Assembly (NCBI RefSeq): GCF_041248615.1
Contig: NZ_CP158426.1
Reading direction: 5' to 3' (one strand)
DNA from: Escherichia coli
GTDB lineage: Bacteria > Pseudomonadota > Gammaproteobacteria > Enterobacterales > Enterobacteriaceae
Length of the DNA stretch: 64,000 bases
Shown: positions 1 through 64,000 of the stretch, piece by piece
Position numbering within the stretch: position 1 is the stretch's first letter
How the letters are laid out: each line of letters begins with the position of its first letter
The notes under the pieces: generated by a model
What the model saw: the letters and a program-made list of their open reading frames with translations, nothing else
What the model was told of the DNA's origin: nothing
Database searches by the model: none
Program-made: the position numbers and the translations under genes

Positions 1-276
1 AACACGTTTGGCATTGATCGCAGGCGTACCATCAAGTTCGGCCTGTCTGCGAAGCAGCGCCCATACCCGACGATAACCATACGTGGGCAGCTCTCCGATA
101 ACATGGTGTATACGGAGAAGCACATCCGTATCATCTGAGTGACGGCTGCGGCGACCATCTTTCCAGTCATCGGTTCGTCTGAGAATTACGTGCAACTGCG
201 CACGCGACACCCGGAGACAACGGCTGACTAAGCTTACTCCCCATCCCCGGGCAATAAGGGCGCGTGCGCTATCCAC
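1..276 (-). CDS. insD: IS2 transposase OrfB (InsD), N-terminal part only; truncated by window edge
   Basis: Reverse complement of 1-276 translates to (M/V)[45 protein letters not shown]...INAKRV; it overlaps the insC 3' end in another frame, as expected for IS3-family OrfAB frameshifting. Confidence 0.8.
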
Positions 277-599
277 TTTTTTGCACGCCCGTATTCAACG
301 GCTTCTTTAAGGAGTTCATTTTCCATCGTTTTTTTGCCGAGCAGGCGCTGGAGTTCTTTAATCTGCTTCATGGCAGCAGCAAGTTCAGAGGCAGGAACGA
401 CCTGCTCTCCTGCGGCCACAGCAGTAAGACTTCCCTCCTGGTATTGCTTGCGCCAGAGAAATAACTGGCTGGCTGCCACACCGTGTTGCCGGGCAACAAG
501 GGAGACCTTCATTCCCGGTTCAAAACTCTGCTGAACAATAGCGATCTTTTCCTGTGTAGTACGCCGTCTGCGTTTCTCCGGTCCTAAGACATCAATCAT
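234..599 (-). CDS. insC: IS2 transposase OrfA (InsC), 121 aa
   Basis: ORF 234..644 (-) contains [29 protein letters not shown]...[10 protein letters not shown]; start trimmed to the internal Met at 599. Confidence 0.85.
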
Positions 600-687
600 C
601 TGCTCTCCAATGACTAGTCTAAAAACTAGTATTAAGACTATCACTTATTTAAGTGATATTGGTTGTCTGGAGATTCATGGGGCCAGT

Positions 688-765
688 CTACATATAATCA
701 TGTTCATCTTCTAATTCTTTAAATTTTAATAGAGAAATCTCTTCATAATATTCTTTCATTTTCAT
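688..765 (-). pseudogene. Short ORF (MKMKEYYEEISLLKFKELEDEHDYM*) with a good Shine-Dalgarno; its stop codon TAG is the first triplet of the IS2 terminus, so it is probably the 5' remnant of a gene interrupted by IS2
   Basis: AAGGTGA lies 5 nt upstream of the ATG at 765; the frame runs straight into the IS2 end (TAGACTGG). Flanking DNA is very AT-rich. Product not recognised. Confidence 0.3.
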
Positions 766-1184
766 ATAAATCACCTTTTATTTTTTTGTTGTTAACACAG
801 GTTTTTTTCTGCACTACACATTATAGCACATAGAATTAATTCGTTTCATTTTCTGTCAATGAAATAGAGTAAAGATAAATGCTTTTATAAAGCACTTATC
901 ACATCCGTTGCCTTGCTATATATAAAAAGTTCTCCAAACTATACTGGTGTATATTTTCCCCATCAGATACAGTTGTTTTTAAACATTACAATGTTGGATT
1001 CTTGGTTCCAAATAAATCGAGCAACTATTAGTGTTTCAAAATGAAGTTGGGAGCTATTCCTTAATTCGTATGAGGTACAAAATGGGGTACTCGGTGGGGT
1101 ACAGCGTGTATAAGTGACGTCACCACGGGTAAACTTGCATCGGCGAGCAACTTAACCTAAGCTGACAAAAATTAAGAGAAATGT

Positions 1185-1317
1185 AACCAAACGACTCGGG
1201 GTGCCCTTCTGCGTGAAGGCTGAGAAATACCCGTATCACCTGATCTGGATAATGCCAGCGTAGGGAAGTCACGGACCACCAGGTCATTGCTTCTTCACGT
1301 TATGGCAGGAGCAAACT
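1185..1317 (+). promoter_or_regulatory. TPP (thi-box) riboswitch in the thiM 5' leader
   Basis: Sequence AACCAAACGACTCGGGGTGCCCTTCTGCGTGAAGGCTGAGAAATACCCGTATCACCTGATCTGGATAATGCCAGCGTAGGGAA matches the well-known thiM TPP aptamer (CUGAGA motif, P1-P5 arrangement), directly upstream of the thiM ATG. Confidence 0.9.
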
Positions 1318-2106
1318 ATGCAAGTCGACCTGCTGAGTTCCGCGCAATCTGCGCACGCGTTACACCTTTTTCACCAACATTCCCCTCTTGTGCACTGCAT
1401 GACCAACGATGTGGTGCAAACCTTTACTGCCAATACCTTGCTGGCGCTCGGTGCATCGCCAGCGATGGTTATCGAAACCGAAGAGGCCAGTCAGTTTGCG
1501 GCTATCGCCAGTGCGTTGCTGATTAACGTTGGCACGCTGACGCAGCCACGCGCACAGGCGATGCGTGCCGCCGTTGAACAGGCAAAACGCTCTCAAACAC
1601 CCTGGATGCTTGATCCAGTAGCGGTGGGTGCACTCGATTATCGCCGCCGTTTTTGTCTGGAACTTCTGTCTCATAAGCCAACCGCCATACGTGGTAATGC
1701 TTCGGAAATCATGGCATTAGCTGGCGTTGCTAATGGTGGACGGGGAGTGGATACCACTGACGCCGCAGCTAACGCGATACCCGCTGCACAAACACTGGCA
1801 CGGGAAACTGGCGCAATCGTCGTGGTCACTGGCGAGATGGATTATGTTACCGATGGACATCGTATCATTGGTATTCACGGTGGCGATCCGTTAATGACCA
1901 AAGTGGTAGGAACTGGCTGTGCATTATCGGCGGTTGTCGCTGCCTGTTGTGCGTTACCAGGCGATACGCTGGAAAATGTCGCATCTGCCTGTCACTGGAT
2001 GAAACAAGCCGGAGAACGCGCAGTCGCCAGTAGCGAGGGGCCAGGCAGTTTTGTTCCACATTTCCTTGATGCGCTCTGGCAATTGACGCCGGAGGTGCAG
2101 GCATGA
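1318..2106 (+). CDS. thiM: Hydroxyethylthiazole kinase
   Basis: 262 aa ORF beginning [33 protein letters not shown]; recognised ThiM; overlaps thiD start by 4 nt. Confidence 0.95.
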
Positions 2107-2903
2107 AACGAATTAACGCTCTGACGATTGCCGGTACTGATCCGAGTGGTGGTGCGGGGATTCAGGCCGATCTTAAAACCTTCTCGGCACTTGGCGCTTA
2201 TGGTTGCTCAGTGATTACTGCACTGGTGGCGCAAAATACCCGTGGCGTACAGTCGGTGTATCGCATTGAGCCTGATTTTGTCGCCGCCCAGCTCGATTCG
2301 GTGTTCAGCGATGTGCGAATCGATACCACTAAAATCGGTATGTTGGCGGAAACCGATATTGTTGAAGCGGTGGCAGAACGGTTGCAACGTTATCAGATCC
2401 AAAACGTGGTACTCGACACCGTTATGCTGGCAAAAAGCGGCGACCCGCTGCTTTCACCTTCGGCGGTTGCTACGCTGCGCAGTCGATTATTGCCACAGGT
2501 TTCATTAATAACGCCAAACTTGCCCGAAGCTGCTGCCTTGCTCGACGCGCCACACGCGCGCACCGAACAGGAAATGCTGGAACAAGGGCGATCGCTGTTG
2601 GCGATGGGCTGTGGCGCAGTGCTAATGAAAGGTGGTCATCTGGATGATGAGCAAAGCCCGGACTGGCTGTTTACTCGCGAGGGAGAACAACGGTTTACCG
2701 CACCGCGCATTATGACCAAAAACACCCACGGCACTGGTTGTACGCTCTCTGCGGCGTTGGCTGCACTACGCCCGCGCCATACAAACTGGGCTGACACCGT
2801 ACAGGAGGCAAAAAGCTGGCTTTCATCGGCGTTAGCCCAGGCCGACACGCTGGAAGTTGGTCACGGTATTGGTCCGGTTCACCACTTCCACGCCTGGTGG
2901 TGA
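2103..2903 (+). CDS. thiD: Hydroxymethylpyrimidine / phosphomethylpyrimidine kinase
   Basis: 266 aa [34 protein letters not shown]...; PfkB-like ThiD, translationally coupled to thiM. Confidence 0.95.
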
Positions 2904-2958
2904 GCACCGTACTATAGCTGCTTTGGTTATTGTCAGCCTTTGGCACTGACATTCAGGG

Positions 2959-3786
2959 ATGAAACCAATGCAGCTAAGAATCACCAGTCGAAAAAAACTC
3001 ACCGCTTTATTATGCGCTCTTGGGCTAATTTCCATCGTTGCGATTCATCCGCGTCAGACGGTGAATTTTTTCTATTCGACAGCAATTCAGATTAAAGACT
3101 ACATCCACTTCTACGGTTATCGCCCGGTTAAATCTTTCGCTATTCGCATTCCTGCCAGTTACACCATTCACGGAATAGATGTTTCGCGCTGGCAGGAGCG
3201 AATCGACTGGCAGCGGGTGGCAAAAATGCGCGATAACGGTATTCGCTTGCAATTTGCCTTTATCAAGGCGACGGAAGGCGAAAAGCTGGTGGACCCCTAT
3301 TTTTCGCGTAACTGGCAACTAAGCCGCGAAAATGGCCTGCTGCGCGGGGCGTATCATTATTTTTCCCCGTCGGTATCCGCTTCAGTTCAGGCGAGATTAT
3401 TTCTGCAAACGGTGGATTTCTCACAAGGCGATTTCCCTGCCGTGCTGGACGTAGAAGAACGGGGAAAATTATCGGCAAAAGAATTACGCAAGCGGGTAAG
3501 TCAGTGGCTAAAAATGGTCGAAAAAAGTACGGGGAAAAAGCCGATTATTTACTCAGGAGCCGTTTTTTATCACACGAATCTGGCGGGCTATTTCAATGAA
3601 TATCCGTGGTGGGTGGCTCATTACTATCAACGTCGTCCGGACAATGACGGCATGGCCTGGCGCTTCTGGCAGCATTCCGACCGTGGACAGGTAGATGGCA
3701 TTAATGGTCCGGTGGATTTTAATGTGTTTAATGGCACGGTGGAGGAGTTGCAGGTATTCGTTGATGGGATTAAAGAAACGCCTTAA
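2959..3786 (+). CDS. yegX: Glycoside hydrolase family 25 (lysozyme-like) protein with N-terminal signal/anchor
   Basis: 275 aa ORF; position after thiD and recalled YegX identity; hydrophobic N-terminus LTALLCALGLISIVA. Confidence 0.8.
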   Translation: MKPMQLRITSRKKLTALLCALGLISIVAIHPRQTVNFFYSTAIQIKDYIHFYGYRPVKSFAIRIPASYTIHGIDVSRWQERIDWQRVAKMRDNGIRLQFAFIKATEGEKLVDPYFSRNWQLSRENGLLRGAYHYFSPSVSASVQARLFLQTVDFSQGDFPAVLDVEERGKLSAKELRKRVSQWLKMVEKSTGKKPIIYSGAVFYHTNLAGYFNEYPWWVAHYYQRRPDNDGMAWRFWQHSDRGQVDGINGPVDFNVFNGTVEELQVFVDGIKETP

Positions 3787-3837
3787 ATAAGAAGCAGTGA
3801 TATACTCCCACCAGACTCCCTGGCAGGAAAAAGACAA

Positions 3838-4584
3838 ATGGAACAAGCGCATACCCAGCTGATTGCCCAACTGAACGAACGTATTTTAGCGGCGGATAAC
3901 ACGCCGCTTTATATTAAGTTTGCCGAAACGGTAAAAAATGCCGTGCGCAGCGGGGTGCTGGAGCATGGCAATATTTTGCCCGGTGAGCGTGATTTAAGTC
4001 AGTTAACCGGCGTTTCGCGCATTACGGTGCGCAAGGCGATGCAGGCGCTGGAAGAAGAGGGCGTGGTGACGCGTTCGCGTGGTTACGGTACGCAGATCAA
4101 CAACATCTTCGAATACTCGTTGAAAGAAGCGCGAGGTTTTTCTCAGCAGGTGGTATTGCGCGGGAAAAAGCCCGATACACTATGGGTTAACAAGCGTGTC
4201 GTGAAATGTCCCGAAGAAGTCGCGCAGCAGCTAGCGGTCGAAGCAGGAAGTAATGTCTTTTTGCTTAAGCGTATTCGCTATGTCGATGAAGAAGCGGTAT
4301 CAATTGAGGAATCGTGGGTTCCGGCGCATTTAATTCATGATGTTGATGCCATCGGAATTTCTCTTTATGACTACTTCCGCAGCCAGCACATTTACCCACA
4401 ACGTACGCGTTCCCGCGTTAGCGCCCGGATGCCGGATGCCGAGTTTCAGTCACATATTCAGTTAGATAGCAAAATACCGGTGCTGGTGATCAAGCAAGTG
4501 GCGCTTGACCAACAGCAACGGCCTATTGAGTACAGCATTAGCCACTGTCGCAGCGATCTATACGTTTTTGTGTGCGAGGAGTAG
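3838..4584 (+). CDS. yegW: GntR-family (HutC-like) transcriptional regulator
   Basis: 248 aa; N-terminal winged HTH (LPGERDLSQLTGVSRITVRKAMQALEEEG) followed by a UTRA-like effector domain. Confidence 0.8.
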   Translation: MEQAHTQLIAQLNERILAADNTPLYIKFAETVKNAVRSGVLEHGNILPGERDLSQLTGVSRITVRKAMQALEEEGVVTRSRGYGTQINNIFEYSLKEARGFSQQVVLRGKKPDTLWVNKRVVKCPEEVAQQLAVEAGSNVFLLKRIRYVDEEAVSIEESWVPAHLIHDVDAIGISLYDYFRSQHIYPQRTRSRVSARMPDAEFQSHIQLDSKIPVLVIKQVALDQQQRPIEYSISHCRSDLYVFVCEE

Positions 4585-5523
4585 TTCCTCGCGCGTTGGC
4601 GCACAATCACCGCCCCGATGCCCGACAACCCATGACGCCACTGCATTGCCCAGTAATACAGCATCCGCCAGTGGCAGACCAGAGGCCAGCCCGGCAAGTA
4701 CGCCGCCGGCATGACTGTCGCCCGCCCCAATGGTGTCTACAACTTGAGTTGGAAATGCCGGAATGCAGCCAGAAGCGTCGTTGCTGAAATACCATGCGCC
4801 CTCTTTATCGAGACGAATGATCAACGGCGCGGCAAATTTCTCCTGCCATTGCTTGCCAAGTGTTGTTATCTCTGCGGATAAAGCAAAACGTTCGGCGGCA
4901 ATCTCAGCCTCCTGACGATTGAGTGACACTAAAGGTCGACAGGCCATGATCCGCGCCAGTAATGCATCCGGGATATCGCCAATACGTGGGCCAAAATCGA
5001 TAAACGGCGTCACGTCTTGCAGCTTTTCCAGCCATTCCACTAATAATTCGCCGCAGGGCGAGGCCAGTTGATAACCGGAAAAATAGAGCAGGCTGCCAGG
5101 CGCAACGGTTAATCGCGCCAGCCACTGGCGATTCCACTGATTTTCCACACCGCTGAATGACATAAAAGTGCGTTCGCCATCCGGCTCAACCAGCGCCAGA
5201 CACCAGCCGTTATCGCCTTCGGCGTTATCGATCAGGCTGATTAACCCCTCTTTCGCCATCCGGTTGCGAATAATCTCCGCCCACACGCCCTGACCGAGCG
5301 GCAAGGCATTACCCGCTTCGATGCCGAGGCGCTTTAACGCCACGGCAATATTCAGTGCGCAGCCGCCAACGTTAACGCTCTGCTGTTTCAGTTCGATATC
5401 GCACCCACGCCAGGGGAGGGCATAAGCGTCGGCGATCACATCAATGACCGCCGCGCCGACGACCATCACCGGCTGACGCGTGGCTAATTCAGGCAGCAGC
5501 GTGTGTAATCGAGCGCCGCTCAT
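4558..5523 (-). CDS. yegV: PfkB-family sugar/nucleoside kinase
   Basis: 321 aa; PfkB signature near the C-terminus (DTIGAGDSHAGG); start overlaps yegU stop (ATGA). Confidence 0.8.
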   Translation of the reverse strand: MSGARLHTLLPELATRQPVMVVGAAVIDVIADAYALPWRGCDIELKQQSVNVGGCALNIAVALKRLGIEAGNALPLGQGVWAEIIRNRMAKEGLISLIDNAEGDNGWCLALVEPDGERTFMSFSGVENQWNRQWLARLTVAPGSLLYFSGYQLASPCGELLVEWLEKLQDVTPFIDFGPRIGDIPDALLARIMACRPLVSLNRQEAEIAAERFALSAEITTLGKQWQEKFAAPLIIRLDKEGAWYFSNDASGCIPAFPTQVVDTIGAGDSHAGGVLAGLASGLPLADAVLLGNAVASWVVGHRGGDCAPTREELLLAHKNV

Positions 5524-6524
5524 ATCGCCTCCCGTTGTTGGCGATACTTCGCCAGCGCCGTGGCATAGCGGTTGAAATCAAGCTGATTTACCGCATCCAG
5601 TTCCGTCTTTAACGCAGGATCGATTGCGTTAACGCCATGCAACGCGCCACAAATTGCCGTCGCCATAGCACCGATGGTGTCTGTGTCGCCGCCAAGGTTA
5701 GCGCACAGGACGGCGCAACGGTTCGGGTCGGTTTGTGCCAGTTCAACCAGCGCAATGGCGCACGGAACGGACTCAATAGTGCTGGTACCTGCGCCAACGA
5801 CCTGGTAAAGCTGTTCGCTGGCGGATTCGGTGCCGTCGGCATTGCGCACAATTTTCAGCGCAATCTCCAGACGTGCTGCCAGTGAGGCGCTGAAGGTAGT
5901 GATGCGTTTTTGTTGAGCATGTCGCGCAATTGAAGGCAGTGAATCAACAATTGCTGACCAGCTTTCTCCGTCAATGGCACGAGAAATCGCCCATGCGATG
6001 ACTACCGCCCCCGCAACCGCCAGATCGGATTTATGTGTCGGGCTGGAGGCCAGCGCCACATCATCAATAAAGGAATCAACATCACGCGCCGGAAGCAAAC
6101 AACCTAATGGCGAGACGCGCATCGCTGCGCCGTTGGTCACGCCGTTATTTTCCAGTTCAGCAACGGGTTTACCGTCGCGAATGGCGTTAAGCGCAATCTT
6201 CGAGGTCGGACCTAGTACGTTTTTGTTAAAGGCGTCGAAACGCAGCGCCCAGTCGAGAATATTACGCCCAATCAGATCTGGATCGATCTTGCCTTCACGT
6301 TCCAGTAACGCATCCGCCAGACACAGCGCCATCGAGGTATCGTCGGTGAATTCGGCGCGGTTAAAATAACAGGCTGCGTTATTCTCCTTTGGTCCAGGCA
6401 GAAAACGATCAATCCAGCCAAAGTGTGCTTTAACGCGGCTGCGTGGCCAAAGCTCGGAGGGCATCCCCATCGCATCCCCTAACGCCTGCCCATAAAGAGC
6501 ACCGAGAATACGTTCTGTTTTCAT
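5520..6524 (-). CDS. yegU: ADP-ribosylglycohydrolase-family protein
   Basis: 334 aa; MKTERILGALYGQALGDAMGMPSE... is typical of the DraG/ARH family N-terminus; overlaps yegT stop (ATGA). Confidence 0.8.
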   Translation of the reverse strand: MKTERILGALYGQALGDAMGMPSELWPRSRVKAHFGWIDRFLPGPKENNAACYFNRAEFTDDTSMALCLADALLEREGKIDPDLIGRNILDWALRFDAFNKNVLGPTSKIALNAIRDGKPVAELENNGVTNGAAMRVSPLGCLLPARDVDSFIDDVALASSPTHKSDLAVAGAVVIAWAISRAIDGESWSAIVDSLPSIARHAQQKRITTFSASLAARLEIALKIVRNADGTESASEQLYQVVGAGTSTIESVPCAIALVELAQTDPNRCAVLCANLGGDTDTIGAMATAICGALHGVNAIDPALKTELDAVNQLDFNRYATALAKYRQQREAI

Positions 6525-7798
6525 TTAACTTCCCCTTGTGTCAACGCAATATCGCGATCATCGACCTTGATAGCCGTAATTTCGTTGTCGGATTCGCGGA
6601 AAAAAATCATGAACAGCACGGCGATAATGGCAATCATCACCGCGCCAAAAGTCCACATCCCGGACCAGTTGAAAGTCAGTCCGTTTACCGGTTCCTGATA
6701 AGCGAACATCTTTTCCATCATCACACCGCCAAGACGATAGCCGAGCAAACTGCCGAAGCCCTGGCAGCAGAGCGTGATCAGCCCCTGCGCAGCGGTACGC
6801 ATATGCACGGGGGCTTTTTTATCGACATAGATGTAAGCGGTAACGTAGTAAAAATCGTAACTTACTCCATGCAGCAAAATGCCGAGGAACAGTAACGCGT
6901 AGGTGAAATATTCATCCGCACTACCGTAAATAAAGAAGCCATAGCGGATCGCAGCGGTGACCAGACCAAGTAATAATACCTTTTTGATACCAAAGCGTTT
7001 GGTGAAAAACGGCAATGCCAGCATAAAGAAGATTTCAGAGAACTGGCCGAGCGTCATCCAGCCAGTGGCGTTTTTCATACCGACTTCGGTCAGATAACCG
7101 TTGGCAAAGATGTAATAGAACGCCAGTGGCATCGCAAACAGGAATGAACAGAAGAAAAAGACGAGGAAGTTTTTATCGCGCAGCAGGATCAGCGCATCCA
7201 GGCCGAGCATGACTTTAATGTCCATTTTGCCGGTGCTTTTTGGCGGCGTGTCGGGCAGGAAAAACGCAAACACACCGAGCAGAGCAGAACTTCCGGCGGT
7301 AATCAGCAGCGGGATGTTAGTCGGAGAGATATCGGCATAACCCAGCATTTGCGGCAAAAATCCACATGCCAGACCAGAGGCAATCCAGCCGATAGTGCCC
7401 ATCACACGAATGCGTGGGAAATCACGCTCCACATCCGGCACGTTGGCAAAAGCGATACTGTTAGTCAGCGCAATGGTCGGCATATAGGTTAGCGAGTAGG
7501 CCAGCAGTAACGGGAAGAACCCGGCAAAAGTGGTCTGTTGCGCAGCGAAATACATCAGCGCCGCACCAGCGAACATCAATACCGCCAGCACTTTCTGCGC
7601 CGAGAAAAAGCGGTCAGTGATGGAGCCAACCAGAATTGGCGACAGGATCGCCGCAATGGCGGTACAGGCATACGACCAGCCAATTTCTCCGGCACTAAAA
7701 CCGCTTTTACTTAACCACAACCACAATGGCACAAACCACGCGCCCCAGATAAACCATTCAACAAACATCATGAACGACAGCTTTGCTGTTGTTTTCAT
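6521..7798 (-). CDS. yegT: Nucleoside:H+ symporter family (NupG/XapB-like) MFS transporter
   Basis: 425 aa, multi-pass hydrophobic protein; recalled YegT; first gene of an overlapping yegT-yegU-yegV operon. Confidence 0.8.
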   Translation of the reverse strand: MKTTAKLSFMMFVEWFIWGAWFVPLWLWLSKSGFSAGEIGWSYACTAIAAILSPILVGSITDRFFSAQKVLAVLMFAGAALMYFAAQQTTFAGFFPLLLAYSLTYMPTIALTNSIAFANVPDVERDFPRIRVMGTIGWIASGLACGFLPQMLGYADISPTNIPLLITAGSSALLGVFAFFLPDTPPKSTGKMDIKVMLGLDALILLRDKNFLVFFFCSFLFAMPLAFYYIFANGYLTEVGMKNATGWMTLGQFSEIFFMLALPFFTKRFGIKKVLLLGLVTAAIRYGFFIYGSADEYFTYALLFLGILLHGVSYDFYYVTAYIYVDKKAPVHMRTAAQGLITLCCQGFGSLLGYRLGGVMMEKMFAYQEPVNGLTFNWSGMWTFGAVMIAIIAVLFMIFFRESDNEITAIKVDDRDIALTQGEVK

Positions 7799-8054
7799 CT
7801 TTTAATTCCTTCATGACAGGTAATGTAAGGTACGCGATGACAACACCATTTAATAATACCTTTTAAATACCTTTGCGGTGAAAACTTGACCGCGGTAACA
7901 TTTTTTCTGATGAATCGAGCCAACAGAAAACGCTGAAAAAACATCCAAAAGATGGAAAAACTCGCCTGTAACGACCAGGATTATGATTGCCCGCAAAAGG
8001 CGGGCCAGGACAATCCATAGCCGATATCCAATCGGAATTTACGGGAGCATAGTA

Positions 8055-9107
8055 ATGACAGATATTGCGCAGTTGCTTGGCAAAGACGCCGACAACCTTT
8101 TACAGCACCGTTGTATGACTATTCCTTCTGACCAGCTTTATCTCCCCGGACATGACTACGTAGACCGCGTGATGATTGACAATAATCGCCCGCCAGCGGT
8201 GTTACGTAATATGCAGACGTTGTACAACACTGGGCGTCTGGCTGGCACAGGATATCTTTCTATTCTGCCCGTTGACCAGGGCGTTGAGCACTCTGCCGGA
8301 GCTTCATTTGCCGCTAACCCGCTCTACTTTGACCCGAAAAACATTGTTGAACTGGCGATCGAAGCGGGCTGTAACTGTGTGGCGTCAACTTACGGCGTGC
8401 TGGCGTCGGTATCGCGGCGTTACGCGCATCGCATTCCATTCCTCGTCAAACTTAATCACAACGAGACGCTAAGTTACCCGAATACCTACGATCAAACGCT
8501 GTATGCCAGCGTGGAGCAGGCGTTCAACATGGGCGCGGTGGCGGTTGGTGCGACTATCTATTTTGGCTCGGAAGAGTCACGTCGCCAGATTGAAGAAATT
8601 TCTGCGGCTTTTGAACGTGCGCACGAGCTGGGCATGGTGACTGTGCTGTGGGCCTATTTGCGTAACTCCGCCTTTAAGAAAGATGGCGTTGATTACCATG
8701 TTTCCGCCGACCTGACTGGTCAGGCGAACCATCTTGCGGCAACCATAGGTGCAGATATCGTCAAACAAAAAATGGCGGAAAATAACGGCGGCTATAAAGC
8801 AATTAATTACGGTTATACCGACGATCGCGTGTACAGCAAGTTAACCAGCGAAAACCCGATTGATCTGGTGCGTTATCAGTTAGCTAACTGCTATATGGGC
8901 CGGGCTGGGTTGATAAACTCCGGCGGTGCTGCAGGCGGTGAAACTGACCTCAGCGATGCAGTGCGTACTGCGGTTATCAACAAACGCGCTGGCGGAATGG
9001 GGCTGATTCTTGGACGTAAGGCGTTCAAGAAATCGATGGCTGACGGCGTGAAACTGATTAACGCCGTGCAGGACGTTTATCTCGATAGCAAAATTACTAT
9101 CGCCTGA
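8055..9107 (+). CDS. fbaB: Fructose-bisphosphate aldolase class I
   Basis: ORF 7983..9107 trimmed to [47 protein letters not shown] (350 aa), matching recalled FbaB. Confidence 0.9.
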
Positions 9108-9191
9108 TACGCCTTATACGAACAGCACTACCCCGTATGACGGAAAAGGCGTTTACGTCGCATCCGGCATAAAAACACGCGCACTTTGCTA

Positions 9192-9220
9192 CGGCTTCCC
9201 TATCGGGAGGCCGTTTTTTT
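9192..9220 (+). terminator. Rho-independent terminator downstream of fbaB
   Basis: GC-rich imperfect hairpin GGCTTCCC-TATC-GGGAGGCC followed by a T7 run. Confidence 0.5.
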
Positions 9221-9280
9221 GCCTGTCATTCTGATTAATTTTCGAATTGTCGTTTTTGTGATCGTTATCTCGAGATTTAA

Positions 9281-11480
<2,200 letters not shown>

Positions 11481-11489
11481 GGACGGTAT

Positions 11490-11942
11490 ATGACTAACCT
11501 GTTTGTTCGTAGCGGAATTTCTTTTGTCGATCGTAGCGAAGTTTTAACCCATATCGGTACTGAGATGCTCGCGAAAGGTGTGGTTCATGATACCTGGCCA
11601 CAGGCATTAATTGCCAGAGAAGCAGAATTCCCTACCGGGATAATGCTTGAGCAGCACGCCATTGCAATACCGCATTGTGAGGCGATTCATGCTAAGTCGT
11701 CAGCCATTTATCTGTTAAGGCCAGCAAATAAAGTTCATTTTCAGCAAGCGGATGATGATAATGACGTGGCGGTATCGTTGGTTATTGCGTTGATTGTGGA
11801 AAATCCGCAGCAGCAATTGAAACTTTTACGCTGTTTATTTGGCAAGTTACAACAGCCCGATATCGTCGAGACACTAATCACTCTTCATGAAACCCAGTTA
11901 AAGGAATACTTCACAAAGTATGTTTTAGATTCAGACGAATAA
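11490..11942 (+). CDS. gatA: PTS galactitol-specific EIIA component
   Basis: 150 aa; position and recalled sequence in the gat operon. Confidence 0.9.
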   Translation: MTNLFVRSGISFVDRSEVLTHIGTEMLAKGVVHDTWPQALIAREAEFPTGIMLEQHAIAIPHCEAIHAKSSAIYLLRPANKVHFQQADDDNDVAVSLVIALIVENPQQQLKLLRCLFGKLQQPDIVETLITLHETQLKEYFTKYVLDSDE

Positions 11943-11972
11943 ATCCCTCTGTAACAATAAAAAGGACTATTT

Positions 11973-12257
11973 ATGAAACGCAAGATTATTGTCGCTTGCG
12001 GAGGCGCGGTTGCGACCTCTACGATGGCGGCGGAAGAAATTAAAGAGTTGTGTCAGAGTCATAATATTCCTGTTGAATTAATCCAGTGTCGGGTTAATGA
12101 AATAGAGACCTATATGGATGGTGTGCATTTGATATGTACTACCGCCAAAGTTGACCGTAGTTTTGGCGATATTCCGTTAGTTCACGGCATGCCTTTTGTT
12201 TCTGGTGTCGGTATCGAAGCATTACAAAATAAAATTCTGACTATCTTACAGGGGTGA
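11973..12257 (+). CDS. gatB: PTS galactitol-specific EIIB component
   Basis: 94 aa [27 protein letters not shown]; active-site Cys near the N-terminus. Confidence 0.9.
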
Positions 12258-12260
12258 CCT

Positions 12261-13616
12261 ATGTTTTCAGAAGTCATGCGTTATATTCTCGACCTCGGCC
12301 CTACGGTGATGCTGCCGATTGTCATCATTATTTTTTCTAAAATATTAGGCATGAAGGCAGGCGATTGCTTTAAAGCGGGTCTGCATATCGGGATTGGCTT
12401 TGTTGGCATTGGCCTTGTGATTGGCTTAATGCTGGATTCCATTGGTCCGGCGGCGAAAGCGATGGCGGAAAATTTCGACCTGAATCTGCATGTGGTCGAT
12501 GTCGGCTGGCCGGGCTCTTCACCAATGACCTGGGCGTCGCAAATTGCGCTGGTGGCGATTCCGATTGCGATTCTGGTTAACGTGGCGATGCTACTGACCC
12601 GTATGACGCGGGTGGTAAATGTTGATATCTGGAATATCTGGCATATGACCTTCACCGGCGCATTGCTGCATCTGGCAACCGGTTCATGGATGATAGGGAT
12701 GGCGGGTGTGGTAATTCACGCGGCGTTTGTTTATAAGCTCGGCGACTGGTTTGCCCGCGATACCCGAAATTTCTTTGAGCTGGAAGGCATTGCTATTCCG
12801 CACGGTACGTCGGCGTATCTGGGGCCAATTGCGGTGCTGGTGGATGCTATCATCGAGAAAATCCCAGGCGTTAACCGTATTAAATTTAGCGCCGACGATA
12901 TTCAGCGCAAATTTGGTCCGTTTGGCGAGCCTGTCACCGTGGGTTTTGTGATGGGGCTGATTATCGGCATCCTCGCGGGTTACGATGTCAAAGGTGTATT
13001 GCAGCTGGCGGTAAAAACGGCGGCAGTTATGCTGTTGATGCCACGGGTGATTAAACCCATCATGGATGGTTTAACGCCTATCGCTAAGCAGGCCCGTAGT
13101 CGTTTACAGGCGAAGTTCGGCGGTCAGGAGTTCCTGATTGGCCTTGATCCGGCGTTGCTGCTGGGGCATACGGCGGTGGTATCGGCAAGCCTGATTTTTA
13201 TCCCGCTCACCATTTTAATTGCTGTTTGTGTTCCGGGTAATCAGGTACTGCCGTTTGGCGACCTTGCCACCATCGGTTTCTTTGTGGCGATGGCGGTCGC
13301 CGTGCATCGTGGAAATCTGTTCCGCACCTTAATCTCGGGTGTCATCATTATGAGCATCACCCTGTGGATCGCGACGCAAACTATTGGTTTGCACACCCAA
13401 CTGGCGGCTAACGCTGGGGCGTTAAAAGCCGGAGGCATGGTGGCATCAATGGATCAGGGCGGTTCTCCCATTACCTGGTTACTGATTCAGGTTTTCTCCC
13501 CGCAAAATATTCCCGGTTTCATTATTATCGGTGCCATTTATCTTACCGGTATTTTCATGACCTGGCGTAGAGCGCGCGGCTTTATTAAACAAGAGAAAGC
13601 CGTTCTCGCAGAATAA
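12261..13616 (+). CDS. gatC: PTS galactitol-specific EIIC permease
   Basis: 451 aa polytopic membrane protein; gat operon context. Confidence 0.9.
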   Translation: MFSEVMRYILDLGPTVMLPIVIIIFSKILGMKAGDCFKAGLHIGIGFVGIGLVIGLMLDSIGPAAKAMAENFDLNLHVVDVGWPGSSPMTWASQIALVAIPIAILVNVAMLLTRMTRVVNVDIWNIWHMTFTGALLHLATGSWMIGMAGVVIHAAFVYKLGDWFARDTRNFFELEGIAIPHGTSAYLGPIAVLVDAIIEKIPGVNRIKFSADDIQRKFGPFGEPVTVGFVMGLIIGILAGYDVKGVLQLAVKTAAVMLLMPRVIKPIMDGLTPIAKQARSRLQAKFGGQEFLIGLDPALLLGHTAVVSASLIFIPLTILIAVCVPGNQVLPFGDLATIGFFVAMAVAVHRGNLFRTLISGVIIMSITLWIATQTIGLHTQLAANAGALKAGGMVASMDQGGSPITWLLIQVFSPQNIPGFIIIGAIYLTGIFMTWRRARGFIKQEKAVLAE

Positions 13617-13663
13617 TTTTTACCTGAGGGGGAGTTTATCCCCCTTAATAATCAGGAGTTTTT

Positions 13664-14704
13664 ATGAAATCAGTGGTGAATGATACTGATGGTATCGTGC
13701 GCGTTGCCCAACGAGTCATTCCTGAAATTAAACATCAGGATGAGGTGCGGGTAAAAATTGCCAGCTCGGGATTATGTGGTTCCGATTTACCCAGAATATT
13801 TAAAAATGGTGCACATTATTATCCAATAACGTTAGGTCATGAATTTAGCGGCTATATTGATGCGGTGGGATCCGGTGTTGATGATTTACATCCTGGCGAT
13901 GCGGTTGCCTGTGTGCCGTTATTACCCTGTTTTACTTGTCCAGAGTGTTTGAAAGGGTTTTATTCCCAGTGCGCAAAATATGATTTTATTGGCTCGCGGC
14001 GTGATGGTGGATTTGCTGAGTATATTGTCGTTAACCGAAAAAATGTCTTTGCTCTACCCACGGATATGCCTATTGAGGATGGGGCTTTTATTGAACCGAT
14101 TACCGTTGGCCTGCATGCTTTCCATTTAGCGCAAGGTTGTGAGAATAAAAACGTTATTATTATTGGTGCCGGAACCATTGGCCTGCTGGCAATTCAGTGC
14201 GCTGTCGCGCTGGGAGCAAAGAGTGTGACGGCTATCGACATTAGCTCAGAAAAACTGGCACTGGCAAAATCTTTCGGTGCGATGCAAACATTTAACAGCC
14301 TTGAAATGAGCGCGCCGCAAATGCAGGGCGTTTTACGCGAGCTGCGCTTTAATCAGCTTATCCTCGAGACGGCTGGCGTCCCGCAAACCGTCGAACTGGC
14401 GGTAGAGATTGCCGGGCCTCATGCCCAGCTGGCGCTGGTGGGTACGTTGCATCAAGATTTGCATTTAACATCGGCAACGTTTGGCAAAATATTACGTAAA
14501 GAGCTGACGGTTATCGGCAGTTGGATGAACTACTCCAGCCCTTGGCCGGGGCAGGAGTGGGAAACGGCGAGCCGGTTGCTGACAGAACGTAAGTTAAGCC
14601 TGGAGCCATTAATCGCTCACCGTGGAAGCTTTGAAAGCTTCGCCCAGGCGGTGCGTGACATCGCTCGTAATGCTATGCCGGGCAAAGTGTTGCTTATTCC
14701 CTGA
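13664..14704 (+). CDS. gatD: Galactitol-1-phosphate 5-dehydrogenase (Zn-dependent MDR family)
   Basis: 346 aa with GHEFSG zinc-ADH motif and GAGTIG Rossmann motif. Confidence 0.9.
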   Translation: MKSVVNDTDGIVRVAQRVIPEIKHQDEVRVKIASSGLCGSDLPRIFKNGAHYYPITLGHEFSGYIDAVGSGVDDLHPGDAVACVPLLPCFTCPECLKGFYSQCAKYDFIGSRRDGGFAEYIVVNRKNVFALPTDMPIEDGAFIEPITVGLHAFHLAQGCENKNVIIIGAGTIGLLAIQCAVALGAKSVTAIDISSEKLALAKSFGAMQTFNSLEMSAPQMQGVLRELRFNQLILETAGVPQTVELAVEIAGPHAQLALVGTLHQDLHLTSATFGKILRKELTVIGSWMNYSSPWPGQEWETASRLLTERKLSLEPLIAHRGSFESFAQAVRDIARNAMPGKVLLIP

Positions 14705-14803
14705 AACCGCGGGCCAGCGTGATGCTGGCCCGGTATTGTGCAAAACAGATCATTCACCAATGGTCCCCCTTCGTTTACACTAGCCACAATTGAATATGGG
14801 TAA

Positions 14804-15583
14804 ATGACGATGAATTCATTCGAGCGAAGGAATAAGATCATCCAATTAGTGAATGAACAGGGAACCGTGCTTGTTCAGGATCTGGCGGGAGTATTTGCTG
14901 CCTCGGAAGCGACAATCCGTGCCGATTTGCGCTTTCTCGAACAAAAAGGCGTGGTTACGCGCTTTCATGGCGGTGCGGCGAAAATAATGTCCGGTAATAG
15001 TGAAACCGAGACCCAGGAAGTTGGGTTTAAAGAGCGATTTCAGCTCGCCAGCGCGCCAAAAAACAGAATAGCGCAGGCGGCAGTCAAAATGATCCACGAA
15101 GGGATGACCGTTATTCTCGACAGCGGAAGTACGACAATGCTTATCGCCGAAGGATTAATGACCGCCAAAAATATCACGGTGATTACCAACAGTCTCCCGG
15201 CAGCATTTGCCCTTTCCGAAAATAAAGACATTACTCTGGTCGTCTGTGGTGGGACCGTCCGCCATAAAACACGCTCGATGCATGGTTCCATTGCCGAGCG
15301 TTCATTGCAGGATATTAATGCCGATTTAATGTTTGTCGGTGCTGATGGTATTGATGCGGTTAATGGTATTACGACCTTTAATGAAGGTTATTCGATTAGC
15401 GGGGCGATGGTTACAGCCGCAAATAAAGTGATTGCCGTTCTCGATTCATCGAAATTTAATCGTCGCGGTTTTAATCAGGTACTGCCAATCGAAAAAATTG
15501 ACATTATTATTACCGATGATGCCGTGTCAGAGGTGGATAAACTGGCATTGCAGAAGACACGGGTGAAATTAATTACGGTGTAG
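14804..15583 (+). CDS. gatR: DeoR-family repressor of the gat operon, uninterrupted
   Basis: 259 aa ORF (possible alternative start at MNSF, 14810); N-terminal DeoR HTH (RRNKIIQLVNEQGTVLVQDLAGVFAASEATIRADLRFLEQKG) plus sugar-binding domain. Confidence 0.85.
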   Translation: MTMNSFERRNKIIQLVNEQGTVLVQDLAGVFAASEATIRADLRFLEQKGVVTRFHGGAAKIMSGNSETETQEVGFKERFQLASAPKNRIAQAAVKMIHEGMTVILDSGSTTMLIAEGLMTAKNITVITNSLPAAFALSENKDITLVVCGGTVRHKTRSMHGSIAERSLQDINADLMFVGADGIDAVNGITTFNEGYSISGAMVTAANKVIAVLDSSKFNRRGFNQVLPIEKIDIIITDDAVSEVDKLALQKTRVKLITV

Positions 15584-15593
15584 TATTGCTCTG

Positions 15594-15633
15594 TATGCCG
15601 GATAAAGTTTTTACACCGCATCCGGCATTACGG
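15594..15633. repeat. REP-like palindromic element between gatR and yegS
   Basis: GCCGGATAAAG...CGCATCCGGC imperfect palindrome typical of REP elements. Confidence 0.45.
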
Positions 15634-15664
15634 ATTCTCCCTGGTTCAAGAGAGAATAGTGTGA

Positions 15665-16564
15665 TTAACGCAACAATGGGCAATCTGGTGGTAATCGACA
15701 ACGCAACGCCGCCGGAAGTATTTCAATATGAAAGTTTTGTCCGCTCAACGGTTCGCCATCAAGATTAAAAGTGATTTCGTGTGGGGCTTGTATATCAAAC
15801 CACGACGAAGCGCCTTCGATAATATTCGGGTTATCTTCGTCAGATTTTAATGTTGATACGAGAGCCGGAAGAATTTCATCGCCGGTAAAAATGCGCAGTT
15901 GCAGCAAGCCATCGTTAATTAACGCGTTCGGGCACAATTGCTGACCGCCACCGGCCTGACGCCCGTTACCAATACCAATGACCAGGGCGTCACCTTGCCA
16001 GTGAAAGTTTTCACCGCGGATCTCACAACGGTCCGGTTGCAGAGTATCCATGCGCATTAAGCCATGAATGATGTAAGAGACGCCACCCAGCGCGGCTTTT
16101 AATTTTTCCGGCGTTTCTGTGGTAATACGCGTCCCAAATCCGCCTGTCGCCATATTAATAAAACAGGTTTGTTTGTTGACCTGCGCCATATCTATCGCAA
16201 TGGCGTCACCGGCAATTGCCAGTTTCAGCGCCTTATCCAGTGCCTCAGGAATCCTTACACTGGTGGCAAAATCATTGGCGGTTCCTAATGGCAAAATTCC
16301 TAGCGCGGGTATGTCATCCCCCTCACACTGAATCAACGCCGTAGAAACTTCATTAATGGTGCCATCGCCACCACCGGCAATCACCGTTGCGACGCCCAAC
16401 TTCCGGGCCTCCTCTACATATCGTGCGGCATCGCCTTTCTCCCAGGTGACCCGCACATGGATCGTCATTCCTTCCTCACGCAACAGCATAATTGCTTCGC
16501 GCAAGGGTAGATTGTCAGTGCTTTTGCCATTAAGAATCAGTAAGCTGGCGGGAATTTCTGCCAT
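15665..16564 (-). CDS. yegS: Lipid kinase, diacylglycerol-kinase catalytic-domain family
   Basis: 299 aa; GGDGT motif ([13 protein letters not shown]) of the DAGK_cat fold; recalled YegS. Confidence 0.85.
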
Positions 16565-16978
16565 GATCGTATGTGCCTTTATGATTGGTCTGTAGATAGT
16601 GTAGAGCAGAAAAGAAAAGGTGGAGTCAGAACAGGATGAAAGTCGGAGGATAAAAAGTCAGTTCAAGTATGGGGGATTCAGTGGTTACCACCAGGAGCTT
16701 GCAATGGGGACAGCGAATACTAACGGCAGCCACCGATAAATTTCAAAAAAGAGCATATACCTAATATTCAACTAAACAGTGGCATCTTCAATATACTATT
16801 AAAAATATATTAACCCCCCCATGGGGTTACCCGGAAGGGCATCCGTGTATGTAATTCCTACTTATGTAGGAAATGTTGTACAGAACATTTATTATAATCC
16901 TATTCAATTATAATAATCATGCCATTATTATATTTAAACACCAGAGCGTGTCGTTGGTATTTAATGGGGGAAGGTGAG

Positions 16979-17296
16979 ATGAAAAAGATAGCTGCTATAT
17001 CATTAATTAGTATTTTTCTTATGTCTGGTTGTGCTGTGCATAATGATGAGACAAGTATCGGTAAATTTGGTCTTGCATATAAAAGTAATATTCAGCGTAA
17101 ACTCGATAACCAATACTACACCGAAGCCGAAGCTTCTTTAGCCAGGGGCAGAATATCTGGTGCAGAAAATATAGTAAAAAATGATGCAGCTCATTTCTGT
17201 GTTACTCAGGGCAAAAAAATGCAGATAGTTGACCTGAAGACAGAAGGTGCAGGATTACATGGCGTCGCTCGTCTGACATTCAAATGTGGAGAGTGA
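16979..17296 (+). CDS. yegR: Small putative lipoprotein (lipobox LMSGC)
   Basis: ORF 16919..17296 trimmed to MKKIAAISLISIFLMSGCAVHND... (105 aa). Confidence 0.7.
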   Translation: MKKIAAISLISIFLMSGCAVHNDETSIGKFGLAYKSNIQRKLDNQYYTEAEASLARGRISGAENIVKNDAAHFCVTQGKKMQIVDLKTEGAGLHGVARLTFKCGE

Positions 17297-17453
17297 GAAT
17301 ATTTTTGGTAAGCGTCAAACATGCGCGTTCTGGTTGTGCTTAGCCGGAACCTGTGCGAGCACGATGCCGTTACGTGAAAGGCATCGTGCTATGAAGAGAG
17401 ATTCTATCGATGTGGTCAATGGAAGACGGTGACCAGGGATAGGGCTTATGCAT

Positions 17454-17480
17454 AAAAAATAAGCCCGTGTAAGGGAGATT
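17454..17480. other. 27-bp phage P2 attachment-site core (AAAAAATAAGCCCGTGTAAGGGAGATT) overlapping the cyaR 3' end; apparently unoccupied
   Basis: Exact 27-mer present in the sequence; identification as the P2 att core is from memory of the literature. Confidence 0.5.
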
Positions 17481-17540
17481 ACACAGGCTAAGGAGGTGGT
17501 TCCTGGTACAGCTAGCATTTTATGGGTTATGTTTTTCAGC
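17454..17540 (-). ncRNA. cyaR: CyaR (RyeE) CRP-dependent Hfq-binding sRNA
   Basis: Reverse complement equals GCTGAAAAACATAACCCATAAAATGCTAGCTGTACCAGGAACCACCTCCTTAGCCTGTGTAATCTCCCTTACACGGGCTTATTTTTT, including terminator hairpin and U-tail; possible TCACA CRP half-site upstream on the minus strand. Confidence 0.85.
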
Positions 17541-17624
17541 GAAACGGATGATAACCTTAATAAATGCAGCTGTATGTGATCGGTTTCTAAGAATTTTCCA
17601 TCCGGGAAAAATAATCGAAATTAA

Positions 17625-18986
17625 TCACTTACCGTGGGGGTTACGCGTGGTTTCCCCGGAGAAATTACGCATCAGCAGCGCGTAATTTAGCTCAAGATCC
17701 TGCGGCACCGGGATCCACACAGTATAACCATCGCCCGGTGCGACCGGCATTGCTTCGCCTTTGGCGTTTTCCATGTGCTCAAGGGTAAAGTTAATGTTCC
17801 CTTGCGGCGTCATCAGCTCAAGGCTGTCGCCAACGGAGAATTTATTTTTCACCGCTACCGCCGCGAGGTCGCCCTTGCGCTCACTGGTAAACTCACCAAC
17901 AAACTGCTGGCGGTCAGAAACTGAATAACCGTATTCGTAGTTCTGATAATCGTCGTGAGTATGACGACGCAGGAAACCTTCGGTATAGCCACGATGCGCC
18001 AGACCTTCCAGGGTTTCCAGCAGGCTGGTATCGAATGGTTTTCCCGCAGCTGCGTCATCGATAGCTTTACGGTAAACCTGCGCGGTGCGTGCGCAATAGT
18101 AGAAAGATTTGGTACGGCCTTCGATTTTCAGCGAATGCACGCCCATTTTGGTCAGGCGTTCAACATGGGCGATGGCGCGCAGATCTTTCGAGTTCATGAT
18201 GTAAGTGCCGTGCTCATCTTCAAACGCGGTCATATACTCGCCCGGACGCTGGGCTTCTTCGATCATAAACACTTTGTCGGTTGGTGCGCCGATCCCCAGC
18301 GTCGGTTCAACGTTTTGCACCGGAATCGGTTCGTACTTGTGTACGATGTTGCCGACGTCATCTTCTTTCCCTTCCTGGACGTTATACTCCCAGCGGCAGG
18401 CGTTGGTGCAGGTGCCCTGGTTCGGGTCGCGCTTGTTGATATAGCCAGAGAGCAGGCAGCGACCGGAGTAGGCCATGCACAGCGCGCCGTGAACGAAGAT
18501 TTCGATCTCCATATCTGGCACCTGATTGCGGATCTCTTCAATCTCTTCCAGTGACAGTTCGCGAGAGAGGATCACGCGGGTCAGACCCATTTGCTGCCAG
18601 AATTTCACCGTCGCCCAGTTCACGGCGTTAGCCTGTACTGAGAGATGGATCGGCATTTCAGGGAAGTGCTCGCGCACCAGCATAATCAGCCCTGGATCAG
18701 ACATAATCAGCGCATCCGGCCCCATTTCCACCACCGGTTTCAGGTCACGGATAAAGGTTTTCAGCTTGGCGTTGTGCGGTGCAATGTTGACCACGACATA
18801 AAACTTTTTCCCCAGCGCGTGGGCTTCATTGATGCCGAGCTGAAGATTTTCGTGGTTAAATTCGTTGTTGCGCACACGCAGGGAGTAACGCGGCTGGCCC
18901 GCATAAACAGCATCTGCGCCATAAGCGAAAGCGTAACGCATATTTTTCAGCGTTCCCGCCGGGGAAAGGAGTTCCGGTTTAAACAT
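17625..18986 (-). CDS. yegQ: Peptidase U32-family protein (family implicated in tRNA hydroxylation)
   Basis: 453 aa MFKPELLSPAGTLKNMRYAFAYGADAVYAGQPRYSLR...; characteristic U32 N-terminus. Confidence 0.85.
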   Translation of the reverse strand: MFKPELLSPAGTLKNMRYAFAYGADAVYAGQPRYSLRVRNNEFNHENLQLGINEAHALGKKFYVVVNIAPHNAKLKTFIRDLKPVVEMGPDALIMSDPGLIMLVREHFPEMPIHLSVQANAVNWATVKFWQQMGLTRVILSRELSLEEIEEIRNQVPDMEIEIFVHGALCMAYSGRCLLSGYINKRDPNQGTCTNACRWEYNVQEGKEDDVGNIVHKYEPIPVQNVEPTLGIGAPTDKVFMIEEAQRPGEYMTAFEDEHGTYIMNSKDLRAIAHVERLTKMGVHSLKIEGRTKSFYYCARTAQVYRKAIDDAAAGKPFDTSLLETLEGLAHRGYTEGFLRRHTHDDYQNYEYGYSVSDRQQFVGEFTSERKGDLAAVAVKNKFSVGDSLELMTPQGNINFTLEHMENAKGEAMPVAPGDGYTVWIPVPQDLELNYALLMRNFSGETTRNPHGK

Positions 18987-19133
18987 AATTCTCTCGTTCT
19001 GATGACAGGTCAGATCCGCTTCACCTGATGAAGCGGCCAGGGGAGTGCCCCCACTTTAAGGGCGGGCATTGTAGCGCTGTAGGGGGGAGCTGGTAAAGCG
19101 CCGGACGCCAACAACCCACGCCCGGCATCGTAA

Positions 19134-19466
19134 TTACGTATTGTCTTTCACCGTCTGGCTTGTGCCATTGGCTTTAACGGAGGCAATTCCGGTTTCACGA
19201 GATTGCGCGGTGGCGTACATCTGGCTGGAGCCGATAATTTGATGATTAGCGGCTTTCAGATTGAAATAGAATTTGCCGTTGCTTGCCGTTTTTTTCTCAT
19301 AGCGTTCTTCTTGCGGGCTGTTGCTACGCACCGACGCGATGCCCTTTTCCGCAGAGGCTTTTGAGGTATACAGCTCGCTGGTAAGGATAGTCTCACCATT
19401 GCCCGCTTTTAGCACAAACCGAAATTGATTATCACTGCTTTTACTGAGTTCAAACCAACCAGCCAT
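19134..19466 (-). CDS. yegP: DUF1508 / UPF0339 family small protein with tandem repeats
   Basis: ORF 19134..19505 trimmed to MAGWFELSKSSDNQFRFVLKAGNGETILTSELY... (110 aa); two internal repeats. Confidence 0.75.
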   Translation of the reverse strand: MAGWFELSKSSDNQFRFVLKAGNGETILTSELYTSKASAEKGIASVRSNSPQEERYEKKTASNGKFYFNLKAANHQIIGSSQMYATAQSRETGIASVKANGTSQTVKDNT

Positions 19467-19645
19467 AATGACTCCTTGATTGAAATTGCGTATCGAAAAC
19501 AGCATCTAAAAGGACTGTTTACCGATTAAAGTATGAGCGATTTTCTGGTGCCTGCCAGGGCGGAGAGATAATGTCAGTTTGCTGACCATGCGTGGGATTA
19601 TGTTGCCGGATGCGGCGTGAATGCCTTCTCCGGCAGGTAAAAATG

Positions 19646-20368
19646 TTAAACGATGCGGCAGGCGTCGGCTTCCCAGCGGTAACCGACGCCGTAAACGGCA
19701 CGGATAAAGGACTGTTCGGCGTCGAGAGATTCCAGCTTGCGACGCAGGTTTTTAATGTGGCTGTCGATGGTGCGGTCGGTTACTACGCGGTAGTCGTCAT
19801 AAAGATGATTGAGCAATTGCTCGCGGGAGAACACTTTTCCTGGTTCATGAGAGAGCGTTTTCAGCAGACGAAATTCCGCAGGCGTCAGGTCAAGCATTTT
19901 ACCGCGCCATGAAGCCTGAAAACGACCTTCGTCGATAATCAACGGGCTTTCAGCATCCTGTTGCTGCAACTCACGCTGCGGTTTGCAACGGCGCAAAATG
20001 GTTTTGACGCGCGCTACCACTTCCCGTGGGCTGTACGGCTTGCAGATGTAGTCATCTGCACCAATCTCCAGCCCCAGCAGGCGGTCGATCTCTTCGATTT
20101 TTGCTGTCACCATCACGATCGGAATGTCAGAAAAACGACGAATTTCCCGGCACAGCGTCAGGCCATCGGTGCCAGGAAGCATAAGATCCAGCAGGATCAG
20201 ATCCGGTGGTGTCTGGCGCACATACGGCAGTACCTGATCGCCGTGGCTGATAAGCGTCGGCGCATAGCTCGCAGCACGCAGATAATCAATGAGCAACTGC
20301 CCCAGCTTCGGTTCATCTTCCACGATCAAAATACGCGGTGTGTTTTCGTCGATTGGTAACTCGGTCAT
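19646..20368 (-). CDS. baeR: Two-component response regulator (OmpR family)
   Basis: 240 aa; receiver domain ([14 protein letters not shown]...[14 protein letters not shown]) plus winged-helix output; overlaps baeS stop. Confidence 0.95.
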
Positions 20369-21768
20369 ACTTCTCTCTGTAAATCCCGTTCCAGCGGTAA
20401 CTCTACTGTAATGCTTACCCCGCCAAAAGGCGAATGGGCGGCAATAATGCGGCCATTATGTGCTTCAACAATGTTCAGGCAAATCGCCAGCCCCAGCCCG
20501 GAACCGCCGCTGGCTCGGTTGCGGGAACCTTCGGTGCGATAAAAACGTTCAAACAATTTTTGTAGCTGATCGTCACTGACGCCCGGCGCGCTGTCGGCAA
20601 AGGTCAGTCGCACCGTTTTGTCGTGCTGCTCGGCAGAGATTTTCAGGCTACCGCCGCTGTCAGTGTAGCGCAGGCTGTTTTCCAGTAAGTTATTGAATAA
20701 CTGCATTAAACGGTCGCGATCGCCAAATACGGTAATACTGTCTGGCAGGGAAAATTGCAGTTTCAGGCCACGGCTGGCGAATCTTTCGCGAAATGCGCCG
20801 CCCGCCACTTCCAGCAGTGGGATCAAATCTACCGGTGCTTTTTGATAGGCGAGAGCGCCTTCATCAGACATCGACAACTGATGGAGATCGTCAACCAGTT
20901 TGGTCAGTGTACCGACCTCCGCCTGTAAAGACGCCACCGTCTCCGGCGTGAATTTACGCACGCCATCCTGAATGGCTTCCAGTTCACCGCGCAGCACCGC
21001 TAATGGCGTACGCAGTTCGTGAGAAATATCGGCCATAAAATCGCGCCGCATTTGCTGGTTTTTCTCCAGCGTGCTGGCAAGCTGGTTGAAGTCTTGCGCC
21101 AGTTTGCCCAGTTCATCTTCACTGGTGGGTGTCACGCGGGTAGTGAAATCGCCCGCCGCCAGTTTGTGCGTGCCGTCCACCAGCCGTTTGACCGGGGCCA
21201 ACAGACCACGCGCCAGCAGAAAGGTGGCGAGTGCCGCGAGTAACGTAGCCAGGGCGACAATCAGCCAGCTGGTTTGCCGCTGTTGTTTATCGAAATTGAT
21301 ATCAGTATTGCGGGTCAGTCGCTCAATAGGGGAGGCAATCACCGCACCCACTTCCGCACCGTTGACCAGAATGGGTCGCCGTGTACCGTCAGGTGGAATC
21401 GGCGCTCGCGGACCAACCAGCACTTTGTTGTTTTGATCGACCACCCAGAACTGAGTACGCCAGCCGTGCGGCGGCATACCCGGGCCGGGTTTATCTTCCG
21501 AATTATCGTGTTCAAATGAACGCAGGATCTGAAAGACAAAGCGATCGTTGTTGCGCAGGAAGCGCCAGTTACCATGCTGCGCATACTGCTCGCCAAGCGC
21601 ATCACTTAACAGCTGTAATCGCTGTTCATTGCCGTGTTTGATGTAATCAATAAAGCCACGCTCAAAACTGATACGCACCGCCCAGTGCATACTGATCAGC
21701 AAGACAATGCAGGTGGCGAAAATCGCCAGAAACAGTTTGCCGGTAATACCGGGTCGCCAGAACTTCAT
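20365..21768 (-). CDS. baeS: Envelope-stress sensor histidine kinase
   Basis: 467 aa; HAMP, H-box ([11 protein letters not shown]) and ATPase motifs; overlaps mdtD stop. Confidence 0.95.
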
Positions 21769-23180
21769 TGCGCGCTCCTTTTTCGCCGCGAAATAGCTAC
21801 ATTTTGATGCGTATCGTTCGGCACTCTGGCAAAGATGAACGCCGGAAGGGCGATGATAAACGCCATGCTAAGCCAGGTGTACATAAAGACGGTTTGTGTG
21901 GTGCCGCTGTCGATGCTGACATGCTGCGAACCAAAAAGCCCCAGCAACAGCCCGGCGATGGTGACGCCGATACTCATCGACAATTGCATAATCATCGACA
22001 GCAGACTGTTGCCGCTGCTCGCCAGATTGTCCGGGAGATCTTTCAGCGTCAGGGTGTTCATGGAGGAGAAACGGGTCGAGTTGACCATCCCTTGTAAAAA
22101 CAGGACGAACGGCAAAACGTAGTACCAGCCCAGCAGAGCGGTAGTCATAAACAATAGGGTGACCAGCGACAGACCCAGCGTGGTCGCCACCAGCACCCGA
22201 CGGTAGCCAAAGCGATTCACTACCTGTACCACAATTCGCTTCATTCCCATGCTGCCGAGTACCATCGGGATCATCATCAGTCCGGCATGAAACGGCGAGA
22301 AACCGAGGCCAATTTGCAGGAAAACCGGTGTCATAAAGGGCAACATGCCACTGCCAATACGTCCGGCAAAGCTCCCCGCCAGGCCCAGCGAAAAGGTACG
22401 AGTGCGGAACAGTTTCAGACTGAACAGGGCGCGGTTGTTATTTCTGGCGTGCAGCAGATAAAGCACCAGTGCCACCACGCCAACTGCGACCAGGCCAGCA
22501 ATCGCCAGCGGCGATAAACCTGTACCTTTACTGCCGTCCAGCGCCAGGGTTAATACCGCCATGCCAATCGCCAGCAATAAAAAGCCGGAGAGATCGAAGC
22601 GCCGCGTCTGCATGGTGTAGTTCGGCATTAACATCAGTGTGGCGATCGCGCCGATAATTCCCACCGGAATGTTGATCAAAAAGATCCAGTGCCACGACGC
22701 GTACTCCACCAGCAGGCCGCCGAGCGCCGGACCGAGCAGCGGCCCGACCTGACCGGGTAACGTGACAAAGGTCATCGCCGCCATATATTGCTCGCGCGGT
22801 ACGATTTTCATCACCGTCAACCTGCCGACCGGCACCATCATCGCACCGCCAACGCCCTGTAACGCGCGTGCCAGCAACAGTTCGTTCAGCGTGCCGGAAA
22901 GCGCGCAAAACAGTGAACCGAGAGTAAACAGCACGATGGCGGTAAAGAAAATATTGCGCACGCCGACTTTGTCCGCCAGCCAGCCGCTGGCGGGCAGCAT
23001 CACCGCCACGGTCAGTACATAAGAGACAATGACCATGTGCATATGCAACGGACTTTCCCCGAGGCTTTGCGCCATTGAGGGAAGCGCGGTGTTGACGATG
23101 GTGGTGTCCAGCGACTGCATAAAGAAGCCGAAAGCCACAATCCACAATTGCCAGCGGGTGCTGTCGGGAAGATCTGTCAT
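21765..23180 (-). CDS. mdtD: MFS-type efflux transporter
   Basis: 471 aa polytopic protein; final gene of the mdt efflux part of the operon. Confidence 0.9.
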
Positions 23181-26100
23181 TTACTCGGTTACCGTTTGTT
23201 TAGGTTTACGCGAAAAACGCAGCCGCAGACGGTCGAAAAAGAGATACACCACCGGCGTGGTATACAGCGTCAGAAGCTGGCTCATTACCAGACCGCCGAC
23301 AATGGTGATCCCCAGGGGTTGGCGCAGCTCCGAGCCGTCACCGCCCGACAACACCAGCGGCAGCGCGCCAAACAGCGCCGCCAGGGTAGTCATCATAATC
23401 GGGCGAAAACGCAGCAGACAGGCCTGGAAAATAGCTTCCTGCGGCGTCAGGTTACCGTGCCGTTGGGCTTCAAGCGCAAAATCGACCATCATGATGGCGT
23501 TTTTCTTTACGATGCCGATTAATAGCATGATCCCTATCAGGGCGATTAGGCTGAACGGGGCATTGAACAGCTCCAGCGCCAGCAGCGCTCCAACGCCCGC
23601 CGAGGGCAGAGTGGAGAGAATCGTCAGCGGATGTACGTAACTCTCGTAAAGGATACCCAGCACGATATACACCGTGGCGATGGCGGCGATAATCAGGATC
23701 ACCTGCGAGTTCATCGTCTCCTGGAACACCTGCGCCGTGCCGGCAAAACTACCGCGCACCGTCGAAGGCACACCAAGCTGGGTCATTGCGCGATCGATCG
23801 CCGCACTGGCGTCCGAGAGCGATTTCCCGGTCGGCAGGTTGAACGAGATGGTCGAGGCTGCCGATAATCCCTGATGATTCACCGATAGTGGGGCATTCGC
23901 CGGTTGCCATTTAGCGAAATACGACAGCGGGATCGCTTTTCCTTCGTTATTGATAACGAACATTTTTTCCAGCGCGCTGATGTCCTGGGTATAACGCGGA
24001 TCCACTTCCATCACCACTTTGTACTGGTTCATTGGCTGATAAATGGTCGAGATTTGCCGCTGACCGAAGGCGTTATTTAACAGGCTGTTGGCGGCCTGTA
24101 CGTCGATTCCCAGCCGTGCCATGGTGTCGCGATCGTAAACCAGATTCATCTCCGCGCCGTTATCCTGCTGATCGGAGTTCACGTCCGCCAGTTCCGGCAA
24201 CGTCGCCAGTTTTTTGCGGATTTTCGGCTCCCATTCGCGCAGTGCCGCCAGGTCGTCGGATAACAACGTGTACTGGTAGCTGGCGTTCGACTGACGCCCA
24301 CCAACGCGAATATCCTGTACCGCCATCAGGAACAGATTCGCCCCCGGTTCTTTCGCCAGTTTTACGCGCAGACGGTCGATAATTTGCTGCGCCGTTTCGC
24401 TGCGTTCGTCGCGTGGCTTGAGGGTGATAAACATCATCCCACTGTTCACCCGCGAACCGCCGGTAAAGCCGGTGACATTATCCACCGCCGGATCGTCACG
24501 GATAATTTTCATAAAATCCTGCAACTTACCGCGCATCGCCTGAAACGAAATACTCTGATCCGCCTGTATCCCGCCCATCAACACGCCGGTGTCCTGCTCC
24601 GGGAAGAAGGTTTTCGGGATCGAGATATATAGCCAGATATTCAGCGCAATGGTGCCAAGCAGCACCACGCCCACCAGACGGGTATGATTGAGCACCCATT
24701 TCAGCGACTTGCCATAGCCTTGTTGCAGGGCTACCAACATGCGACCAAAACCACGCAGTCGCTTTTGCTCGCGCGGCTTGCTGGCTTTCAGCATCCAGCC
24801 ACACATCATCGGCGTTAGCGTCAGGGAAACCAGCAACGAAATACCAATGGCGACAGAAAGCGTCACGGCAAACTCGCGTAACAGTCGGCCCGGCAATCCG
24901 CCCATCAACAGCAGCGGCAGGAACACCGCCACCAGTGACAGACTCATCGACAGCACCGTAAAACCGACTTCGCGAGTACCTTGCAGTGCGGCTTGCAACG
25001 GTTTCATTCCCGCTTCCAGATGACGTGCAATGTTTTCCAGCACCACGATGGCGTCATCCACCACGAAACCAGTAGCAATGGTGAGCGCCATTAACGAAAG
25101 ATTATTGAGACTGAAACCGCACAGGTACATCGCCGCAAACGTACCAATCAGCGAAACCGGCACCGCAACGGCGGGAATAATAGTGGCGCGACCCGAGCGC
25201 AGGAATAAAAAGACCACCAGAATGACCAGCGCCACCGAGATAATCAGCGTTTGCTCGACTTCCTCCAGCGAGGCGCGAATAGTGGGGGAGCGATCCTGGG
25301 CAATTTGCAGATCAATCGCCGCCGGAATGGTCTCCTGCAACTCCGGTAATTTTGCCCGGATGCTGTCAACCGTCTGGATTATATTGGCTTCCGGCAGCTT
25401 GCGGATCATCAGCAAAATAGCCGGTTTGGCGTTGGTCATCCCGGCGTTACGTACATCTTGTACAGAGTCGGTCACCGTCGCCACATCGCCCAGACGAACC
25501 GCGCCGCCGTTGTTGTAATGAATAATCAACGGCTGATATTCAGCGGCGGTTTTCAGTTCATCGTTAGTCTGGATCTGCCAGCGGTGAGTATCATCTTCCA
25601 GCGCCCCCTGCGGTTTACGCACGTTGGCATTGCTGATGGCGGTGCGCACATCGTCCAGCGACACGCCCTGATTAAACAGCGCCTGCGGATTCAGCCCGAC
25701 GCGTACGGCGGGCAGTGAGCTGCCGCCGACATCGACATCACCAACACCGTCGATTTGCGAAATCGTCGGAGCCAGCTGCGTCGAGGCGAAATCGTACAGT
25801 TCACCCTGCGAATAAGTATCGGATGTCAGCGTGAGGATCATTATTGGCGCATCCGACGGGTTCGCTTTGCGATAGGTCGGACGGCTTGGCATCCCGCTGG
25901 GCAGCAAACTTTGCGCGGCGTTGATCGCCGCTTGCACATCGCGCGCTGCGCCGTTGATATCGCGGTCAAAATCAAACTGCAAAATAATGCGCGTGCTGCC
26001 GAGCGAACTGCTGGAGGTCATTTCACTGACCCCGGCAATGCGCCCAAGTGAGCGCTCCAGCGGCGTGGCAACGGAAGACGCCATTGTTTCTGGTGACGCA

Positions 26101-26258
26101 CCGGGCAGCGAGGCGCTGACCATAATCACCGGAAAATCGACCTGCGGCAGCGGGGCGACCGGCAGCATACGGAAGCCCAGTATGCCGCACAGGGTAATGG
26201 CGACCGACAGTAAAATCGTCGCCACCGGGCGGTAAATGAAGAGGGCAAAAAACTTCAT
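23181..26258 (-). CDS. mdtC: RND multidrug efflux pump subunit
   Basis: 1025 aa RND protein [25 protein letters not shown].... Confidence 0.95.
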
Positions 26259-29200
26259 TTACGCCTCCTCTTCATGACGGGCAAAGCGGCTTTTGGTCCA
26301 CAATGCCAGGCGGTCGAATAGCAGATAAATCACTGGCGTGGTAAACAGCGTCAGCACCTGGCTGACAATCAGACCGCCGACCATGCCGATACCTAACGGA
26401 CGACGCAGTTCCGCGCCGACCCCGGTACTCAACATCAGCGGCAGCGCGCCAAGCAGAGCCGCCAGAGTGGTCATCAGGATCGGACGAAAACGCAACAGAC
26501 AAGCCTGGTAGATGGCATCGCGCGGCGACATGCCTTGCTCGCGCTCAGCAGCCAGCGCGAAGTCGATCATCATGATGGCGTTCTTCTTCACGATACCGAT
26601 CAGCAAAATAATGCCGATAATGGCAATCACATCCAGTTCGCTACCGGCAATCATTAACGCCAGCAGTGCGCCGACCCCTGCGGTGGGTAGCGTCGAGAGA
26701 ATGGTGATCGGGTGAATAAAGCTCTCGTACAGAATGCCGAGCACGATATACATCGCCACCACCGCCGCGACAATCAGCCAGACAGTGCTGCCCAACGCCG
26801 ACTGGAAGGCGAGGGTGCTGCCCTGGAACTGCGTGGTGATATCCACCGGCAGATTCAGCGTCTTTTCGGTGTCCATAATCGCCTGCACCGCATCGCCCAG
26901 CGAATAGTTATCCGGCACGTTAAAGGAGATGGTCGTTACCGGGAACTGATCCAGATGGTTGATGGAAAGCGGCGCAAAACGCTGCTCAATTTTGGCAATT
27001 GAGCTTAACGGCACCACTCCACCGTCGCTGCTGGTCAGGCGAATGGTATCCAGCGCCGCGAGGCCTGGGGTATTTTCGGTGTTGTGTTCCAGCACCACGC
27101 GATACTGGTTAGCCTGAGTATAAATAGTGGAAATCAGCCGCTGACCAAACGCGTTGTACAGGGCGTTATCGACATCCGCCATGCTGATCCCCAGACGGCT
27201 GGCGCTGTCGCGATCAACATTGACATACGCCACCAGCCCTTTGTCCTGCCAGTCGCTGGAGACATCAGATAGCTGTGGCAGCTGCTGGAGTTTTTCCATC
27301 AACTGTGGCACCCAGGTACTGAGCGCATCCAGTGACGTGGCCTGCAAGGTAAACTGGTACTGGGTGCGGCTGACCTGAGTATCGATGGTCAGGTCCTGCG
27401 TTGGTTGCAGGAAGAGATCGACGCCCGGCACTTTATCCACCGCCGTTTGCAGACGGGCGATGACTTTTTGCACCCGATCATCACGTTCATCCAACGGTTT
27501 GAGGTTGATCTGCAAACGCGCACTGTTCAGCGACGGGTTAGTGCCATCAACGCCAACAAACGAGGTCAGGCTTTGCACTGCCGGATCCTGCAAAATCACA
27601 TCCGCGACCTGGCGTTGCCGCTGGGCCATATTGGCAAAGGAGCTGGATTGCGGTGCCTGCAAAGTGCCCTGAATAATGCCGTTGTCCTGTACCGGGAAGA
27701 AACCTTTCGGAATGAACACCCACAACAGCACGCTAAGCAGCAGCGTGCTGAGCGCCACGCTTAAGGTCAGCCACGGATGATTCAGCACTTTCGCCAGTCC
27801 ACGACCATAGGCGGTGATTATCCTGTCGAACATTTTCTCCAAGGCTCGGGAGAAGCGGTTCTGTTTACGCAGCGACTCCTGGCTGAGCATCCGCGCGCAC
27901 ATCATCGGTGTCAGGGTCAGCGACACCACTGCTGAGATCAAAATCGCGACGGCCAGAGTAATAGCAAATTCGCGGAACAGTCGCCCGACGATATCGCCCA
28001 TAAACAGCAGTGGGATCAACACCGCAATCAGTGAGAAGGTCAGCGAGATAATGGTAAAGCCGATTTCACCTGCGCCTTTGAGCGCCGCCGCCAGCGGTTT
28101 TTCGCCTTTTTCGATATAGCGCGAAATGTTCTCGATCACCACGATGGCGTCATCGACCACGAATCCGGTGGCGATAGTTAACGCCATCAGCGTCAGGTTA
28201 TTGATCGAAAAATCGAGAAACACCATAACCGCGAAAGTGCCGATTAACGACAGCGGTACAGCAACACCGGGAATGATGGTCGCCGGAATATTGCGCAAAA
28301 ACAGGTAGATAATCATGACTACCAGCGCGATAGCCATCATCAATTCAAACTGGGTATCGTTGACCGATGCGCGGATGTTGGTGGTGCGGTCAGAAAGCAC
28401 TGTCACCTTCACCGATTTCGGCAAACTCTCGGTGAGCTGTGGCAGCATCTGCCGGATGCTGTCGGCGGTGGAGATAATGTTAGCACCGGGCTGGCGCTGA
28501 ACATTCATCACAATGGCCTGTTCTTTGTTCGCCCACGCGCCGAGCCAGCTGTTTTCTGCTCCTTGCTCTACGGTTGCGACATCGCCCAGACGAATCGGCG
28601 CGCCGTTCTGGTAGGCAATAATTAGCTGGCGATACTCTTCGGCGGATTGCATCTGGTCGTTCGCGGAAAGGGTGACCGCGCGGGAAGGGCCGTCGAGGCT
28701 ACCTTTTGCCGAGTTAACGTTAGCGCCGGTAATAGCGGTGCGCACGGTTTCGCTGGTCAGGCCGAGGGCGGCAATCGCCTGAGCGTTAAGTTTGACACGA
28801 ACAGCCGGACGCTGGCCGCTGGAAAGCGTCACCAGGCCGACACCGGAAATCTGCGAGATTTTCTGCGCGACGCGGGTTTCCACCATATCTTCCACTTGCG
28901 TCATTGGCATGGCGGTTGAGGTGACGGCGAGCGTCATGATTGGTGGATCTGCCGGGTTCACTTTGCTGTAAACCGGCGGGTTAGGCAGATCGCTCGGCAA
29001 CAAGTTGGTCGCAGCGTTAATCGCGGCCTGCACTTCCTGCTCGGCGACATCCAGCGGTAATGTTAGCTGGAACTGCAAAGTGATAACTGACGCACCGCCG
29101 GAACTTTGCGACGACATCTGTTTCAGGCCAGACATCTGCCCAAACTGGCGTTCAAGCGGCGCGGTAACGGCAGAGGTCATGACATCCGGGCTCGCACCTG

Positions 29201-29381
29201 GGTAGAGCGTGACTACCTGAATGGTCGGATAGTCCACTTCCGGCAGCGCCGAAACGGGCAGGGCTCGATAACCGATAATCCCGGCGAGTAAGATCGCCAC
29301 CATCAGCAGCGTGGTGGCGACAGGACGCATAATAAACAGGCGCGACGGGCCGCCTGTGCTGCTCGGGGGTAACACCTGCAT
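26259..29381 (-). CDS. mdtB: RND multidrug efflux pump subunit
   Basis: 1040 aa RND protein [34 protein letters not shown]...; overlaps mdtA stop. Confidence 0.95.
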
Positions 29382-30628
29382 CAGGAGCGTGCTCCTTTTT
29401 TCGCGTATTCGCGGCTGGTGGCTTTCTCTTCCGGAGTGGTGGCGCTCTGGGCTTCCACTACTTCCACTTTCGCCCCTTCGGTCAGGCGATCAATGCCGTC
29501 TGTCACTACGCGGTCGCCCGCAGAAATACCTGCGCGGATCACCACTTTCTGACTGTCCTGAATGCCCGGCGTCACCAGATGTTTGCTGACCTTGTTTTCG
29601 CTATTCAGCACCCAGACAAAATGGCCTTCGTTGCCCATTTGCAGAGCGGCGGTGGGGATCACTACGGCGTTTTGTTCGGTGTCGACTAACATACGCGCGT
29701 TAACAAACTGATTGGGAAACAGCGCATCATCCTGATTATTAAAGCGTGCTTTCACTTTAATCGTACCGGTAGTGGCATCGATTTGGTTATCGAGACTTAA
29801 CAGCGTGCCTTCACTTAATTTCTTCGAGTTGGTGCGATCCCAGGCTTCAACAACCAGCGGTTTTCCGGCTTTTTGCGCCTGTACTACGGTAGCGATATCG
29901 CTTTCCGGCAGGGTAAAGAGCAAATCGATAGGATGCGTCTGGGTGATCACCACAATCCCGGTGGTATCACCACTGGAGATTTGGTTACCAACATCAACCT
30001 GCTTGAGACCAACGCGACCATCGATTGGTGCGGTGATGCGGCTCCAGTCGAGCTGCAGCTGCGCGCTGGCGACGCTTGCTTCATCAGCCTTAATGGTGCC
30101 TTCGGTTTCACTGACCAGCGCCTGTTGGGCATCCAGCTCCTGGCGGGAGACAAGATTGGTTTTTGCCAGTTGTTGATAACGCGCCAGGTCACGGCGGGCG
30201 TTGGCAAGCGTGGCTTTATCTTTTGCCAGTTGGCCCTGGGCTTGTGCTAATGCAACTTTGAACTGGCTTGGGTCAATTTCTGCCAGTAAATCGCCTGCTT
30301 TGACCTGCTGGCCTTCCTGGAAATGTAACGCCATCAGTTGACCGTCCACGCGGCTGCGCACCGTAACGGTATTAGCGGCGGTAATGGTGCCAAGCCCGGT
30401 GAGATAACGTGGCACAGCTTGTTCTACGGCAGTCGCCGCCTGAACCGGGGCTAATGGGCCGGCACGCATACCACGGCGACCACCCGCTGGCGATTGCTGC
30501 GCTTGTTTCGTCGCCCCTGGGGCTGCACTCTGGGAGTCATTGCGGCCTTGCCAGAACCAGAATGCGGCGATGGCGGCGATAACCAACACGATTACGATTA
30601 CCCAACGGGATTTATAACTGCCTTTCAT
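29381..30628 (-). CDS. mdtA: Membrane fusion protein of the MdtABC efflux system
   Basis: ORF 29381..30775 trimmed to [27 protein letters not shown]... (415 aa); the upstream in-frame extension is unlikely to be coding. Confidence 0.9.
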
Positions 30629-30681
30629 CGTTAAGAGTTTCTCTTCCTGAAACGTTTCACGGAATGATACTAGTGTAGCCA

Positions 30682-30699
30682 GCCAATAAGGGAGAAAAA
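30682..30699 (-). promoter_or_regulatory. Candidate BaeR box upstream of mdtA
   Basis: Minus-strand sequence TTTTTCTCCCTTATTGGC closely matches my recalled BaeR consensus TTTTTCTCCATDATTGGC; located about 55-70 nt upstream of the mdtA start. Confidence 0.5.
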
Positions 30700-30856
30700 T
30701 GGAGGAATTATGAAACACTGTCGGGAATCGTCTGAATGACGGGCACATTTGCGAGCACGCATCCAGTAATAACACATGAAACTATTTTATCTGCAAGTTA
30801 GCGATAGACTGCTTGCATGGCGAAAGGAGGTAAGCCGCCGTTTTCAGCGGGACGCT

Positions 30857-30999
30857 GAAACGGGAAAGCCCCTCCCGAGGAAGGGGCCTTAAATAAGGAA
30901 AGGGTCATGATGAAGCTACTCATCATCGTGGTGCTCTTAGTGATTAGCTACCCAGCATACTAAGACTACCAGGGCGGGGGAAACCCCGCTCTACCCTCA
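30857..30999 (-). ncRNA. Sib antisense RNA (SibB-like), copy 1
   Basis: Minus-strand promoter TTGACA-17nt-TACTTT (31034..31006) and hairpin GCCCCT/AGGGGC followed by U-run near 30857-30887; transcript fully overlaps the ibs ORF. Ends are approximate. Confidence 0.6.
30907..30963 (+). CDS. Type I toxin Ibs (18 aa, MMKLLIIVVLLVISYPAY), IbsB-like
   Basis: Short hydrophobic ORF with SD AAGGAAAGGG upstream; matches recalled Ibs family; too short for the ORF track. Confidence 0.75.
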   Translation: MMKLLIIVVLLVISYPAY

Positions 31000-31184
31000 C
31001 TCCTGAAAGTATGCCTTCACGATAAGATTGTCAATCTGCAGGCTTTGCAGTCTGCGATCCTGCCAGCAAATATTCTTTGCGAGACGTTACGCAATAATCA
31101 CACTGGAAACTATTTTATCCGCAAGTCAGCGATAGACTGCATACAGGGCGAAAGGAGGTAAGCCGACGATTTCAGCGGGACGCT

Positions 31185-31327
31185 GAAACGGGAAAGCCCC
31201 TCCCGAGGAAGGGGCCTTAAATAAGGAAAGGGTCATGATGAAGATACTCATCATCGTGGTGCTCTTAGTGATTAGCTACCCAGCATACTAAGACTACCAG
31301 GGCGGGGGAAACCCCGCTCTACCCTCA
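31185..31327 (-). ncRNA. Sib antisense RNA, copy 2
   Basis: Same promoter and terminator as copy 1, shifted by 328 bp. Confidence 0.6.
31235..31291 (+). CDS. Type I toxin Ibs (18 aa, MMKILIIVVLLVISYPAY), IbsB-like, second copy
   Basis: Same unit as copy 1 shifted by 328 bp; one substitution (L4I). Confidence 0.75.
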   Translation: MMKILIIVVLLVISYPAY

Positions 31328-31513
31328 CTCCTGAAAGTATGCCTTCACGATAAGATTGTCAATCCGCAGGCTTTGCAGTCTGCGATCCTGCCAGCAAATA
31401 TTCTTTGCGAGTCGTTACGCAATAATCACAGAGGAAACTATTTTGGTCACGCGTTAGCGATAGACTGCATTCAGGGCGAAAGGAGGTAAGCCGACGATTT
31501 CAGCGGGACGCTG

Positions 31514-31662
31514 AAACGGGAAACCCTCTCCCGGAGAAGAGGGCTTTTAATAAGGAAAGGGTTATGATGAAGCACGTCATCATACTGGAGATACTCTTAG
31601 TGATTAGCTTCCAGGCTTACTAAGAACACCAGGGGGAGGGAGAAACCTCTCCCTAACCCTCA
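31514..31662 (-). ncRNA. Sib antisense RNA (SibA-like), copy 3
   Basis: Minus-strand promoter TTGACA-17nt-TAATTT; terminator hairpin CCCTCT/AGAGGG plus U-run. Ends are approximate. Confidence 0.55.
31564..31623 (+). CDS. Type I toxin Ibs (19 aa, MMKHVIILEILLVISFQAY), IbsA-like
   Basis: Diverged third unit; SD AAGGAAAGGG conserved. Confidence 0.7.
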   Translation: MMKHVIILEILLVISFQAY

Positions 31663-31843
31663 CTCCTGAAATTATGTCACTCCGCCCTTAGTGTCAATCG
31701 ACGGCTCTCCGTTCTTGCGAGGCGAATAGCAAAATTTTCTGCGCCGCCGGGCCTAATTCTGAAAGTTTCTTCGTTTGCTCTTATTTCATTATTGCAATCG
31801 GTATGATACCGGGCCTCAATAATTCTCTAAGAAAGGATTTCTT

Positions 31844-32503
31844 ATGAGCGAACAAATCACGTTTGCCACCAGCGATTTTGCCAGTAACCCGGAACCACGT
31901 TGCCCCTGCATTTTGCTGCTGGATGTTTCTGGTTCTATGAACGGTAGACCTATTAATGAACTTAACGCCGGATTGGTTACCTTTCGCGATGAGCTGCTTG
32001 CCGATTCGCTGGCCTTAAAAAGAGTGGAACTCGGCATTGTGACGTTCGGCCCGGTGCATGTGGAACAACCCTTTACCAGCGCCGCTAATTTTTTCCCGCC
32101 CATCCTGTTTGCCCAGGGCGATACACCAATGGGCGCTGCCATTACCAAAGCCCTGGATATGGTAGAGGAGCGGAAACGTGAGTATCGTGCAAATGGTATT
32201 TCGTATTATCGCCCGTGGATTTTCCTGATCACCGATGGCGCTCCAACCGATGAGTGGCAGGCTGCCGCCAACAAAGTGTTTCAGGGGGAAGAAGATAAGA
32301 AGTTTGCCTTCTTTTCCATCGGTGTTCAGGGGGCGGATATGAAGACTTTGGCACAAATCAGCGTTCGTCAGCCTTTGCCACTGCAGGGATTACAATTCCG
32401 TGAACTGTTTAGCTGGTTATCCAGTTCGCTGCGTTCGGTTTCCCGCTCCACGCCGGGAACGGAAGTTGTGCTGGAAGCGCCAAAAGGCTGGACGTCAGTG
32501 TGA
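31844..32503 (+). CDS. yegL: von Willebrand factor A (vWA) domain protein, TerY-like
   Basis: 219 aa; MIDAS motif DVSGSM at residues about 27-32 ([12 protein letters not shown]) and later threonine/aspartate positions (LITDGAPTD). Confidence 0.85.
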
Positions 32504-33261
32504 GCTGGCGTCTGGTCTATGCATCAACCGTTGGAACGTCGCACATCAGCGCGGACTTGCCTTGCCAGGATGCCTGCCAGATGCAGGTTGCCTGGTTAAA
32601 TGACCAGCAGCCATTATTGTCGGTATTTGTCGCCGATGGCGCAGGTAGCGTCTCGCAGGGTGGCGAAGGTGCGGAGCTTGCCGTTAATGAAGCGATGGCT
32701 TATATGATGCAAAAATTGCAGGGCGGGGAATTGGGGCTTAATGATGTCCTCGCAACGGATATTGTGCTGACCGTTCGTCAGCGACTTTTTGCCGAGGCGG
32801 AAGCCAAAGAATTAGCTGTTCGCGATTTTGCCTGCACGTTTATGGGATTGATTTCATCAGCTAATGGCACCCTGATTATGCAGATTGGCGATGGCGGCGT
32901 GGTGGTAGATTTGGGGCACGGTCTGCAACTGCCGCTCACGCCGATGGTAGGTGAATATGCCAATATGACACACTTCATTACTGATGAAGATGCCGTTTCC
33001 AGACTGGAAACTTTCACCAGCACTGAGCGTGCGCATAAAGTTGCAGCATTTACGGATGGTATCCAGCGGCTGGCGTTAAATATGCTGGATAATTCTCCCC
33101 ATGTGCCTTTCTTTACCCCGTTTTTCAATGGGCTGGCGTCAGCAACGCAGGAACAACTCGATTTATTACCTGAATTGTTAAAGCAGTTTTTGTCCAGCCC
33201 GGCGGTAAACGAGCGTACGGATGATGATAAAACGTTGGCACTGGCGCTGTGGTTACCATGA
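32500..33261 (+). CDS. yegK: PP2C-family protein Ser/Thr phosphatase
   Basis: 253 aa; GTG start overlapping the yegL stop (GTGA); metal-binding Asp/Gly-rich motif ([30 protein letters not shown]). Confidence 0.85.
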
Positions 33262-35198
33262 AACCCACTTTATATACTGCTACTGGTGAGTGCGTTACGC
33301 CAGGCTGTGAACTGGGCAAAGGTGGCGAAGGCGCGGTTTATGATATCGAGGAGTTTGTCGATAGCGTCGCCAAGATTTATCACACGCCGCCACCCGCCTT
33401 AAAACAGGACAAACTTGCCTTTATGGCTGCGACAGCTGACGCACAGTTGCTGAATTATGTCGCCTGGCCGCAGGCAACGCTTCACGGTGGACGAGGCGGA
33501 AAAGTTATCGGTTTTATGATGCCAAAAGTTTCTGGTAAAGAACCGATTCATATGATCTATAGCCCGGCACATCGTCGCCAGAGTTACCCTCATTGTGCGT
33601 GGGATTTTCTACTCTATGTTGCGCGTAATATTGCTTCATCTTTTGCTACGGTTCACGAGCACGGGCATGTCGTGGGTGACGTAAACCAGAACAGCTTTAT
33701 GGTAGGCCGTGACAGCAAAGTGGTGTTGATTGATAGCGACTCCTTTCAGATTAACGCCAACGGCACACTGCATTTATGCGAAGTCGGCGTGTCGCATTTT
33801 ACGCCGCCAGAGCTGCAAACCTTGCCATCATTTGTCGGCTTTGAACGCACCGCGAATCACGATAATTTTGGCCTTGCGTTGCTGATTTTTCACGTCTTGT
33901 TTGGTGGTCGGCATCCTTATTCCGGTGTACCGCTTATCTCTGATGCGGGTAATGCGCTGGAGACGGATATTGCCCATTTCCGTTATGCCTACGCGTCAGA
34001 TAATCAGCGACGTGGTTTAAAACCGCCGCCACGATCTATTCCGCTGTCGATGTTACCGGGCGATGTTGAAGCCATGTTTCAGCAGGCATTCACGGAAAGT
34101 GGCGTGGCAACCGCGCGTCCGACGGCAAAAGCGTGGGTAGCGGCACTTGATTTACTACGCCAACAGTTAAAGAAATGTACCGTTTCGGCAATGCATGTTT
34201 ACCCCGGTCATTTGACTGACTGCCCGTGGTGTGCGCTGGATAATCAAGGCGTTATCTATTTTATTGATCTCGGCGAAGAGGTCATTACCACCGGCGGTGA
34301 TTTTGTGCTGGCGAAAGTCTGGGCAATGGTGATGGCGTCAGTAGCACCACCAGCATTGCAACTGCCATTACCCGATCATTTCCAACCGACTGGCAGGCCG
34401 CTTCCTTTAGGCCTGTTACGGCGTGAATACATCATTCTGATTGAGATCGCACTGTCAGCGTTATCGCTGCTGCTTTGCGGCCTTCAGGTAGAACCGCGTT
34501 ATATCATTTTGGTTCCCGTGCTGGCGGCTATCTGGATTATTGGCAGCCTGACAAGCAAAGCGTACAAAGCAGAAATCCAGCAACGTCGTGAGGCGTTTAA
34601 TCGCGCGAAAATGGACTATGACCATTTAGTAAGCCAGATCCAACGGCTGGGCGGGCTGGAAGGTTTTATCGCCAAACGGGCGATGATCGAAAAAATGAAG
34701 GACGAAATTCTCGGGTTACCGGAAGAGGAGAAACGCGCTCTGGCAGCACTTCATGACACTGCAAGGGAACGGCAGAAGCAGAAGTTTCTGGAGGGATTTT
34801 TTATTGATGTTGCCTCTATTCCCGGCGTTGGCCCTGCGCGTAAAGCGGCGTTACGGTCTTTTGGTATTGAAACAGCCGCAGATGTTACCCGTCGTGGCGT
34901 TAAGCAAGTGAAAGGGTTTGGCGACCATCTGACCCAGGCGGTTATCGACTGGAAAGCGAGTTGTGAACGCCGTTTTGTGTTCAGGCCGAACGAAGCGGTA
35001 ACGCCTGCAGACAGACAAGCGGTACTGACTAAAATGGCCGCCAAACGACATCGGCTGGAATCGACGTTGACTGTCGGCGCGACAGAGTTGCAGCGATTCC
35101 GCCTTCAAGCTCCAGCACGGACCATGCCGTTGATGGAACCGTTACGTCAGGCGGCAGAAAAACTGGCTCAGGCGCAGGCTGAATTAAGCCGTTGCTGA
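33258..35198 (+). CDS. yegI: Atypical eukaryotic-like Ser/Thr protein kinase with membrane segment and C-terminal HhH-like region
   Basis: ATG overlaps the yegK stop (ATGA); alternative GTG at 33249. Gly-rich loop GKGGEGAVY, candidate Lys in VAKIYH, divergent catalytic loop HVVGDVNQNS, DSD in place of DFG. Confidence 0.8.
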   Translation: MKPTLYTATGECVTPGCELGKGGEGAVYDIEEFVDSVAKIYHTPPPALKQDKLAFMAATADAQLLNYVAWPQATLHGGRGGKVIGFMMPKVSGKEPIHMIYSPAHRRQSYPHCAWDFLLYVARNIASSFATVHEHGHVVGDVNQNSFMVGRDSKVVLIDSDSFQINANGTLHLCEVGVSHFTPPELQTLPSFVGFERTANHDNFGLALLIFHVLFGGRHPYSGVPLISDAGNALETDIAHFRYAYASDNQRRGLKPPPRSIPLSMLPGDVEAMFQQAFTESGVATARPTAKAWVAALDLLRQQLKKCTVSAMHVYPGHLTDCPWCALDNQGVIYFIDLGEEVITTGGDFVLAKVWAMVMASVAPPALQLPLPDHFQPTGRPLPLGLLRREYIILIEIALSALSLLLCGLQVEPRYIILVPVLAAIWIIGSLTSKAYKAEIQQRREAFNRAKMDYDHLVSQIQRLGGLEGFIAKRAMIEKMKDEILGLPEEEKRALAALHDTARERQKQKFLEGFFIDVASIPGVGPARKAALRSFGIETAADVTRRGVKQVKGFGDHLTQAVIDWKASCERRFVFRPNEAVTPADRQAVLTKMAAKRHRLESTLTVGATELQRFRLQAPARTMPLMEPLRQAAEKLAQAQAELSRC

Positions 35199-35210
35199 GC
35201 CAGTTTTCAA

Positions 35211-36563
35211 TTAACGAAACACCACTTCCGCCCAGCGTGCCAGCCCGGCGGTGACGGAGCCAAAGTCATCGCCGCCTGCAATCGGAATGCCCGGCAACTG
35301 TTCTGCCAGCGCCTTTTTAATCAGCGGTGAACGGGCGCTACCGCCGGTCAGGTAGATAACGTCCGGTTTTTCCTGGGCGTTATCCAGGGCCAGTTGCACC
35401 TGTTCCAGAATCCGCGCCAGTGGCTGGCTGAGGGCGCTTTCCAGCCCTTGCTGGCTAATCAGCGTAGCCAGTTCATCGCTGATAAACGGCAGTGAGGCGC
35501 GGGTTTCCGCTACGCTTGAAAGCGCAATTTTGCTCTCTTCTGCGCTACGTACCAGGCGATAGCTTAAACGCTGACGCCAGACTTTCTGTAACAGGGCCAC
35601 TTTTTCCGGTTCGCGGGCATCGCGTACCAGATCGTTAAGCAGACGACCGTTGGCACTACTGTAGAAATCACTTTGCGCAGGGACGTCGTTGATGGCAACC
35701 GCATTCCACCACGGCAGAATCGGCAGGGCGATGCCTTTTTCGGTTTCGCCCCCCATGCCCAGTAACGGCATCAGGTTTTTAAACGCCAGTGCGATATCCA
35801 GATCGTTACCGCCAATACGGCAACCACTGTGACCCAGCAGGCTGGCTTCACGATCGAGACGCGAACGCCACTGCGGCCCCATCAGCAGCAATGAACAGTC
35901 AGTCGTACCACCGCCGATATCCACCACCAGCACCCGTTTTTCTTCCTGCAAGGTGGCTTCGTAATCCAGCCCAGCCGCGACCGGCTCGTACTGGAATACC
36001 ACATCCTTAAACCCGGCACGCTTCGCCGCGCGTTCCAGAATCCCCTGCGCCTGGGTGTTTGCTTCATCGCCGCCAAGCCCCTGGAAGTTGATAGGGCGAC
36101 CAATTACCGCCTGAGTAATCGCATCCGGCAGCTGTGCCTGCGCCTGCTGGCGAATGTGCAACATCATTGCGCAGACCAGATCCTCAAACAGCGCTACCTG
36201 CTGCGGTTTTAAGCCGCTGGCACCGAGGAACGATTTTGGTGATTTCACAAACCACACTTCTTCTGGATCATCAATGTACTGTGCCAGTGAGGAAAGACCG
36301 AACTGCACGCTTTTCGCCGTAACATCGATATCTTCTTCGCGGTTATAACGAATCGCCCGACGCAACAGCGCCTGCGTTTCATCGTCGTCTGCCGGAACAT
36401 CATGATGGCGGTACAGCCATTCGCTTACCGCTTCACGCGTTGGCGCGCAAAGCATTGAAGGCAGCAGCGTGCTGTCGTTTTCCATTTTCAGTAATTGCGG
36501 CTTACCGTCGCGCATGACCGCCACTGAACAGTTTGCTGTACCGTAATCAAAACCAATAAACAC
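35211..36563 (-). CDS. yegD: Hsp70/actin-like ATPase-fold protein (DnaK paralog)
   Basis: ORF 35211..36626; proposed GTG start at 36563 gives 450 aa beginning (V)FIGFDYGTANCSVAVM; Hsp70 phosphate-binding motifs (VVDIGGGTTDCS). Confidence 0.8.
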   Translation of the reverse strand: MFIGFDYGTANCSVAVMRDGKPQLLKMENDSTLLPSMLCAPTREAVSEWLYRHHDVPADDDETQALLRRAIRYNREEDIDVTAKSVQFGLSSLAQYIDDPEEVWFVKSPKSFLGASGLKPQQVALFEDLVCAMMLHIRQQAQAQLPDAITQAVIGRPINFQGLGGDEANTQAQGILERAAKRAGFKDVVFQYEPVAAGLDYEATLQEEKRVLVVDIGGGTTDCSLLLMGPQWRSRLDREASLLGHSGCRIGGNDLDIALAFKNLMPLLGMGGETEKGIALPILPWWNAVAINDVPAQSDFYSSANGRLLNDLVRDAREPEKVALLQKVWRQRLSYRLVRSAEESKIALSSVAETRASLPFISDELATLISQQGLESALSQPLARILEQVQLALDNAQEKPDVIYLTGGSARSPLIKKALAEQLPGIPIAGGDDFGSVTAGLARWAEVVFR

Positions 36564-36696
36564 GAAATAATCCCCATGCCGGTGAAGAAGGGGCGTGACT
36601 TTAGCGAAATGTTGCCGTCGCGACAACCGGAATATGAAAGCAAAGCGTAGCGTCTGAATAACGTTTATGCTGAAAGCGGATTAACAAGGAGATGCG

Positions 36697-37554
36697 ATGT
36701 ATACCCTGAACTGGCAGCCGCCGTATGACTGGTCGTGGATGTTGGGATTTCTCGCCGCCCGTGCGGTGAACGGTGTGGAAACGGTCGCTGACGATTATTA
36801 TGCCCGTAGTCTGGCGGTGGGCGAATATCGCGGCGTGGTGACTGCTATTCCGGATATAGCCCGCCATACTCTGCACATAAATTTAAGTGCAGGTTTAGAA
36901 CCTGTTGCCGCAGAGTGTCTGGCGAAAATGAGCCGCCTGTTTGATCTGCAATGTAACCCGCAGATTGTTAACGGTGCGTTGGGCAAGTTAGGCGCGGCGC
37001 GGCCCGGATTGCGTTTACCCGGCAGTGTTGATGCTTTTGAGCAGGGCGTGCGGGCGATTTTAGGCCAACTGGTGAGCGTGGCGATGGCGGCAAAATTGAC
37101 CGCCAGAGTGGCACAGCTTTATGGCGAACGGCTGGATGATTTTCCGGATTATGTCTGCTTCCCCACGCCTCAGCGGCTGGCAGCAGCCGACCCGCAGGCA
37201 TTAAAAGCGTTAGGTATGCCGTTGAAACGGGCAGAGGCGCTGATTAATCTGGCAAATGCGGCGCTGGAGGGCACCTTACCAATGACAATTCCGGGCGACG
37301 TAGAGCAAGCGATGAAAACGCTGCAAACTTTTCCGGGTATCGGGCGCTGGACGGCGAATTATTTCGCCTTACGTGGCTGGCAGGCGAAAGATGTTTTCCT
37401 GCCGGATGATTATCTGATTAAACAGCGATTTCCGGGAATGACACCGGCACAAATCCGCCGTTATGCCGAACGCTGGAAGCCCTGGCGTTCTTATGCGCTG
37501 TTGCATATCTGGTATACGGAAGGCTGGCAACCAGACGGAACGGACGAATTGTAG
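36697..37554 (+). CDS. alkA: DNA-3-methyladenine glycosylase II
   Basis: 285 aa MYTLNWQPPYDWSWMLGFLAARAVNGVETV...; HhH-GPD glycosylase. Confidence 0.9.
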   Translation: MYTLNWQPPYDWSWMLGFLAARAVNGVETVADDYYARSLAVGEYRGVVTAIPDIARHTLHINLSAGLEPVAAECLAKMSRLFDLQCNPQIVNGALGKLGAARPGLRLPGSVDAFEQGVRAILGQLVSVAMAAKLTARVAQLYGERLDDFPDYVCFPTPQRLAAADPQALKALGMPLKRAEALINLANAALEGTLPMTIPGDVEQAMKTLQTFPGIGRWTANYFALRGWQAKDVFLPDDYLIKQRFPGMTPAQIRRYAERWKPWRSYALLHIWYTEGWQPDGTDEL

Positions 37555-37575
37555 GCCTGATACGCCGCATCAGGC
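37551..37575. repeat. REP-type palindrome between convergent alkA and dgcE
   Basis: GCCTGATACGCCGCATCAGGC imperfect palindrome. Confidence 0.5.
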
Positions 37576-37591
37576 GATGGGGAAGCACGCC

Positions 37592-40500
37592 TCAGTTAAT
37601 CGCGAAATAACTGCTATTCACCAGCAAATCCAGCGGTTGGGCATCGGCAATCACATCGCCATAAATCAGATCGACGCCGATGCCAGAAAGCGTATCCATC
37701 ACCAGGGGTAAAACTACTGGCCCGGCGATGGTCTTCATCCCGAGCCGCTGAGCGTGCCCCTGAATGATCGTAATCAGCATCTCATCCATCAAATTTCCCT
37801 GCACGTTGGCGCATAACTCACCATCAAGTAGCAGGTAATCTGCCATATTCGCTTTCAGCGAGTTGAAGATTTGCAGATCGCGGCCCACCTGACTGAATAC
37901 GATCCGACATCCCGCCAGCCGCAGTTTTTGCACGTTTTCTGCGTGATCTAAAATCGCGTCTGCCGGAATAATCAGATGTAATAACCGTGGTGGTAGAGGG
38001 CTATTTTCCAGCTGCTCAATTAGTTCATTCACCAGCGTGGCGCTACTCAAACCGGCAACGGAAAGCGGGAGGGCGATGCTTATACCTTTACTGGCAACCG
38101 CTTTGGCGGCCTGCTGGAAAAAATCGTGGAATACCCGTCGGTCAAGAGCATGGCTAAGTGCCGGATCGCTGAAGCTACGACGAAATGTTTGTTCATCAAT
38201 AATCTCGCCTTCGCAACTCCAGAGCTTAAGTGAAATCAGCCACAAATTACGCGCTTTCGGGATCCGCGGCGAAGCGACACCGTGGGCGATCATCATCAAC
38301 TGATTCTCTTTAATCATCCGCCACTGTTCATCAAGCGACATCGCCGCCCGTTCGCTATGTGCGGTAGCTTGCTGCGGTTCGTAAATCGTCACCCGGCCCC
38401 GGCCACCATTTTTGGAGGCATAACAGGCGATATCAGCCTGCGACATCACTTCAGCCGCCTGATGATTGTTGTCATCAATCAAGGTAATCCCGGCACTGGC
38501 ACCTACCCGATGTACACGTCCTTCCCAGATAAAGTGATAGTCATTCACGGCGCTGATAATGCGTGTAGCGATAAAACGCGCACTTTCGACATTACAATCT
38601 GGCAGCAGCAGACCAAATTCATCGCCACCGAGTCGCGCCAGCACGTCGCTGGAGCGCAGCATACTCAGCATCAACGACGCCAGTTCGCGCAGTAAAGCAT
38701 CGCCAGCGGCGTGCCCGGCGCTGTCATTCACCGCTTTAAAGCGATCAAGATCGATAAACACCAGTGCATGTCGCTGATGTGTACTGTTTACCGTTTGCAG
38801 CAGGATACGCAGTTGCTTCTCAAAACTGGCGCGATTGGCGAGATGCGTCAGTGCATCATGGGAGGCGCTGTAGCTCAGCTGGCGCAGCATTTTGCGTGAT
38901 TCGGTGACGTCCTGAATCACCAGAACCGAGCCTATATTGCTGCCGTCCAGAGTACTTAACGGCGTAATACTGTAATGCACGTCGTAGCTGCCGCCGCTCC
39001 GGCAGTGCAACACCACATCTTGTTCAATCGCGGAACGTGAGGTGTCGGCACTGTAAATGTTCTCCATTAATGGTCCGTTGTCGCCAAAAGTAATATGCAA
39101 CACCGTCAGGAGCGGAACACCTAATGCTTCTTCCTGCGTCCAGCCGCTCATCTTCTCCGCCACCGGATTCATAAAGGTAATTTTCATCGCCATATCAATA
39201 CAGACCACGGCTTCGCCGATGGAATCCAGCGTAATGTGCAGGCGCTCTTTTTCCTGAAACAATGCCTCGTTAAGCTGTTTCACTTCGGTCATATCCATAT
39301 TAATGCCGAGCAGGCGTTCGACTTCGCCTTCTTTATTCAGTACCCGGTTAGCGAGGGCGCGGATATGGCGAATGCCGTCTTTCACGGTAATGCGAAATTC
39401 CAGTTTAAAGGGAGAGCGTGATTGCAATGAATCGCGAATCACTTTTTCGGCGTGCTGGCGATCTTCCGGCAGCACGCACTCGTACCACACCTGCCAGTTC
39501 GGTTTGATATGCGGAGGAATTTCATACAGCTCGAACATCCGCTTATCCCAGCTAAAAATATTCGGCTTAAGCTCCCACTCCCAGATGCCAATTCCGCCCG
39601 CTTCGTTAGCCAGCGTGATGCGCTCCATCAGTTGCTGGTTCACCTGTTCGGTGCGTTTTAGCTCGTTAATGTCTTCAATCTGAGCGATAAAATAGAGCGG
39701 CGTACCATCGGTGTGGCGCACCAGTGAGACGGCAAGCAACGCCCAGACAACATCGCCATTGCGGTTGTAGTAGCGTTTTTCCATTGAATAGGTGTTTATT
39801 TCACCGCTGATCAGCTTTTCAACCTGTTGCAGATCTTTATTGAGATCCTCCGGCCAGGTCAGTTGCTGAAAGGTGAGTCCGCGCAGTTCTTCCTGACTGT
39901 AACCGAGAAACTGGCAGAGCGCTTTGTTGGATTGCAGCCATTGCCCCTCGGTGCCCACTAATGCCATGCCGATGGCGGAATATTCCATCGCGTTCCGAAA
40001 GCGGGTTTCGCTTTCGGAAATGTGTTTGCGTTCCGCACGAAAGGCATACATCACCATGGTCATGATGTTGGCGGGCAGCAGGATCAGCAAAAACGGTAGC
40101 CACGGCATATGGCTCATCAGGTATGTACGCGGCGTAGCAAGCAGGGAGGGATCCGCGGCCATCATCAGTGACACCATCATCACCGTGGTAAGGAAGATCA
40201 AAAAGGCTTCCATTCGTGGCAGGCGCACGGCGCTCCACATCAACAGCACAATAATGAAAGTAAAAGGCCACGGCAGATACAGCATCGAAAGCCAGCTTAA
40301 CGTCAGTGTGATGGCTAACGTGAGCAGCGACTCAAAAAGCAACCGTGGGTTGCGATGGCGCAGCAGATAGTGTGGTTTAAATAACAATCCCAGCGGCACT
40401 AGTGCCAGTGCGCCGATGGATTCTGAAAGTACCCATATCAAAAATGCCCTGAGAGGATCGTCTCCGGGCGTCAGCAGGGCAACCAGAACACCCCCCAACA

Positions 40501-40909
40501 GAGGCGGAACAATGGCGCTGCCGAGTGCCAGACGCAGCCAGTCAGCCAGATTTTGCAATGGGTTATACCACGGCAGCAATTTACGCAGTAGCACTGCCCC
40601 GACCACGGCTTCAACAATATTGATGGTCGTCCAGGTCATGTTCAGCGAGCTGGTGGAAAAAAGCAGGATGGATGCGGCGATATTTCCCAGCGAGCAGCTC
40701 AGCGCAATTCCCGGCCACATGCGCCCGGCATGGCGATAAAACGCCACCATCATGATGGACGTCGGGAACCACAGTGGGGCGAGTTGGGTGCCAAACTGCG
40801 AAAGCTCAAGCGAGAAAAGGGTAAAGATAAACGAGACTAAACCTAAACTGACCAGGTGAAGCAGCGGGTGGGGCAGGGCAATTAATACATGCTGTGATTG
40901 TTTGCTCAT
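37592..40909 (-). CDS. dgcE: Multi-domain diguanylate cyclase: N-terminal membrane sensor, PAS repeats, GGDEF and EAL-like domains
   Basis: 1105 aa; GGDEF motif (RLGGDEFGLLL) and a C-terminal EAL-like domain; recalled YegE/DgcE. Confidence 0.9.
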   Translation of the reverse strand: MSKQSQHVLIALPHPLLHLVSLGLVSFIFTLFSLELSQFGTQLAPLWFPTSIMMVAFYRHAGRMWPGIALSCSLGNIAASILLFSTSSLNMTWTTINIVEAVVGAVLLRKLLPWYNPLQNLADWLRLALGSAIVPPLLGGVLVALLTPGDDPLRAFLIWVLSESIGALALVPLGLLFKPHYLLRHRNPRLLFESLLTLAITLTLSWLSMLYLPWPFTFIIVLLMWSAVRLPRMEAFLIFLTTVMMVSLMMAADPSLLATPRTYLMSHMPWLPFLLILLPANIMTMVMYAFRAERKHISESETRFRNAMEYSAIGMALVGTEGQWLQSNKALCQFLGYSQEELRGLTFQQLTWPEDLNKDLQQVEKLISGEINTYSMEKRYYNRNGDVVWALLAVSLVRHTDGTPLYFIAQIEDINELKRTEQVNQQLMERITLANEAGGIGIWEWELKPNIFSWDKRMFELYEIPPHIKPNWQVWYECVLPEDRQHAEKVIRDSLQSRSPFKLEFRITVKDGIRHIRALANRVLNKEGEVERLLGINMDMTEVKQLNEALFQEKERLHITLDSIGEAVVCIDMAMKITFMNPVAEKMSGWTQEEALGVPLLTVLHITFGDNGPLMENIYSADTSRSAIEQDVVLHCRSGGSYDVHYSITPLSTLDGSNIGSVLVIQDVTESRKMLRQLSYSASHDALTHLANRASFEKQLRILLQTVNSTHQRHALVFIDLDRFKAVNDSAGHAAGDALLRELASLMLSMLRSSDVLARLGGDEFGLLLPDCNVESARFIATRIISAVNDYHFIWEGRVHRVGASAGITLIDDNNHQAAEVMSQADIACYASKNGGRGRVTIYEPQQATAHSERAAMSLDEQWRMIKENQLMMIAHGVASPRIPKARNLWLISLKLWSCEGEIIDEQTFRRSFSDPALSHALDRRVFHDFFQQAAKAVASKGISIALPLSVAGLSSATLVNELIEQLENSPLPPRLLHLIIPADAILDHAENVQKLRLAGCRIVFSQVGRDLQIFNSLKANMADYLLLDGELCANVQGNLMDEMLITIIQGHAQRLGMKTIAGPVVLPLVMDTLSGIGVDLIYGDVIADAQPLDLLVNSSYFAIN

Positions 40910-41226
40910 TACCGCTTTATCCGCAAGACCAGGTCGCCAGTATTCGTTTCTGTGTTTATGCTAGTACAAAAGTTTTACATTTTATATGCGAATTGCTCAT
41001 AAAGTGACGTAAAGGCGGATAATTTGCGCAACGGCGTATAACATTTTTTACCTTGTATAAAACTGATCAACGTAATTTGCCACCGGGAATTCTTTGTCAA
41101 CAATTAACTCTGAGCGCGCGGCAACGCTATTCGACTGGTATCAGGCGGATGAAATCCCTATAATTGCCGCGTTTGGCGCTTCGTCGCCCCCTTCCTAACA
41201 TCCAGGTTAATCAGGTCGCTAAATAT

Positions 41227-41868
41227 ATGACTGATCAGTCTCATCAGTGCGTCATTATCGGTATCGCTGGCGCATCGGCTTCCGGCAAGAGTCTTATTGC
41301 CAGTACCCTTTATCGTGAATTACGTGAGCAAGTCGGTGATGAACACATCGGCGTAATTCCCGAAGACTGCTATTACAAAGATCAAAGCCATCTGTCGATG
41401 GAAGAACGCGTTAAGACCAACTACGACCATCCCAGCGCGATGGATCACAGCCTGCTGCTTGAGCATTTACAAGCGTTGAAACGCGGCTCGGCAATTGACC
41501 TGCCGGTTTACAGCTATGTTGAACATACGCGTATGAAAGAAACGGTGACGGTTGAGCCGAAGAAAGTCATCATTCTCGAAGGCATTTTGCTGCTAACGGA
41601 TGCGCGTTTGCGTGATGAACTTAACTTCTCAATTTTCGTTGATACCCCGCTGGATATCTGCCTGATGCGCCGCATCAAGCGTGACGTTAACGAGCGTGGG
41701 CGTTCAATGGATTCAGTGATGGCGCAATATCAAAAAACCGTGCGTCCGATGTTCCTGCAATTCATTGAGCCTTCTAAACAATATGCGGACATTATCGTGC
41801 CGCGCGGCGGGAAAAACCGCATCGCCATCGATATATTGAAAGCGAAAATAAGTCAGTTCTTTGAATAA
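41227..41868 (+). CDS. udk: Uridine/cytidine kinase
   Basis: ORF 41164..41868 trimmed to [22 protein letters not shown] (213 aa); P-loop. Confidence 0.9.
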
Positions 41869-41959
41869 GCTTGATAAATTGTGTACCGTTCAGTGATAAC
41901 CTGGTATGCCCTTGACGTAATTGGCGTTAAGGGAGTGATGCGCGAAAGGAGAAAATGCC

Positions 41960-42541
41960 ATGCGTCTGTGTGACCGAGATATTGAAGCCTGGCTTGATGA
42001 AGGCCGTTTGTCGATCAACCCACGTCCGCCAGTGGAGCGTATTAACGGCGCGACAGTGGATGTGCGCCTGGGCAATAAATTTCGTACCTTCCGTGGTCAC
42101 ACGGCAGCGTTTATCGATCTGAGCGGTCCCAAAGATGAAGTGAGCGCCGCGCTTGACCGCGTGATGAGCGATGAGATCGTTCTCGATGAAAGCGAGGCGT
42201 TCTATCTTCACCCAGGAGAGCTGGCGCTGGCGGTGACGCTGGAGTCGGTGACGCTGCCAGCCGATCTGGTGGGATGGCTGGACGGTCGTTCCTCACTGGC
42301 GCGTCTGGGGCTTATGGTGCACGTCACCGCGCACCGTATCGATCCGGGCTGGTCTGGCTGTATTGTGCTGGAGTTCTACAACTCCGGTAAGCTGCCGCTG
42401 GCGCTGCGTCCGGGCATGTTAATTGGTGCGCTGAGCTTTGAGCCGCTTTCCGGCCCGGCGGCGCGACCTTACAACCGCCGTGAAGATGCGAAATATCGCA
42501 ACCAGCAGGGCGCGGTAGCCAGCCGAATCGATAAAGACTAA
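41960..42541 (+). CDS. dcd: dCTP deaminase
   Basis: 193 aa [23 protein letters not shown].... Confidence 0.95.
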
Positions 42542-42562
42542 TTCAGGCCCATTGAGGATACC

Positions 42563-44416
42563 ATGAGACGATTTCTGACGACGCTGATGATACTCCTGGT
42601 CGTGCTGGTGGCCGGGTTATCTGCGTTAGTGTTGCTGGTGAATCCGAATGATTTCCGCGACTATATGGTCAAGCAAGTTGCTGCACGTAGCGGTTATCAA
42701 TTGCAGCTCGACGGGCCACTGCGTTGGCACGTCTGGCCGCAGCTTAGTATCCTCTCCGGGCGAATGTCTCTCACCGCCCAGGGCGCGAGCCAGCCACTGG
42801 TTCGCGCCGACAACATGCGTCTGGACGTGGCGCTTTTACCACTGCTGAGTCATCAACTGAGCGTTAAGCAGGTAATGCTAAAAGGGGCAGTGATCCAACT
42901 GACGCCGCAGACGGAAGCGGTACGCAGTGAAGATGCCCCGGTTGCACCACGCGACAATACCTTGCCGGATCTGTCAGACGATCGCGGATGGTCGTTTGAT
43001 ATATCCAGTCTTAAGGTGGCGGACAGCGTGCTGGTGTTCCAGCATGAAGATGACGAGCAGGTGACAATCCGCAATATTCGCCTGCAAATGGAACAAGATC
43101 CCCAACATCGTGGTTCATTTGAGTTCTCCGGGCGGGGTAATCGCGATCAGCGCGATCTCACGATATCCCTTAACGGTACGGTAGATGCTTCTGATTATCC
43201 GCATGATTTAACGGCGGCTATTGAACAAGTTAACTGGCAGTTGCAGGGTGCAGATTTACCAAAACAAGGTATTCAGGGGCAGGGGAGTTTCCAGGCCCAG
43301 TGGCAGGAGTCACATAAACGCCTTTCATTTAACCAAATTAGTTTGACCGCCAATGACAGTACGCTGAGCGGGCAAGCACAGGTCACGCTGACAGAGCAAC
43401 CGGAATGGCAGCTGAGACTGCAATTTCCGCAACTGAATCTTGACAACCTCATCCCGCTTAATGAAACAGCGAACGGTGAAAACGGTGCCGCGCAGCAGGG
43501 GCAGAGCCAATCAACGTTGCCGCGCCCGGTCATTTCTTCGCGTATTGATGAACCGGCCTATCAGGGACTGCAAGGCTTTACGGCTGATATTTTGTTGCAG
43601 GCCAGTAACGTGCGCTGGCGCGGAATGAATTTTACAGATGTTGCCACGCAAATGACCAACAAGTCGGGTTTGCTGGAAATTACTCAACTGCAGGGCAAAC
43701 TTAACGGTGGACAGGTTTCACTGCCGGGCACGCTGGACGCGACATCAATAAATCCGCGGATAAACTTCCAGCCACGGCTGGAAAACGTTGAGATTGGTAC
43801 CATTCTGAAGGCGTTTAACTATCCGATTTCGTTGACCGGAAAGATGTCACTGGCTGGTGATTTCTCCGGTGCTGACATAGATGCCGACGCATTCCGCCAT
43901 AACTGGCAAGGACAGGCACATGTCGAAATGACCGACACGCGCATGGAAGGGATGAACTTCCAGCAGATGATTCAGCAAGCGGTAGAACGTAATGGTGGTG
44001 ATGTGAAGGCCGCTGAAAACTTCGATAACGTAACGCGTCTTGACCGCTTTACCACCGATTTGACGTTGAAGGATGGCGTCGTGACGTTAAACGACATGCA
44101 AGGTCAATCGCCCATGCTGGCGCTTTCCGGGGCTGGTACGTTGAATCTGGCGGAGCAAACCTGTGACACCCAGTTTGATATTCGGGTCGTGGGGGGCTGG
44201 AACGGGGAAAGCAAACTGATTGATTTCCTCAAAGAAACGCCAGTACCGCTTCGGGTTTATGGCAACTGGCAGCAACTCAATTACAGTCTGCAAGTGGATC
44301 AGTTACTGCGCAAACATCTACAGGACGAAGCGAAACGTCGCCTGAATGACTGGGCCGAGCGGAATAAAGATTCCCGCAATGGCAAAGATGTGAAGAAGTT
44401 GCTGGAGAAGATGTAG
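42563..44416 (+). CDS. asmA: AsmA outer-membrane assembly protein (AsmA-like family)
   Basis: 617 aa with N-terminal membrane anchor; udk-dcd-asmA order conserved. Confidence 0.9.
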   Translation: MRRFLTTLMILLVVLVAGLSALVLLVNPNDFRDYMVKQVAARSGYQLQLDGPLRWHVWPQLSILSGRMSLTAQGASQPLVRADNMRLDVALLPLLSHQLSVKQVMLKGAVIQLTPQTEAVRSEDAPVAPRDNTLPDLSDDRGWSFDISSLKVADSVLVFQHEDDEQVTIRNIRLQMEQDPQHRGSFEFSGRGNRDQRDLTISLNGTVDASDYPHDLTAAIEQVNWQLQGADLPKQGIQGQGSFQAQWQESHKRLSFNQISLTANDSTLSGQAQVTLTEQPEWQLRLQFPQLNLDNLIPLNETANGENGAAQQGQSQSTLPRPVISSRIDEPAYQGLQGFTADILLQASNVRWRGMNFTDVATQMTNKSGLLEITQLQGKLNGGQVSLPGTLDATSINPRINFQPRLENVEIGTILKAFNYPISLTGKMSLAGDFSGADIDADAFRHNWQGQAHVEMTDTRMEGMNFQQMIQQAVERNGGDVKAAENFDNVTRLDRFTTDLTLKDGVVTLNDMQGQSPMLALSGAGTLNLAEQTCDTQFDIRVVGGWNGESKLIDFLKETPVPLRVYGNWQQLNYSLQVDQLLRKHLQDEAKRRLNDWAERNKDSRNGKDVKKLLEKM

Positions 44417-44435
44417 GTTACCAGGTGACCTGTCC

Positions 44436-44472
44436 TGTAGGCCTGATAAGACGCGTGAAGCGTCGCATCAGG
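44436..44472. repeat. REP element downstream of asmA
   Basis: TGTAGGCCTGATAAGACGCGTGAAGCGTCGCATCAGGC palindrome. Confidence 0.55.
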
Positions 44473-44708
44473 CGTTCGTGGCGGCACCATTATATTCTGA
44501 ATATGTAAGATCGAAGGCTGTTCCGTTCACTTGATGTTCCTCGCTACTATGGAACGCTCAAGCCGGTGAACGTGCCAGGATGGCTCAATCTCCACCACCC
44601 TGGCAACCCGGACCCACACCCCCGCTGTGATGTCCATGTACCACAGACAACGCTTCATTGCTGAAGTTATAAGGCGTTACGCAGCATTGGGTAAAATGGC
44701 CGATACCA

Positions 44709-46292
44709 TCACACCTCGTACTCCATCTCGCCATCCTTACGCAGCGGTATAATCTGCACCTTCTGCACGCGATGGCTTTCCACCTGCAACGTTTTGAGCA
44801 AGTAATCCCCTACCTGAACTTCTTCGCCAGGTTTTGGAATACGCTGCAAATATTCCATCAGCAGCCCGGCAATGGTGTGATATTCGCGTTTCTCATCCAG
44901 CGGTAGCGGCACATATTGCACCAGATCTTCCAGTGGCATATGACCATTCGCCGTCCAGGAACCGTCGGCGTTTTTCTGAATATCATGGCGGGCGTCGATC
45001 TCTTCCACTTCGTTCGGTAAGTTACCGGCAATGGTTTCAGTGACGTCACTTAATGTCACAATCCCTTCCACCGAGCCAAACTCATCCACTACAAAAGCAA
45101 AGTGCGTGCGGGCATTACGGAACTGCTCCAGGGCAGGTAACAACGGCAAGGTTTCCGGGAACACCAGCGGCTGGCGAATCAACACCCGCAGGTTGAGCGG
45201 TTCGCCGCGCAGAGACTGTTGTAGCAGGTCGATAACGTGAACAACACCGAGCAAATCTTCTGCGTCATCACCGTCGGTAACCACCAACCGCGTATGCTGA
45301 TTTCGCTCCAGCAACTGGCGGATTTCTTCTTCCGGCGCGTTGAGATCGATATGCTCAATATCGTGGCGCGACGTCATAATGCTGCTGACGGTACGCTGGT
45401 TAAGATTAAGTACCCGCTCAATCATCCGCCGTTCCTGCGGATTAAAGATCTGCTGGTTACCATGATCCACCAGCATGGACGCGGTTTCGGCGTCCAGTTC
45501 CGCATCTTCTTTTTGCCCGCTAAGCAGGCGCATTACCGCTTCGGTAGTCCGCTGGCGCAGCGTCTGGTTAGCGGAAAGAAAACGTCGCCGGTTAAAGATA
45601 GCCAACTGATTGAGCGCCTCGATCATCACCGAGAAACCAATAGCAGCGTACAGGTAGCCTTTCGGAATGACGAAGCCGAAACCTTCTGCCACCAGGCTAA
45701 AGCCAATCATCAACAGGAAGCTTAAGCAGAGAATAACGATCGTCGGGTGACTGTTAACAAATTGCGTTAACGGCTTGCTGGCCATCAACATCAGGCTAAT
45801 AGCGATAACGACGGCGGCCATCATGACCAGTAAATGGTCGACCATCCCGACGGCGGTAATCACCGAGTCGAGTGAGAAGATGGCGTCCAGTACCACAATT
45901 TGTGTCACCACCCCCCAGAACTTCGCACCTTTGCGTTGTGTGGGGTTATTGCTGTCTTTCCCTTCCAGCCGTTCGTTCAGCTCCATCGTGGCTTTGAACA
46001 ACAGGAAGAAACCACCAAACAGCATGATTAAGTCGCGGGCGCTAAAGGTAAACGAGCGAAAGCTGAATAGCGGTTGTGTCAGGGTGACCAGCCAGGAGAT
46101 TGACGCCAGCAGTAACAGGCGCATTAACATCGCCAGCAGCAGCCCGGTAACCCGTGCGCGGTCGCGCTGCTTCGGCGGTAGTTTTTCGGCGAGGATGGCA
46201 ATAAAGACCAGGTTATCAATGCCGAGGACCAGTTCGATCACAATCAGCGTGATTAACCCGGCCCAGATAGACGGATCGGCAATCCATTCCAT
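44709..46292 (-). CDS. yegH: TerC-family membrane domain fused to CBS pair and CorC/HlyC transporter-associated domain
   Basis: ORF 44709..46358 trimmed to [34 protein letters not shown] (527 aa). Confidence 0.8.
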
Positions 46293-46453
46293 AGTAAGTA
46301 CAAAACCTATTCGTTGTATGACAAATGTCACAATTCGATCATGGATAAATCGGGGCAAAAATGCAATGTTGCAGCACTATTTATCTCATATTATTTGAGG
46401 TTTATAACCTCACATTATCCCTGAATTAAAAGTGGTAATAATAAAACATTATT

Positions 46454-46467
46454 TAAGAAATATCGCA
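46454..46467 (+). promoter_or_regulatory. Candidate RcsAB box upstream of wza
   Basis: TAAGAAATATCGCA loosely resembles the recalled RcsAB box consensus TaAGaatatTCctA; the match is weak. Confidence 0.25.
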
Positions 46468-46760
46468 TATGGAGACACAATATTAAATATTGTCAACCTA
46501 AAGAAACTCCTAAAAACCATATTGAATGACACTTAATATAATTCTTAAAAATAGCCAATTGCCGAATTGTTACCTTGCCTGCTATTCCGTTAGCTGTAAC
46601 ACTTCCTCCTGCATTATTGGAGAGCCAATCTTCAATTACCATAATGTCACCTTATATTCGGAAGTTAATTTCCGCAATAACCCTTTCTCATCAACGACTG
46701 TATGTTGAGAGGGTTTTAAAAATTAAGCTAAATCAGTATATTGGTAGCTAAAAAGCCAGG

Positions 46761-46772
46761 GGCGGTAGCGTG
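46761..46772 (+). promoter_or_regulatory. ops element (GGCGGTAGCGTG) within a JUMPstart sequence in the wza leader; RfaH-dependent antitermination signal
   Basis: Exact match to GGCGGTAGNNTG about 180 nt upstream of the wza start. Confidence 0.65.
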
Positions 46773-46950
46773 TCTGGATGCCTGAAAGACCAGTCTGAAT
46801 TATTCTGTCAATAGCCTGCGGATGAAATCAATTTTTTTAGGACTGATGCCAGTTAAATTTTTATTCAATTAACTGCAAGGTAAATGTGCATGGCGACATT
46901 GCTATTAATAGTGCACAGGATAATTACTCTGCCAAAGTGATAAATAAACA

Positions 46951-48090
46951 ATGATGAAATCCAAAATGAAATTGATGCCATTATTGGTGTCAGTAACCTT
47001 GATAAGCGGTTGCACAGTACTTCCGGGCAGCAATATGTCGACGATGGGCAAAGACGTCATCAAACAGCAGGACGCTGATTTCGATCTCGACAAAATGGTG
47101 AATGTTTATCCGCTGACCCCGCGCCTGATTGACCAATTACGACCACGCCCCAACGTAGCGCGCCCCAATATGACGCTGGAAAGTGAGATCGCGAATTACC
47201 AGTATCGCGTCGGGCCGGGGGACGTTCTTAATGTCACCGTCTGGGATCACCCGGAACTCACCACGCCAGCCGGTCAGTACCGCAGCTCCAGCGACACCGG
47301 CAACTGGGTACAGCCTGACGGCACCATGTTCTACCCGTATATCGGCAAAGTTCTCGTGGTGGGGAAAACGCTCGCTGAAATCCGCAGTGATATTACCGGG
47401 CGCTTAGCGACGTACATCGCTGACCCGCAGGTGGACGTTAATATCGCCGCCTTCCGCTCGCAAAAAGCCTATATCTCCGGCCAGGTGAATAAATCCGGCC
47501 AACAGGCGATCACCAACGTGCCACTGACCATTCTCGATGCCATCAACGCCGCAGGTGGCCTGACCGACACCGCTGACTGGCGCAACGTGGTGCTAACACA
47601 CAATGGTCGTGAAGAGCGCATTTCTTTGCAGGCGCTGATGCAAAACGGCGACCTCAATCAGAACCGACTGCTTTACCCCGGCGATATTCTCTACGTGCCG
47701 CGTAATGATGATCTGAAAGTGTTTGTGATGGGTGAAGTGAAGAAACAGAGCACCCTGAAAATGGACTTTAGCGGCATGACCCTGACTGAAGCCCTGGGTA
47801 ATGCTGAAGGCATCGACATGACCACCTCCAACGCCAGCGGCATCTTTGTCATTCGTCCGCTGAAAGGCGAGGGCGGGCGTAACGGCAAGATTGCCAATAT
47901 CTATCAGCTGGATATGTCCGATGCGACGTCGCTGGTGATGGCGACAGAATTCCGCCTACAACCTTATGACGTGGTGTATGTCACCACCGCCCCGGTTTCC
48001 CGCTGGAACCGTCTGATCAATCAGTTGCTGCCAACTATTAGCGGTGTCCGTTACATGACGGATACAGCCAGCGACATTCATAACTGGTAA
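46951..48090 (+). CDS. wza: Colanic acid export outer-membrane lipoprotein (OPX family)
   Basis: 379 aa [23 protein letters not shown].... Confidence 0.95.
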
Positions 48091-48095
48091 TCGTC

Positions 48096-48539
48096 ATGTT
48101 TAACAACATCTTAGTTGTCTGTGTCGGCAATATTTGCCGTTCCCCGACGGCGGAACGCTTACTGCAACGTTATCACCCGGAGCTAAAAGTGGAGTCCGCT
48201 GGACTCGGCGCGCTGGTCGGAAAGGGCGCTGATCCTACCGCTATCAGCGTCGCCGCAGAACATCAACTGTCTCTGGAAGGTCATTGCGCACGGCAAATCA
48301 GCCGCCGTCTGTGTCGCAACTACGACCTGATTTTGACCATGGAAAAGCGCCATATCGAACGCTTATGCGAGATGGCACCGGAGATGCGCGGCAAAGTTAT
48401 GCTGTTTGGTCACTGGGATAACGAATGTGAAATCCCCGATCCGTATCGCAAAAGCCGGGAAACGTTTGTAGCGGTGTACACATTACTTGAACGGTCTGCC
48501 CGCCAGTGGGCGCAGGCATTGAACGCAGAGCAGGTATAA
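48096..48539 (+). CDS. wzb: Low-molecular-weight protein-tyrosine phosphatase
   Basis: 147 aa with CVGNICRS P-loop. Confidence 0.95.
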   Translation: MFNNILVVCVGNICRSPTAERLLQRYHPELKVESAGLGALVGKGADPTAISVAAEHQLSLEGHCARQISRRLCRNYDLILTMEKRHIERLCEMAPEMRGKVMLFGHWDNECEIPDPYRKSRETFVAVYTLLERSARQWAQALNAEQV

Positions 48540-48541
48540 GA

Positions 48542-50704
48542 ATGACAGAAAAAGTAAAACAACATGCCGCTCCGGTAACGGGCAGTGATGAAATCGATAT
48601 TGGTCGCCTGGTCGGCACCGTCATTGAAGCGCGCTGGTGGGTAATTGGCATCACCGCCGTATTCGCCCTCTGTGCCGTGGTTTACACCTTCTTCGCCACG
48701 CCGATATACAGCGCCGACGCACTGGTACAAATCGAACAAAGCAGCGGCAATTCGTTAGTGCAGGATATCGGATCGGCATTAGCCAACAAACCGCCAGCAT
48801 CGGACGCCGAGATCCAGTTGATTCGTTCTCGCCTGGTGCTTGGTAAAACGGTGGACGATCTCGACCTCGATATTGCGGTGAGCAAAAACACGTTCCCGAT
48901 TTTCGGTGCGGGCTGGGAGCGCCTGATGGGACGCCAGAACGAGACGGTGAAAGTGACTACCTTTAACCGTCCGAAAGAGATGGCGGATCAGGTGTTTACG
49001 CTTAATGTGCTGGATGACAAAAACTACACCCTGAGCAGTGATGGCGGCTTTAGCGCCCGTGGACAAGCGGGCCAGATGCTGAAAAAAGAAGGCGTCACGC
49101 TGATGGTTGAAGCCATTCACGCCCGCCCGGGCAGTGAGTTTACCGTCACCAAATACTCCACGCTGGGGATGATCAACCAACTGCAAAACAGCCTGACGGT
49201 AATGGAGAACGGCAAAGACGCAGGCGTACTGAGCCTGACTTATACCGGTGAAGACCGCGAACAGATCCGCGACATTCTTAACAGTATCGCCCGTAACTAT
49301 CAGGAACAAAATATTGAGCGCAAATCCGCGGAAGCGTCGAAAAGCCTCGCTTTCCTCGCGCAACAGTTACCGGAAGTACGTAGCCGCCTCGATGTTGCCG
49401 AAAACAAACTGAATGCCTTCCGTCAGGATAAAGATTCAGTTGATCTGCCGCTGGAAGCGAAAGCGGTGCTCGATTCGATGGTGAACATCGACGCGCAGTT
49501 GAACGAACTGACCTTTAAAGAGGCGGAAATCTCCAAGCTGTACACCAAAGTTCACCCGGCGTACCGCACGCTGCTGGAGAAACGGCAGGCGCTGGAAGAC
49601 GAAAAAGCCAAACTTAATGGTCGCGTAACGGCGATGCCGAAAACCCAGCAGGAGATTGTGCGCCTGACCCGCGATGTCGAGTCTGGTCAGCAGGTCTATA
49701 TGCAACTGCTGAATAAAGAGCAGGAGCTGAAAATCACCGAAGCCAGCACCGTCGGCGATGTGCGCATTGTTGACCCGGCAATCACTCAGCCTGGTGTGCT
49801 GAAACCGAAGAAAGGGTTGATTATCCTCGGTGCAATTATCCTCGGCCTGATGCTCTCAATCGTGGGTGTGCTGCTGCGCTCGTTGTTTAATCGCGGTATC
49901 GAAAGCCCGCAAGTACTGGAAGAACACGGTATTAGCGTCTATGCCAGCATCCCGCTGTCGGAATGGCAGAAAGCGCGCGATAGCGTCAAAACCATCAAAG
50001 GGGTTAAACGCTATAAACAGAGCCAGCTACTGGCAGTGGGGAATCCAACCGATCTGGCGATTGAAGCCATCCGCAGTCTGCGTACCAGTCTGCACTTCGC
50101 GATGATGCAGGCGCAGAACAATGTGTTGATGATGACCGGGGTTAGCCCGTCAATCGGTAAAACCTTTGTCTGCGCTAACCTGGCGGCGGTGATCAGTCAG
50201 ACCAATAAACGGGTGTTGTTGATCGACTGCGATATGCGCAAAGGCTACACCCACGAGCTGTTGGGCACCAATAACGTCAATGGCCTGTCGGAAATTCTGA
50301 TTGGTCAGGGCGATATTACTACCGCTGCTAAACCGACCTCTATTGCCAAATTTGACCTGATCCCGCGCGGTCAGGTGCCGCCAAATCCTTCTGAACTGTT
50401 GATGAGCGAACGCTTTGCCGAACTGGTGAACTGGGCGAGTAAAAACTATGACCTGGTGTTGATTGATACGCCGCCGATTCTGGCAGTGACCGATGCGGCA
50501 ATTGTTGGTCGTCATGTCGGAACGACGTTAATGGTGGCGCGTTATGCGGTCAACACATTGAAAGAAGTGGAAACCAGTCTGAGCCGCTTTGAGCAAAACG
50601 GTATTCCGGTGAAAGGGGTGATTCTGAACTCCATCTTCCGCCGCGCCAGCGCGTATCAGGATTATGGCTATTACGAATACGAATATAAGTCGGATGCGAA
50701 ATAA
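48542..50704 (+). CDS. wzc: Tyrosine autokinase / polysaccharide co-polymerase
   Basis: ORF 48506..50704 trimmed to MTEKVKQHAAPV (720 aa); Walker A (SPSIGKT) and C-terminal Tyr-rich tail (YQDYGYYEYEY). Confidence 0.95.
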   Translation: MTEKVKQHAAPVTGSDEIDIGRLVGTVIEARWWVIGITAVFALCAVVYTFFATPIYSADALVQIEQSSGNSLVQDIGSALANKPPASDAEIQLIRSRLVLGKTVDDLDLDIAVSKNTFPIFGAGWERLMGRQNETVKVTTFNRPKEMADQVFTLNVLDDKNYTLSSDGGFSARGQAGQMLKKEGVTLMVEAIHARPGSEFTVTKYSTLGMINQLQNSLTVMENGKDAGVLSLTYTGEDREQIRDILNSIARNYQEQNIERKSAEASKSLAFLAQQLPEVRSRLDVAENKLNAFRQDKDSVDLPLEAKAVLDSMVNIDAQLNELTFKEAEISKLYTKVHPAYRTLLEKRQALEDEKAKLNGRVTAMPKTQQEIVRLTRDVESGQQVYMQLLNKEQELKITEASTVGDVRIVDPAITQPGVLKPKKGLIILGAIILGLMLSIVGVLLRSLFNRGIESPQVLEEHGISVYASIPLSEWQKARDSVKTIKGVKRYKQSQLLAVGNPTDLAIEAIRSLRTSLHFAMMQAQNNVLMMTGVSPSIGKTFVCANLAAVISQTNKRVLLIDCDMRKGYTHELLGTNNVNGLSEILIGQGDITTAAKPTSIAKFDLIPRGQVPPNPSELLMSERFAELVNWASKNYDLVLIDTPPILAVTDAAIVGRHVGTTLMVARYAVNTLKEVETSLSRFEQNGIPVKGVILNSIFRRASAYQDYGYYEYEYKSDAK

Positions 50705-50725
50705 CGACGCCTGCATTCGCACCGC

Positions 50726-50762
50726 CCCGTAGGCCGGATAAGGCGTTCACGCCGCATCCGGC
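50726..50762. repeat. REP element between wzc and wcaA
   Basis: GCCGGATAAGGCGTTCACGCCGCATCCGGC palindrome. Confidence 0.55.
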
Positions 50763-50796
50763 AAGCAAACCAGCTCATAAGCCGGGAGAACAACCT

Positions 50797-51636
50797 ATGA
50801 AAGACAATCCGCTGATCTCAATCTATATGCCGACCTGGAACCGCCAACAACTGGCGATTCGGGCGATAAAATCGGTCCTGCGCCAGGACTACAGTAACTG
50901 GGAGATGATCATCGTGGATGATTGCTCCACCTCCTGGGAACAGCTGCAACAGTACGTTACAGCCCTCAACGACCCGCGTATTACCTACATTCACAACGAC
51001 ATTAACAGCGGGGCGTGCGCGGTACGTAACCAGGCGATTATGCTGGCGCAAGGGGAATACATCACCGGGATCGATGATGATGATGAATGGACACCCAACC
51101 GCCTGAGCGTCTTCCTCGCCCATAAACAGCAACTGGTCACACACGCCTTTTTGTACGCTAACGACTACGTTTGCCAGGGCGAAGTCTATTCCCAACCGGC
51201 AAGTTTGCCGCTGTATCCCAAATCGCCGTATTCACGCCGCCTGTTCTACAAACGCAATATCATTGGCAATCAGGTCTTTACCTGGGCGTGGCGTTTCAAA
51301 GAGTGTTTGTTCGATACCGAACTGAAAGCGGCACAGGATTACGACATTTTCCTGCGGATGGTGGTGGAGTACGGCGAACCGTGGAAAGTGGAAGAGGCGA
51401 CGCAGATCCTGCATATCAATCACGGTGAAATGCAGATCACCTCGTCACCGAAAAAATTCTCCGGATACTTCCACTTTTACCGCAAGCACAAAGACAAATT
51501 CGACCGTGCCAGCAAAAAATATCAGCTGTTTACCCTCTACCAGATCCGCAATAAACGCATGACCTGGCGGACGTTGTTGACGCTGCTATCGGTGCGTAAC
51601 GGCAAACGTCTGGCTGAAGGAATACGGGGGCGTTAA
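50797..51636 (+). CDS. wcaA: Colanic acid glycosyltransferase (GT2 family)
   Basis: 279 aa; ISIYMPTWNRQQ... and DDDDEW (DXD) motif. Confidence 0.9.
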   Translation: MKDNPLISIYMPTWNRQQLAIRAIKSVLRQDYSNWEMIIVDDCSTSWEQLQQYVTALNDPRITYIHNDINSGACAVRNQAIMLAQGEYITGIDDDDEWTPNRLSVFLAHKQQLVTHAFLYANDYVCQGEVYSQPASLPLYPKSPYSRRLFYKRNIIGNQVFTWAWRFKECLFDTELKAAQDYDIFLRMVVEYGEPWKVEEATQILHINHGEMQITSSPKKFSGYFHFYRKHKDKFDRASKKYQLFTLYQIRNKRMTWRTLLTLLSVRNGKRLAEGIRGR

Positions 51637-51638
51637 GG

Positions 51639-52127
51639 ATGCTGGAAGATCTGCGCGCCAACAGCTGGAGTTTACGCCCGTGCTGCATGGTGCTTGCCTA
51701 TCGCGTCGCCCATTTTTGTTCAGTGTGGCGCAAAAAGAACGTTCTCAACAATCTGTGGGCGGCTCCGCTGCTGGTGCTGTATCGCATTATCACCGAAGGC
51801 TTTTTCGGTTATGAAATCCAGGCCGCTGCGACCATTGGCCGCCGTTTCACTATCCATCACGGTTACGCCGTAGTGATCAATAAAAACGTGGTAGCGGGGG
51901 ATGATTTCACCATTCGCCACGGCGTCACTATCGGCAATCGGGGGGCCGATAACATGGCATGTCCACACATTGGTAACGGTGTCGAACTCGGTGCCAACGT
52001 CATTATTCTTGGTGATATCACGATTGGTAACAACGTCACCGTGGGCGCGGGCAGCGTGGTGCTCGACTCTGTCCCGGACAACGCGCTGGTGGTGGGAGAA
52101 AAAGCGCGAGTGAAGGTAATTAAATGA
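51639..52127 (+). CDS. wcaB: Colanic acid acetyltransferase (hexapeptide repeat)
   Basis: 162 aa; left-handed beta-helix repeats. Confidence 0.9.
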   Translation: MLEDLRANSWSLRPCCMVLAYRVAHFCSVWRKKNVLNNLWAAPLLVLYRIITEGFFGYEIQAAATIGRRFTIHHGYAVVINKNVVAGDDFTIRHGVTIGNRGADNMACPHIGNGVELGANVIILGDITIGNNVTVGAGSVVLDSVPDNALVVGEKARVKVIK

Positions 52128-53341
52128 ATATTTTGCAATTTAATGTGCGACTGGCGGAAGGCGGGGCGGCAGGTGTGGCGTTAGATCTCCACCAGCGTGC
52201 GCTGCAACAGGGGCTGGCGTCACATTTTGTCTACGGCTACGGCAAAGGCGGCAAAGAGAGCGTCAGCCATCAAAACTATCCGCAGGTCATCAAACATACG
52301 CCGCAGATGACCGCGATGGCGAACATTGCCCTGTTTCGTCTGTTTAATCGCGATCTGTTTGGCAATTTCAATGAGTTATATCGCACCATTACTCGCACAC
52401 CGGGCCCGGTGGTTCTGCATTTTCATGTGCTGCACAGCTACTGGCTAAATCTTAAGAGCGTGGTGCGCTTTTGCGAAAAGGTGAAAAACCACAAACCGGA
52501 TGTCACTCTGGTCTGGACGCTGCACGATCACTGGAGCGTTACCGGACGCTGCGCCTTTACCGACGGTTGCGAAGGCTGGAAAACGGGCTGCCAGAAATGC
52601 CCGACCTTAAATAATTATCCGCCGGTGAAGATTGATCGCGCACACCAGCTGGTGGCGGGCAAACGCCAGTTATTCCGTGAGATGCTGGCGCTGGGCTGTC
52701 AGTTTATTTCCCCCAGCCAGCATGTGGCTGATGCTTTCAATAGTCTGTACGGTCCAGGGCGTTGCCGGATTATCAATAATGGCATTGATATGGCAACCGA
52801 AGCGATTCTGGCGGACTTGCCTCCGGTGCGCGAAACTCAGGGCAAGCCGAAAATCGCGGTGGTAGCGCATGACCTGCGTTACGACGGCAAAACTAACCAG
52901 CAACTGGTACGCGAGATGATGGCGCTGGGCGACAAAATCGAACTGCATACCTTTGGTAAGTTCTCGCCGTTCACCGCTGGCAACGTGGTTAATCACGGCT
53001 TTGAAACTGACAAGCGCAAGTTGATGAGCGCGCTCAATCAGATGGATGCGCTGGTATTCAGTTCTCGCGTCGATAACTACCCGCTAATTTTGTGTGAGGC
53101 GCTATCGATTGGCGTGCCGGTGATTGCCACCCATAGCGACGCGGCGCGGGAAGTGCTGCAAAAATCCGGCGGTAAAACCGTCAGTGAAGAAGACGTGCTG
53201 CAACTGGTCCAGTTAAGCAAACCGGAAATCGCGCAGGCGGTATTTGGTACCACGCTGGCTGAGTTCAGCCAGCGCAGCCGTGCCGCCTACAGTGGACAAC
53301 AGATGCTGGAGGAGTATGTCAACTTCTATCAGAATCTGTAG
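52124..53341 (+). CDS. wcaC: Colanic acid glycosyltransferase (GT4-like)
   Basis: 405 aa; order and recalled sequence. Confidence 0.9.
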   Translation: MNILQFNVRLAEGGAAGVALDLHQRALQQGLASHFVYGYGKGGKESVSHQNYPQVIKHTPQMTAMANIALFRLFNRDLFGNFNELYRTITRTPGPVVLHFHVLHSYWLNLKSVVRFCEKVKNHKPDVTLVWTLHDHWSVTGRCAFTDGCEGWKTGCQKCPTLNNYPPVKIDRAHQLVAGKRQLFREMLALGCQFISPSQHVADAFNSLYGPGRCRIINNGIDMATEAILADLPPVRETQGKPKIAVVAHDLRYDGKTNQQLVREMMALGDKIELHTFGKFSPFTAGNVVNHGFETDKRKLMSALNQMDALVFSSRVDNYPLILCEALSIGVPVIATHSDAAREVLQKSGGKTVSEEDVLQLVQLSKPEIAQAVFGTTLAEFSQRSRAAYSGQQMLEEYVNFYQNL

Positions 53342-54533
53342 CTACCTGCTGCTGCCGCTGATCTACCTGCTGGTTAACGTCAAAATCGCCCAGCTTGGTG
53401 AAAGTTTCCCCATCACCATCGTCACTTTTTTACCTGTCTTGTTACTGCTGTTTTTAGAGCGCATCAGCGTTAAAAAATTAATGATTGCCCTGGGGATTGG
53501 CGCGGGACTCACGGCGTTTAACTACCTGTTTGGTCAGTCGTTGGATGCCAGTAAATACGTCACTTCAACCATGCTGTTTGTCTATATTGTGATCATTATT
53601 GGCATGGTGTGGAGTATTCGCTTTAAAACGATTTCGCCCCACAACCACCGCAAGATATTACGCTTTTTTTATCTGGTGGTCGGGTTGGTGGTGGCGCTGG
53701 CGGCGGTGGAGATGGCGCAAATTATCCTCACCGGCGGCAGCAGTATTATGGAATCGATTTCGAAATATCTGATTTACAGCAACAGCTATGTGCTGAATTT
53801 CATCAAATTCGGCGGCAAGCGCACGACAGCACTTTATTTCGAACCGGCATTTTTCGCTCTGGCATTAATCTCAATTTGGCTCAGCATCAAACAGTTTGGT
53901 ATCAAAACGCCTAAAACCGATGCTATGATTCTCGCAGGGATAATATTATCCGGATCGTTTTCAGGGGTTATGACCTTTATCCTGTTTTATTTGCTGGAGT
54001 GGGCATTTCAATATCTGAATAAAGAGGCGATTAAGAAAAAGTTACCGTTAGCATTGATTTCTCTGGCTGTATTCCTGGTTGGTGTGGTAATTGCATTTCC
54101 TTATATTTCCACCCGTCTGGGTGATTTAGGCACGGAAGGATCGTCATCGTATTATCGTATTGTCGGTCCGCTGGTGATGGTCGGTTATTCTTTGACCCAT
54201 ATTGACGGTGTAGTCAGATTTGGCTCACTTTATGAATATGTCGCATCATTCGGAATATTTAACGGTGCGGATGTCGGAAAAACCATAGACAATGGTTTGT
54301 ATCTGCTGATTATTTATTTTTCCTGGTTCGCAGTGTTTTTATCGCTGTGGTACATGGGGAAAGTGATAAAAATGATGATCAACGCTTTTGGTGATAACCG
54401 CAATTTTCGCGTGCAATTATATCTTTTTACTCCGGTATCGCTGTTTTTTACCGGTTCGATATTTAGCCCGGAATATGCATTTTTAATCGTCTGTCCGTTT
54501 ATTTTGCGAAAAGCGTTAAATATTACGAGGTAA
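53316..54533 (+). CDS. wcaD: Putative colanic acid polymerase (Wzy-like membrane protein)
   Basis: ORF 53244..54533 trimmed to [24 protein letters not shown] (405 aa); overlaps the wcaC 3' end. Confidence 0.85.
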
Positions 54534-54543
54534 GAATAAGAAC

Positions 54544-55290
54544 ATGTTGCTTAGCATAATCACTGTCGCGTTTCGTAACCTCGCAGGGATAGTCAAAACA
54601 CACGCCTCGCTGGCGCATCTGGCGCAGGCGGACGATATCAGCTTCGAATGGATTGTTGTCGATGGCGGTTCCAATGACGGCACCTGTGAGTACCTGGAAA
54701 ATCTCAAGGGTATCTATAACCTACGCTTTGTCAGCGAGCCAGATAACGGTATCTACGACGCCATGAACAAAGGCATTGCGATGGCACAAGGCAAGTTCGC
54801 GTTGTTTCTCAACTCAGGTGATATTTTTCATCAGGATGCCGCAAATTTTGTCCGTAAGTTAAAAGTACAAAAAGATAACGTGATGATCACTGGCGATGCG
54901 CTGCTGGATTTTGGCGACGGGCATAAAATTAAACGTAGCGCCAAACCGGGCTGGTATATTTATCACAGCCTGCCCGCCAGTCATCAGGCGATATTTTTCC
55001 CGGTATCCGGCTTGAAAAAATGGCGTTATGACCTGGAATATAAAGTTTCGTCCGACTACGCGCTGGCGGCCAAAATGTATAAAGCCGGTTATGCATTTAA
55101 AAAACTCAATGGTCTGGTGTCTGAATTTTCCATGGGTGGGGTATCTACCACCAATAATATGGAATTGTGTGCTGACGCCAAAAAAGTCCAACGGCAGATA
55201 TTGCACGTGCCTGGCTTCTGGGCTGAATTATCCTGGCATTTACGCCAACGTACTACCTCAAAGACGAAAGCCTTATATAACAAAAGCTGA
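54544..55290 (+). CDS. wcaE: Colanic acid glycosyltransferase (GT2)
   Basis: 248 aa. Confidence 0.9.
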
Positions 55291-55305
55291 ATATAAGGGA
55301 AAACG

Positions 55306-55854
55306 ATGCAAGATTTAAGCGGTTTCTCGGTACCGAAAGGGTTCCGGGGCAGCAATGCTATTAAAGTGCAATTGTGGTGGGCGGTACAGGCAACAATATT
55401 TTCCTGGTCGCCACAAGTATTGTATCGCTGGCGGGCTTTTTTATTACGTTTATTCGGCGCAAAAATAGGAAAAAACGTAGTTATTCGTCCGTCAGTAAAA
55501 ATTACCTATCCGTGGAAATTAACCTTAGGTGATTACGCGTGGGTCGGCGATGAGGTCAATTTATATACCCTCGGTGAAATAACCATTGGCGCACATTCGG
55601 TGATATCGCAAAAAAGTTATTTATGCACCGGGAGCCACGACCATGCAAGTCAACATTTCACCATTAACGCCACGCCTATTGTGATTGGCGATAAATGCTG
55701 GCTGGCAACCGATGTTTTTGTTGCCCCTGGCGTCACGATTGGCGACGGCACCGTCGTGGGTGCGCGAAGCAGTGTTTTTAAATCGCTTCCGGCAAATGTG
55801 GTTTGCCGGGGGAATCCCGCAGTGGTGATACGCGAACGCGTTGAAACTGAATAA
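55306..55854 (+). CDS. wcaF: Colanic acid acetyltransferase (hexapeptide repeat)
   Basis: 182 aa. Confidence 0.9.
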   Translation: MQDLSGFSVPKGFRGSNAIKVQLWWAVQATIFSWSPQVLYRWRAFLLRLFGAKIGKNVVIRPSVKITYPWKLTLGDYAWVGDEVNLYTLGEITIGAHSVISQKSYLCTGSHDHASQHFTINATPIVIGDKCWLATDVFVAPGVTIGDGTVVGARSSVFKSLPANVVCRGNPAVVIRERVETE

Positions 55855-55880
55855 ATTCAAAAAATACAGAGGAATAAGGC

Positions 55881-57002
55881 ATGTCAAAAGTCGCTCTCAT
55901 CACCGGTGTAACCGGACAAGACGGTTCTTACCTGGCAGAGTTTCTGCTGGAAAAAGGTTACGAGGTGCATGGTATTAAGCGTCGTGCATCGTCATTCAAC
56001 ACCGAGCGCGTGGATCATATTTATCAGGATCCGCACACCTGCAACCCGAAATTCCATCTGCATTATGGCGACCTGAGTGATACCTCCAACCTGACGCGCA
56101 TTTTGCGTGAAGTACAGCCGGATGAAGTGTACAACCTGGGTGCAATGAGCCACGTTGCAGTTTCTTTTGAGTCACCGGAATATACCGCAGACGTCGATGC
56201 GATGGGTACGCTGCGCCTGCTGGAGGCGATCCGCTTCCTCGGTCTGGAAAAGAAAACCCGTTTTTATCAGGCTTCCACCTCTGAACTGTACGGTCTGGTG
56301 CAGGAAATTCCGCAGAAAGAGACCACGCCGTTCTATCCGCGATCTCCGTATGCGGTCGCCAAACTGTATGCCTACTGGATCACCGTTAACTACCGCGAAT
56401 CCTACGGCATGTACGCCTGTAACGGTATTCTCTTCAACCATGAATCCCCGCGCCGCGGCGAAACCTTCGTTACCCGCAAAATCACCCGCGCAATCGCCAA
56501 CATCGCCCAGGGGCTGGAGTCGTGCCTGTACCTCGGCAATATGGATTCCCTGCGTGACTGGGGCCATGCCAAAGACTACGTAAAAATGCAGTGGATGATG
56601 CTGCAACAGGAACAGCCGGAAGATTTCGTTATCGCTACCGGCGTTCAGTACTCCGTGCGTCAGTTCGTGGAAATGGCGGCAGCACAGCTGGGCATCAAAC
56701 TGCGCTTTGAAGGCACGGGCGTTGAAGAGAAGGGCATTGTGGTTTCCGTCACCGGGCATGACGCGCCGGGCGTTAAACCGGGCGATGTGATTATCGCCGT
56801 TGACCCGCGTTACTTCCGTCCGGCGGAAGTTGAAACGCTGCTCGGCGACCCGACCAAAGCGCACGAAAAACTGGGCTGGAAACCGGAAATCACCCTCAGA
56901 GAGATGGTGTCTGAAATGGTGGCTAATGACCTCGAAGCGGCGAAAAAACACTCTCTGCTGAAATCTCACGGCTACGACGTGGCGATCGCGCTGGAGTCAT
57001 AA
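55881..57002 (+). CDS. gmd: GDP-mannose 4,6-dehydratase
   Basis: 373 aa [32 protein letters not shown].... Confidence 0.95.
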
Positions 57003-57004
57003 GC

Positions 57005-57970
57005 ATGAGTAAACAACGCATTTTTATCGCTGGCCATCGCGGAATGGTCGGTTCCGCCATCAGGCGACAGCTCGAACAGCGCGGTGATGTGGAGCTGGTA
57101 TTACGCACCCGCGATGAACTGAACCTGCTGGACAGCCGCGCGGTGCATGATTTCTTTGCCAGCGAAAGCATTGACCAGGTCTATCTGGCGGCGGCGAAAG
57201 TGGGCGGCATTGTTGCCAACAACACCTATCCGGCGGATTTCATCTATCAGAACATGATGATTGAGAGCAACATCATTCACGCCGCGCATCAGAACGACGT
57301 GAACAAACTGCTGTTTCTCGGATCGTCCTGTATCTACCCGAAACTGGCAAAACAGCCGATGGCAGAAAGCGAGTTATTGCAGGGTACGCTGGAGCCGACC
57401 AACGAGCCTTACGCCATTGCCAAAATCGCCGGGATCAAACTGTGCGAATCTTACAACCGCCAGTACGGACGCGATTACCGCTCGGTCATGCCGACCAACC
57501 TGTACGGGCCGCACGACAACTTCCATCCGAGTAACTCGCATGTGATCCCAGCATTGCTGCGTCGCTTCCACGAGGCGACGGCACAGAATGCGCCGGACGT
57601 GGTGGTGTGGGGCAGTGGTACACCGATGCGCGAATTTCTGCATGTCGATGATATGGCGGCGGCAAGCATTCATGTGATGGAGCTGGCGCACGAAGTCTGG
57701 CTGGAGAACACCCAGCCGATGCTGTCGCACATTAACGTCGGCACGGGCGTTGACTGCACTATCCGCGAGCTTGCGCAAACCATCGCCAAAGTGGTGGGTT
57801 ACAAAGGTCGGGTGGTTTTTGATGCCAGTAAACCGGATGGTACGCCGCGCAAACTGCTGGATGTGACGCGCCTGCATCAGCTTGGCTGGTATCACGAAAT
57901 CTCACTGGAAGCGGGGCTTGCCAGCACTTACCAGTGGTTCCTTGAGAATCAAGACCGCTTTCGGGGGTAA
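57005..57970 (+). CDS. fcl: GDP-L-fucose synthase
   Basis: 321 aa [19 protein letters not shown].... Confidence 0.95.
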
Positions 57971-57972
57971 TG

Positions 57973-58452
57973 ATGTTTTTACGTCAGGAAGACTTTGCCA
58001 CGGTAGTGCGCTCCACACCGCTTGTCTCTCTCGACTTTATTGTCGAGAACAGTCGCGGCGAGTTTCTGCTTGGCAAAAGAACCAACCGCCCGGCGCAGGG
58101 TTACTGGTTTGTGCCGGGAGGGCGCGTGCAGAAAGACGAAACGCTGGAAGCCGCATTTGAGCGGCTGACGATGGCGGAACTGGGGCTGCGTCTGCCAATA
58201 ACAGCAGGCCAGTTTTACGGTGTCTGGCAGCACTTTTATGACGATAACTTCTCCGGCACGGATTTCACCACTCACTATGTGGTGCTCGGTTTTCGCTTCA
58301 GAGTAGTGGAAGAAGAGCTGTTACTGCCGGATGAGCAGCATGACGATTACCGCTGGCTGACGCCGTACGCACTGCTCGCCAGTAACGATGTTCACGCTAA
58401 CAGCCGCGCCTATTTTCTCGCTGAGAAGCGTGCCGGAGTACCCGGATTATGA
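57973..58452 (+). CDS. gmm: GDP-mannose mannosyl hydrolase (Nudix)
   Basis: 159 aa from MFLRQEDF; Nudix box region; the ORF track starts one codon earlier (57970). Confidence 0.9.
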
Positions 58453-59672
58453 AAATACTGGTCTACGGCATTAACTACTCGCCGGAGTTAACCGGCATCG
58501 GCAAATACACCGGCGAGATGGTGGAATGGCTGGCGGCACAAGGTTATGAGGTGCGGGTCATTACCGCACCGCCTTACTACCCGCAATGGCAGGTGGGCGA
58601 GAACTATTCCGCCTGGCGGTACAAACGAGAAGAGGGGGCCGCTACGGTGTGGCGCTGCCCGCTGTACGTGCCAAAACAGCCGAGCACCCTGAAACGCCTG
58701 TTGCATCTCGGCAGTTTTGCCGTCAGCAGTTTTTTCCCGTTGATGGCGCAACGTCGCTGGAAGCCGGATCGCATTATCGGCGTAGTGCCAACGCTGTTTT
58801 GCACGCCGGGAATGCGCCTGCTGGCGAAATTCTCTGGCGCGCGTACCGTGCTGCATATTCAGGATTACGAAGTGGACGCCATGCTGGGGCTGGGCTTTGC
58901 CGGAAAAGGCAAAGGCGGCAAAGTGGCACAGCTGGCAACGGCGTTCGAACGTAGCGGACTGCATAACGTCGATAACGTCTCCACGATTTCGCGTTCGATG
59001 ATGAATAAAGCCATCGAAAAAGGCGTGGCGGCAGAAAACGTCATTTTCTTCCCCAACTGGTCAGAAATTGCCCGTTTTCAGCATGTCGCAGACGCCGATG
59101 TTGATGACCTTCGTAACCAGCTTGGCCTGCCGGATAACAAAAAAATCATTCTTTACTCCGGCAATATTGGTGAAAAGCAGGGGCTGGAAAACGTTATTGA
59201 AGCTGCCGAACGTCTGCGCGATGAACCGCTGATTTTTGCCATTGTTGGGCAGGGCGGCGGCAAAGCGCGGCTGGAAAAAATGGCGCAGCAGCGTGGACTG
59301 CGCAACATGCAATTTTTCCCGCTGCAATCGTATAACGCTTTACCCGCACTGCTGAAGATGGGCGATTGCCATCTGGTGGTGCAAAAACGCGGCGCGGCAG
59401 ATGCCGTATTGCCGTCGAAACTGACCAATATTCTGGCGGTAGGCGGTAACGCGGTGATTACCGCAGAAGCCCACACCGAACTGGGGCAGCTTTGCGAAAC
59501 CTTTCCGGGCATTGCGGTTTGCGTAGAACCGGAATCGGTCGAGGCGCTGGTGGCGGGGATCCGTCAGGCGCTCCTGCTGCCCAAACACAACACGGTGGCA
59601 CGTGAATATGCCGAACGCACGCTCGATAAAGAGAACGTGTTACGTCAATTTATAAATGATATTCGGGGATAA
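58449..59672 (+). CDS. wcaI: Colanic acid glycosyltransferase (GT4)
   Basis: 407 aa [20 protein letters not shown].... Confidence 0.9.
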
Positions 59673-59674
59673 TT

Positions 59675-61111
59675 ATGGCGCAGTCGAAACTCTATCCAGT
59701 TGTGATGGCAGGTGGCTCCGGTAGCCGCTTATGGCCGCTTTCCCGCGTACTTTACCCCAAGCAGTTTTTATGCCTGAAAGGCGATCTCACCATGCTGCAA
59801 ACCACCATCTGCCGCCTGAACGGCGTGGAGTGCGAAAGCCCGGTGGTGATTTGCAATGAGCAGCACCGCTTTATTGTCGCGGAACAGCTGCGTCAACTGA
59901 ACAAACTCACCGAGAATATTATTCTCGAACCGGCAGGGCGTAACACTGCACCTGCCATTGCACTGGCGGCGCTGGCGGCAAAACGTCATAGCCCGGAGAG
60001 CGACCCATTAATGCTGGTGCTGGCGGCGGATCATGTGATTGCCGATGAAGACGCTTTTCGCACCGCCGTGCGTAATGCTATGCCATATGCCGAAGCGGGC
60101 AAGCTGGTGACCTTCGGCATTGTGCCGGATCTACCAGAAACCGGTTATGGCTATATTCGTCGCGGTGAAGTGTCTGCGGGTGAGCAGGATACGGTGGCCT
60201 TTGAAGTGGCGCAGTTTGTCGAAAAACCAAATCTGGAAACCGCTCAGGCCTATGTGGCAAGCGGCGAATATTACTGGAACAGCGGTATGTTCCTGTTCCG
60301 CGCCGGACGCTATCTCGAAGAACTGAAAAAATATCGCCCGGATATTCTCGACGCCTGTGAAAAAGCGATGAGCGCCGTCGATCCGGATCTCGATTTTATT
60401 CGCGTGGATGAAGAAGCGTTTCTGGCCTGCCCGGAAGAGTCGGTGGATTACGCGGTCATGGAACGTACGGCAGATGCCGTTGTGGTGCCGATGGATGCGG
60501 GCTGGAGCGATGTCGGTTCCTGGTCTTCATTATGGGAGATCAGCGCCCACACCGCCGAGGGCAACGTTTGCCACGGCGATGTGATTAATCACAAAACTGA
60601 AAACAGCTATGTGTATGCCGAATCTGGCCTGGTCACCACCGTCGGGGTGAAAGATTTGGTGGTAGTGCAGACCAAAGATGCGGTGCTGATTGCCGACCGT
60701 AACGCGGTGCAGGATGTGAAAAAAGTGGTCGAGCAGATCAAAGCCGATGGTCGCCATGAGCATCGGGTGCATCGCGAAGTGTATCGCCCGTGGGGCAAAT
60801 ATGACTCTATCGACGCGGGCGACCGCTACCAGGTGAAACGCATCACCGTGAAACCGGGCGAAGGTTTGTCGGTACAGATGCATCATCACCGCGCGGAACA
60901 CTGGGTGGTTGTCGCGGGAACGGCAAAAGTCACTATCGACGGTGATATCAAACTGCTTGGTGAAAACGAGTCCATTTATATTCCGCTGGGGGCGACGCAT
61001 TGCCTGGAAAACCCGGGGAAAATTCCGCTCGATTTAATTGAAGTGCGCTCCGGCTCTTATCTCGAAGAGGATGATGTGGTGCGCTTCGCGGATCGCTACG
61101 GACGGGTGTAG
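59675..61111 (+). CDS. cpsB: Mannose-1-phosphate guanylyltransferase
   Basis: 478 aa [24 protein letters not shown].... Confidence 0.95.
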
Positions 61112-61212
61112 CAGTTGAATAATCAACCGGATTAATTCTCCGGTAAATAACGACAAAAACAAAATTGGCCGTTTCGGTCAGGGCCAACTATTGCCTGAAA
61201 AAGGGTAACGAT

Positions 61213-62583
61213 ATGAAAAAATTAACCTGCTTTAAAGCCTATGATATTCGCGGGAAATTAGGCGAAGAACTGAATGAAGATATCGCCTGGCGCATTGGTC
61301 GCGCCTATGGCGAATTTCTCAAACCGAAAACCATTGTGTTAGGTGGTGATGCCCGCCTCACCAGCGAAACCTTAAAACTGGCGCTGGCGAAAGGTTTACA
61401 GGATGCGGGCGTCGATGTGCTGGATATCGGCATGTCCGGCACCGAAGAGATCTATTTCGCCACGTTCCATCTCGGCGTGGATGGCGGCATCGAAGTTACC
61501 GCCAGCCATAACCCGATGGATTACAACGGCATGAAACTGGTGCGCGAAGGGGCTCACCCGATCAGCGGTGATACCGGACTGCGCGATGTCCAGCGTCTGG
61601 CAGAAGCCAACGACTTCCCTCCCGTTGATGAAACCAAACGCGGTCGCTATCAGCAAATCAATCTGCGTGACGCTTACGTTGATCACCTGTTCGGTTATAT
61701 CAACGTCAAAAACCTCACGTCGCTCAAGCTGGTGATCAACTCCGGGAACGGCGCGGCGGGTCCGGTGGTGGACGCCATTGAAGCCCGCTTTAAAGCCCTC
61801 GGCGCACCGGTGGAATTAATCAAAGTACACAACACGCCGGACGGCAATTTCCCCAACGGTATTCCTAACCCGCTACTGCCGGAATGCCGCGACGACACCC
61901 GCAATGCGGTCATCAAACACGGCGCGGATATGGGCATTGCCTTTGATGGCGATTTTGACCGCTGTTTCCTGTTTGACGAAAAAGGGCAGTTTATCGAGGG
62001 CTACTACATTGTCGGCCTGCTGGCAGAAGCGTTCCTCGAAAAAAATCCCGGCGCGAAGATCATCCACGATCCACGTCTCTCCTGGAACACCGTTGATGTG
62101 GTGACTGCCGCAGGCGGCACCCCGGTAATGTCGAAAACCGGACACGCCTTTATTAAAGAACGGATGCGCAAGGAAGACGCCATCTACGGTGGCGAAATGA
62201 GCGCCCACCATTACTTCCGTGATTTTGCCTACTGCGACAGCGGCATGATCCCGTGGCTGCTGGTCGCCGAACTGGTGTGCCTGAAAGGGAAAACGCTGGG
62301 CGAACTGGTGCGCGACCGGATGGCAGCGTTTCCGGCAAGCGGTGAGATCAACAGCAAACTGGCGCAACCCGTTGAGGCAATTAATCGCGTCGAACAGCAT
62401 TTTAGCCGTGAGGCGCTGGCGGTGGATCGCACCGATGGCATCAGTATGACCTTTGCCGACTGGCGCTTTAACCTGCGCTCCTCCAACACCGAACCGGTGG
62501 TGCGGTTGAATGTGGAATCACGCGGTGATGTGCCGCTGATGGAAGCGCGAACGCGAACTCTGCTGACGTTGCTGAACGAGTAA
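61213..62583 (+). CDS. cpsG: Phosphomannomutase
   Basis: ORF 61165..62583 trimmed to [14 protein letters not shown] (456 aa); active-site TASHNP motif. Confidence 0.9.
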
Positions 62584-62637
62584 TGTCGGATCTTCCCTTA
62601 CCCCATTGCGGGTAAGGGGCTAATAACAGGAACAACG

Positions 62638-64000
62638 ATGACAAATCTAAAAAAGCGCGAGCGAGCGAAAACCAATGCATCGTTAATCTCTATGGTGCAA
62701 CGCTTTTCAGATATCACCATCATGTTTGCCGGACTATGGCTGGTTTGCGAAGTCAGCGGACTGTCATTCCTCTACATGCACCTGTTGGTGGCGCTGATTA
62801 CGCTGGTGGTGTTCCAGATGCTGGGCGGCATCACCGATTTTTATCGCTCATGGCGCGGTGTTCGGGCAGCGACAGAATTTGCCCTGTTGCTACAAAACTG
62901 GACGTTAAGCGTGATTTTCAGCGCCGGACTGGTGGCGTTTAACAATGATTTCGACACGCAACTGAAAATCTGGCTGGCGTGGTATGGGCTGACCAGCATC
63001 GGACTGGTGGTTTGCCGTTCATGTATTCGCATTGGGGCGGGCTGGCTGCGTAATCATGGCTATAACAAGCGCATGGTCGCGGTGGCGGGGGATTTAGCCG
63101 CCGGACAAATGCTGATGGAGAGCTTCCGTAATCAGCCGTGGTTAGGGTTTGAAGTGGTGGGCGTTTACCACGACCCGAAACCGGGTGGCGTTTCTAACGA
63201 CTGGGCGGGCAATCTGCAACAGCTGGTCGAGGATGCGAAAGCGGGCAAGATTCATAACGTCTATATCGCGATGCAAATGTGCGACGGCGCGCGAGTGAAA
63301 AAACTGGTCCATCAATTGGCGGACACCACCTGTTCGGTGCTGCTGATCCCCGATGTCTTTACCTTCAACATTCTCCATTCCCGTATCGAAGAGATGAACG
63401 GCGTACCGGTGGTGCCGCTTTACGATACGCCGCTTTCCGGGGTTAACCGCCTGATAAAACGTGCGGAAGACATTGTGCTGGCGACGCTTATCCTGCTGCT
63501 GATCTCCCCGGTGCTGTGCTGTATTGCGCTGGCGGTAAAACTCAGTTCACCAGGACCGGTTATTTTCCGCCAGACTCGCTACGGCATGGATGGCAAGCCG
63601 ATCAAAGTGTGGAAGTTCCGTTCGATGAAAGTGATGGAGAACGACAAAGTGGTAACTCAGGCGACGCAGAACGATCCGCGCGTCACCAAAGTGGGGAACT
63701 TTCTGCGCCGCACCTCGCTGGATGAATTGCCGCAGTTTATCAATGTGCTGACCGGGGGGATGTCGATTGTCGGTCCACGTCCACACGCGGTGGCGCATAA
63801 CGAACAGTATCGCCAGCTCATTGAAGGCTACATGCTGCGCCATAAGGTGAAACCGGGCATTACCGGCTGGGCGCAGATTAATGGCTGGCGTGGCGAAACC
63901 GACACGCTGGAGAAAATGGAAAAACGCGTCGAGTTCGACCTTGAGTACATCCGCGAATGGAGCGTCTGGTTCGATATCAAAATCGTTTTCCTGACGGTGT
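62638..64000 (+). CDS. wcaJ: UDP-glucose:undecaprenyl-phosphate glucose-1-phosphate transferase, 3'-truncated by window end
   Basis: Manual translation from the ATG at 62638: MTNLKKRERAKTNASLISMVQRFSDITIMFAGLWLV...; open to the window edge, so absent from the ORF track. The track's 62736..62942 ORF is in a different frame. Confidence 0.85.
   Translation, partial: MTNLKKRERAKTNASLISMVQRFSDITIMFAGLWLVCEVSGLSFLYMHLLVALITLVVFQMLGGITDFYRSWRGVRAATEFALLLQNWTLSVIFSAGLVAFNNDFDTQLKIWLAWYGLTSIGLVVCRSCIRIGAGWLRNHGYNKRMVAVAGDLAAGQMLMESFRNQPWLGFEVVGVYHDPKPGGVSNDWAGNLQQLVEDAKAGKIHNVYIAMQMCDGARVKKLVHQLADTTCSVLLIPDVFTFNILHSRIEEMNGVPVVPLYDTPLSGVNRLIKRAEDIVLATLILLLISPVLCCIALAVKLSSPGPVIFRQTRYGMDGKPIKVWKFRSMKVMENDKVVTQATQNDPRVTKVGNFLRRTSLDELPQFINVLTGGMSIVGPRPHAVAHNEQYRQLIEGYMLRHKVKPGITGWAQINGWRGETDTLEKMEKRVEFDLEYIREWSVWFDIKIVFLTV

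Follow-up and report, generated by a model that had tools for sequence, protein, structure and literature searches.

Integrases favour tRNA and tmRNA genes as their chromosomal targets and use the ends of a few protein genes. In the islands found at tRNA and tmRNA genes, such as the P4-like elements and CP4-57 at ssrA, a tyrosine integrase lies at one end of the element and direct repeats flank it, the target is a conserved structured RNA in which a hairpin supplies the recombination core, and a partial copy of the target brought in by the element restores function. Tandem arrays, decaying remnants and defence cargo adjoining the integrase are common features of these sites. A second group, SXT/R391 at the 5' end of prfC and the dusA-specific islands, targets protein-coding sequence; these elements are conjugative or mobilisable and have known transfer functions. 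They enter the 5' end of a transcription unit and give it a new promoter and 5' sequence, and the downstream gene stays expressed.

The island described here, which lies between rcnR and thiM in Escherichia coli, shares all of these structural features with the tRNA/tmRNA islands, and with the second group the 5'-end location and the putative gift of a new promoter and 5' sequence to the downstream gene. It differs from the former in that its target is a cis-regulatory riboswitch aptamer, in that it appears to replace the 5' part of the target together with the promoter instead of the 3' end, and in that none of 50,697 phage records contains a close relative of its integrase; in contrast to P4, P4-type primase or capsid-size genes were not detected in it. 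It differs from SXT/R391 and the dusA islands in that an RNA sensor would be replaced, and the island lineage studied here shows no recognisable transfer or packaging genes. In our literature search we met no published case of a riboswitch serving as attachment site. A survey of E. coli defence islands lists an 'rcnR-thiM' locus as a non-hotspot with mobile-element type 'None' and, in E. coli 789, with type IV restriction; the entry says nothing of integrases, riboswitches or attachment sites (Hochhauser et al. 2023, PMC10121019, supplementary file 4).

Results and Discussion

An IS2 variant interrupts a small gene

The window, a stretch of 64,000 nucleotides of E. coli contig NZ_CP158426.1, opens inside a copy of IS2 that ends at position 690, as the preliminary description had recognised. 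The following features were assigned to this copy and to the sequence next to it.

1..690, minus strand: left-end-proximal 690 bp of an IS2 variant, with orfA and the start of orfB; the window opens inside the element
234-602, minus strand: IS2 orfA, 273 bits against NF006928 (NCBIfam IS2 TnpA; cutoff 229)
649..690, minus strand: left terminal inverted repeat of IS2, ending ...GGGGCCAGTCTA at 690
688-690, minus strand: last three bases of the left repeat, TAG, the stop codon of the truncated reading frame
691..695, no strand: CATAT, one copy of the IS2 target-site duplication, from the NRZ14408 junctions compared with the uninterrupted Q5 sequence
691..765, minus strand: first 25 codons of ORF74 (MKMKEYYEEISLLKFKELEDEHDYM), ATG at 765, cut by IS2
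771-777, minus strand: Shine-Dalgarno sequence of ORF74, AAGGTGA, read from the sequence
820..849, minus strand: promoter-like site upstream of ORF74, ATGAAA-18-TATAAT with a TG extension, from a consensus scan only; putative function
874..900, no strand: inverted repeat with a 12-bp stem (GATAAATGCTTT/AAAGCACTTATC), from a sequence scan

The whole element can be seen in NRZ14408 (NZ_LT599825.1), which is identical to the window over the 12 kb tested. There IS2 is 1331 bp long, window positions 1-690 being its final 690 bp, and it aligns without gaps to K-12 IS2A at 95.5% identity over 1331 bp, which makes it a 4.5% divergent sequence variant with the same termini (TAGACTGGCCCC... and ...GGGGCAAATCCA). 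Its length of about 1.33 kb, its terminal repeats, its orfA/orfB transposase and its 5-bp duplication are all as in known IS2 of the IS3 family, and the RefSeq annotation records a programmed frameshift in the transposase. IS2 matches 13 places in NRZ14408. The target-site duplication proposed as a check is present, with the second CATAT at the far IS2 end beyond the window and a single CATAT in the uninterrupted Q5 sequence.

A short minus-strand reading frame, with ATG at 765, the Shine-Dalgarno sequence and 25 codons before the terminal TAG of IS2, had suggested that the element landed in a low-GC gene. The comparison bears this out. The frame, ORF74 (WP_000782271.1), runs uninterrupted for 74 codons in the 12 other E. 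coli genomes that carry the segment, whereas in NRZ14408 IS2 follows codon 25 with CATAT on both sides. A frame of only 74 codons that has no match in Pfam, PHROGs, PADLOC or NCBIfam, forms just 7 homologue clusters among 5.8 billion proteins and has a variable, low-complexity C-terminal third could still be AT-rich non-coding island DNA into which IS2 happened to insert. We consider this rather unlikely, given that RefSeq annotates the gene in the 12 genomes, that a good Shine-Dalgarno sequence and a promoter-like site precede it, and that relatives which diverge by 23-31% at the protein level keep at least 56 codons of the frame open, 27 residues being invariant.

Among 5426 complete E. coli genomes, NRZ14408 alone has the IS2 junction and 13 have the AT-rich segment, with island genes adjoining it every time; the junction is thus strain-specific, as had been surmised. 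The IS2 event is an ordinary one, later than the island and confined to a single lineage, in which the variant transposed into ORF74 past codon 25 and generated the CATAT duplication. It left the arm repeats, the promoter-like element and the recombination core described below intact, and apart from the inactivation of an orphan gene it has no evident effect.

The AT-rich segment upstream of thiM

The DNA between IS2 and thiM had been described as atypical for its composition, and rightly so. The G+C content of 691-1100 is 29.8% (70.2% A+T) as compared with 52.1% for the whole window, the lowest in the 64 kb, and only 0.16% of 410-bp windows are equally low. The very AT-rich stretch is 691-1070; 1071-1184 has 45.6% G+C yet is still foreign, the homology to K-12 beginning at 1185 and not before. 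Three features describe this segment, which forms one end of an island of about 11.2 kb (without IS2).

691..1184, plus strand: thiM-side arm (P arm, attR side) of the island, always adjoining island genes
1071..1106, plus strand: three tandem 12-bp repeats (TGAGGTACAAAA, TGGGGTACTCGG, TGGGGTACAGCG), candidate arm-type integrase binding sites
1135..1163, plus strand: candidate replacement promoter for thiMD, TTGCAT (1135-1140), 17-nt spacer, TAAGCT (1158-1163), from conservation; putative function

Positions 691-1070 are confined to one island lineage and 1071-1184 are conserved across the island family, the final 115 bp or so of the arm being about 75% identical to arms in other genera. TGRGGTAC has three matches in the 64 kb, which are the three arm repeats. 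The 12-bp repeats are conserved in the arms of the family, their motif changes along with the integrase subfamily, and it recurs in overlap with the start codon of the integrase. These repeats may bind the integrase. In the candidate promoter, the blocks CTTGC and CTAA(G/T)CTG are invariant in 11 arms, and the same architecture is found in 13 of 15 native thiM upstream regions, as judged with a pattern devised after the sequences had been seen. By consensus the candidate is weak, with 6 of 12 positions matched, and a simple consensus scan, which returned no plus-strand promoter for thiM, missed it. Conservation, not the consensus match, suggests that this look-alike promoter drives thiMD.

The arm also bears on whether IS2 drives or alters thiMD expression by outward transcription, which the preliminary description had raised. 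IS elements of IS2's family can form hybrid promoters, and a TATAAT hexamer is found at 693-698, directly at the junction. The hexamer, however, is native island sequence, the IS2 end lacks a suitable -35 element, and a consensus scan found no plus-strand promoter at the junction. IS2 turns its left end towards thiM, and this is not the end reported to carry an outward -35. About 494 bp, including the hairpin at 874-900 and the conserved promoter-like element, separate IS2 from the riboswitch, and 12 IS2-free genomes have the same arm and presumably express thiD normally. The proposal is thus unsupported and we regard it as very improbable.

Direct repeats in the thiM riboswitch

The arm ends where the leader of thiM begins, and the leader contains the following elements.

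1185..1264, plus strand: attR copy of an 80-bp direct repeat, equivalent to the thiM leader and TPP aptamer over their 5' 80 nt
1187..1283, plus strand: TPP riboswitch aptamer of thiM (RF00059), 71.2 bits against a gathering threshold of 54.3, full model length
1251..1263, plus strand: putative recombination core AATGCCAGCGTAG, about 13 bp, the shortest stretch that attL and attR have in common throughout the family
1318..2903, plus strand: thiM (1318-2106) and thiD (2103-2903), the native operon that follows the attachment site

The partner copy of the 80-bp repeat adjoins rcnR and the integrase gene, outside the window, and the two copies flanking the island are 97.5% identical to each other. 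The empty site in K-12 has a single copy, and it maps onto both island flanks with an overlap of 80 bp. The same arrangement, two repeats against one in the empty site, was found in 10 further loci, and two copies of the 80-bp segment are present in about 207 of the 5426 E. coli genomes. The preliminary description had named rcnR as lying near thiM in K-12 and found no such gene in the window. It is indeed absent there; rcnR is intact about 12.7 kb upstream of thiM, beyond the island, and is displaced because an island of about 12.6 kb (IS2 included) lies between the two genes.

According to the Rfam alignment, the core AATGCCAGCGTAG takes in the 3' strands of P5 and P4, the CG bulge and the 3' end of loop L5. 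Between attL and attR, the block of identity has a length of 26 bp in L017, of 14 bp in L011 and of 13 bp in islands of the ECONIH5 type, and every such block ends in ...GCGTAG. Strand exchange probably takes place somewhere within the 13-bp core. The window aptamer has P1 to P5 intact and is followed by thiM, with a leader identical to that of K-12. Across loci, the thiM-side copies score 71-76 bits, whereas the integrase-side copies score 55-63 bits or fall below the threshold, with P1 broken. The integrase-side copy of the present island scores 58.1 bits, has three of five P1 pairs non-canonical and diverges right after ...CGTAGG; the drop in score is seen in 5 other loci as well. An alternative P1-like pairing of the integrase-side aptamer, noticed by eye in Q5 (GCAACC/GGTTGC), was dropped as it is unconserved in other family members.

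The window aptamer appears to be a hybrid, supplied by the island up to about 1250-1263 and native beyond. This direction is assigned because the TT seen in the attL copy of Q5 is a polymorphism of native sites (936 genomes), because the thiM-side copies of ETEC1732 and EC21Z-063 have a leader and P3 loop of non-E. coli type, and because the identity blocks lie at the core. A crossover 5' of the P3 loop, considered from the integrase-side TT of Q5 against GC in K-12, was rejected with the finding that TT is common among native sites, and it is further contradicted by the other islands, which carry island-type P3 loops on the thiM side.

A presence/absence polymorphism gives no direction by itself, and the segment in the 13 genomes might be ancestral E. 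coli DNA between rcnR and thiM that was deleted in most strains, with no insertion at all. We give this next to no credence: 80-bp direct repeats bound the segment and an integrase lies at one end, the island is 36% G+C, strains with 2.4% difference in their flanks share 99.8% identity across it, and in about 20 genera, with unrelated cargo, this aptamer position is taken by integrases of the one family. The boundaries of the island, its repeats, the empty site, the conservation in the family, the IS2 duplication and the intact aptamer are direct observations, and with these we conclude that 691-1184 is very probably the thiM-side arm of an integrative island inserted by tyrosine-recombinase site-specific recombination inside the thiM TPP riboswitch. 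Of the earlier reading of the junction, the part that placed IS2 in a gene holds; it did not recognise the AT-rich DNA as the end of a site-specific island at the thiM riboswitch.

Gene content, mobility and transfer of the island

The island has a G+C content of 36.1%, as compared with 52.1% for the window. Its genes come in the order integrase, Hachiman HamA and HamB, serine invertase, two orphan ORFs, a helicase-like protein and ORF74. HamA (DUF1837; E = 2e-115) and the HamB helicase (E = 2e-295) were identified by PADLOC in adjacent genes outside the window, both present in NRZ14408, and by these matches the island carries a Hachiman anti-phage system. The integrase matches PF00589 at 30.7 bits (Pfam cutoff 27.1), and R276/R277, K308, H377, R380, H404 and Y414 are invariant in 18 family members.

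A search for the excised circle, or attP junction, found none in viral contigs (one pattern) or metagenome contigs (two patterns); the lack of a match in such collections is no proof that the island is immobile. For the island lineage of the window, Pfam, PADLOC and PHROGs gave no excisionase-like protein. The island may still excise. As for a P4-like element, a PICI or a capsid-forming satellite, no primase or replicase, capsid or capsid-redirecting genes were found in this lineage with Pfam and PHROG. A type-B relative, SCU-316, has head, decoration and tape-measure genes. ORFs of 346 and 119 amino acids in the present island are positioned like the 'major capsid' and decoration genes of SCU-316, but BLASTP showed no similarity, and the AlphaFold model of the 346-aa product (pLDDT 76.8) is all-helical and membrane-like, with a best Foldseek E-value of 1.9 against PDB; the capsid assignment was abandoned. 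A phage origin was likewise not retained after tblastn of the integrase and the helicase-like protein against the 50,697 phage records gave marginal matches only.

The islands of NRZ14408 and Q5 are 99.81% identical and their flanks 97.56%. On the thiM side there are zero mismatches at 691-1340 and about 2.3% divergence from 1341 on; the thiM leader is near-invariant in E. coli, and the drop in identity can be placed only within about 80 bp of the core. The near-identity of the islands against the diverged flanks points to a recent transfer of the island. The NRZ14408 lineage could have received it within a larger E. coli segment by homologous recombination, after transduction or conjugation, and not through its own integrase, the family still being site-specific. 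From AACCAAAC on, the thiM-side copy does not differ from E. coli sequence, in contrast to the arms of ETEC1732 and EC21Z-063, which suggests a past exchange with E. coli leader DNA, and Res13 pairs the same arm with an integrase allele only 84% identical, a case of modular recombination. We judge such an import to be quite unlikely for this lineage, because a co-transferred flank would be expected to carry the identity further, and on the thiM side the near-identity of NRZ14408 and Q5 ends no more than 80 bp from the core, with divergence from 1341.

Proposed mechanism of integration

For integrase-mediated insertion we propose the following model. The tyrosine integrase would recombine the island into the thiM aptamer at the core of about 13 bp, which is part of the P4/P5 hairpin. 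On the left of this core, the attachment region of the island has the 5' two-thirds of an aptamer, a short leader, the promoter look-alike and the three arm repeats. Upon integration a complete riboswitch would be rebuilt in front of thiM, now fed by island DNA; thiM keeps an intact switch because the arm brings the 5' two-thirds of the aptamer. The native promoter and the native 5' aptamer would be stranded next to rcnR and aimed into the integrase gene, as a truncated aptamer whose P1 has lost its 3' strand.

Once the island is integrated, the integrase gene, with its start codon inside an arm-type repeat, always lies in the path of the host thiM promoter and native 5' aptamer. The riboswitch might then be more than an address, with the expression of the integrase, and hence the excision or stability of the island, coupled to thiamine status through the truncated aptamer, which could still bind TPP or alter the folding or termination of the transcript. 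This is a speculative extension of the model that we think improbable. If true, variants such as the ECONIH5 type, in which the aptamer is not restored, would release thiMD from TPP control.

The island family in Enterobacterales

The target site was examined at 25 loci from about 20 Enterobacterales genera, with integrases 56-86% identical. At nearly all 25 the riboswitch fragment breaks off at one and the same point of the aptamer, with about 85 bp between it and the downstream integrase, and at every locus where the far end is within reach a second riboswitch copy followed by thiM is found. The islands range from 3.2 to 11.4 kb, and their cargo is unrelated, with varying defence systems. 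The broader integrase family is present in 229 of the 5426 complete E. coli genomes (about 4%). In L005, L007, L009 and L025, pieces of integrase genes and of island arms lie upstream of the main integrase and indicate that the thiM site has been used repeatedly by islands. Several integrases of the family are pseudogenes; therefore many of the copies are probably immobile remnants.

These results would extend the preference of integrases for structured RNA to cis-regulatory RNAs, with the hairpin of a riboswitch aptamer as the address and a spare promoter and aptamer front to mend the damage. A 13-bp core and a small integrase could serve as an integration tool in Enterobacterales, because the target is conserved across many genera, and a duplicated TPP riboswitch in RefSeq records offers a simple marker of these islands. 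The family also supplies a mechanism for the rcnR-thiM defence locus, which had been surveyed across the pan-genome without one. That locus has the same chromosomal position and a defence system (PMC10121019), and its type IV restriction fits a GmrSD variant of the island that was observed in O104:H21.

The island between rcnR and thiM

Defence islands of one family integrate at the TPP aptamer of thiM, in most cases rebuilding it, and the AT-rich DNA upstream of thiM is the end of one such island. In carriers, rcnR and thiM are separated by an ~11.2-kb block, of which this segment forms the final ~500 bp. K-12, where the site is empty, aligns to both island flanks with an 80-bp overlap. Direct repeats of 80 bp bound the island, each corresponding to the initial 80 nt of the thiM leader and TPP aptamer. 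Since the thiM-side copy occupies 1185-1264, all of 691-1184, the thiM-side arm, is island DNA. The features are as follows.

Features of the thiM-side arm and its surroundings
1-690, IS2 variant, last 690 bp of a 1331-bp element, terminus at 690
688-765, minus strand, truncated ORF, ATG at 765, 25 codons, TAG at 688-690
771-777, minus strand, Shine-Dalgarno of the truncated ORF
820-849, minus strand, promoter-like site of ORF74
874-900, hairpin
1071-1106, three 12-bp repeats, TGAGGTACAAAA, TGGGGTACTCGG and TGGGGTACAGCG
1135-1163, candidate thiMD promoter (TTGCAT, 17 nt, TAAGCT)
1185-1264, 80-bp repeat, thiM-side copy
1187-1283, TPP riboswitch, 71.2 bits (gathering score 54.3)
1318, start of thiM

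The island has a G+C content of 36.1% and encodes, in order, a tyrosine integrase, HamA, HamB, a serine invertase, two orphan ORFs, a helicase-like protein and ORF74, a 74-codon orphan gene. HamA and HamB were identified as Hachiman proteins by PADLOC (E = 2e-115 and 2e-295, respectively). The preliminary description had found no rcnR ORF near thiM; rcnR is intact ~12.7 kb upstream of thiM, displaced by the island.

Insertion of IS2 into ORF74

Over the 12 kb compared, the window is an exact match to E. coli NRZ14408 (NZ_LT599825.1), in which the integrase is annotated intact. The 1331-bp element is 95.5% identical to K-12 IS2A with no gaps and has the usual IS2 ends; its OrfA scores 273 bits against the curated IS2 TnpA threshold of 229. 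CATAT lies on each side of the full IS2 in NRZ14408, and a single CATAT is present in the IS2-free carrier Q5, so that sequence comparison bears out the expected target-site duplication. A query spanning the IS2 end has 13 matching places in NRZ14408, suggesting expansion of this variant, 4.5% divergent, within that genome.

The segment 691-1150 was found in 13 of 5426 complete E. coli genomes. Twelve of these carriers have an intact 225-bp gene of 74 codons (WP_000782271.1 or a close variant) spanning the position of IS2 in NRZ14408, where the gene is broken after codon 25. The stop codon at 688-690 belongs to the IS2 terminus, as the preliminary description had it, and its proposals that IS2 terminates at 690 before AT-rich DNA and the thiM leader, and that it inserted into a low-GC gene, were both correct. 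The ~70% A+T noted for the segment agrees with a measured G+C of 29.8% over 691-1100, the lowest stretch within the 64 kb, against 52.1% for the whole window. The junction is indeed strain-specific, occurring in 1 of the 5426 genomes, NRZ14408 only. The suggestion that IS2 reads outward into thiM is unsupported; a simple consensus scan gave no plus-strand promoter. The distance from IS2 to the arm repeats is 380 bp, and the insertion leaves these, the promoter-like element and the core untouched. The observation is borne out in all its elements and is for the most part ordinary, IS2 having inserted into an orphan gene of the island. Its context, small defence islands that are widespread but rare, is of more interest.

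Homologues of ORF74 fall into just 7 clusters among 5.8 billion proteins, and 27 residues, all within the first ~50 positions, are invariant among its relatives. No family match was obtained in four libraries. The stretch 691-1070, with ORF74, the promoter-like site and the hairpin, is restricted to one island lineage.

Proposed recombination core and state of the riboswitch

Which riboswitch half came with the island? An initial reading of the hybrid direction from a TT on the integrase side of Q5 was wrong, the TT being a native polymorphism found in 936 genomes. Because of this, and because the leader and P3 loop on the thiM side are non-E. coli sequence in ETEC1732 and EC21Z-063, the copy on the thiM side is of island origin as far as the crossover, and that on the integrase side is native. 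Between attL and attR (integrase and thiM sides, respectively), the block of perfect identity shrinks to 26 bp in Pantoea ananatis and to 14 bp in Lelliottia. In the ECONIH5-type variant, present in 12 E. coli genomes, the arm joins native DNA between ...TTAGA and ATGCCAGCGTAGGGAAGTC, without the 5' part of the aptamer. The core common to attL and attR, including the ECONIH5 type, is AATGCCAGCGTAG (1251-1263), which in the Rfam alignment covers the end of L5, the P5 3' strand, the CG bulge and the P4 3' strand. Most type-A islands (L031, L032, L007 and others) carry a strong palindrome, GGGGGCCGAAATTCGGCCTAC, immediately after the core on the integrase side, past ...GCGTAGG; it is able to pair back with GTAGG of the aptamer P4 strand and may act as a binding site of the core type or form a hairpin in RNA. 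The Q5/NRZ14408 lineage has no such palindrome after the core.

The thiM leader in the window is identical to that of K-12. thiM retains a complete switch, since aptamers on the thiM side score 71-76 bits and those on the integrase side 55-63 bits or below threshold, with P1 broken. The native promoter and truncated aptamer, displaced, point toward the integrase. In the ECONIH5 variant, Rfam detected no riboswitch before thiM; therefore, aptamer restoration is a trait of most arms, not all. In ECONIH5 (L033, 14900-15275) and 11 other genomes, thiM keeps the last ~30 nt of the aptamer and the expression platform, and thiMD may have escaped thiamine control in such strains. The ECONIH5 arm has three 12-bp GGTGATA repeats, and its integrase is interrupted by IS3.

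The islands of NRZ14408 and Q5 are 99.81% identical over 10.7 kb, and the adjoining chromosome 97.56%. There are no mismatches over 691-1340 and ~2.3% divergence from 1341 on. The shared history ends at the attachment site, within the resolution set by the invariant leader, a pattern that fits site-specific acquisition; homologous exchange within E. coli may also have had some role.

Arm repeats and candidate promoter

TGRGGTAC has three matches in the 64 kb, all of them the arm repeats, an ordinary count with unusual clustering. The three 12-bp repeats are kept in related arms, and the integrase side has one or two more copies, one overlapping the integrase ATG. Repeat type (GGTACA, GACACA/CCACA or GGTGATA) tracks integrase subfamily. 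From sequence, the repeats fit the pattern expected of arm-type binding sites and are candidates for such. Overlapping the third repeat, CAGCGTGTATAAGTGACG (1102-1119) is 72% identical to the riboswitch 3' end, CAGCGTAGGGAAGTCACG, and the family consensus CAGCGTGAAGAAGCGATAACC retains a CAGCGT...GAAG pattern; this stretch could be what is left of an earlier attachment site, or else a second binding site resembling the core.

The elements at 1135-1163 sit in blocks invariant across 11 arms. In 13 of 15 genera, similar -35/-10 pairs, by a pattern chosen post hoc, precede the native thiM riboswitch; shuffled sequences gave ~0.3 of 15. We infer that thiMD is now transcribed from 1135-1163, although this promoter matches the consensus weakly and escaped the simple promoter scan.

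The integrase family and related systems

Scanning one genome per species revealed integrase relatives (56-86% identity) at 25 loci in ~20 Enterobacterales genera, with islands of 3.2-11.4 kb. At nearly all 25, a riboswitch fragment ~85 bp upstream of the integrase ends at the identical nucleotide (...GCGTAG), and a second copy followed by thiM is present where the far end is within reach. The catalytic R, K, H-x-x-R, H and Y are invariant among the family integrases, several of which are pseudogenes. Additional integrase fragments and island-arm sequence lie upstream of some integrases and show that the thiM riboswitch site has undergone repeated insertion and decay. The slot after the integrase holds strain-dependent defence-type cargo: Hachiman, TIR with NACHT, a TIR protein, an ImmA/IrrE set, GmrSD or an ATP-dependent nuclease. 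Among the 5426 E. coli genomes, the broader integrase family occurs in 229, and the 80-bp segment is in two copies in about 207; one copy of this stretch of the thiM leader is on a plasmid record. A contig of 6.5 kb (L006, QFQM01000240.1), assigned by its label to a metagenome-assembled genome of Flavobacterium psychrophilum, starts with a thiM aptamer fragment and encodes an enterobacterial-type integrase, 83% identical; it is probably mis-binned.

The island is not a conventional prophage. In 50,697 phage records, no close relative was found for the integrase or for the helicase-like protein. A 346-aa ORF considered as a capsid was rejected, being a helical, membrane-like protein without a match in the fold search. 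At the same site in E. coli SCU-316 (L038, 14087-26158), a type-B family integrase accompanies major head, head decoration, tape measure and replication-initiator-like genes and a second small tyrosine recombinase; this element may be a degraded prophage or a satellite using the same attachment site. Given these genes, elements of more than one kind use integrases of this family. No excisionase was recognised in the island, and public contigs yielded no excised form.

Among the closest analogues are islands targeting tRNA or tmRNA genes, in which, as in most thiM islands, the core is a structured-RNA hairpin and the target is restored. SXT at prfC and the dusA islands, which replace the 5' end and supply a promoter, are also close. 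We found no description of a riboswitch as an attachment site in an incomplete body of full-text literature, which amounts to absence of evidence only. In the supplementary table of an E. coli defence-island survey, rcnR-thiM is a non-hotspot with no mobile-element assignment (PMC10121019).

Other loci in the window

Two further low-GC patches (33-36% G+C) cover the yegS-yegR intergenic region and yegR (~16700-17300) and the yegH-wza intergenic region (~46200-46900), where a hypothetical ORF of 49 aa precedes the colanic acid genes. Between mdtA and yegL, 30907-31623 holds three tandem Ibs-family type I toxin genes; K-12 has two at this position (ibsA and ibsB), and the copy number may thus differ from K-12.

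What the first reader, a model, noticed from the sequence alone, without database searches (positions are those of the whole stretch)
3838..8054. yegW plus overlapping yegT-yegU-yegV operon: putative uncharacterised nucleoside catabolic module
A nucleoside:H+ symporter-like transporter (YegT), an ADP-ribosylglycohydrolase-fold enzyme (YegU) and a PfkB ribokinase-like kinase (YegV) are encoded with ATGA stop/start overlaps, which indicates coupled expression. This transporter-glycohydrolase-kinase logic parallels pseudouridine and other nucleoside salvage operons, suggesting uptake, N-glycosidic cleavage and phosphorylation of an unidentified (possibly ribosylated) substrate. A GntR/HutC-type regulator (yegW) lies adjacent and convergent, with 27 bp of 3' overlap with yegV. 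The yegT promoter region is shared divergently with fbaB (7799-8054).
Basis: inference. Interest (0 to 1): 0.4.

Follow-up and report, generated by a model that had tools for sequence, protein, structure and literature searches.

The report
E. coli yegTUV operon and GgaR repressor
This is the known E. coli yegT-yegU-yegV operon with its already published repressor YegW (GgaR); it most likely imports an unusual ribose-linked compound, phosphorylates it and splits off ribose 5-phosphate, but the compound has still not been identified.

Summary
The locus is core E. coli (5419 of 5426 complete genomes). It is not new. A 2024 paper showed that YegW (renamed GgaR) is a single-target repressor of yegTUV, and YegT has a crystal structure. 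The enzymes have no known substrate. New here: (1) a candidate GgaR operator, tandem AAAGGTATT repeats on the predicted yegT promoter, conserved across Enterobacterales, with a weaker copy inside yegT where the published second site maps. (2) The YegU-YegV pair is the conserved core across phyla, is fused in both domain orders, and travels with five different transporter families. (3) YegV lacks the ribokinase residues that block a base pocket. (4) YegU keeps the catalytic metal and phosphate contacts of ADP-ribosylhydrolases but lacks the adenine clamp. The published ADP-glucose/glycogen link is weakly supported mechanistically. Interest is moderate.

The parts
3838..4584 (+). yegW (ggaR): GntR/HutC-type repressor with an N-terminal winged helix and a C-terminal UTRA effector domain
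   Evidence: ORF; Pfam GntR 59.2 bits and UTRA 125.5 bits; RefSeq annotation; shown to be a single-target repressor of yegTUV in PMC10819704.
4558..5523 (-). yegV: PfkB-family kinase, inferred to be a riboside 5'-kinase
   Evidence: Pfam PfkB 190.9 bits. No NCBIfam equivalog cut-off is reached. Asp28, GG53-54, Asn58, NxxE 202-205 and DTxGAGD 263-269 are conserved. The ribokinase Lys43 position is Cys, and the Glu143 position is Ala.
5520..6524 (-). yegU: ADP-ribosylglycohydrolase-fold metalloenzyme, inferred to be a riboside-5'-phosphate glycohydrolase
   Evidence: Pfam ADP_ribosyl_GH 224.9 bits. The metal ligands (D17, E24, T60-D61-D62, D280, D282, T283) and His164 are conserved. The equivalents of the ARH3 adenine clamp are absent.
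6521..7798 (-). yegT: nucleoside:H+ symporter (NHS/MFS) family transporter of unknown substrate
   Evidence: Pfam Nuc_H_symport 610.7 bits and TIGR00889 653.9 bits. Crystal structure with no binding of U/A/C/G (PMC11979927). No uptake of U, C, xanthosine or gemcitabine (PMC11241209).
4558..4584 (.). 27-bp convergent 3' overlap of yegV and yegW, with no room for a terminator between the genes
   Evidence: The overlap length is identical in 22 loci. The pair is listed as a predicted excludon in PMC12288877. No intrinsic terminator-like site was found at the junction.
7799..8054 (.). yegT-fbaB divergent intergenic region holding the yegT promoter and operator
   Evidence: The published GgaR ChIP peak and the gel-shift probe-2 (190 bp upstream of yegT) map here (PMC10819704).
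7853..7882 (-). Predicted sigma-70 yegT promoter: -35 TTCACC (7882-7877), 18-nt spacer, -10 TATTAT (7858-7853)
   Evidence: Consensus scan, 9 of 12 matches. This is a prediction only, and the number of promoter-like sites in the scanned region was not above the shuffled expectation. The -10 element lies inside the conserved block, but the -35 is not conserved between genera.
7842..7874 (-). Candidate GgaR operator O1: direct repeats AAAGGTATT (7874-7866), AAAGGTATT (7863-7855) and a degenerate AATGGTGTT (7850-7842), spaced 11 and 13 nt and overlapping the promoter spacer and -10
   Evidence: The exact 9-mer occurs only 3 times in 64 kb. The block is invariant in six genera while the spacer as a whole averages 77% identity. 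The tandem is present upstream of the yegT orthologue in nearly all Enterobacterales loci. The GgaR paper defines no motif.
7818..7832 (+). Two opposite-orientation AGGTA elements (7818-7822, 7828-7832) between the promoter and the yegT start, possibly additional half-sites
   Evidence: They are conserved as GCGTACC..TTACCTG in six genera; E. coli alone has a 5-bp insertion between them.
6961..6996 (-). Candidate weak operator O2 inside yegT (core AAAGGTATT at 6983-6975), 27 of 36 nt identical to O1 in register
   Evidence: It lies inside ORF nt 571-869, the fragment that bound GgaR only at the higher protein amount (PMC10819704). It shows no excess synonymous conservation.

Best explanation
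yegTUV is a repressor-controlled, three-gene module for using an exogenous non-canonical riboside, meaning a ribose joined through C1 to something other than a standard base.

Step 1 (inferred): YegT imports the compound by proton symport. Its ribose-contacting residues are those of NupG, but its base-contacting residues differ.

Step 2 (inferred): YegV phosphorylates the intact riboside on the 5'-OH, which also traps it in the cell.

Step 3 (inferred): YegU uses the binuclear metal site of the ADP-ribosylhydrolase fold to cleave the C1 glycosidic bond of the riboside 5'-phosphate. This gives ribose 5-phosphate for central metabolism plus the free aglycone. No dedicated downstream enzyme is conserved with the module.

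Regulation: YegW/GgaR keeps the operon about 30-fold repressed (shown in the literature). It most likely does so by occupying tandem AAAGGTATT repeats that overlap the promoter spacer and the -10 element (inferred here), with a weaker copy about 880 bp downstream inside yegT. The physiological inducer is probably a phosphorylated pathway intermediate, and ADP-glucose, which was active in vitro, may mimic it (inferred). Because yegV and yegW overlap tail to tail, derepressed yegTUV transcription must run into yegW and may lower repressor synthesis (inferred).

Because characterised ARH enzymes cleave only alpha-linked ribosyl bonds, an alpha-riboside is a serious candidate, but the identity of the substrate is open.
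For: Operon and repression: a single 3.3-kb mRNA, one ChIP peak, gel shift and about 30-fold derepression (PMC10819704).

Operator: the exact 9-mer AAAGGTATT occurs 3 times in 64 kb, twice on the predicted promoter and once inside the published weak-binding fragment. The block is invariant in six genera, and the tandem is found across Enterobacterales.

Enzyme pairing: 65 of 71 loci have an adjacent same-strand PfkB, including 31 of the 36 below 60% identity. Nine of ten long homologues are ARH-PfkB fusions, in both domain orders.

Exogenous riboside: the pair is linked to NHS, NCS1, PnuC, ECF and Bmp-ABC transporters in different lineages. One relative sits beside psuG- and psuK-like genes.

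Kinase first: in 60 ARH-adjacent kinases the Asp16, GG, Asn46 and Asp255 equivalents are invariant. The Lys43 equivalent is never Lys (Cys in 55 of 60), and the Glu143 equivalent is never Glu in the 29 close relatives. Those two residues are what exclude a base from ribokinase (PMC7797080). PnuC-family transporters rely on kinase trapping (established knowledge).

YegU: the metal ligands and the phosphate-contacting His164 and Asn131-Gly132 are conserved, while the adenine-stacking Tyr and Phe of ARH3 are absent (PMC6309922).

Non-canonical substrate: YegT showed no binding of U, A, C or G and no uptake of U, C, xanthosine or gemcitabine (PMC11979927, PMC11241209). The ribose contacts R136, T140 and E264 are conserved (PMC8042404).
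Against: No substrate, product or activity has been measured for YegT, YegU or YegV, so all enzymatic steps are inferred from sequence and context. The only published physiology links the operon to glycogen and ADP-glucose, not to ribosides (PMC10819704). The YegV subfamily profile is closest overall to genuine ribokinases, and 18 of 31 distant members keep a Glu at the Glu143 position, so a ribose kinase acting after cleavage is not excluded everywhere. The residue equivalences come from sequence alignments, not from structures. The -35 element and the transcription start are predictions. O2 shows no selection beyond coding. No riboswitch or other direct pointer to a ligand was found.
Confidence: 0.55

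Rival explanations
1. Published model: GgaR senses ADP-glucose, and YegTUV act on or produce ADP-glucose, so the operon's role is to promote glycogen accumulation when glucose is plentiful.
For: ADP-glucose at 10-100 uM released GgaR from the spacer probe, whereas glucose and ADP did not. The ggaR mutant accumulates 2-3 times more glycogen. yegTUV mRNA rises about 3-fold at 1% versus 0.25% glucose in a GgaR-dependent way. A yegV deletion was listed among low-glycogen mutants (PMC10819704).
Against: No reaction of a nucleoside-type symporter, an ARH-fold hydrolase or a PfkB kinase is known to make ADP-glucose, and the paper itself calls the basis 'somewhat ambiguous'. Induction by glucose is 3-fold against 30-fold for the deletion, so ADP-glucose is at best a weak inducer in vivo. 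Only glucose and ADP were used as specificity controls. [quoted passage not shown] The same enzyme pair is attached to PnuC, NCS1 and ECF importers in other phyla, which points to an external small substrate. No epistasis test with yegT, yegU or yegV was reported.
Confidence: 0.15
2. One reading: YegU first cleaves the imported riboside to free ribose plus aglycone, and YegV is then a ribokinase paralogue that phosphorylates the ribose.
For: The closest solved relatives of the YegV subfamily are true ribokinases (E. coli RbsK, E = 1.2e-45). In Bacteroidetes, ribose utilisation loci combine ribokinases with ADP-ribosylglycohydrolases (bioRxiv 10.1101/574913). 18 distant YegV relatives keep a Glu at the Glu143 position.
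Against: The Lys43 position, strictly conserved in ribokinases and filling the base pocket (PMC7797080), is never Lys in 60 sequences, and the Asn14 position is always a non-polar residue. YegV reaches no ribokinase equivalog cut-off (82.8 bits against 299.65). E. coli already has RbsK. YegU keeps the residues that contact the 5''-phosphate side of the ribose in ARH3. PnuC-type partners imply trapping of the intact substrate by the kinase.
Confidence: 0.15
3. YegU is a true de-ADP-ribosylating enzyme, like DraG, ARH1, ARH3 or Tri1, that reverses ADP-ribosylation of a protein or nucleic acid. On this view its linkage to the transporter and kinase is incidental, or part of a stress or defence function.
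For: Membership of Pfam ADP_ribosyl_GH with an intact catalytic metal site. Weak NCBIfam similarity to DraG and Tri1.
Against: The DraG and Tri1 scores are far below their cut-offs (79.7 against 337; 69.1 against 490). The adenine-stacking residues are absent. YegU is translationally coupled to, and elsewhere fused with, a sugar-type kinase, and is linked to importers. None of the conserved neighbour families that were annotated is an ADP-ribosyltransferase, though neighbours were not searched for one specifically. There are no PADLOC hits for any of the four proteins.
Confidence: 0.05
4. Phosphopentomutase bypass: a nucleoside phosphorylase makes alpha-ribose 1-phosphate, YegV converts it to ribose 1,5-bisphosphate, and YegU hydrolyses the alpha-C1 phosphate to give ribose 5-phosphate.
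For: YegV and a relative give their better NCBIfam hits to ATP-dependent ribose-1-phosphate kinase. One locus adds a DeoD-type phosphorylase next to the pair. ARH enzymes act on alpha-C1 substituents, including O-linked ones (PMC9738213).
Against: All the kinase hits are far below cut-off. The phosphorylase is present in only one of the loci examined. The scheme does not explain why dedicated importers with altered base pockets accompany the pair. No ARH is known to cleave a C1 phosphate.
Confidence: 0.05

Closest known systems
E. coli pseudouridine catabolic genes psuT (yeiM), psuK (yeiC) and psuG (yeiN)
   Same: A nucleoside-type transporter, a PfkB kinase that phosphorylates the intact riboside at the 5'-OH, and a glycosidase that then releases ribose 5-phosphate. 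A YegU relative sits directly beside psuG- and psuK-like genes in one metagenomic locus.
   Different: The glycosidase fold differs (PF04227 Indigoidine_A against PF03747 ARH). PsuG cleaves a C-glycoside. The transporter is of the CNT family, not NHS. YegV scores only 19 bits against the pseudouridine kinase model. The substrate of YegTUV is unknown.
ADP-ribosylhydrolases ARH3, ARH1 and DraG (Pfam PF03747)
   Same: The fold and the binuclear metal ligands (Glu, Thr-Asp-Asp, Asp-x-Asp-Thr) are shared, as are the His and Asn-Gly that contact the phosphate and C5'' side of the distal ribose (PMC6309922).
   Different: The adenine clamp of ARH3 (Phe143, Tyr149) has no equivalent. The context is a metabolic operon with a transporter and a kinase, or a fusion to the kinase, rather than a signalling partner. 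The closest solved structure is the uncharacterised MJ1187 (1T5J), not ARH3.
PnuC-NadR nicotinamide riboside salvage (a facilitator plus a trapping kinase)
   Same: In Lachnospiraceae and Clostridium the ARH-PfkB pair is followed by a PnuC-family transporter that passes the TIGR01528 cut-off. The logic of uptake driven by cytoplasmic phosphorylation of a riboside is shared.
   Different: The kinase family differs (PfkB against the NadR ribosylnicotinamide kinase domain). A hydrolase follows the kinase, so the route is degradative or releases an aglycone rather than building a cofactor. E. coli uses an NHS symporter instead.
Bacteroidetes ribose utilisation systems (Rus loci)
   Same: Variable loci that combine ribokinases, a transporter and 'nucleoside-cleaving' enzymes, including ADP-ribosylglycohydrolases, and are thought to free ribose from diverse ribosides (bioRxiv 10.1101/574913).
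   Different: Rus loci are SusC/D-based polysaccharide-utilisation-type systems with bona fide ribokinases and ribose sensing. No ARH in them has been characterised either.
HutC-subfamily GntR repressors of adjacent catabolic operons (for example NagR, TreR, PhnF, MngR/FarR)
   Same: A winged helix plus a UTRA domain, local single-operon repression, and effectors that are usually phosphorylated pathway intermediates (general knowledge of the family; the best NCBIfam hits are PhnF and HutC, all below cut-off).
   Different: The candidate operator is a set of direct GGTAT-type repeats at 11- and 13-nt spacing rather than a simple palindrome. The only effector tested so far is ADP-glucose.

Membership tests
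ADP-ribosylglycohydrolase family (Pfam PF03747) | Profile match above the curated threshold | tested here: met
   224.9 bits against a cut-off of 26.2, covering profile positions 1-285 of 287.
ADP-ribosylglycohydrolase family (Pfam PF03747) | Binuclear metal-site ligands (ARH3 Glu41, Thr76-Asp77-Asp78, Asp314, Asp316, Thr317) | tested here: met
   E24, T60-D61-D62, D280, D282 and T283 are present in YegU. D61 and D282 are invariant and the others are at least 90% conserved in 40 homologues, except E24, which is conserved in 31 of 40.
ADP-ribosylglycohydrolase family (Pfam PF03747) | Recognition of the adenosine of ADP-ribose (ARH3 Phe143/Tyr149 stacking, Ser148) | tested here: not met
   The Tyr149 position is Val in YegU and aromatic in 1 of 40 homologues. 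The Ser148 position is Gly in 34 of 40. Phe143 falls in an alignment gap. This rests on a sequence alignment, not on a structure.
ADP-ribosylglycohydrolase family (Pfam PF03747) | Hydrolysis of alpha-ADP-ribosyl-acceptor bonds | not testable with these tools
   This needs an enzyme assay. The equivalog models for DraG (79.7 against 337 bits) and Tri1 (69.1 against 490 bits) are not reached.
PfkB / ribokinase-like kinases (Pfam PF00294) | Profile match and the catalytic motifs (GG switch, NxxE, GAGD with the catalytic Asp) | tested here: met
   190.9 bits against a cut-off of 25.8. G53-G54, N202-E205 and G266-A267-G268-D269 are conserved in 60 neighbours of YegU homologues.
Ribokinase proper (RbsK; TIGR02152 / NF008353) | Equivalog score, and the strictly conserved Lys43 and Glu143 that restrict the pocket to free ribose | tested here: not met
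   82.8 bits against a cut-off of 299.65. The Lys43 position is Cys in 55 of 60 and never Lys. The Glu143 position is Ala in E. coli and is Glu in none of the 29 close relatives. The role of these residues is taken from PMC7797080.
Nucleoside:H+ symporter family (NHS; PF03825 / TIGR00889) | Profile match above the curated thresholds | tested here: met
   610.7 bits (cut-off 25.9) and 653.9 bits (cut-off 446.1).
Nucleoside:H+ symporter family (NHS; PF03825 / TIGR00889) | Transport or binding of nucleosides | not testable with these tools
   The literature is negative so far for U, C, A, G, xanthosine and gemcitabine (PMC11979927, PMC11241209). The ribose-contact residues are conserved and the base-contact residues are not (PMC8042404).
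GntR family, HutC subfamily | N-terminal GntR winged helix plus C-terminal UTRA domain | tested here: met
   GntR 59.2 bits at residues 29-87 and UTRA 125.5 bits at residues 108-242.
GntR family, HutC subfamily | Binds an operator at, and represses, the adjacent operon | tested here: inconclusive
   Binding and repression are shown in PMC10819704. The operator sequence proposed here is inferred from conservation and position, not from a footprint.
Kinase-then-glycosidase riboside catabolism (pseudouridine type) | Co-transcribed transporter, PfkB riboside kinase and a glycosidase acting on the 5'-phosphate | tested here: inconclusive
   Gene content and coupling are met. The open base pocket of the kinase supports the order. 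The PsuG fold is not present, because YegU is ARH-fold. The reaction order has not been measured.
Excludon (convergent overlapping transcription units) | Convergent genes whose transcripts overlap, giving mutually exclusive expression | tested here: inconclusive
   The coding regions overlap by 27 bp, with no terminator-like site at the junction, and the overlap is fixed in 22 loci. The pair is listed by ExcludonFinder (PMC12288877). Its effect on expression has not been tested.

The most novel reading that the evidence does not exclude
YegU-type proteins are a widespread, uncharacterised branch of the ADP-ribosylhydrolase fold that does not act on ADP-ribosylated macromolecules. Instead they hydrolyse small riboside 5'-phosphates made by a dedicated PfkB kinase, possibly alpha-linked ribosides such as cobamide lower-ligand ribosides or breakdown products of ADP-ribosylation. 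That would define a new riboside salvage or catabolic route, shared by Enterobacterales, gut Firmicutes, Sutterellaceae, Actinobacteria and Chloroflexi and served by at least five different importer families.
Probability: 0.45. Interest if true: 0.65.

Novelty: already known. Interest (0 to 1): 0.35.

Why it matters
yegTUV is one of the remaining core E. coli operons with no assigned chemistry, and its only published physiology (glycogen, ADP-glucose) lacks a biochemical link to the encoded enzymes. If the kinase-then-ARH model is right, it would give the ADP-ribosylhydrolase fold a first small-molecule metabolic role. It would also explain a gene pair found in many gut bacteria, and it would identify a nutrient or vitamin-related riboside that these bacteria compete for. 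The operator sequence and the residue-level predictions make direct experiments possible: an inducer screen, a substrate panel and operator mutagenesis.

Tried and rejected
1. Literature on YegU, YegV or MJ1187 biochemistry: eight searches found none. As of July 2025 YegV was still listed as an uncharacterised sugar kinase (PMC12506659).

2. Selection on the intragenic operator copy O2: in six genera it looked conserved, but across 31 orthologues synonymous conservation there is ordinary (0.548 against a mean of 0.506, rank 139 of 415). I therefore do not claim that O2 is functional beyond the published weak binding in E. coli.

3. A CRP box in the spacer (CRP genomic SELEX signal, PMC3105977): only 3-mismatch matches were found, at background frequency.

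4. A riboswitch that would name the ligand: none in window 1-10000 apart from the thiM TPP element, and none next to the ARH-PfkB clusters in 15 loci without a GntR regulator.

5. An anti-phage defence role: no PADLOC hits.

6. A terminator or hairpin at the yegV/yegW junction: a perfect 7-bp inverted repeat exists in E. coli, but it is only partly conserved, and the invariance there mostly reflects dual coding.

7. A functional link to the neighbouring thiMD genes: the adjacency holds only in Enterobacteriaceae and is lost in Pectobacterium, Budvicia, Vibrio and beyond, so I treat it as coincidental.

8. A CobC-like phosphatase next to one fusion locus (best hit alpha-ribazole phosphatase, 114.6 bits against a cut-off of 162.9): a single case below threshold, kept only as a lead.

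9. Structure prediction and fold search were not run. The fold is not in doubt, and without ligand docking they would not discriminate between substrates.

Full report
**1. What is there**

The window is E. coli chromosome. Bases 3500-8500 are 100% identical to NZ_LT599825, and 5419 of 5426 complete E. coli genomes carry at least 80% of this stretch. The ORF list, the junction sequences and the RefSeq annotation agree with the finding base for base:
- yegW 3838-4584 (+)
- yegV 4558-5523 (-)
- yegU 5520-6524 (-)
- yegT 6521-7798 (-)
- fbaB from 8055 (+)

Both internal junctions are ATGA, the yegV/yegW tails overlap by 27 bp, and the spacer to fbaB is 256 bp. The family assignments hold: YegT is a nucleoside:H+ symporter-family MFS protein, YegU is an ADP-ribosylglycohydrolase (ARH) fold protein, YegV is a PfkB kinase, and YegW is a GntR plus UTRA (HutC-type) regulator. 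None of the three enzymes or the regulator reaches an NCBIfam equivalog cut-off, so none can be named by homology. The layout is conserved in Salmonella, Citrobacter, Klebsiella, Kluyvera and an unnamed enterobacterium. The 27-bp overlap has the same length in 22 loci, out to Pectobacterium and Cedecea.

**2. What is already published**

The regulatory part of the finding is known. Saito et al. 2024 (PMC10819704) showed the following:
- By ChIP-chip, YegW binds a single region of the genome, the fbaB/yegT spacer, plus a weaker site inside yegT (ORF nt 571-869).
- Gel shifts confirm both sites.
- yegTUV is one 3.3-kb mRNA that is undetectable in wild type and about 30-fold higher in the mutant.
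- fbaB mRNA is not affected.

They renamed the regulator GgaR. ADP-glucose (10-100 uM) released it from DNA in vitro, and the mutant makes 2-3 times more glycogen. [quoted passage not shown]

YegT has a 3.1-angstrom crystal structure. It gave no ITC signal with uridine, adenosine, cytidine or guanosine (PMC11979927) and no uptake of uridine, cytidine, xanthosine or gemcitabine (PMC11241209). Its ribose-contacting residues are those of NupG, while its base-contacting residues differ (PMC8042404). The yegV-yegW pair is listed as a predicted excludon (PMC12288877). In July 2025 YegV was still cited as an uncharacterised sugar kinase (PMC12506659). I found no biochemistry for YegU, YegV or their closest solved relative MJ1187.

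**3. The operator (new here)**

On the yegT strand, a consensus scan finds a promoter-like site: -35 TTCACC at 7882-7877 and -10 TATTAT at 7858-7853. This is a prediction only.

A perfect direct repeat, AAAGGTATT at 7874-7866 and 7863-7855, lies between and over these elements. A degenerate third copy follows 13 nt further on, and two opposite-orientation AGGTA elements lie downstream.

The exact 9-mer occurs only three times in the 64-kb window. The third copy, at 6983-6975, lies inside the fragment that carries the published weak site, and its surroundings match the promoter element at 27 of 36 positions in register.

In an alignment of six genera the spacer averages 77% column identity, but the block CAAAGGTATTTAAAAGGTATTA...ATGGTAT...GCGTACC...TTACCTG is almost invariant. 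The tandem is present upstream of the yegT orthologue in nearly all Enterobacterales loci retrieved, degenerates in Vibrio and is absent from Firmicutes loci. This makes it a strong candidate for the primary operator (O1), acting by promoter occlusion.

The intragenic copy (O2) shows no synonymous-site conservation above the gene's background (rank 139 of 415 windows). Its significance beyond weak binding in E. coli is therefore doubtful.

I could not find a convincing CRP box despite a SELEX report of CRP binding in this spacer (PMC3105977).

**4. The enzymes in comparative context (new here)**

An exhaustive search found 6993 representative homologues of YegU, 237 of them at E <= 1e-30. Nine of the ten long ones examined are fusions of an ARH domain with a PfkB kinase, and both domain orders occur. 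Those that could be traced are bacterial.

I clustered the ORFs of 79 genomic loci spanning Enterobacterales, Vibrio, Aeromonas, Firmicutes, Sutterellaceae, Actinobacteria and Chloroflexi. Of the 71 loci with an intact YegU homologue:
- 65 have an adjacent same-strand PfkB gene, including 31 of the 36 whose ARH is below 60% identical to YegU.
- 54 have a GntR/UTRA regulator.
- 31 have the NHS transporter, all of them Gammaproteobacteria.

Elsewhere the transporter is an NCS1 permease (18 loci) or a PnuC-family transporter (13 loci). One fusion protein follows an ECF transporter, and another sits beside an NCS1 permease. A double-ARH protein follows a Bmp-type ABC transporter, a PsuG-family glycosidase and a PfkB kinase.

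No other enzyme is consistently associated. One locus adds a DeoD-type phosphorylase.

So the conserved unit is a regulator, an importer, a kinase and an ARH. The importer has been replaced repeatedly, always by families known to include carriers of nucleosides, nucleobases or vitamin-like ribosides.

**5. Order of reactions and nature of the substrate (inference)**

The YegV subfamily profile is closest to true ribokinases (E. coli RbsK, E = 1.2e-45). It keeps the residues that bind the ribose 2'/3'-hydroxyls (Asp28), Asn58, the GG switch, NxxE and the catalytic Asp269 in all 60 sequences. [quoted passage not shown] In the YegV subfamily the Lys43 position is never Lys (Cys in 55 of 60). The Asn14 position is always a non-polar residue. 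The Glu143 position is never Glu in the 29 close relatives, although 18 distant ones keep it. A new Tyr151 is nearly invariant next to it. YegV therefore looks like a kinase for an intact riboside. Association with PnuC-type facilitators, which depend on a trapping kinase (established knowledge), points the same way.

YegU keeps all the metal ligands of ARH3. It also keeps the Thr-His and Asn-Gly that contact the phosphate and C5'' side of the distal ribose, but the adenine-stacking Tyr and Phe have no equivalents (PMC6309922). This fits a substrate that carries a ribose 5-phosphate but no ADP.

The most economical scheme is therefore uptake, then 5'-phosphorylation, then glycosidic cleavage to ribose 5-phosphate plus aglycone.

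Characterised ARHs cleave only alpha-anomeric C1'' linkages, whether N- or O-linked (PMC9738213). Alpha-ribosides are therefore plausible substrates, for example cobamide lower-ligand ribosides or breakdown products of ADP-ribosylation. Modified beta-nucleosides and pyridine ribosides cannot be excluded. No riboswitch was found that would name the ligand.

**6. The published glycogen model**

I rate this model low as a description of what the enzymes do. No known reaction of these families leads to ADP-glucose. Induction by glucose is 3-fold, against 30-fold derepression in the mutant. Only glucose and ADP served as specificity controls for the effector. [quoted passage not shown] HutC-type regulators usually sense phosphorylated intermediates, so ADP-glucose may be a partial mimic. 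This is an argument, not a refutation. Epistasis tests with yegT, yegU and yegV would settle it.

**7. Other rivals**

A genuine de-ADP-ribosylase or defence function is unlikely. The adenine clamp is missing, the gene is coupled or fused to a kinase and linked to importers, none of the conserved neighbour families that were annotated is an ADP-ribosyltransferase, and there are no PADLOC hits. A bypass through ribose 1-phosphate and ribose 1,5-bisphosphate is chemically conceivable but rests on sub-threshold hits and a single locus.

**8. Verdict**

The entity is already known. What remains open, and is now sharpened into testable form, is the chemistry of a widely conserved ARH-PfkB pair. Interest is moderate at 0.35. 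If YegU-type proteins prove to be small-molecule riboside-phosphate hydrolases (probability about 0.45), that would be a new role for the ARH fold and a new pathway in a core E. coli operon.

Noticed in passing
window 1187-1283 (+): A TPP riboswitch (RF00059, 71.2 bits) lies upstream of thiM-thiD. These genes run in the same direction as yegX and yegW. It is a known element, and the adjacency of thiMD to yegW holds only within Enterobacteriaceae.
   Followed up: partly
window 7978-8016 (+), fbaB 5' leader: An inverted repeat, GGATTATGATTGCCCGC / GCGGGCCAGGACAATCC with a GCCCGC...GCGGGC core, lies just upstream of the fbaB start. A stem is retained at the same place in other genera with different sequences (for example CCCAA...TTGGG in Klebsiella), which suggests a conserved leader hairpin of unknown role.
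   Followed up: partly
window 2959-3786 (+) (annotated start 2968): yegX, a glycoside hydrolase family 25 (lysozyme-like) gene, sits between thiD and yegW in E. coli. It is absent from that position in the Salmonella, Citrobacter, Klebsiella, Kluyvera and other enterobacterial loci examined, so it looks like a lineage-specific insertion.
   Followed up: partly
window 7820-7832: E. coli alone has a 5-bp insertion (TTACA, which duplicates adjacent sequence) between the two inverted AGGTA elements downstream of the yegT promoter. The five other genera compared lack it. It changes the spacing of possible auxiliary half-sites.
   Followed up: no
window 4574-4592: A perfect 7-bp inverted repeat, GCGAGGA-N5-TCCTCGC, is centred on the yegW stop codon inside the yegV/yegW overlap. 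It is only partly conserved in other genera, so it may be a by-product of dual coding rather than a terminator.
   Followed up: yes
L039, L041 (Edwardsiella), L048 (Serratia): In these loci a YegU homologue (62-65% identical) is paired with the GntR regulator but has no adjacent kinase or transporter. This is either a remnant or a differently organised system.
   Followed up: no
L092 6001-8079: A 692-aa protein made of two ARH domains (175 members in its cluster, all from metagenomes) directly follows a Bmp-type ABC transporter, a PsuG-family glycosidase and a PfkB kinase. This ties the ARH fold to a gene neighbourhood for modified-nucleoside catabolism.
   Followed up: partly
L090 1181-1711 (-): A small histidine-phosphatase gene lies divergent from a cluster of GntR, ECF transporter and a PfkB-ARH fusion. 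Its best NCBIfam hit is alpha-ribazole phosphatase CobC (114.6 bits, below the 162.9 cut-off). This is a single observation, but it fits the alpha-riboside idea.
   Followed up: partly
L034, L035 (Vibrio): The Vibrio versions of the operon carry an extra MFS transporter gene between the kinase and the regulator. The regulator is co-directional rather than convergent, and the AAGGTATT tandem is degenerate.
   Followed up: no

Follow-up and report, generated by a model that had tools for sequence, protein, structure and literature searches.

The closest described counterparts of the gene analyzed here are the gatR alleles of Escherichia coli K-12 and E. coli HS. In K-12, gatR is a pseudogene inactivated by an insertion sequence (PMC9189660, PMC5094792, PMC9997739), and the gatR::IS3 lesion, with the constitutive gat expression that results from it, has been known since 1996 (Nobelmann & Lengeler, as cited by PMC9997739 and PMC9189660). 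The lesion raises gat expression in MG1655 (PMC3045373) and has been exploited in gut-evolution experiments (PMC5850726). When the MG1655 pseudogene was replaced by the native gatR of HS, amplified from yegS to gatD, the gat operon became regulated (Sousa et al., PMC5850726), and in mice, fresh IS insertions in the introduced HS gatR gave constitutive mutants again (PMC5850726). One sentence of the same paper names IS1 as the MG1655 gatR insertion; the K-12 sequence and annotation used here show IS3. A paper on NCM3722, also a K-12 strain, places the gatR disruption in MG1655 only (PMC3045373), which implies that gatR is apparently intact in NCM3722; in that case, IS3 would have entered gatR within a sub-lineage of K-12.

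Two further repressors were considered for comparison: AgaR, the DeoR-family repressor of the N-acetylgalactosamine/galactosamine operon, and SrlR/GutR, the repressor of the glucitol operon, which likewise governs a PTS hexitol operon. The pathways under GatR and AgaR both converge on tagatose bisphosphate.

The stretch of E. coli DNA analyzed here (the window) is 64,000 bases long and carries a gatR without IS3, in contrast to the IS3-split pseudogene of MG1655; a functional allele of this kind is known from wild isolates, e.g. HS. This gatR is probably a wild-type, functional galactitol repressor gene (probability of about 0.87). As a gene it is ordinary wild-type E. coli gatR and was already known.

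Reading frame and product of gatR

A single open reading frame without internal stop extends over gatR (Table 1), and encodes 259 aa when translated from ATG 14804. If translation begins instead at a second ATG of this frame, 14810, the product is the 257-aa protein WP_001295426.1; RefSeq/PGAP annotates this start at the identical loci in M217, HS and NRZ14408. The first-pass annotation had placed a DeoR-family gene of 257-259 aa at these coordinates; position, family and length were all correct, each of the two lengths belonging to one of the two starts. A weak Shine-Dalgarno-like GGG (14798-14800) lies 9 nt from ATG 14810 and 3 nt from ATG 14804, and with this spacing the ribosome-binding site, weak as it is, is better placed for the 14810 form. 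Intactness of gatR is independent of which ATG is used. A mini-ORF of three codons (ATG GGT AAA TGA, 14795-14806), the stop of which overlaps ATG 14804 as ATGA, was also seen; the same sequence is present in K-12, and it probably arose by chance.

The product has the features of the DeoR/GlpR family: an HTH_DeoR domain, a DeoRC sensor/oligomerisation domain, and a length (257/259 aa) within the expected range of ~250-260. With the E values of the two Pfam matches, the frame is not attributable to chance.

Table 1. Features of the gat locus, with coordinates in the 64,000-base window.
Feature	Position	Strand	Basis or remark
fbaB terminator	9191-9214		Terminator scan; single clear terminator in scan of 8800-16800
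gatY upstream regulatory region, 74% A+T	9215-9334	+	Sequence, inverted repeats, motif count, K-12 alignment
gatYZABCD, presumed GatR target	9335-14704	+	ORF list; lengths as in K-12/HS; RefSeq names in NRZ14408
gatY, 284 aa	9335-10189	+	Full-length
gatZ, 420 aa	10218-11480	+	Full-length
gatA, 150 aa	11490-11942	+	Full-length
gatB, 94 aa	11973-12257	+	Full-length
gatC, 451 aa	12261-13616	+	Full-length
gatD, 346 aa	13664-14704	+	Full-length
9-bp G+C-rich hairpin, then weak U tract (GUAUUGUG)	14710-14732	+	RNA fold; just 3' of gatD stop
gatR CDS, uninterrupted	14804-15583	+	ORF list; RefSeq annotation of identical loci
N-terminal DeoR helix-turn-helix, aa 8-60	14825-14983	+	Pfam PF08220 HTH_DeoR, E=1.3e-16, 60.5 bits (cutoff 21)
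C-terminal DeoR sensor/effector-binding domain, aa 85-238	15056-15517	+	Pfam PF00455 DeoRC, E=2.5e-51, 174.2 bits (cutoff 31.8)
GAC, IS3 target in K-12, unoccupied here	15106-15108	+	Alignment to K-12 gatR halves; junction reconstruction
Two hairpins in 81-bp gap between convergent gatR and yegS	15591-15657	.	RNA fold, -25.4 kcal/mol, z=-3.0

Comparison with the split gatR of K-12

The K-12 reference was NZ_CP062249.1, which carries the IS3-split, MG1655-type gatR. Its annotation holds two gatR pseudogene fragments, and between them an 'IS3-like element IS3 family transposase'. Reconstruction of the junctions gave an insert of 1258 bp, an IS3, with a 3-bp duplication (GAC) on either side. The corresponding GAC of the window, which is empty, occupies nt 303-305 of the 259-aa frame, close to the start of the sensor domain.

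Window gatR was colinear with both K-12 fragments, with no indel and no frameshift. A hidden indel or frameshift was considered, and was ruled out by this alignment together with the translation against the K-12 halves. After the IS and one GAC had been removed from the K-12 sequence in silico, the encoded protein was that of the window (0 aa differences). At the nucleotide level, 16 differences were counted, all at third codon positions and all synonymous; with no amino acid change beside them, this is the pattern of purifying selection.

The statement made earlier from the sequence, that gatR is intact and free of IS disruption, is therefore borne out by the continuous ORF and the empty GAC site, and the check that it had proposed, alignment to the K-12 gatR fragments, returned a colinear match with neither frameshift nor insertion. 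Its premise also stands: the gatR of MG1655-type K-12 is split by an insertion element, the 1258-bp IS3 present in both sequence and annotation, and the gat operon of MG1655, said to be constitutive through this lesion, is described as constitutively expressed or elevated (PMC5850726, PMC3045373, PMC9189660).

Identity as GatR

Window GatR does not differ from the GatR of E. coli HS (WP_001295426.1; 0 aa differences). It matches both halves of the K-12 pseudogene as well as the functional GatR of this wild isolate, and the gene lies at the distal end of gatYZABCD, between gatD and yegS, in a frame that no IS, frameshift or premature stop interrupts. Compared with E. coli GatR (HS; IS-excised K-12), protein, domain architecture and site (3' of gatD, convergent with yegS) are the same; set against the K-12 and HS alleles, the window gene differs by the 16 synonymous nucleotides, whereas at the protein level there is no difference.

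Among NCBIfam models, AgaR scored highest (NF040755, 232.9 bits, aligned over the full length, 3-259), followed through a full-length alignment by SrlR/GutR (NF007753, 226.3 bits). However, the first score is under the equivalog cutoff of 260 and the second far under that of 350, and the gene sits in a gat context rather than an aga one, and in an operon other than that of SrlR. Assignment of the ORF to AgaR or SrlR was rejected on these grounds, and since neither cutoff was reached, window GatR is a paralogue of these repressors and not a member of either family. NCBIfam holds no GatR-specific model; as the AgaR and SrlR matches were below cutoff, the name GatR rests on identity and synteny.

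The region upstream of gatY

The gene order fbaB-gatYZABCD-gatR-yegS(-) is common to the window, K-12, HS, M217 and NRZ14408. Operators of AgaR are TTTC-rich, and this background prompted the choice of the motif TTTC[AG][AT][AT], which occurs five times in 9215-9334 (lower coordinates 9240(+), 9291(+), 9302(-), 9308(-) and 9328(-)). The motif was chosen post hoc; against 0.40 occurrences expected, 5 were seen, a number reached by 0/2000 composition-matched shuffles. These motifs are putative GatR operators, and are offered as a lead. An inverted repeat, ATTTCA-N8-TGAAAT, lies over the likely -10 region 5' of gatY, longer inverted repeats pair 9235-9255 with 9306-9324, and a CRP-like sequence, TGTGA-N6-TCTCG, was found at ~9257-9272, also 5' of gatY. 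No definition of the GatR operators or of the inducer was found in the accessible literature.

A scan of 8800-16800 found no sigma-70 consensus promoter 5' of gatY or gatR, a result that is uninformative for a CRP-dependent promoter. The counts over the same interval were below shuffle expectation, both for promoters (8 vs 12.3) and for terminators (7 vs 8.7).

The fbaB-gatY intergenic region aligned well to K-12. The window departs from K-12 and HS by a group of substitutions with a 2-bp deletion at ~9223-9246, just past the fbaB terminator, and by one change each at 9274 and 9316. The HS allele has all five motif positions as well; the distal motif reads TTTCATA in K-12 and HS and TTTCGAA in the window. 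As a separate observation, an additional REP-like segment of 78 bp (GCATCCGGCA...GCCTGATGCGACGC...) is present in K-12 and HS at the point corresponding to window 9157/9158 and missing from the window; the intergenic region measures 307 bp in K-12 and HS and ~227 bp in the window.

There is a slim chance that the upstream allele of the window, through the changes at 9223-9246 and the replacement of TTTCATA by TTTCGAA, could shift the set-point of GatR or CRP control relative to K-12 and HS. If so, it would represent natural cis-regulatory variation in a locus known for strong, fluctuating selection in the gut. A rival reading, in which gatR is intact and the cis changes alter GatR or CRP binding and leave the gat operon mis-regulated (constitutive or non-inducible), is the best surviving alternative to the main reading and is nonetheless very unlikely. 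The cluster at ~9223-9246 would fit it, as would the position of the two single changes, the G/T at 9274 adjoining the CRP-like site and the T/C at 9316 falling within a putative operator. On the other hand, the window still has all five TTTCR motifs, the ATTTCA-N8-TGAAAT repeat and, between 9247 and the gatY start, the core of the region, and the repressor gene itself has changed only synonymously, which suggests continuing selection for function.

From gatD to yegS

The 98-bp gap between gatD and gatR is identical in the window and K-12, as are both gatR ATGs. The gap contains the hairpin listed just 3' of the gatD stop, which K-12 shares; for the 49-nt stretch around it, the fold energy was -21.1 kcal/mol (z=-3.1). 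This hairpin did not pass the terminator-like scan; it may act between gatD and gatR as a partial terminator, or else stabilise the mRNA. Transcription of gatR may come by read-through from gatD or from a weak promoter of its own. Downstream of gatR, the first of the two hairpins before yegS (15591-15633) is one we take to be REP-like (GCCGGATAA...GCATCCGGC).

The stability of the gatD hairpin, a gatD-gatR interval with no consensus promoter, and two candidate ATGs served by a single weak Shine-Dalgarno-like GGG could together indicate a gatR that is intact as an ORF yet silent or non-functional, through poor expression past the hairpin or a start giving an inactive product, so that the strain would be K-12-like. 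This is less probable again than mis-regulation in cis. The intergenic sequence and both ATGs are those of K-12, and an HS fragment in its native context, encoding the identical protein, restored regulation in MG1655 (PMC5850726).

Structural genes of the gat operon

All six structural genes have the lengths found in K-12 and HS and no internal stops, with 2-9 aa differences per protein. The nucleotide differences are mostly synonymous; in gatC, 2 aa differences stand against 31 nt differences. That missense changes among them inactivated the galactitol pathway, leaving a Gat-negative strain in which regulation is irrelevant, is the least probable explanation of all, for although those 2-9 aa changes and the recurrent, adaptive loss of gat function in the mouse gut (PMC5850726) might favor it, no truncation, frameshift or IS was found in any gat gene and the divergence is of the mostly synonymous kind that gatC exemplifies.

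Prevalence and strain identity

The 780-bp gatR was searched by megablast against 5426 complete E. coli genomes, and was counted as one piece when a single place covered at least 80% of it. Matches were obtained in 5109/5426 genomes: one-piece in 4756/5426 (about 88%) and partial only in 353; the gene was absent from the other 317. A 120-bp probe for the K-12 gatR/IS3 junction (coverage at least 80%) was found in 344 genomes; the examples listed, ER1709 among them, are laboratory strains. With these 344, almost all of the 353 partial gatR matches are explained. Uninterrupted gatR is the majority state of E. coli, and the IS3-split copy of MG1655 is the exception. As the majority state, an intact gatR is not distinctive.

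The first 25 kb of the window matched E. coli NRZ14408 (NZ_LT599825.1) at 100%, and a direct comparison, starting at record position 1923672, gave 0 mismatches over the full 64,000 bases, from which it follows that the window is not MG1655. The same had been proposed from the intact gatR, and is further upheld by the missing IS3 and the 16 synonymous gatR differences.

Other features of the window

A P2-like prophage remnant (ogrK and a fragment of late control D) lies in the yegR-yegQ/trhP gap of K-12 (window 17297-17624); the window, HS, M217 and NRZ14408 all lack it. The window starts (1-599) within an IS3-family transposase gene, at the right edge of an island of ~12.5 kb in NRZ14408. Genes of this island encode a tyrosine integrase, a HamA C-terminal-domain protein with a DEAD/DEAH helicase (a Hachiman-like defence pair), a recombinase and a second helicase. 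On either side of the island lies a copy of the thiM TPP-riboswitch segment, at 3-98 and 12668-12764 in the numbering of the island segment (1-12764); the latter copy corresponds to window 1187-1283. Three tandem Ibs-family type I toxin genes, ordinary for E. coli, lie between mdtA and yegL (window 30907-31623; NRZ14408 annotation).

Probable regulation of galactitol catabolism

The reading of window gatR as a wild-type, functional repressor gene carries with it a model of control that draws on family analogy and on the published K-12 and HS experiments. The product would be a DeoR/GlpR-family repressor that has its HTH at the N terminus and a sugar-phosphate sensor at the C terminus. It would bind the region upstream of gatY, and keep gatYZABCD (genes for the galactitol PTS, galactitol-1-phosphate dehydrogenase and tagatose-bisphosphate aldolase) off until galactitol is present. 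The inducer is presumably a phosphorylated intermediate of the pathway, and CRP-cAMP may add catabolite control. For this strain, we infer repression and induction, the positions of the operators and the identity of the inducer.

Because window GatR is identical to the HS allele that restored regulation in MG1655, galactitol catabolism is probably regulated in this strain, a view that is well supported. The first-pass annotation had likewise suggested that the strain probably retains regulated galactitol catabolism, and at that strength the suggestion agrees with a GatR equal to the HS allele, a gatD-gatR interval equal to that of K-12, a full-length gatYZABCD and a largely conserved gatY upstream region.

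An intact gatR is a correct strain marker in that it shows the window to be neither MG1655 nor W3110, and it cautions against carrying MG1655 gat expression data over to this strain unchecked.

Follow-up and report, generated by a model that had tools for sequence, protein, structure and literature searches.

An unoccupied P2 attachment site at the 3' end of the sRNA gene cyaR in Escherichia coli and the probable fossil of an earlier P2-like element beside it

Positions 17454-17480 (+ strand) of the window, the 64,000-nt stretch of Escherichia coli DNA analysed here, are very probably an unoccupied attachment site (attB, locI-type) for phage P2 and its close relatives, at the same chromosomal site as the ogrK/yegZ remnant (PR-X) of K-12. 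Nothing was found at the sequence level that contradicts this assignment. This attachment core overlaps the 3' end of the small RNA gene cyaR and forms the right-hand border of an 829-bp low-GC island (16652-17480) that contains yegR between att relics on both sides. An earlier P2-like element has probably left this island as its fossil, and the empty attB would be the attR end of that element. Beyond this, we lean towards a broader reading in which the empty P2 attB is itself non-native DNA, namely an attR that outlasted an ancient P2-like prophage, with yegR as the last gene of that prophage, and in which the cyaR 3' end serves as a cargo site throughout the family.

The core 27-mer, AAAAAATAAGCCCGTGTAAGGGAGATT, is present as a single copy in the 64-kb window even if up to 3 mismatches are tolerated; 0 chance matches are expected and none were seen in shuffled sequence. 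In a blastn search of positions 17297-17600 against 50,697 phage records, 17453-17480 matched positions 24355-24382 of phage P2 (AF063097/NC_001895) with 28/28 identity. The P2 record AF063097 labels 24356-24382 as 'attP' and 24356-24383 as 'Int, attP core', and this phage core is flanked on the ogr side by an IHF site and the P arm and on the other side by Cox sites, the P' arm and int. The first-pass annotation had named the 27-mer as the P2 att core, and this identification was correct, because the 27-mer matches the annotated attP core of the P2 record at 27/27 positions. The 27-nt core of P2 was reportedly defined by Yu et al. in 1989, and Barreiro and Haggard-Ljungquist are said to have described a 639-bp K-12 remnant at locI in 1992. 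The site in the window is presumably equivalent to locI of E. coli C, the primary attachment site of P2.

Most of the core belongs at the same time to an RNA gene. The CRP-dependent gene cyaR (ryeE) is located at 17457..17542 on the minus strand (Rfam RF00112, 100.7 bits at a gathering threshold of 47 bits, covering model positions 1-85/85), and its homologue in MG1655 is annotated with 87 nt. The intrinsic terminator of CyaR is a stem-loop of 11 pairs with the loop AAUCUC at 17462..17489 (minus strand), adjoined by a U-tail at 17452-17461 on the same strand. As had been proposed, the core coincides with this terminator, on which the Rfam match, the MFE fold and the terminator scan agree. Of the 27 core bases, 24 belong to CyaR, in which they cover the terminator from the loop through the 3' stem half to the U-tail; the 5' stem half (17481-17489) adjoins the core without being part of it. 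The attB copy accordingly comprises the final 24 nt of cyaR and 3 nt past the gene end. In the RefSeq (PGAP) record of a near-identical genome, as in most E. coli records seen, cyaR (17457-17542) is unannotated and its position appears as intergenic. Identification of attB and cyaR is therefore also useful for annotation, given that the record of the near-identical genome lacks the gene.

Gene annotations were taken from this near-identical genome (NZ_OW967178.1, isolate 362), which differs from the window at 11 positions in ~63 kb. The locus is bordered by two core-genome neighbours, on the left the lipid kinase gene yegS (15665..16564, minus strand), supported by annotation and by tblastn across species, and on the right yegQ/trhP (17625..18986, minus strand). 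The spacer upstream of yegS (16565..16651) is ancestral: in the alignment with E. whittamii, Escherichia sp. E1V33, 'E. coli' E69, C. koseri and K. pneumoniae, it directly abuts the cyaR 3' end in these other species. In the window, the low-GC gene yegR (16979..17296, plus strand), encoding a predicted lipoprotein of 105 aa, follows instead. Its end at 17296 is one base to the left of the end implied earlier, and the gap to the cyaR 3' end amounts to 160 nt, in line with the distance of about 160 bp first estimated. Phage genes are absent from the whole 64-kb window.

Several further features of the window and its surroundings were recorded. The window starts within an IS2-type insertion sequence (1-687) with an InsC-like ORF at 234-644 on the minus strand, at which position NZ_OW967178.1 carries a DEAD/DEAH helicase gene instead. 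According to the annotation of the same genome, three tandem type I toxin genes of the Ibs family (ibs/sib repeats) occupy the mdtA-yegL interval at ~30907-31623. An indel of 171 nt is found between 17301 and 17302, 4 nt past the yegR stop codon, for which the window represents the short form. The extra 171 nt occur in ~20% of sampled E. coli genomes and also in the flank of the prophage record ON470606 (L005, 2499-2669), and a related form is present in Escherichia sp. MOD1-EC7003 (L102). An att-linked insertion was considered for this length difference and rejected, as it is far from the core and constitutes an indel within the yegR island.

That the attB is empty becomes apparent from a comparison with K-12. 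In MG1655 and the K-12-type strain 9A the gene order is yegR, a D-gene fragment (yegZ), ogrK, cyaR, yegQ, which matches the earlier statement that an ogrK/yegZ remnant separates cyaR from yegR in K-12; this remnant, PR-X, is inserted exactly at the core. The K-12-type locus corresponds to the window plus ~630 bp at the core, consisting of a partial core, D', ogrK, the P arm and a full core. In pairwise BLAST, the K-12 insert is flanked on one side by the counterpart of window positions 16900-17471 and on the other side by that of 17446-18000, and the 26 nt shared by both alignments, which include the left 18 nt of the core, are duplicated in K-12. The insert contains 641 nt with 96.7% identity to P2, a stretch that begins within gene D and continues over ogr and the P arm to the core. 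At the yegR-side junction of K-12 a partial core, AAAAAAATAAGCCCGTGTA, is fused straight to D, and the cyaR-side junction is a complete attR, so that the 3' end of cyaR lies within attR in the K-12 state. The 'cryptic prophage PR-X' feature of MG1655 (2167183-2167811) overlaps the final 18 nt of cyaR (2167114-2167200) and leaves out yegR. Between yegR and cyaR of the window, ogrK and the D fragment, i.e. the content of PR-X, are absent and yegR, core and cyaR are contiguous, which makes the window no member of the PR-X type and upholds the proposed empty attB. The comparisons with the K-12 yegQ-yegR interval and with P2 attP both agree with this reading.

Occupation of the same junction by a complete phage is documented by ON470606 (vB_EcoM-720R8), a full P2-like prophage whose record includes the bacterial flank, with the order gatR, yegS, yegR, a left flank like that of the window, core, P', int, C and cox. 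The prophage is oriented with int towards yegR (attL) and ogr towards cyaR (attR). Since it sits at the same place with the same left flank, the window represents the unoccupied form of the site. Sequence identity, a locus shared with K-12 and natural prophage junctions are therefore all found for this core.

Among 5,426 complete E. coli genomes, 5,423 contain the 1.1-kb locus. With a 161-nt probe spanning the core (17380-17540) that was required to be contiguous, the site was scored as empty in 4,207/5,426 genomes (77.5%). A junction of flank, core, P' and int, i.e. a P2-type attL, occurs in 817/5,426 (15.1%) and the partial-core/D junction specific to K-12 in 358/5,426 (6.6%), many of which are laboratory strains; the three states together account for 5,382 genomes. 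Other remnant forms at the site (E. coli H146-H156) include one of ~3.5 kb with tail protein I, tape measure, D and ogrK and one of ~3 kb with int, D and ogrK. These varied forms imply repeated independent integration and decay. The designation of the site as a recombination hotspot is thus well founded, given the int junctions, the K-12-type remnants and the additional remnants in this collection.

An empty P2 site could alternatively result from recent precise excision of a P2-type prophage, in which case the strain would be a cured lysogen. Precise excision by Int and Cox restores a perfect attB, so both histories look identical, and core position 13 of the window carries the phage-type C, which forms a G-U wobble in the terminator stem, where some E. 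coli (L004, L037) have T; the C versus T difference could reflect a past exchange with a phage core. No positive trace of such an event was seen, however, and the site is likewise empty in the nearest genome and in four others of at least 99% identity, as it is in the majority of the species. We consider a cured lysogen improbable and regard the site as simply unoccupied.

The existence of an empty P2 site at cyaR is already known, as it is encoded in the annotations of P2 and MG1655 and in the literature. ryeE (= cyaR) in E. coli was described by Bobay et al. 2013 as 'previously known to be targeted by phages', citing Wassarman et al. 2001 (PMC3603311), and sdsR in Salmonella is an analogous phage target (Frohlich et al. 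2012, PMC3333887). The integrases and att sites of the P2 family were reviewed by Nilsson et al. 2011 (PMC3448106), according to whom P2-type integrases tend toward intergenic sites and the 186 type favours tRNA genes. Because the empty form is the majority state and the site is established knowledge, the empty attB of the window is in itself unremarkable.

The use of the site extends beyond E. coli. In a survey of one genome per species (GTDB), a scan for the CyaR pattern yielded 120 loci in Enterobacteriaceae. In 63/120 species, yegR is missing and only 74-145 nt separate the core from the yegS start codon; this uninterrupted yegS-cyaR arrangement is found in Klebsiella, Enterobacter, Kosakonia, Atlantibacter, Citrobacter koseri, E. 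whittamii and Escherichia sp. E1V33, and also in the divergent 'E. coli' E69. A canonical P2-type P arm abuts the core in 14/120 species, often after an ogr-type terminator and in several cases with ogr and D upstream, and 42/120 species carry other insertions at the cyaR 3' end. P2-like junctions of the order D, ogr, P arm, core, cyaR were seen in Citrobacter, Enterobacter and Buttiauxella. Roughly half of the 120 species show an insertion at this position, in agreement with the designation of the site as a hotspot. In Kluyvera spp. (L105, L109, L117), the core is 27/27 identical to that of P2, yegS is 750-830 nt away, and a small plus-strand gene with a product ending in ...TLSKAPH has its 3' end ~15 nt from the core, a lineage-specific insertion. 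A 9.7-kb contig labelled as a Collinsella MAG (L080) carries a P2-type D (97.8% amino-acid identity to P2), ogr (100%), a P arm, the core and cyaR, and almost certainly consists of E. coli/P2 DNA that contaminates a metagenome bin of Actinobacteria.

The same survey bears on the possibility that the 27-mer is merely a conserved CyaR terminator whose identity with the P2 core has no consequence and which does not function as attB. The core is strongly conserved in Enterobacteriaceae for reasons of the sRNA, with 0-2 mismatches to the P2 core in 79/120 species, and as a result of this sRNA-driven conservation the presence of the core alone is no proof of phage use. Against this stand the P2-type attL junctions of the 817 E. 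coli genomes and the deposited prophage, which lie at exactly this core with the same left flank, as well as the P2 remnant that K-12 carries there and the complete identity of the core in the window. A purely RNA-related explanation is thereby largely refuted and hardly credible, and the assignment as attB is retained.

In addition to the intact core, the DNA to its left contains what appear to be the ends of an older element. The interior of the island has a GC content of 32-41%, compared to 50-56% in yegS and yegQ. At its left border, 16652..16678 (plus strand), lies AAAAAGTCAGTTCAAGTATGGGGGATT, a putative att core in decayed form (attL scar) that matches the P2 core at 19/27 positions. In a de novo repeat search this scar and the intact core emerged as the top direct repeat of the region, 802 nt apart, and in the alignment with species that retain the ancestral yegS-cyaR junction the scar falls exactly at the position of their core. 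Immediately after the scar, 16679..16745 (plus strand) is a candidate relic of the P' side of attP from a P2-type phage; it is collinear with P2 and keeps the P2 spacing to the core, and its right edge at 16745 is an alignment estimate. The alignment of core and P' together reached a score that was attained by 1/2000 shuffles, and the P' relic of the window without the core scored 18 versus 17.0 +/- 2.2 in shuffles, which is not significant. In the better-preserved homologue of Escherichia sp. MOD1-EC7003, the segment after the core alone gave z = 5.4 with 0/2000 shuffles reaching its score. What makes the P' relic significant is thus this homologue, together with the unchanged offset and the core scar next to it.

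On the other side of the island, a P-arm relic corresponding to the Int arm-binding region, TCGATGTGGTCAATGGAAGACGGTGACCAG, is located at 17407..17436 (plus strand) and is 87% identical to the P-arm Int site of P2 (L001, 1439-1468). BLAST with the P2 att region revealed it immediately to the left of the core, in the orientation it has in P2, and its local score was 38 compared to 15.7 +/- 2.1 in shuffles, 0/500 of which reached 38. P arms from P2-like prophages of four genera can be aligned to it. The IHF-site spacer beside the relic is ~17 nt shorter in the window than in Escherichia sp. MOD1-EC7003, where it is near-complete, and in phages. Further to the left, a hairpin with 14-nt arms that are 93% complementary, without a T-run, was detected as an inverted repeat at 17358..17390, the place of the ogr terminator in P2-like phages. 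A terminator-like hairpin, TAACCCCATGGGGGGGTTA, with a T-rich tail also occurs at 16811-16829 on the minus strand, between the att scar and yegR. No recognisable phage genes or pseudogenes are present inside the 829-bp island, of which yegR is the sole gene. With direct repeats of the core, arm relics in prophage orientation and absence of the island from 63/120 species, the features of a phage remnant are nevertheless present, and it is likely that the fossil ends of the island are real.

Alternatively, the relics in the flank may not stem from one fossil. yegR could have arrived by another route and the relics could have been left by separate later P2 integrations followed by deletions, or the arms could have been captured from the host. 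The lack of a phage gene in the island and the occurrence of YegR homologues elsewhere that are not phage-linked would fit such a history, and partial deletions of P2 prophages at the site are frequent and varied, in K-12 as in other strains. The arrangement of the relics points in the other direction: the core scar sits exactly at the ancestral junction with the intact core 802 nt off in direct orientation, and P' beside the scar together with P beside the intact core reproduces the orientation of a single prophage. A host origin of the phage arm is unlikely, since P2-like prophages have this P arm conserved also in genera in which empty sites carry none. A composite origin therefore seems unlikely overall, and a single earlier P2-like element is the reading followed here. 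On this reading, PR-X of K-12 would be a second, younger remnant nested against the fossil.

Whether yegR came with this element is a separate question. The YegR family (PF27694) is almost confined to E. coli/Shigella and the gene has a GC content of 32-43%. In a tblastn search of YegR against the 50,697 phage records, the only matches were to records with bacterial flank, and the PHROG family that matches YegR (phrog_21109) may stem from such flank too. Distant homologues occur within an IS-rich stretch of an Enterobacter genome and beside mug in another enteric, and none of those examined lies in a prophage. Because no phage link for YegR was found, the cargo idea is drawn from the position of the gene, and an origin of yegR as phage cargo is possible rather than probable. 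Comparable arrangements exist, as in P2-like prophages of other genera the interval from ogr to the P arm holds low-GC cargo, such as 2.3 kb in Enterobacter sp. L077 and a gene for a 127-aa lipoprotein in Trabulsiella L121. In Salmonella enterica subsp. diarizonae (L088), an insertion of ~2.9 kb between yegS and cyaR includes an SseK2-type effector gene (NF011910, 743 bits), the product of which is a type III effector arginine glycosyltransferase, and a decayed P2-type P arm, ATGTGGTCAAT, is located by cyaR, 57 nt from the core. This arrangement suggests a P2-like phage, integrated at the same att site, as the source of the SseK2-type effector.

P2 Int is a tyrosine recombinase that assembles on attP together with IHF via arm sites. 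Judging from established P2 biology, Int would pair the identical 27-nt cores of attP and attB, with strand exchange taking place inside the core. After integration, attR on the ogr side would contain a reconstituted cyaR, and the other core copy would come to lie in attL, on the int side by yegR. Since the loop, the 3' stem half and the U-tail are also present in the phage core, cyaR would remain intact. The geometry after integration, with one core joined to the body of cyaR, is seen directly in K-12-type genomes and in natural prophages. For the window, an older P2-like element would account for the succession of a decayed attL (scar and P'), an interior with yegR, a terminator hairpin, a P-arm relic and a perfect core, and the attR core of this fossil may then have been reused as attB by later P2 phages. 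The right-hand core would have been kept perfect because it is the CyaR terminator and hence under purifying selection.

As an integrase target, an sRNA terminator offers a durable landing pad, since selection on the RNA keeps the sequence constant; remnants and accessory genes from one phage after another accumulate next to it in layers. CyaR has been studied in K-12, where its 3' end is part of such a remnant. If the proposed history of the yegR island is true, it provides an origin for an uncharacterised gene that is restricted to E. coli and a clean example of how reuse of an att site builds small genomic islands. The cyaR 3' end would then be a place across Enterobacteriaceae where the cargo of P2-like phages outlives the phage, as in the case of yegR and the SseK2-type effector in Salmonella diarizonae. 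In the literature covered, which was incomplete, no paper on the yegR island as a P2-like fossil was found, and nothing relevant on yegR together with prophages. What may be new, if modest in scope, is limited to the nesting of remnants at this locus and the deposition of cargo at the cyaR 3' end throughout the family.

Compared with known systems, the site resembles P2 locI and K-12 PR-X in its position between yegR and cyaR/yegQ, in the 27-nt core and in the orientation of attL and attR, and it differs from PR-X in being unoccupied, without ogrK or the D fragment. It shares with phage integration at the 3' ends of other RNA genes (tRNA, tmRNA and sRNAs such as ryeB/sdsR in Salmonella) a core that spans a terminator or acceptor-like hairpin and a phage that supplies the replacement 3' end. 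Unlike in tRNA-targeting phages, however, the target here is the terminator of an Hfq-dependent sRNA. Similar to 'grounded' prophage remnants with a moron gene, the yegR island exhibits a decayed att repeat, arm relics, low GC, one accessory gene and absence in sister species. It differs from these remnants in being tiny (829 bp) and in having no phage structural or regulatory gene, and in that one of its att copies is perfect and still used as attB.

Follow-up and report, generated by a model that had tools for sequence, protein, structure and literature searches.

In Escherichia coli, transcripts terminated by Rho have 3' ends that are marked by stable stem-loops lacking a U-tract, and these stem-loops shield the ends from PNPase and RNase II (Dar & Sorek 2018, PMC6061677). 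Inverted repeats with perfect 11-bp arms are some 20-25 fold over-represented in the non-coding DNA of E. coli, an excess credited to template switching (Lavi et al. 2018, PMC5941160), a process able to make a perfect stem in one event (Monttinen & Loytynoja 2022, PMC8794818).

Here we describe an inverted repeat whose perfect 11-bp arms lie 11 nt apart (17358-17368 and 17380-17390), located downstream of yegR in a 64-kb stretch of E. coli DNA, the whole of which is called the window below. Like the stem-loops of the class described in PMC6061677, this palindrome is a stable stem-loop (~-21 kcal/mol) in a 3' tail, with no uridine-rich stretch after it, and like the repeats of PMC5941160 it has perfect 11-bp arms in non-coding DNA and is found as the same repeat in orthologous regions. 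Most likely it is a young, single-copy hairpin, specific to E. coli sensu stricto, in the decaying non-coding tail of yegR.

Position and folding of the palindrome

The palindrome consists of a left arm, AGCACGATGCC (17358-17368), a spacer that forms the loop, GTTACGTGAAA (17369-17379), and a right arm, GGCATCGTGCT (17380-17390), which is the exact reverse complement of the left one, and no strand is assigned to any of the three. The perfect 11-bp repeat reported in an earlier note on this DNA is present, at a position 3 nt higher than the 17355-17387 given there. Its setting between yegR and cyaR, beside the P2 att core, agrees with the coordinates, the palindrome starting 61 nt past the yegR stop codon and ending 63 nt before the att core. 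Upstream are yegS (15665-16564, minus strand) and yegR (16979-17296, plus strand, stop codon TGA at 17294-17296), the latter encoding a lipoprotein-like protein of 105 aa (Pfam PF27694, YegR) and called from the ORF list, the RefSeq annotation of identical DNA and Pfam. On the other side of cyaR lies yegQ/trhP (17625-18986, minus strand), named from annotation.

Seven of the 11 bp of the stem are G-C pairs, and a weaker extension of the palindrome gives 14-nt arms with 93% complementarity and a 5-nt loop. The predicted RNA fold reaches -20.8 kcal/mol on the plus strand (z = -4.3 relative to shuffles) and -19.3 kcal/mol on the minus strand (z = -5.7). The K-12 palindrome folds with the same energy of -20.8 kcal/mol, against -14.3 kcal/mol for the phylogroup B2 version, in which the loop-proximal pairs are U.G and C.A and the stability is thereby lowered. 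The entire 171-nt yegR tail folds with a z of -4.6. The stability of the palindrome and its placement in a 160-nt intergenic tail are suggestive, and only suggestive, of something beyond chance.

Directly before the palindrome, a first hairpin of the yegR tail is predicted on the plus strand (17322-17357, GCGCGTTCTGGTTG-TGCT-TAGCCGGAAC..GTGCG), with a fold of -18.2 kcal/mol (z = -2.4) that includes G.U pairs functional on the plus strand only. Among 18 haplotypes no compensatory change was found in this hairpin 1, and one of its pairs is C.A in 10 of the 18. A scan of positions 16500-18000 with the covariance models of Rfam 15 (E <= 10) returned cyaR as the sole match, placing the palindrome in no family. 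The ORFs that overlap the palindrome (48 aa on the plus strand, 67 aa on the minus strand) have no family matches, and a coding function was rejected; the frame of the 48-aa ORF is moreover shifted in K-12 by a difference in the T-run past the yegR stop codon (17301-17306), which is T5 in the window and T6 in K-12 and most other strains examined.

Transcript 3' ends and a candidate effect on yegR mRNA

The 15 nt following the stem are ATGAAGAGAGATTCT on the plus strand and CGCACAGGTTCCGGC on the minus strand, with a T-run on neither. Because no U-tract follows it on either strand, the palindrome is not a classic intrinsic terminator, in agreement with the earlier note. It does resemble intrinsic terminators, such as those of P2 ogr and of cyaR (70 nt away), in being a G+C-rich perfect stem directly 3' of a gene, and it occupies the place of the P2 ogr terminator relative to the P arm. 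Unlike them, it has a loop of 11 nt in the minimum-free-energy structure, against approximately 3-8 nt for an intrinsic terminator, a loop of 5 nt being possible only with the mismatched extension, and it was missed by the terminator scan, which reports just the cyaR terminator and one hairpin upstream of yegR.

Any yegR transcript that reads through would fold the palindrome, since the latter starts 61 nt past the stop codon and no terminator lies between. In the mechanism that we propose, the yegR transcript running beyond its stop codon would form the 11-bp stem-loop of ~-21 kcal/mol, without a U-tract; this stem-loop would act as a block to 3'-to-5' exonucleases (PNPase, RNase II), and their stalling would both set and stabilise the 3' end of the yegR mRNA. 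Such a passive exonuclease-blocking hairpin is, in our analysis, the likeliest effect of the palindrome, with a tentative probability of about 0.45. Transcription through the palindrome and the blocking of exonucleases are the two steps that we infer here. Among the three suggestions of the earlier note, which had named an RNA stability element, a protein-binding palindrome and a recombination scar, the first appears the most plausible.

Four observations bear against a protective hairpin, as covariation, excess conservation, a rut-like downstream stretch and a K-12 Term-seq 3' end were each found to be nil. The K-12 Term-seq table (PMC7815308 supplement) holds 0 3' ends between cyaR (2167199 +) and gatD (2171800 -), which may simply be due to a low expression of yegR. 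This result is also in agreement with a reading in which the palindrome has no effect whatsoever and is a chance or template-switch product in non-functional, rarely transcribed DNA, as is the lack of a phenotype of the yegR knockout in chemostats (PMC3708739). We consider this reading somewhat unlikely: any transcript that contains the palindrome forms the hairpin, at 61 nt past the stop codon and with no terminator between.

The minus strand and cyaR

The small RNA gene cyaR (ryeE) lies on the minus strand at 17457-17542 (Rfam RF00112, 100.7 bits, E = 1.4e-20), and the terminator scan places its intrinsic terminator at 17462-17489 on the same strand. For the CyaR terminator, a read-through of 41% has been measured (PMC9765468), and the palindrome might act on the minus strand, as a protective hairpin or as a pause element in CyaR read-through linked to Rho-dependent termination. 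On this strand, the stretch of 66 nt that separates the palindrome from the cyaR 3' end (17391-17456) contains 21 C and 8 G (C/G 2.6), and C/G is 1.5 in the 100 nt after the palindrome. With a hairpin of -19.3 kcal/mol (z = -5.7), these figures speak for a role on the minus strand. In K-12 and in every locI lysogen, however, prophage DNA lies between the palindrome and cyaR, and the palindrome is nevertheless unchanged there; three arm substitutions (C>T) break the pairing on the minus strand, the palindrome has no U-tract, and no experimental 3' end is known. We therefore hold a minus-strand role to be improbable. Independently of the palindrome, the C-rich, G-poor stretch at 17391-17456 is rut-like on the minus strand and bears on the 41% read-through of CyaR.

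Distribution of the palindrome in E. coli and its relatives

The 45-nt palindrome segment was found in 5414 of 5426 complete E. coli genomes, with a median of 1 and a maximum of 2 places per genome among the 5414, and the 191-nt tail in 5346 genomes with an identity of 90-100%. This retention stands against a palindrome without any effect, though shared ancestry alone may explain it. In the 64-kb window, no second copy within 3 mismatches was found, and this single copy in the window and in the E. coli genomes rules out a repeat family of the REP/BIME type.

The arms are unchanged in strain KE55, a P2 lysogen at this site, in the K-12 remnant, where ogrK-yegZ lies between the palindrome and cyaR, and in ~100 IMG/VR prophage contigs that carry the yegR flank. 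The earlier note had proposed to compare conservation with and without a prophage at the site, and occupancy leaves the arms unaltered, the empty-site B2 strains showing a slight difference in two loop-proximal pairs. Strain E308 is without the palindrome as the result of a deletion that runs from hairpin 1 into a P2-like baseplate gene. At its junction (L009, 2555-2700), the 3' arm of hairpin 1, ending in gtgcgtag, is joined to the middle of the baseplate J gene, and the deleted DNA comprises the left portion of the prophage together with attL and the palindrome.

The palindrome is also absent from L011, a species-level sister Escherichia lineage with flanking genes of 86-95% identity. L011 is collinear with E. 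coli up to the left palindrome edge (cctgtgcga) and continues with a different, non-hairpin sequence. Judged from these collinear flanks, the absence of the palindrome from L011 points to a probably recent origin, and it is likewise what a palindrome without effect would allow. Intermediate Escherichia lineages were sought via YegR protein clusters, which returned mostly error-prone E. coli assemblies.

Sequence variation of the arms

Variation was followed in 95 loci retrieved by a flank anchor, a set that is unbiased as to the palindrome. Of these, 87 retain the outer 8 bp on either side, and the two commonest haplotypes have perfect arms. When 30 good-quality haplotypes are compared, variable sites make up 5 of the 22 in the arms, against 16 of the 57 non-arm sites, so that the arms vary about as much as the flanks; also variable are 4 of the 11 sites of the loop, which reads GATAAGTGAAA in K-12 and B2 and AATAAGTGAAA in other strains. 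In these good-quality haplotypes, the variable positions are 3 (C>T) and 10 (C>T, C>A) in the left arm, and 1 (G>A), 9 (G>A) and 10 (C>T) in the right arm; left arm position 9 (G>A) and right arm position 6 (C>T) differ solely in one noisy assembly (L132).

The observed arm changes are single transitions, leading to G.U or C.A, and one transversion. In 18 distinct haplotypes, changes on both sides were found in 0 of 11 pairs, and all measures of covariation were at or below those of the shuffle controls. Since the substitutions compatible with wobble pairing number 3 on the plus strand and 2 on the minus strand, the strand is not inferable from them. Selection on the stem is not detectable, the shallow diversity of E. 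coli giving low power. That neither covariation nor excess conservation was detected counts on the side of a palindrome with no effect.

A fossil P2 arm beside the palindrome

To the right of the palindrome, the plus strand carries a fossil of the P arm of P2 attP, the arm-type site of Int (TCGATGTGGTCAATGGAAGACGGTGACCAG, 17407-17436), which aligns to positions 24293-24320 of P2 (AF063097). With reference to the arm-site consensus tgTGGaCa (PMC3448106), the first arm-type repeat, TGTGGTCA (17411-17418), is intact and the second is degenerate. The local alignment score of 17407-17453 to the P2 P arm is 20, against 6.4 +/- 1.3 for shuffled sequences (0 of 500 shuffles). Between the P arm and the core, a shortened remnant of the P2 IHF-site region (17437-17453, plus strand) has 16 nt missing relative to P2; some E. 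coli haplotypes have a longer IHF region of roughly P2 length, as seen in the one (h5) that was aligned to P2. The 27-bp att core of P2 (attB locI), AAAAAATAAGCCCGTGTAAGGGAGATT, follows at 17454-17480; it has no strand, overlaps the cyaR terminator and is identical to the annotated P2 attP core (24356-24382), and it marks the start of the P2 prophage in roughly 100 IMG/VR prophage contigs as well as in strain KE55. An 8-bp inverted repeat, GGGCTTAT (17442-17449) and ATAAGCCC (17459-17466), flanks an A-run at the left edge of the core; this repeat is absent from P2 attP at the same position.

The 'empty' P2 attB (locI) is therefore, on its yegR side, an eroded or fossil attR, its flank there being a degraded P arm of P2. 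The 'empty' P2 locI attB of E. coli is accordingly not naive bacterial DNA. In K-12 the same decay is seen for a second time, and repeated cycles of integration and erosion are documented at the cyaR site. In lysogens, the degraded P arm makes attL resemble a partial attP.

The sister lineage offers a parallel. At 3576-3740 of L011, unrelated sequence replaces the palindrome, and after it come another, better preserved P2-like arm, in which the arm-type repeats have diverged, and a full-length IHF region. This arm implies that the site holds, in L011, a prophage relic that either is independent or has decayed in a different way. An apparent similarity of L011 to the 3' end of ogr was not significant.

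The palindrome itself could be a part of such a relic, that is, of the right end of an ancient P2-like prophage in which an ogr-type terminator or other element preceded the P arm and the core. The P2 ogr terminator ends ~5 nt before the Int P arm, and the palindrome, likewise oriented, has its end 16 nt ahead of the P-arm fossil; the collinearity of E. coli and L011 ends exactly at the left palindrome edge, where L011 goes on with its own P2-like arm relic, and yegR is AT-rich and found in a different genomic context in other genera. Sequence comparison with phages goes the other way. The palindrome with its spacer scores 10 against the P2 ogr-terminator region, versus 7.6 +/- 1.2 for shuffles (39 of 500), which is not significant, and the T-run of a terminator is missing. 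A blastn search of 50,697 phage records gave two matches, both with host flank wrongly included in the phage records. The palindrome scan of IMG/VR returned ~100 contigs. Roughly nine-tenths of these are locI lysogens with yegR in the contig, and they make up all of the contigs with the palindrome in this context; 10 others hold unrelated hairpins in other phages. In a flank-anchored scan of IMG/VR, the host-type arm variant was never met in a phage attP context. A relic of the prophage end is consequently an unlikely source of the palindrome. The scar of past recombination suggested in the earlier note is thus real for 17407-17453, the degraded P arm, and probably does not extend to the palindrome, which is without significant similarity to P2 and unchanged across occupancy contexts.

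A role at the level of DNA, as a double-stranded site for a dimeric protein or as a cruciform for recombination at the att locus, has in its favor the perfect dyad symmetry and the proximity to att, and only these. Arms of 11 bp set 11 bp apart are atypical for transcription-factor operators, and a single-copy palindrome belongs to no regulon-like motif family. The palindrome matches none of the annotated Int, IHF, Cox or core sites of P2, the Int, IHF and Cox sites all lying elsewhere. Strand exchange takes place in the core, 63 nt past the palindrome, which is identical in the attB and attL contexts, and the sole nearby deletion ends in hairpin 1, outside the palindrome. A DNA-level role is accordingly very improbable, and the protein-binding palindrome of the earlier note, with the P2 Int, IHF and Cox sites elsewhere and a single copy, finds no support. 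More generally, this locus is a warning that structures near att sites need not be functional.

The yegR tail and the origin of the palindrome

The DNA on the left of the palindrome is decaying as well. In B2 strains, 176 nt are inserted right past the yegR stop codon, between 17296 and ~17302 of the window (L007, 2325-2500; also L008 and L127), and this insert is what decay has left of the 5' part of a DUF4156-like lipoprotein gene (score 30 versus 10.4 +/- 1.5). Other enterobacterial genera carry the gene in intact form after yegR (L014, 3322-3642; also L015), and its relic was lost in the other E. coli, including this window. The palindrome therefore sits between the remnant of the lost second lipoprotein gene and the fossil P2 attR arm. 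Decay on both sides, in the form of the 176-nt B2 pseudogene relic and the degraded P arm, is one more point for a palindrome with no effect.

In other genera (L013, L014, L015), the pair formed by yegR and the lipoprotein gene is located elsewhere, with no cyaR, yegS or yegQ nearby, and is followed by a terminator-like hairpin (GTGTGCC..GGCACAC). This context, together with the low G+C content of yegR (32-43%), suggests that the yegR cassette may have been acquired horizontally at the cyaR att hotspot. A status of yegR as phage cargo was rejected, as the tblastn and PHROGs matches trace solely to host flank in prophage predictions.

The number of such repeats expected by chance was estimated by first-order Markov simulations of the 64-kb window (arms >= 11 bp, loops of 3-20 nt). 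A mean of 0.57 perfect inverted repeats is expected and 2 are seen; since 0.57 is expected, one such repeat per 64 kb is not beyond chance, which is again compatible with a palindrome that does nothing. The only other perfect 11-bp inverted repeat of the window, TTCCGAAAGCG-GGTTT-CGCTTTCGGAA (39993-40019), is followed by no T-run on the plus strand.

For the 47-nt palindrome segment, no significant similarity was found to the outgroup gene, its 3' UTR, L011 or P2. A homology to the second gene of the outgroups or to its 3' UTR, suggested by MAFFT, was discarded, the local scores being no better than those of shuffles. The perfect arms would have arisen, or have been perfected, by template switching during replication, and their origin would be neutral; a template switch is, in our opinion, the most plausible source of the arms.

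A more complete history can be proposed. An ancient P2-like prophage would have carried yegR and the DUF4156-like gene as cargo beside attP, and all of the AT-rich DNA up to the att core, yegR included, would be the fossil of its right end; the palindrome, made de novo in this decaying DNA of E. coli by one-step template switching, would now serve as a stabiliser of the yegR 3' end. We regard this combined scenario as decidedly unlikely. If true, it would provide a dated example of a functional RNA stem made from junk at a recurrent phage integration site.

Comparison with known systems

With respect to phage P2 attP/attR (the Int P arm, the IHF site and the 27-bp core), homologous DNA adjoins the palindrome on its right, at 17407-17480, whereas the palindrome itself matches no annotated P2 binding site and was not found in P2-like phages. 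Like REP/BIME and other repeated extragenic palindromes, it is intergenic, imperfectly conserved and downstream of a gene; these elements have many dispersed copies per genome, whereas the palindrome is single-copy.

The closest match in terms of origin is provided by the template-switch repeats of PMC5941160 and PMC8794818. The palindrome is perfect in most E. coli and absent in the sister lineage, as a one-step origin predicts. It differs from these repeats in that no template switch could be reconstructed here, the outgroups having no significant alignment to the palindrome.

In terms of effect, the closest match is the PMC6061677 class, with some differences. Rut sites lie immediately downstream of the stem-loops of that class, whereas the plus-strand RNA downstream of the palindrome is G-rich and C-poor, with a C/G of 0.47 over 100 nt and no C-rich, rut-like stretch, and the 11-nt loop of the palindrome is large. 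Taken together, these comparisons suggest that the palindrome is most likely an ordinary lineage-specific hairpin, of which the context is the more instructive part. If the hairpin defines the 3' end of the yegR mRNA, it would be one more stem-loop without a U-tract in a well-described class.

Follow-up and report, generated by a model that had tools for sequence, protein, structure and literature searches.

A perfect Cra-box palindrome in the mdtA leader of an Escherichia coli strain: a candidate operator completed by a rare allele

The operon mdtABCD-baeSR encodes an RND efflux pump plus its own two-component regulator. In the Escherichia coli strain studied here, a perfect 12-bp palindrome, TGAAACGTTTCA, lies just upstream of its first gene, mdtA, and has the appearance of an operator for Cra (FruR). 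This raises the question of whether the palindrome may serve as a Cra operator, whether it belongs to another LacI-family repressor or to an RNA hairpin in the 5' UTR, or whether the resemblance to a Cra site is incidental. We examined a stretch of 64,000 nucleotides of the E. coli chromosome, hereafter called the window, together with the corresponding mdtA leaders of other genomes.

Layout of the mdtA leader

The minus strand carries mdtA (ATG at 30628-30626), which matching E. coli genomes annotate as encoding the MdtA subunit of an RND efflux transporter. In the mdtA sense, the leader is arranged as TTTTTCTCCCTTATTGGC - TGGC - TACACTAGTAT - CATTCCG - TGAAACGTTTCA - GGAAGAGAAACTCTTAACG - ATG, and its features are listed in Table 1. 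An earlier note on this DNA had placed the palindrome 20-31 nt from the mdtA start, between a candidate BaeR box and the ribosome-binding site. A check of the sequence confirmed its exact letters, its coordinates and this distance, as well as the placement: the BaeR-box-like TTTTTCTCCCTTATTGGC was found on the 5' side of the palindrome and an AGGA-containing block on its 3' side. No other exact copy of the 12-mer is present in the window.

Table 1. Features of the mdtA leader and their coordinates in the 64-kb window
Feature	Position	Strand	Remark
TGAAACGTTTCA, a perfect 12-bp palindrome with the sequence of the Cra box and of the fruB O1 core	30648..30659		-31 to -20 from ATG
Operator-sized 16-bp stretch CCTGAAACGTTTCACG	30646..30661	+	Best Cra-PWM match in the 64-kb window, 18.6 bits
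Polymorphic base completing the palindrome	30659		A on + strand, T in mdtA sense
Block TTCAGGAAGAGA, conserved as TTCAGGA(N)GAGA	30640..30651	-	Overlaps the ATG-proximal dyad half
Candidate -10 hexamers TACACT (30677-30672) and TAGTAT (30672-30667)		-	From sequence and conservation
BaeR-box-like region	30682..30715	-	TTTTTCTCCCTTATTGGC at 30699-30682; TTTCATAATTCCTCCATTTTT at 30715-30695
mdtA CDS, 415 aa, first gene of mdtABCD-baeSR	29381..30628	-	

Within the BaeR-box-like region, TTTCATAATTCCTCCATTTTT was more broadly conserved than TTTTTCTCCCTTATTGGC. The BaeR consensus is said to have been given by Nishino et al. in 2005 as TTTTTCTCCATDATTGGC. Besides, a direct repeat, CAGAC-N5-C(A/C)GAC, was observed at 30717-30733 (minus strand) in a conserved upstream block. 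Its period of about 10 bp is as expected for an OmpR-family response regulator, and the window has CCCGAC here versus CCAGAC in K-12. In RegulonDB-derived lists used in a BaeR/CpxR study, BaeR and CpxR are the only regulators given for mdtA.

Between the BaeR-box-like region and the palindrome, TACACTAGTAT holds two overlapping -10 candidates, both of which fall inside the conserved stretch CTA(A/C)ACTAGTATCATT. This conservation would mark the stretch as the mdtA core promoter. If TACACT serves as the -10 element, transcription would start near 30665 and the palindrome would occupy about +7 to +18; if TAGTAT is used, the start would be near 30660 and the palindrome would extend from about +2 to +13. 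With either start, a dimer bound to the palindrome would thus lie within the footprint of RNA polymerase. A generic sigma-70 scan missed the activator-dependent core promoter of mdtA and found only TTCAGA-18-CATAAT farther upstream (30736-30707), and so gave no help in locating the start.

Three full-length SIB_RNA copies (Sib antitoxin / Ibs toxin) were also detected upstream of mdtA, at 30892-31034, 31220-31362 and 31549-31697 on the minus strand. K-12 MG1655 has two at this place (sibA/ibsA and sibB/ibsB), and so the strain studied here carries an extra repeat unit.

Comparison with known Cra operators

The proximal operator of fruB has been reported as TTCTTGAAACGTTTCAGC, and the consensus operator used in pull-down experiments, O-cra, as GCTGAAACGTTTCA (PMC10760178). 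Elsewhere fruB O1 is given as TGAAACGTTTCA (PMC4050194), and the same 12-mer is named the Cra box (PMC4521459). The palindrome at mdtA is identical to this Cra box and to the 12-bp core that the O1 operator of the fruBKA promoter has in common with the synthetic O-cra, and its identity with fruB O1 reaches 13 nt (TGAAACGTTTCAG). Other published forms of the motif are a FruR consensus, GCTGAAACGTTTCAAG (PMC6263354), a ChIP-exo motif, ctgaAtCGaTtcag, which is close to gcTGAAtCGaTTCAgc (PMC5888115), and an older Cra consensus, RSTGAAWCSNTHHW (PMC5829826). The window site matched the ChIP-exo/RegPrecise motif gcTGAAtCGaTTCAgc and 13 of 14 positions of RSTGAAWCSNTHHW; when compared with the 12-16 bp forms of the Cra dyad (TGAAWCGWTTCA/gcTGAAtCGaTTCAgc/RSTGAAWCSNTHHW), it scored 12/12, 13/14 and 13/16. 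The earlier note had described an exact match to the symmetric form of the Cra/FruR half-site, and the identity with fruB O1 makes the case, as far as the sequence goes, stronger than it was put there.

We also ran the scan with a Cra position weight matrix (PWM) that the note had proposed. For the matrix, we used 12 sites from 11 promoters of Cra targets in K-12, chosen as the best consensus matches there. These best matches ranged from 10 to 12 of 12 and recovered both published fruB operators; in the promoters other than fruB, they reached 10 to 11 of 12. In leave-one-out scoring, the known Cra sites obtained 6.9 to 20.6 bits, with a median of 16.3. The mdtA site of the window obtained 18.6 bits on this matrix, which, being small and picked by best consensus match, ranks sites and is no proof of binding. 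With this score it was third, behind the two fruB operators, was the top match in the 64 kb, and was the only position there with at least 16.3 bits. On the same matrix the allele common in E. coli, CGAAACGTTTCA, scored 14.1 bits, rbsO 7.1 bits and the E. albertii version about 0 bits. Two further positions in the window, both of them inside ORFs, scored at least as high as the common allele. These next-best matches were located at 41702-41717 and 35087-35102 (15.5 and 14.9 bits), within long ORFs at 41164-41868 and 33249-35198, respectively, both on the plus strand, and are probably chance matches. Two intragenic matches of at least 14.1 bits in 64 kb correspond to about 100 or more such positions per genome. 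The mdtA site was the only high-scoring match in the window that was both intergenic and close to a promoter.

Palindromes of this length are not rare in themselves. The window contained 20 perfect 12-bp palindromes, and 20.7 ± 5.4 were expected in Markov-1 random sequence, so the idea of a statistical oddity was rejected. By chance, about 0.25 copies of the exact 12-mer are expected per 5 Mb, and about 1.0 to 1.2 of the degenerate form TGAAWCGWTTCA per genome; for 11/12 matches to TGAAWCGWTTCA, the chance expectation rises to about 37 per genome. No further match of at least 11/12 was found elsewhere in the 64-kb window, nor in 329 kb of flanking Enterobacteriaceae sequence outside the mdtA leader.

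The similarity to fruB extends to position, since the fruB sites are at -33 and -100 from the start codon and the mdtA site is at -31. However, fruB has two cooperating operators, whereas mdtA has one, with no second site of at least 10/12 nearby. The flanks also differ (CG...GG at mdtA versus CT...GC in fruB). K-12 fruB has the perfect core as a fixed sequence, which at mdtA is a rare allele, and mdtA is not a carbon-metabolism gene. A parallel to the proposed mdtA geometry is found at epd-pgk-fbaA and gapA, where the operator is located at or just past the start of an activator-dependent promoter (PMC5888115). Sites for Cra that span the start, as at epd, or follow the promoter, as at gapA, are reported to repress and to override the activator (PMC5888115). 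In these two cases the activator is CRP and binding was measured by ChIP-exo, whereas mdtA is activated by BaeR (and CpxR), and its start is a predicted one and its operator a candidate.

The classical example of occlusion by a LacI-family repressor is lacO1, at +11 of the lac promoter. The mdtA palindrome is likewise of the LacI-family operator type and would be centred about 8 to 13 nt past the start. It differs from lacO1 in both regulator and sequence, and its position depends on the predicted -10 element. The best reading of the palindrome appears to be that of a LacI-family-type DNA site which, in this strain, is a consensus-quality match for Cra.

Distribution of the dyad in E. coli and other Enterobacteriaceae

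Among 5,417 complete E. coli records, only 12 (~0.2%) had the allele with the perfect palindrome. It was counted by exact matches to 91-nt and 59-nt queries centred on the site, and the same 12 records were obtained both times; the matching 59-mer of K-12 was found exactly in 5,354 of the 5,417 records (98.8%). An alignment with K-12 MG1655 and three other strains showed that the site differs at one base only, the outermost one of the promoter-proximal half, which is T in the window and C in the others. The palindrome is therefore perfect only in a rare lineage, as the result of a single base change at 30659. The common allele carries C at this base in the mdtA sense (G on the plus strand) and is an 11/12 match, as in K-12 MG1655, where the site is located at 2,153,985-2,153,996 in the sibB-mdtA spacer; C was found at the outermost base in other Escherichia species as well.

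Across 3.1 kb of mdtA-mdtB, no record was closer to the window than the 12 carriers of T. Four of these carriers showed ~100% identity and eight 98.1%, and the next-closest records carried C. This observation fits a single origin of the T allele and not recurrent selection; a recurrent origin within E. coli was unsupported. With so few carriers, all of them nearest kin of the window, the perfect site is no feature of the species. Besides, strain 4621 was 100% identical to the window over 30400-31000 and only 98.1% identical over 27600-30700, a stretch over which four other genomes were ~100% identical. The pattern points to mosaicism by recombination within mdtA-mdtB among the genomes with the T allele.

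For comparison beyond E. coli, mdtA loci were taken from 80 species representatives, and 79 leaders plus the window were compared, of which 68 were distinct. The BaeR-proximal block, the -10 region, TTCAGGA(N)GAGA and ATGAAAGG were nearly invariant in this set. TTCAGGA(N)GAGA was kept in nearly all of the 68 distinct leaders, one of which has TCCAGGA. The AGGA of this block is the only SD-like sequence, at an unusually long distance of 16 nt from the ATG. The block also takes in GTTTCA, the dyad half nearer to the ATG, which is nearly fixed; the promoter-proximal half is only moderately conserved and drifts across species. Such asymmetry, with one half kept and the other loose, resembles that of many real Cra sites.

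When scored against TGAAWCGWTTCA, 6 of the 80 leaders matched at 12/12, 28 at 11/12, 16 at 10/12 and 30 at 9/12 or less. The 34 leaders with at least 11/12 were from Escherichia, Citrobacter, Raoultella and some Klebsiella. Citrobacter, Raoultella, some Klebsiella and Escherichia, with the exception of the E. albertii clade, in which 1 nt is deleted (GAAACGTTCA), kept the 10-bp dyad GAA(A/T)CGTTTC; its A/T variation falls on the consensus position W. Loss of the CpG or 1-nt indels at the centre of the dyad were observed in E. albertii, Enterobacter (including Enterobacter hormaechei and cloacae), Lelliottia, Kluyvera and Pseudescherichia; the indels, which alter the half-site spacing, occurred in E. 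albertii and several Enterobacter/Lelliottia species. A dimer operator of fixed spacing should not tolerate 1-nt indels at its centre, and these, together with the 30 leaders at 9/12 or less, count against Cra. The changes in spacing, and the location of the kept half within a longer block, speak against Cra as the main constraint on this sequence; the TTCAGGA(N)GAGA block could explain the conserved half without Cra. Thus, the Cra reading of the earlier note holds with regard to the sequence match to a Cra operator, and is weakened in that the perfect site is a rare allele and the dyad is kept in only some of the Enterobacteriaceae leaders.

Alternative readings and the possible role of Cra

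An explanation at the RNA level, a hairpin in the 5' UTR, was also mentioned in the earlier note. Such a hairpin (UUCC-G-UGAA / UUCA-GGAA) would sequester the AGGA, or UUUCA would pair with the start-codon region, modulating translation or stability. We consider this highly improbable. The extended form of the hairpin reached -5.5 kcal/mol with the window allele and -4.0 kcal/mol with the common allele, but the z-scores were only -1.8 and -1.0, and the 12-mer by itself formed no structure (0 kcal/mol). The GAA...UUC arms do persist in leaders where the centre has indels, yet compensatory changes were found in 0 of 8 pairs and the paired fraction equaled that of the shuffled control. Depending on the true start, the 5' arm may even lie outside the transcript. 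In the MFE fold of the whole leader, UUUCA (30648-30652) pairs with UGAAA (30623-30627, minus strand) in the start-codon region. This pairing is beyond the reach of covariation because both stretches are essentially invariant. However, the whole leader was no more stable than shuffled sequences (z = +0.2), RNAalifold found no consensus structure (0 pairs) in the 68 distinct leaders, and no Rfam family matched at gathering score, with chance-level matches only at E up to 10. On these folding energies, consensus folds, pair counts and Rfam searches, the hairpin, or a structured leader, was rejected. Elsewhere in the window, gathering-score matches were obtained for a TPP riboswitch (1187-1283, plus strand), the CyaR sRNA (17457-17542, minus strand), a JUMPstart element (46734-46772, plus strand) and the algC RNA motif (61159-61208, plus strand).

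At the DNA level, a central AACGTT/CG core is common to many LacI-family operators, and a different member of the family that uses the GAAACGTTTC core might recognize the site. Among these RbsR would be the leading candidate, although we find its involvement unlikely. For PurR, presumably, the outer GC positions do not fit the mdtA site. The RbsR operator rbsO, TCAGCGAAACGTTTCGCTGA (bioRxiv 10.1101/2025.04.02.646877), has the 10-bp centre GAAACGTTTC in common with mdtA. The common mdtA allele, in which GCGAAAC is joined to GTTTCAG, combines a perfect rbsO half-site with a perfect Cra half-site, and it matched GCGAAACGTTTCGC at 12 of 14 positions, one half-site being correct; with this allele, a role for RbsR is conceivable. 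In contrast, the other mdtA half, CTGAAAC, is of the Cra type and not the GCGAAAC of rbsO, and the window allele loses the RbsR-type base, shifting away from rbsO (11/14) and toward Cra (12/12). Also, the low score of rbsO on the Cra PWM indicates that the outer positions discriminate between the two regulators, and one mdtA half has them wrong for RbsR.

The main competitor of a Cra operator is an incidental resemblance. The leader would then be constrained by other needs, namely the BaeR-dependent promoter, the initial transcribed region and ribosome loading, its sequence would by coincidence be one step away from the Cra consensus, and a neutral C-to-T change in one lineage would have completed the palindrome without any meaningful role for Cra at mdtA. 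This is quite possible, and we regard it as nearly as likely as the Cra operator. It agrees with the chance-level number of palindromes in the window, with the expected 37 or so 11/12 sites per genome, with a common allele that scores no better than two intragenic sequences, and with a perfect allele confined to 0.2% of genomes, for which a single origin fits. Across the family, the outermost position switches between C and T (pair 20-32 is paired in 14 of 68 leaders), indels break the dyad in several clades, and the conserved half is a portion of a longer block kept in nearly all leaders. A link between Cra and mdtA is likewise not found in the open literature. On the other side, a sequence that shares 13 nt with the strongest natural Cra operator should be bound by Cra however it arose, a repressor bound at this site would hinder RNA polymerase, and matches of at least 11/12 were absent from the 329 kb of flanking Enterobacteriaceae sequence outside the leader.

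With regard to published work, no Cra/FruR link to mdtA or mdtABC was found in the open full-text literature, Cra site tables aside, in agreement with the earlier note, according to which a carbon-flux input into mdtABCD-baeSR is not known to have been described. The terms mdt, efflux and multidrug were absent from the main text of the Cra ChIP-exo paper (PMC5888115). The gold-standard supplement contained no entry for mdtA, and mdtA was not among the listed entries of a LacI-family comparative-genomics supplement, which lists regulogs and not genes.

Our preference, a tentative one held with slightly less than even confidence, is for a candidate Cra-type operator at the mdtA transcript start, which would be fruB-grade in this rare lineage, of mediocre quality in typical E. 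coli, and repressive through occlusion. At the BaeR-dependent mdtA promoter, a Cra dimer bound at about +2 to +18 would either occlude RNA polymerase or hold back its escape. When fructose-1-phosphate and fructose-1,6-bisphosphate are low, that is, on poor, gluconeogenic carbon, transcription of mdtABCD-baeSR would be expected to decrease, and glycolytic flux would relieve the block. The C-to-T change at 30659 would act as an operator-up mutation in this lineage, and Cra input through the 11/12 site of typical E. coli is probably weak. Here we infer the occupancy by Cra, the direction and size of its effect, and the start site.

A broader proposal is that Cra, bound where the mdtA transcript begins, provides an undescribed carbon-flux input on the BaeSR/MdtABCD envelope-stress efflux operon, and that the C-to-T change converted a weak ancestral site into a fruB-grade one in a single human-associated lineage, tying expression of the pump and of baeSR tightly to glycolytic flux. 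We consider it doubtful in this full form. Cra operators and repression by occlusion are textbook matters, so the mdtA case would offer no new mechanism, and its general relevance is limited because typical E. coli has the mediocre version of the site. A practical result is that the "ideal" Cra site was shown to be strain-specific. If Cra does occupy the site, expression of mdtABCD-baeSR would be held down on poor carbon sources and freed again on sugars, the rare allele would represent a natural one-base gain of an operator, and the status of central carbon metabolism would be joined to envelope-stress signalling and to drug and metal efflux.
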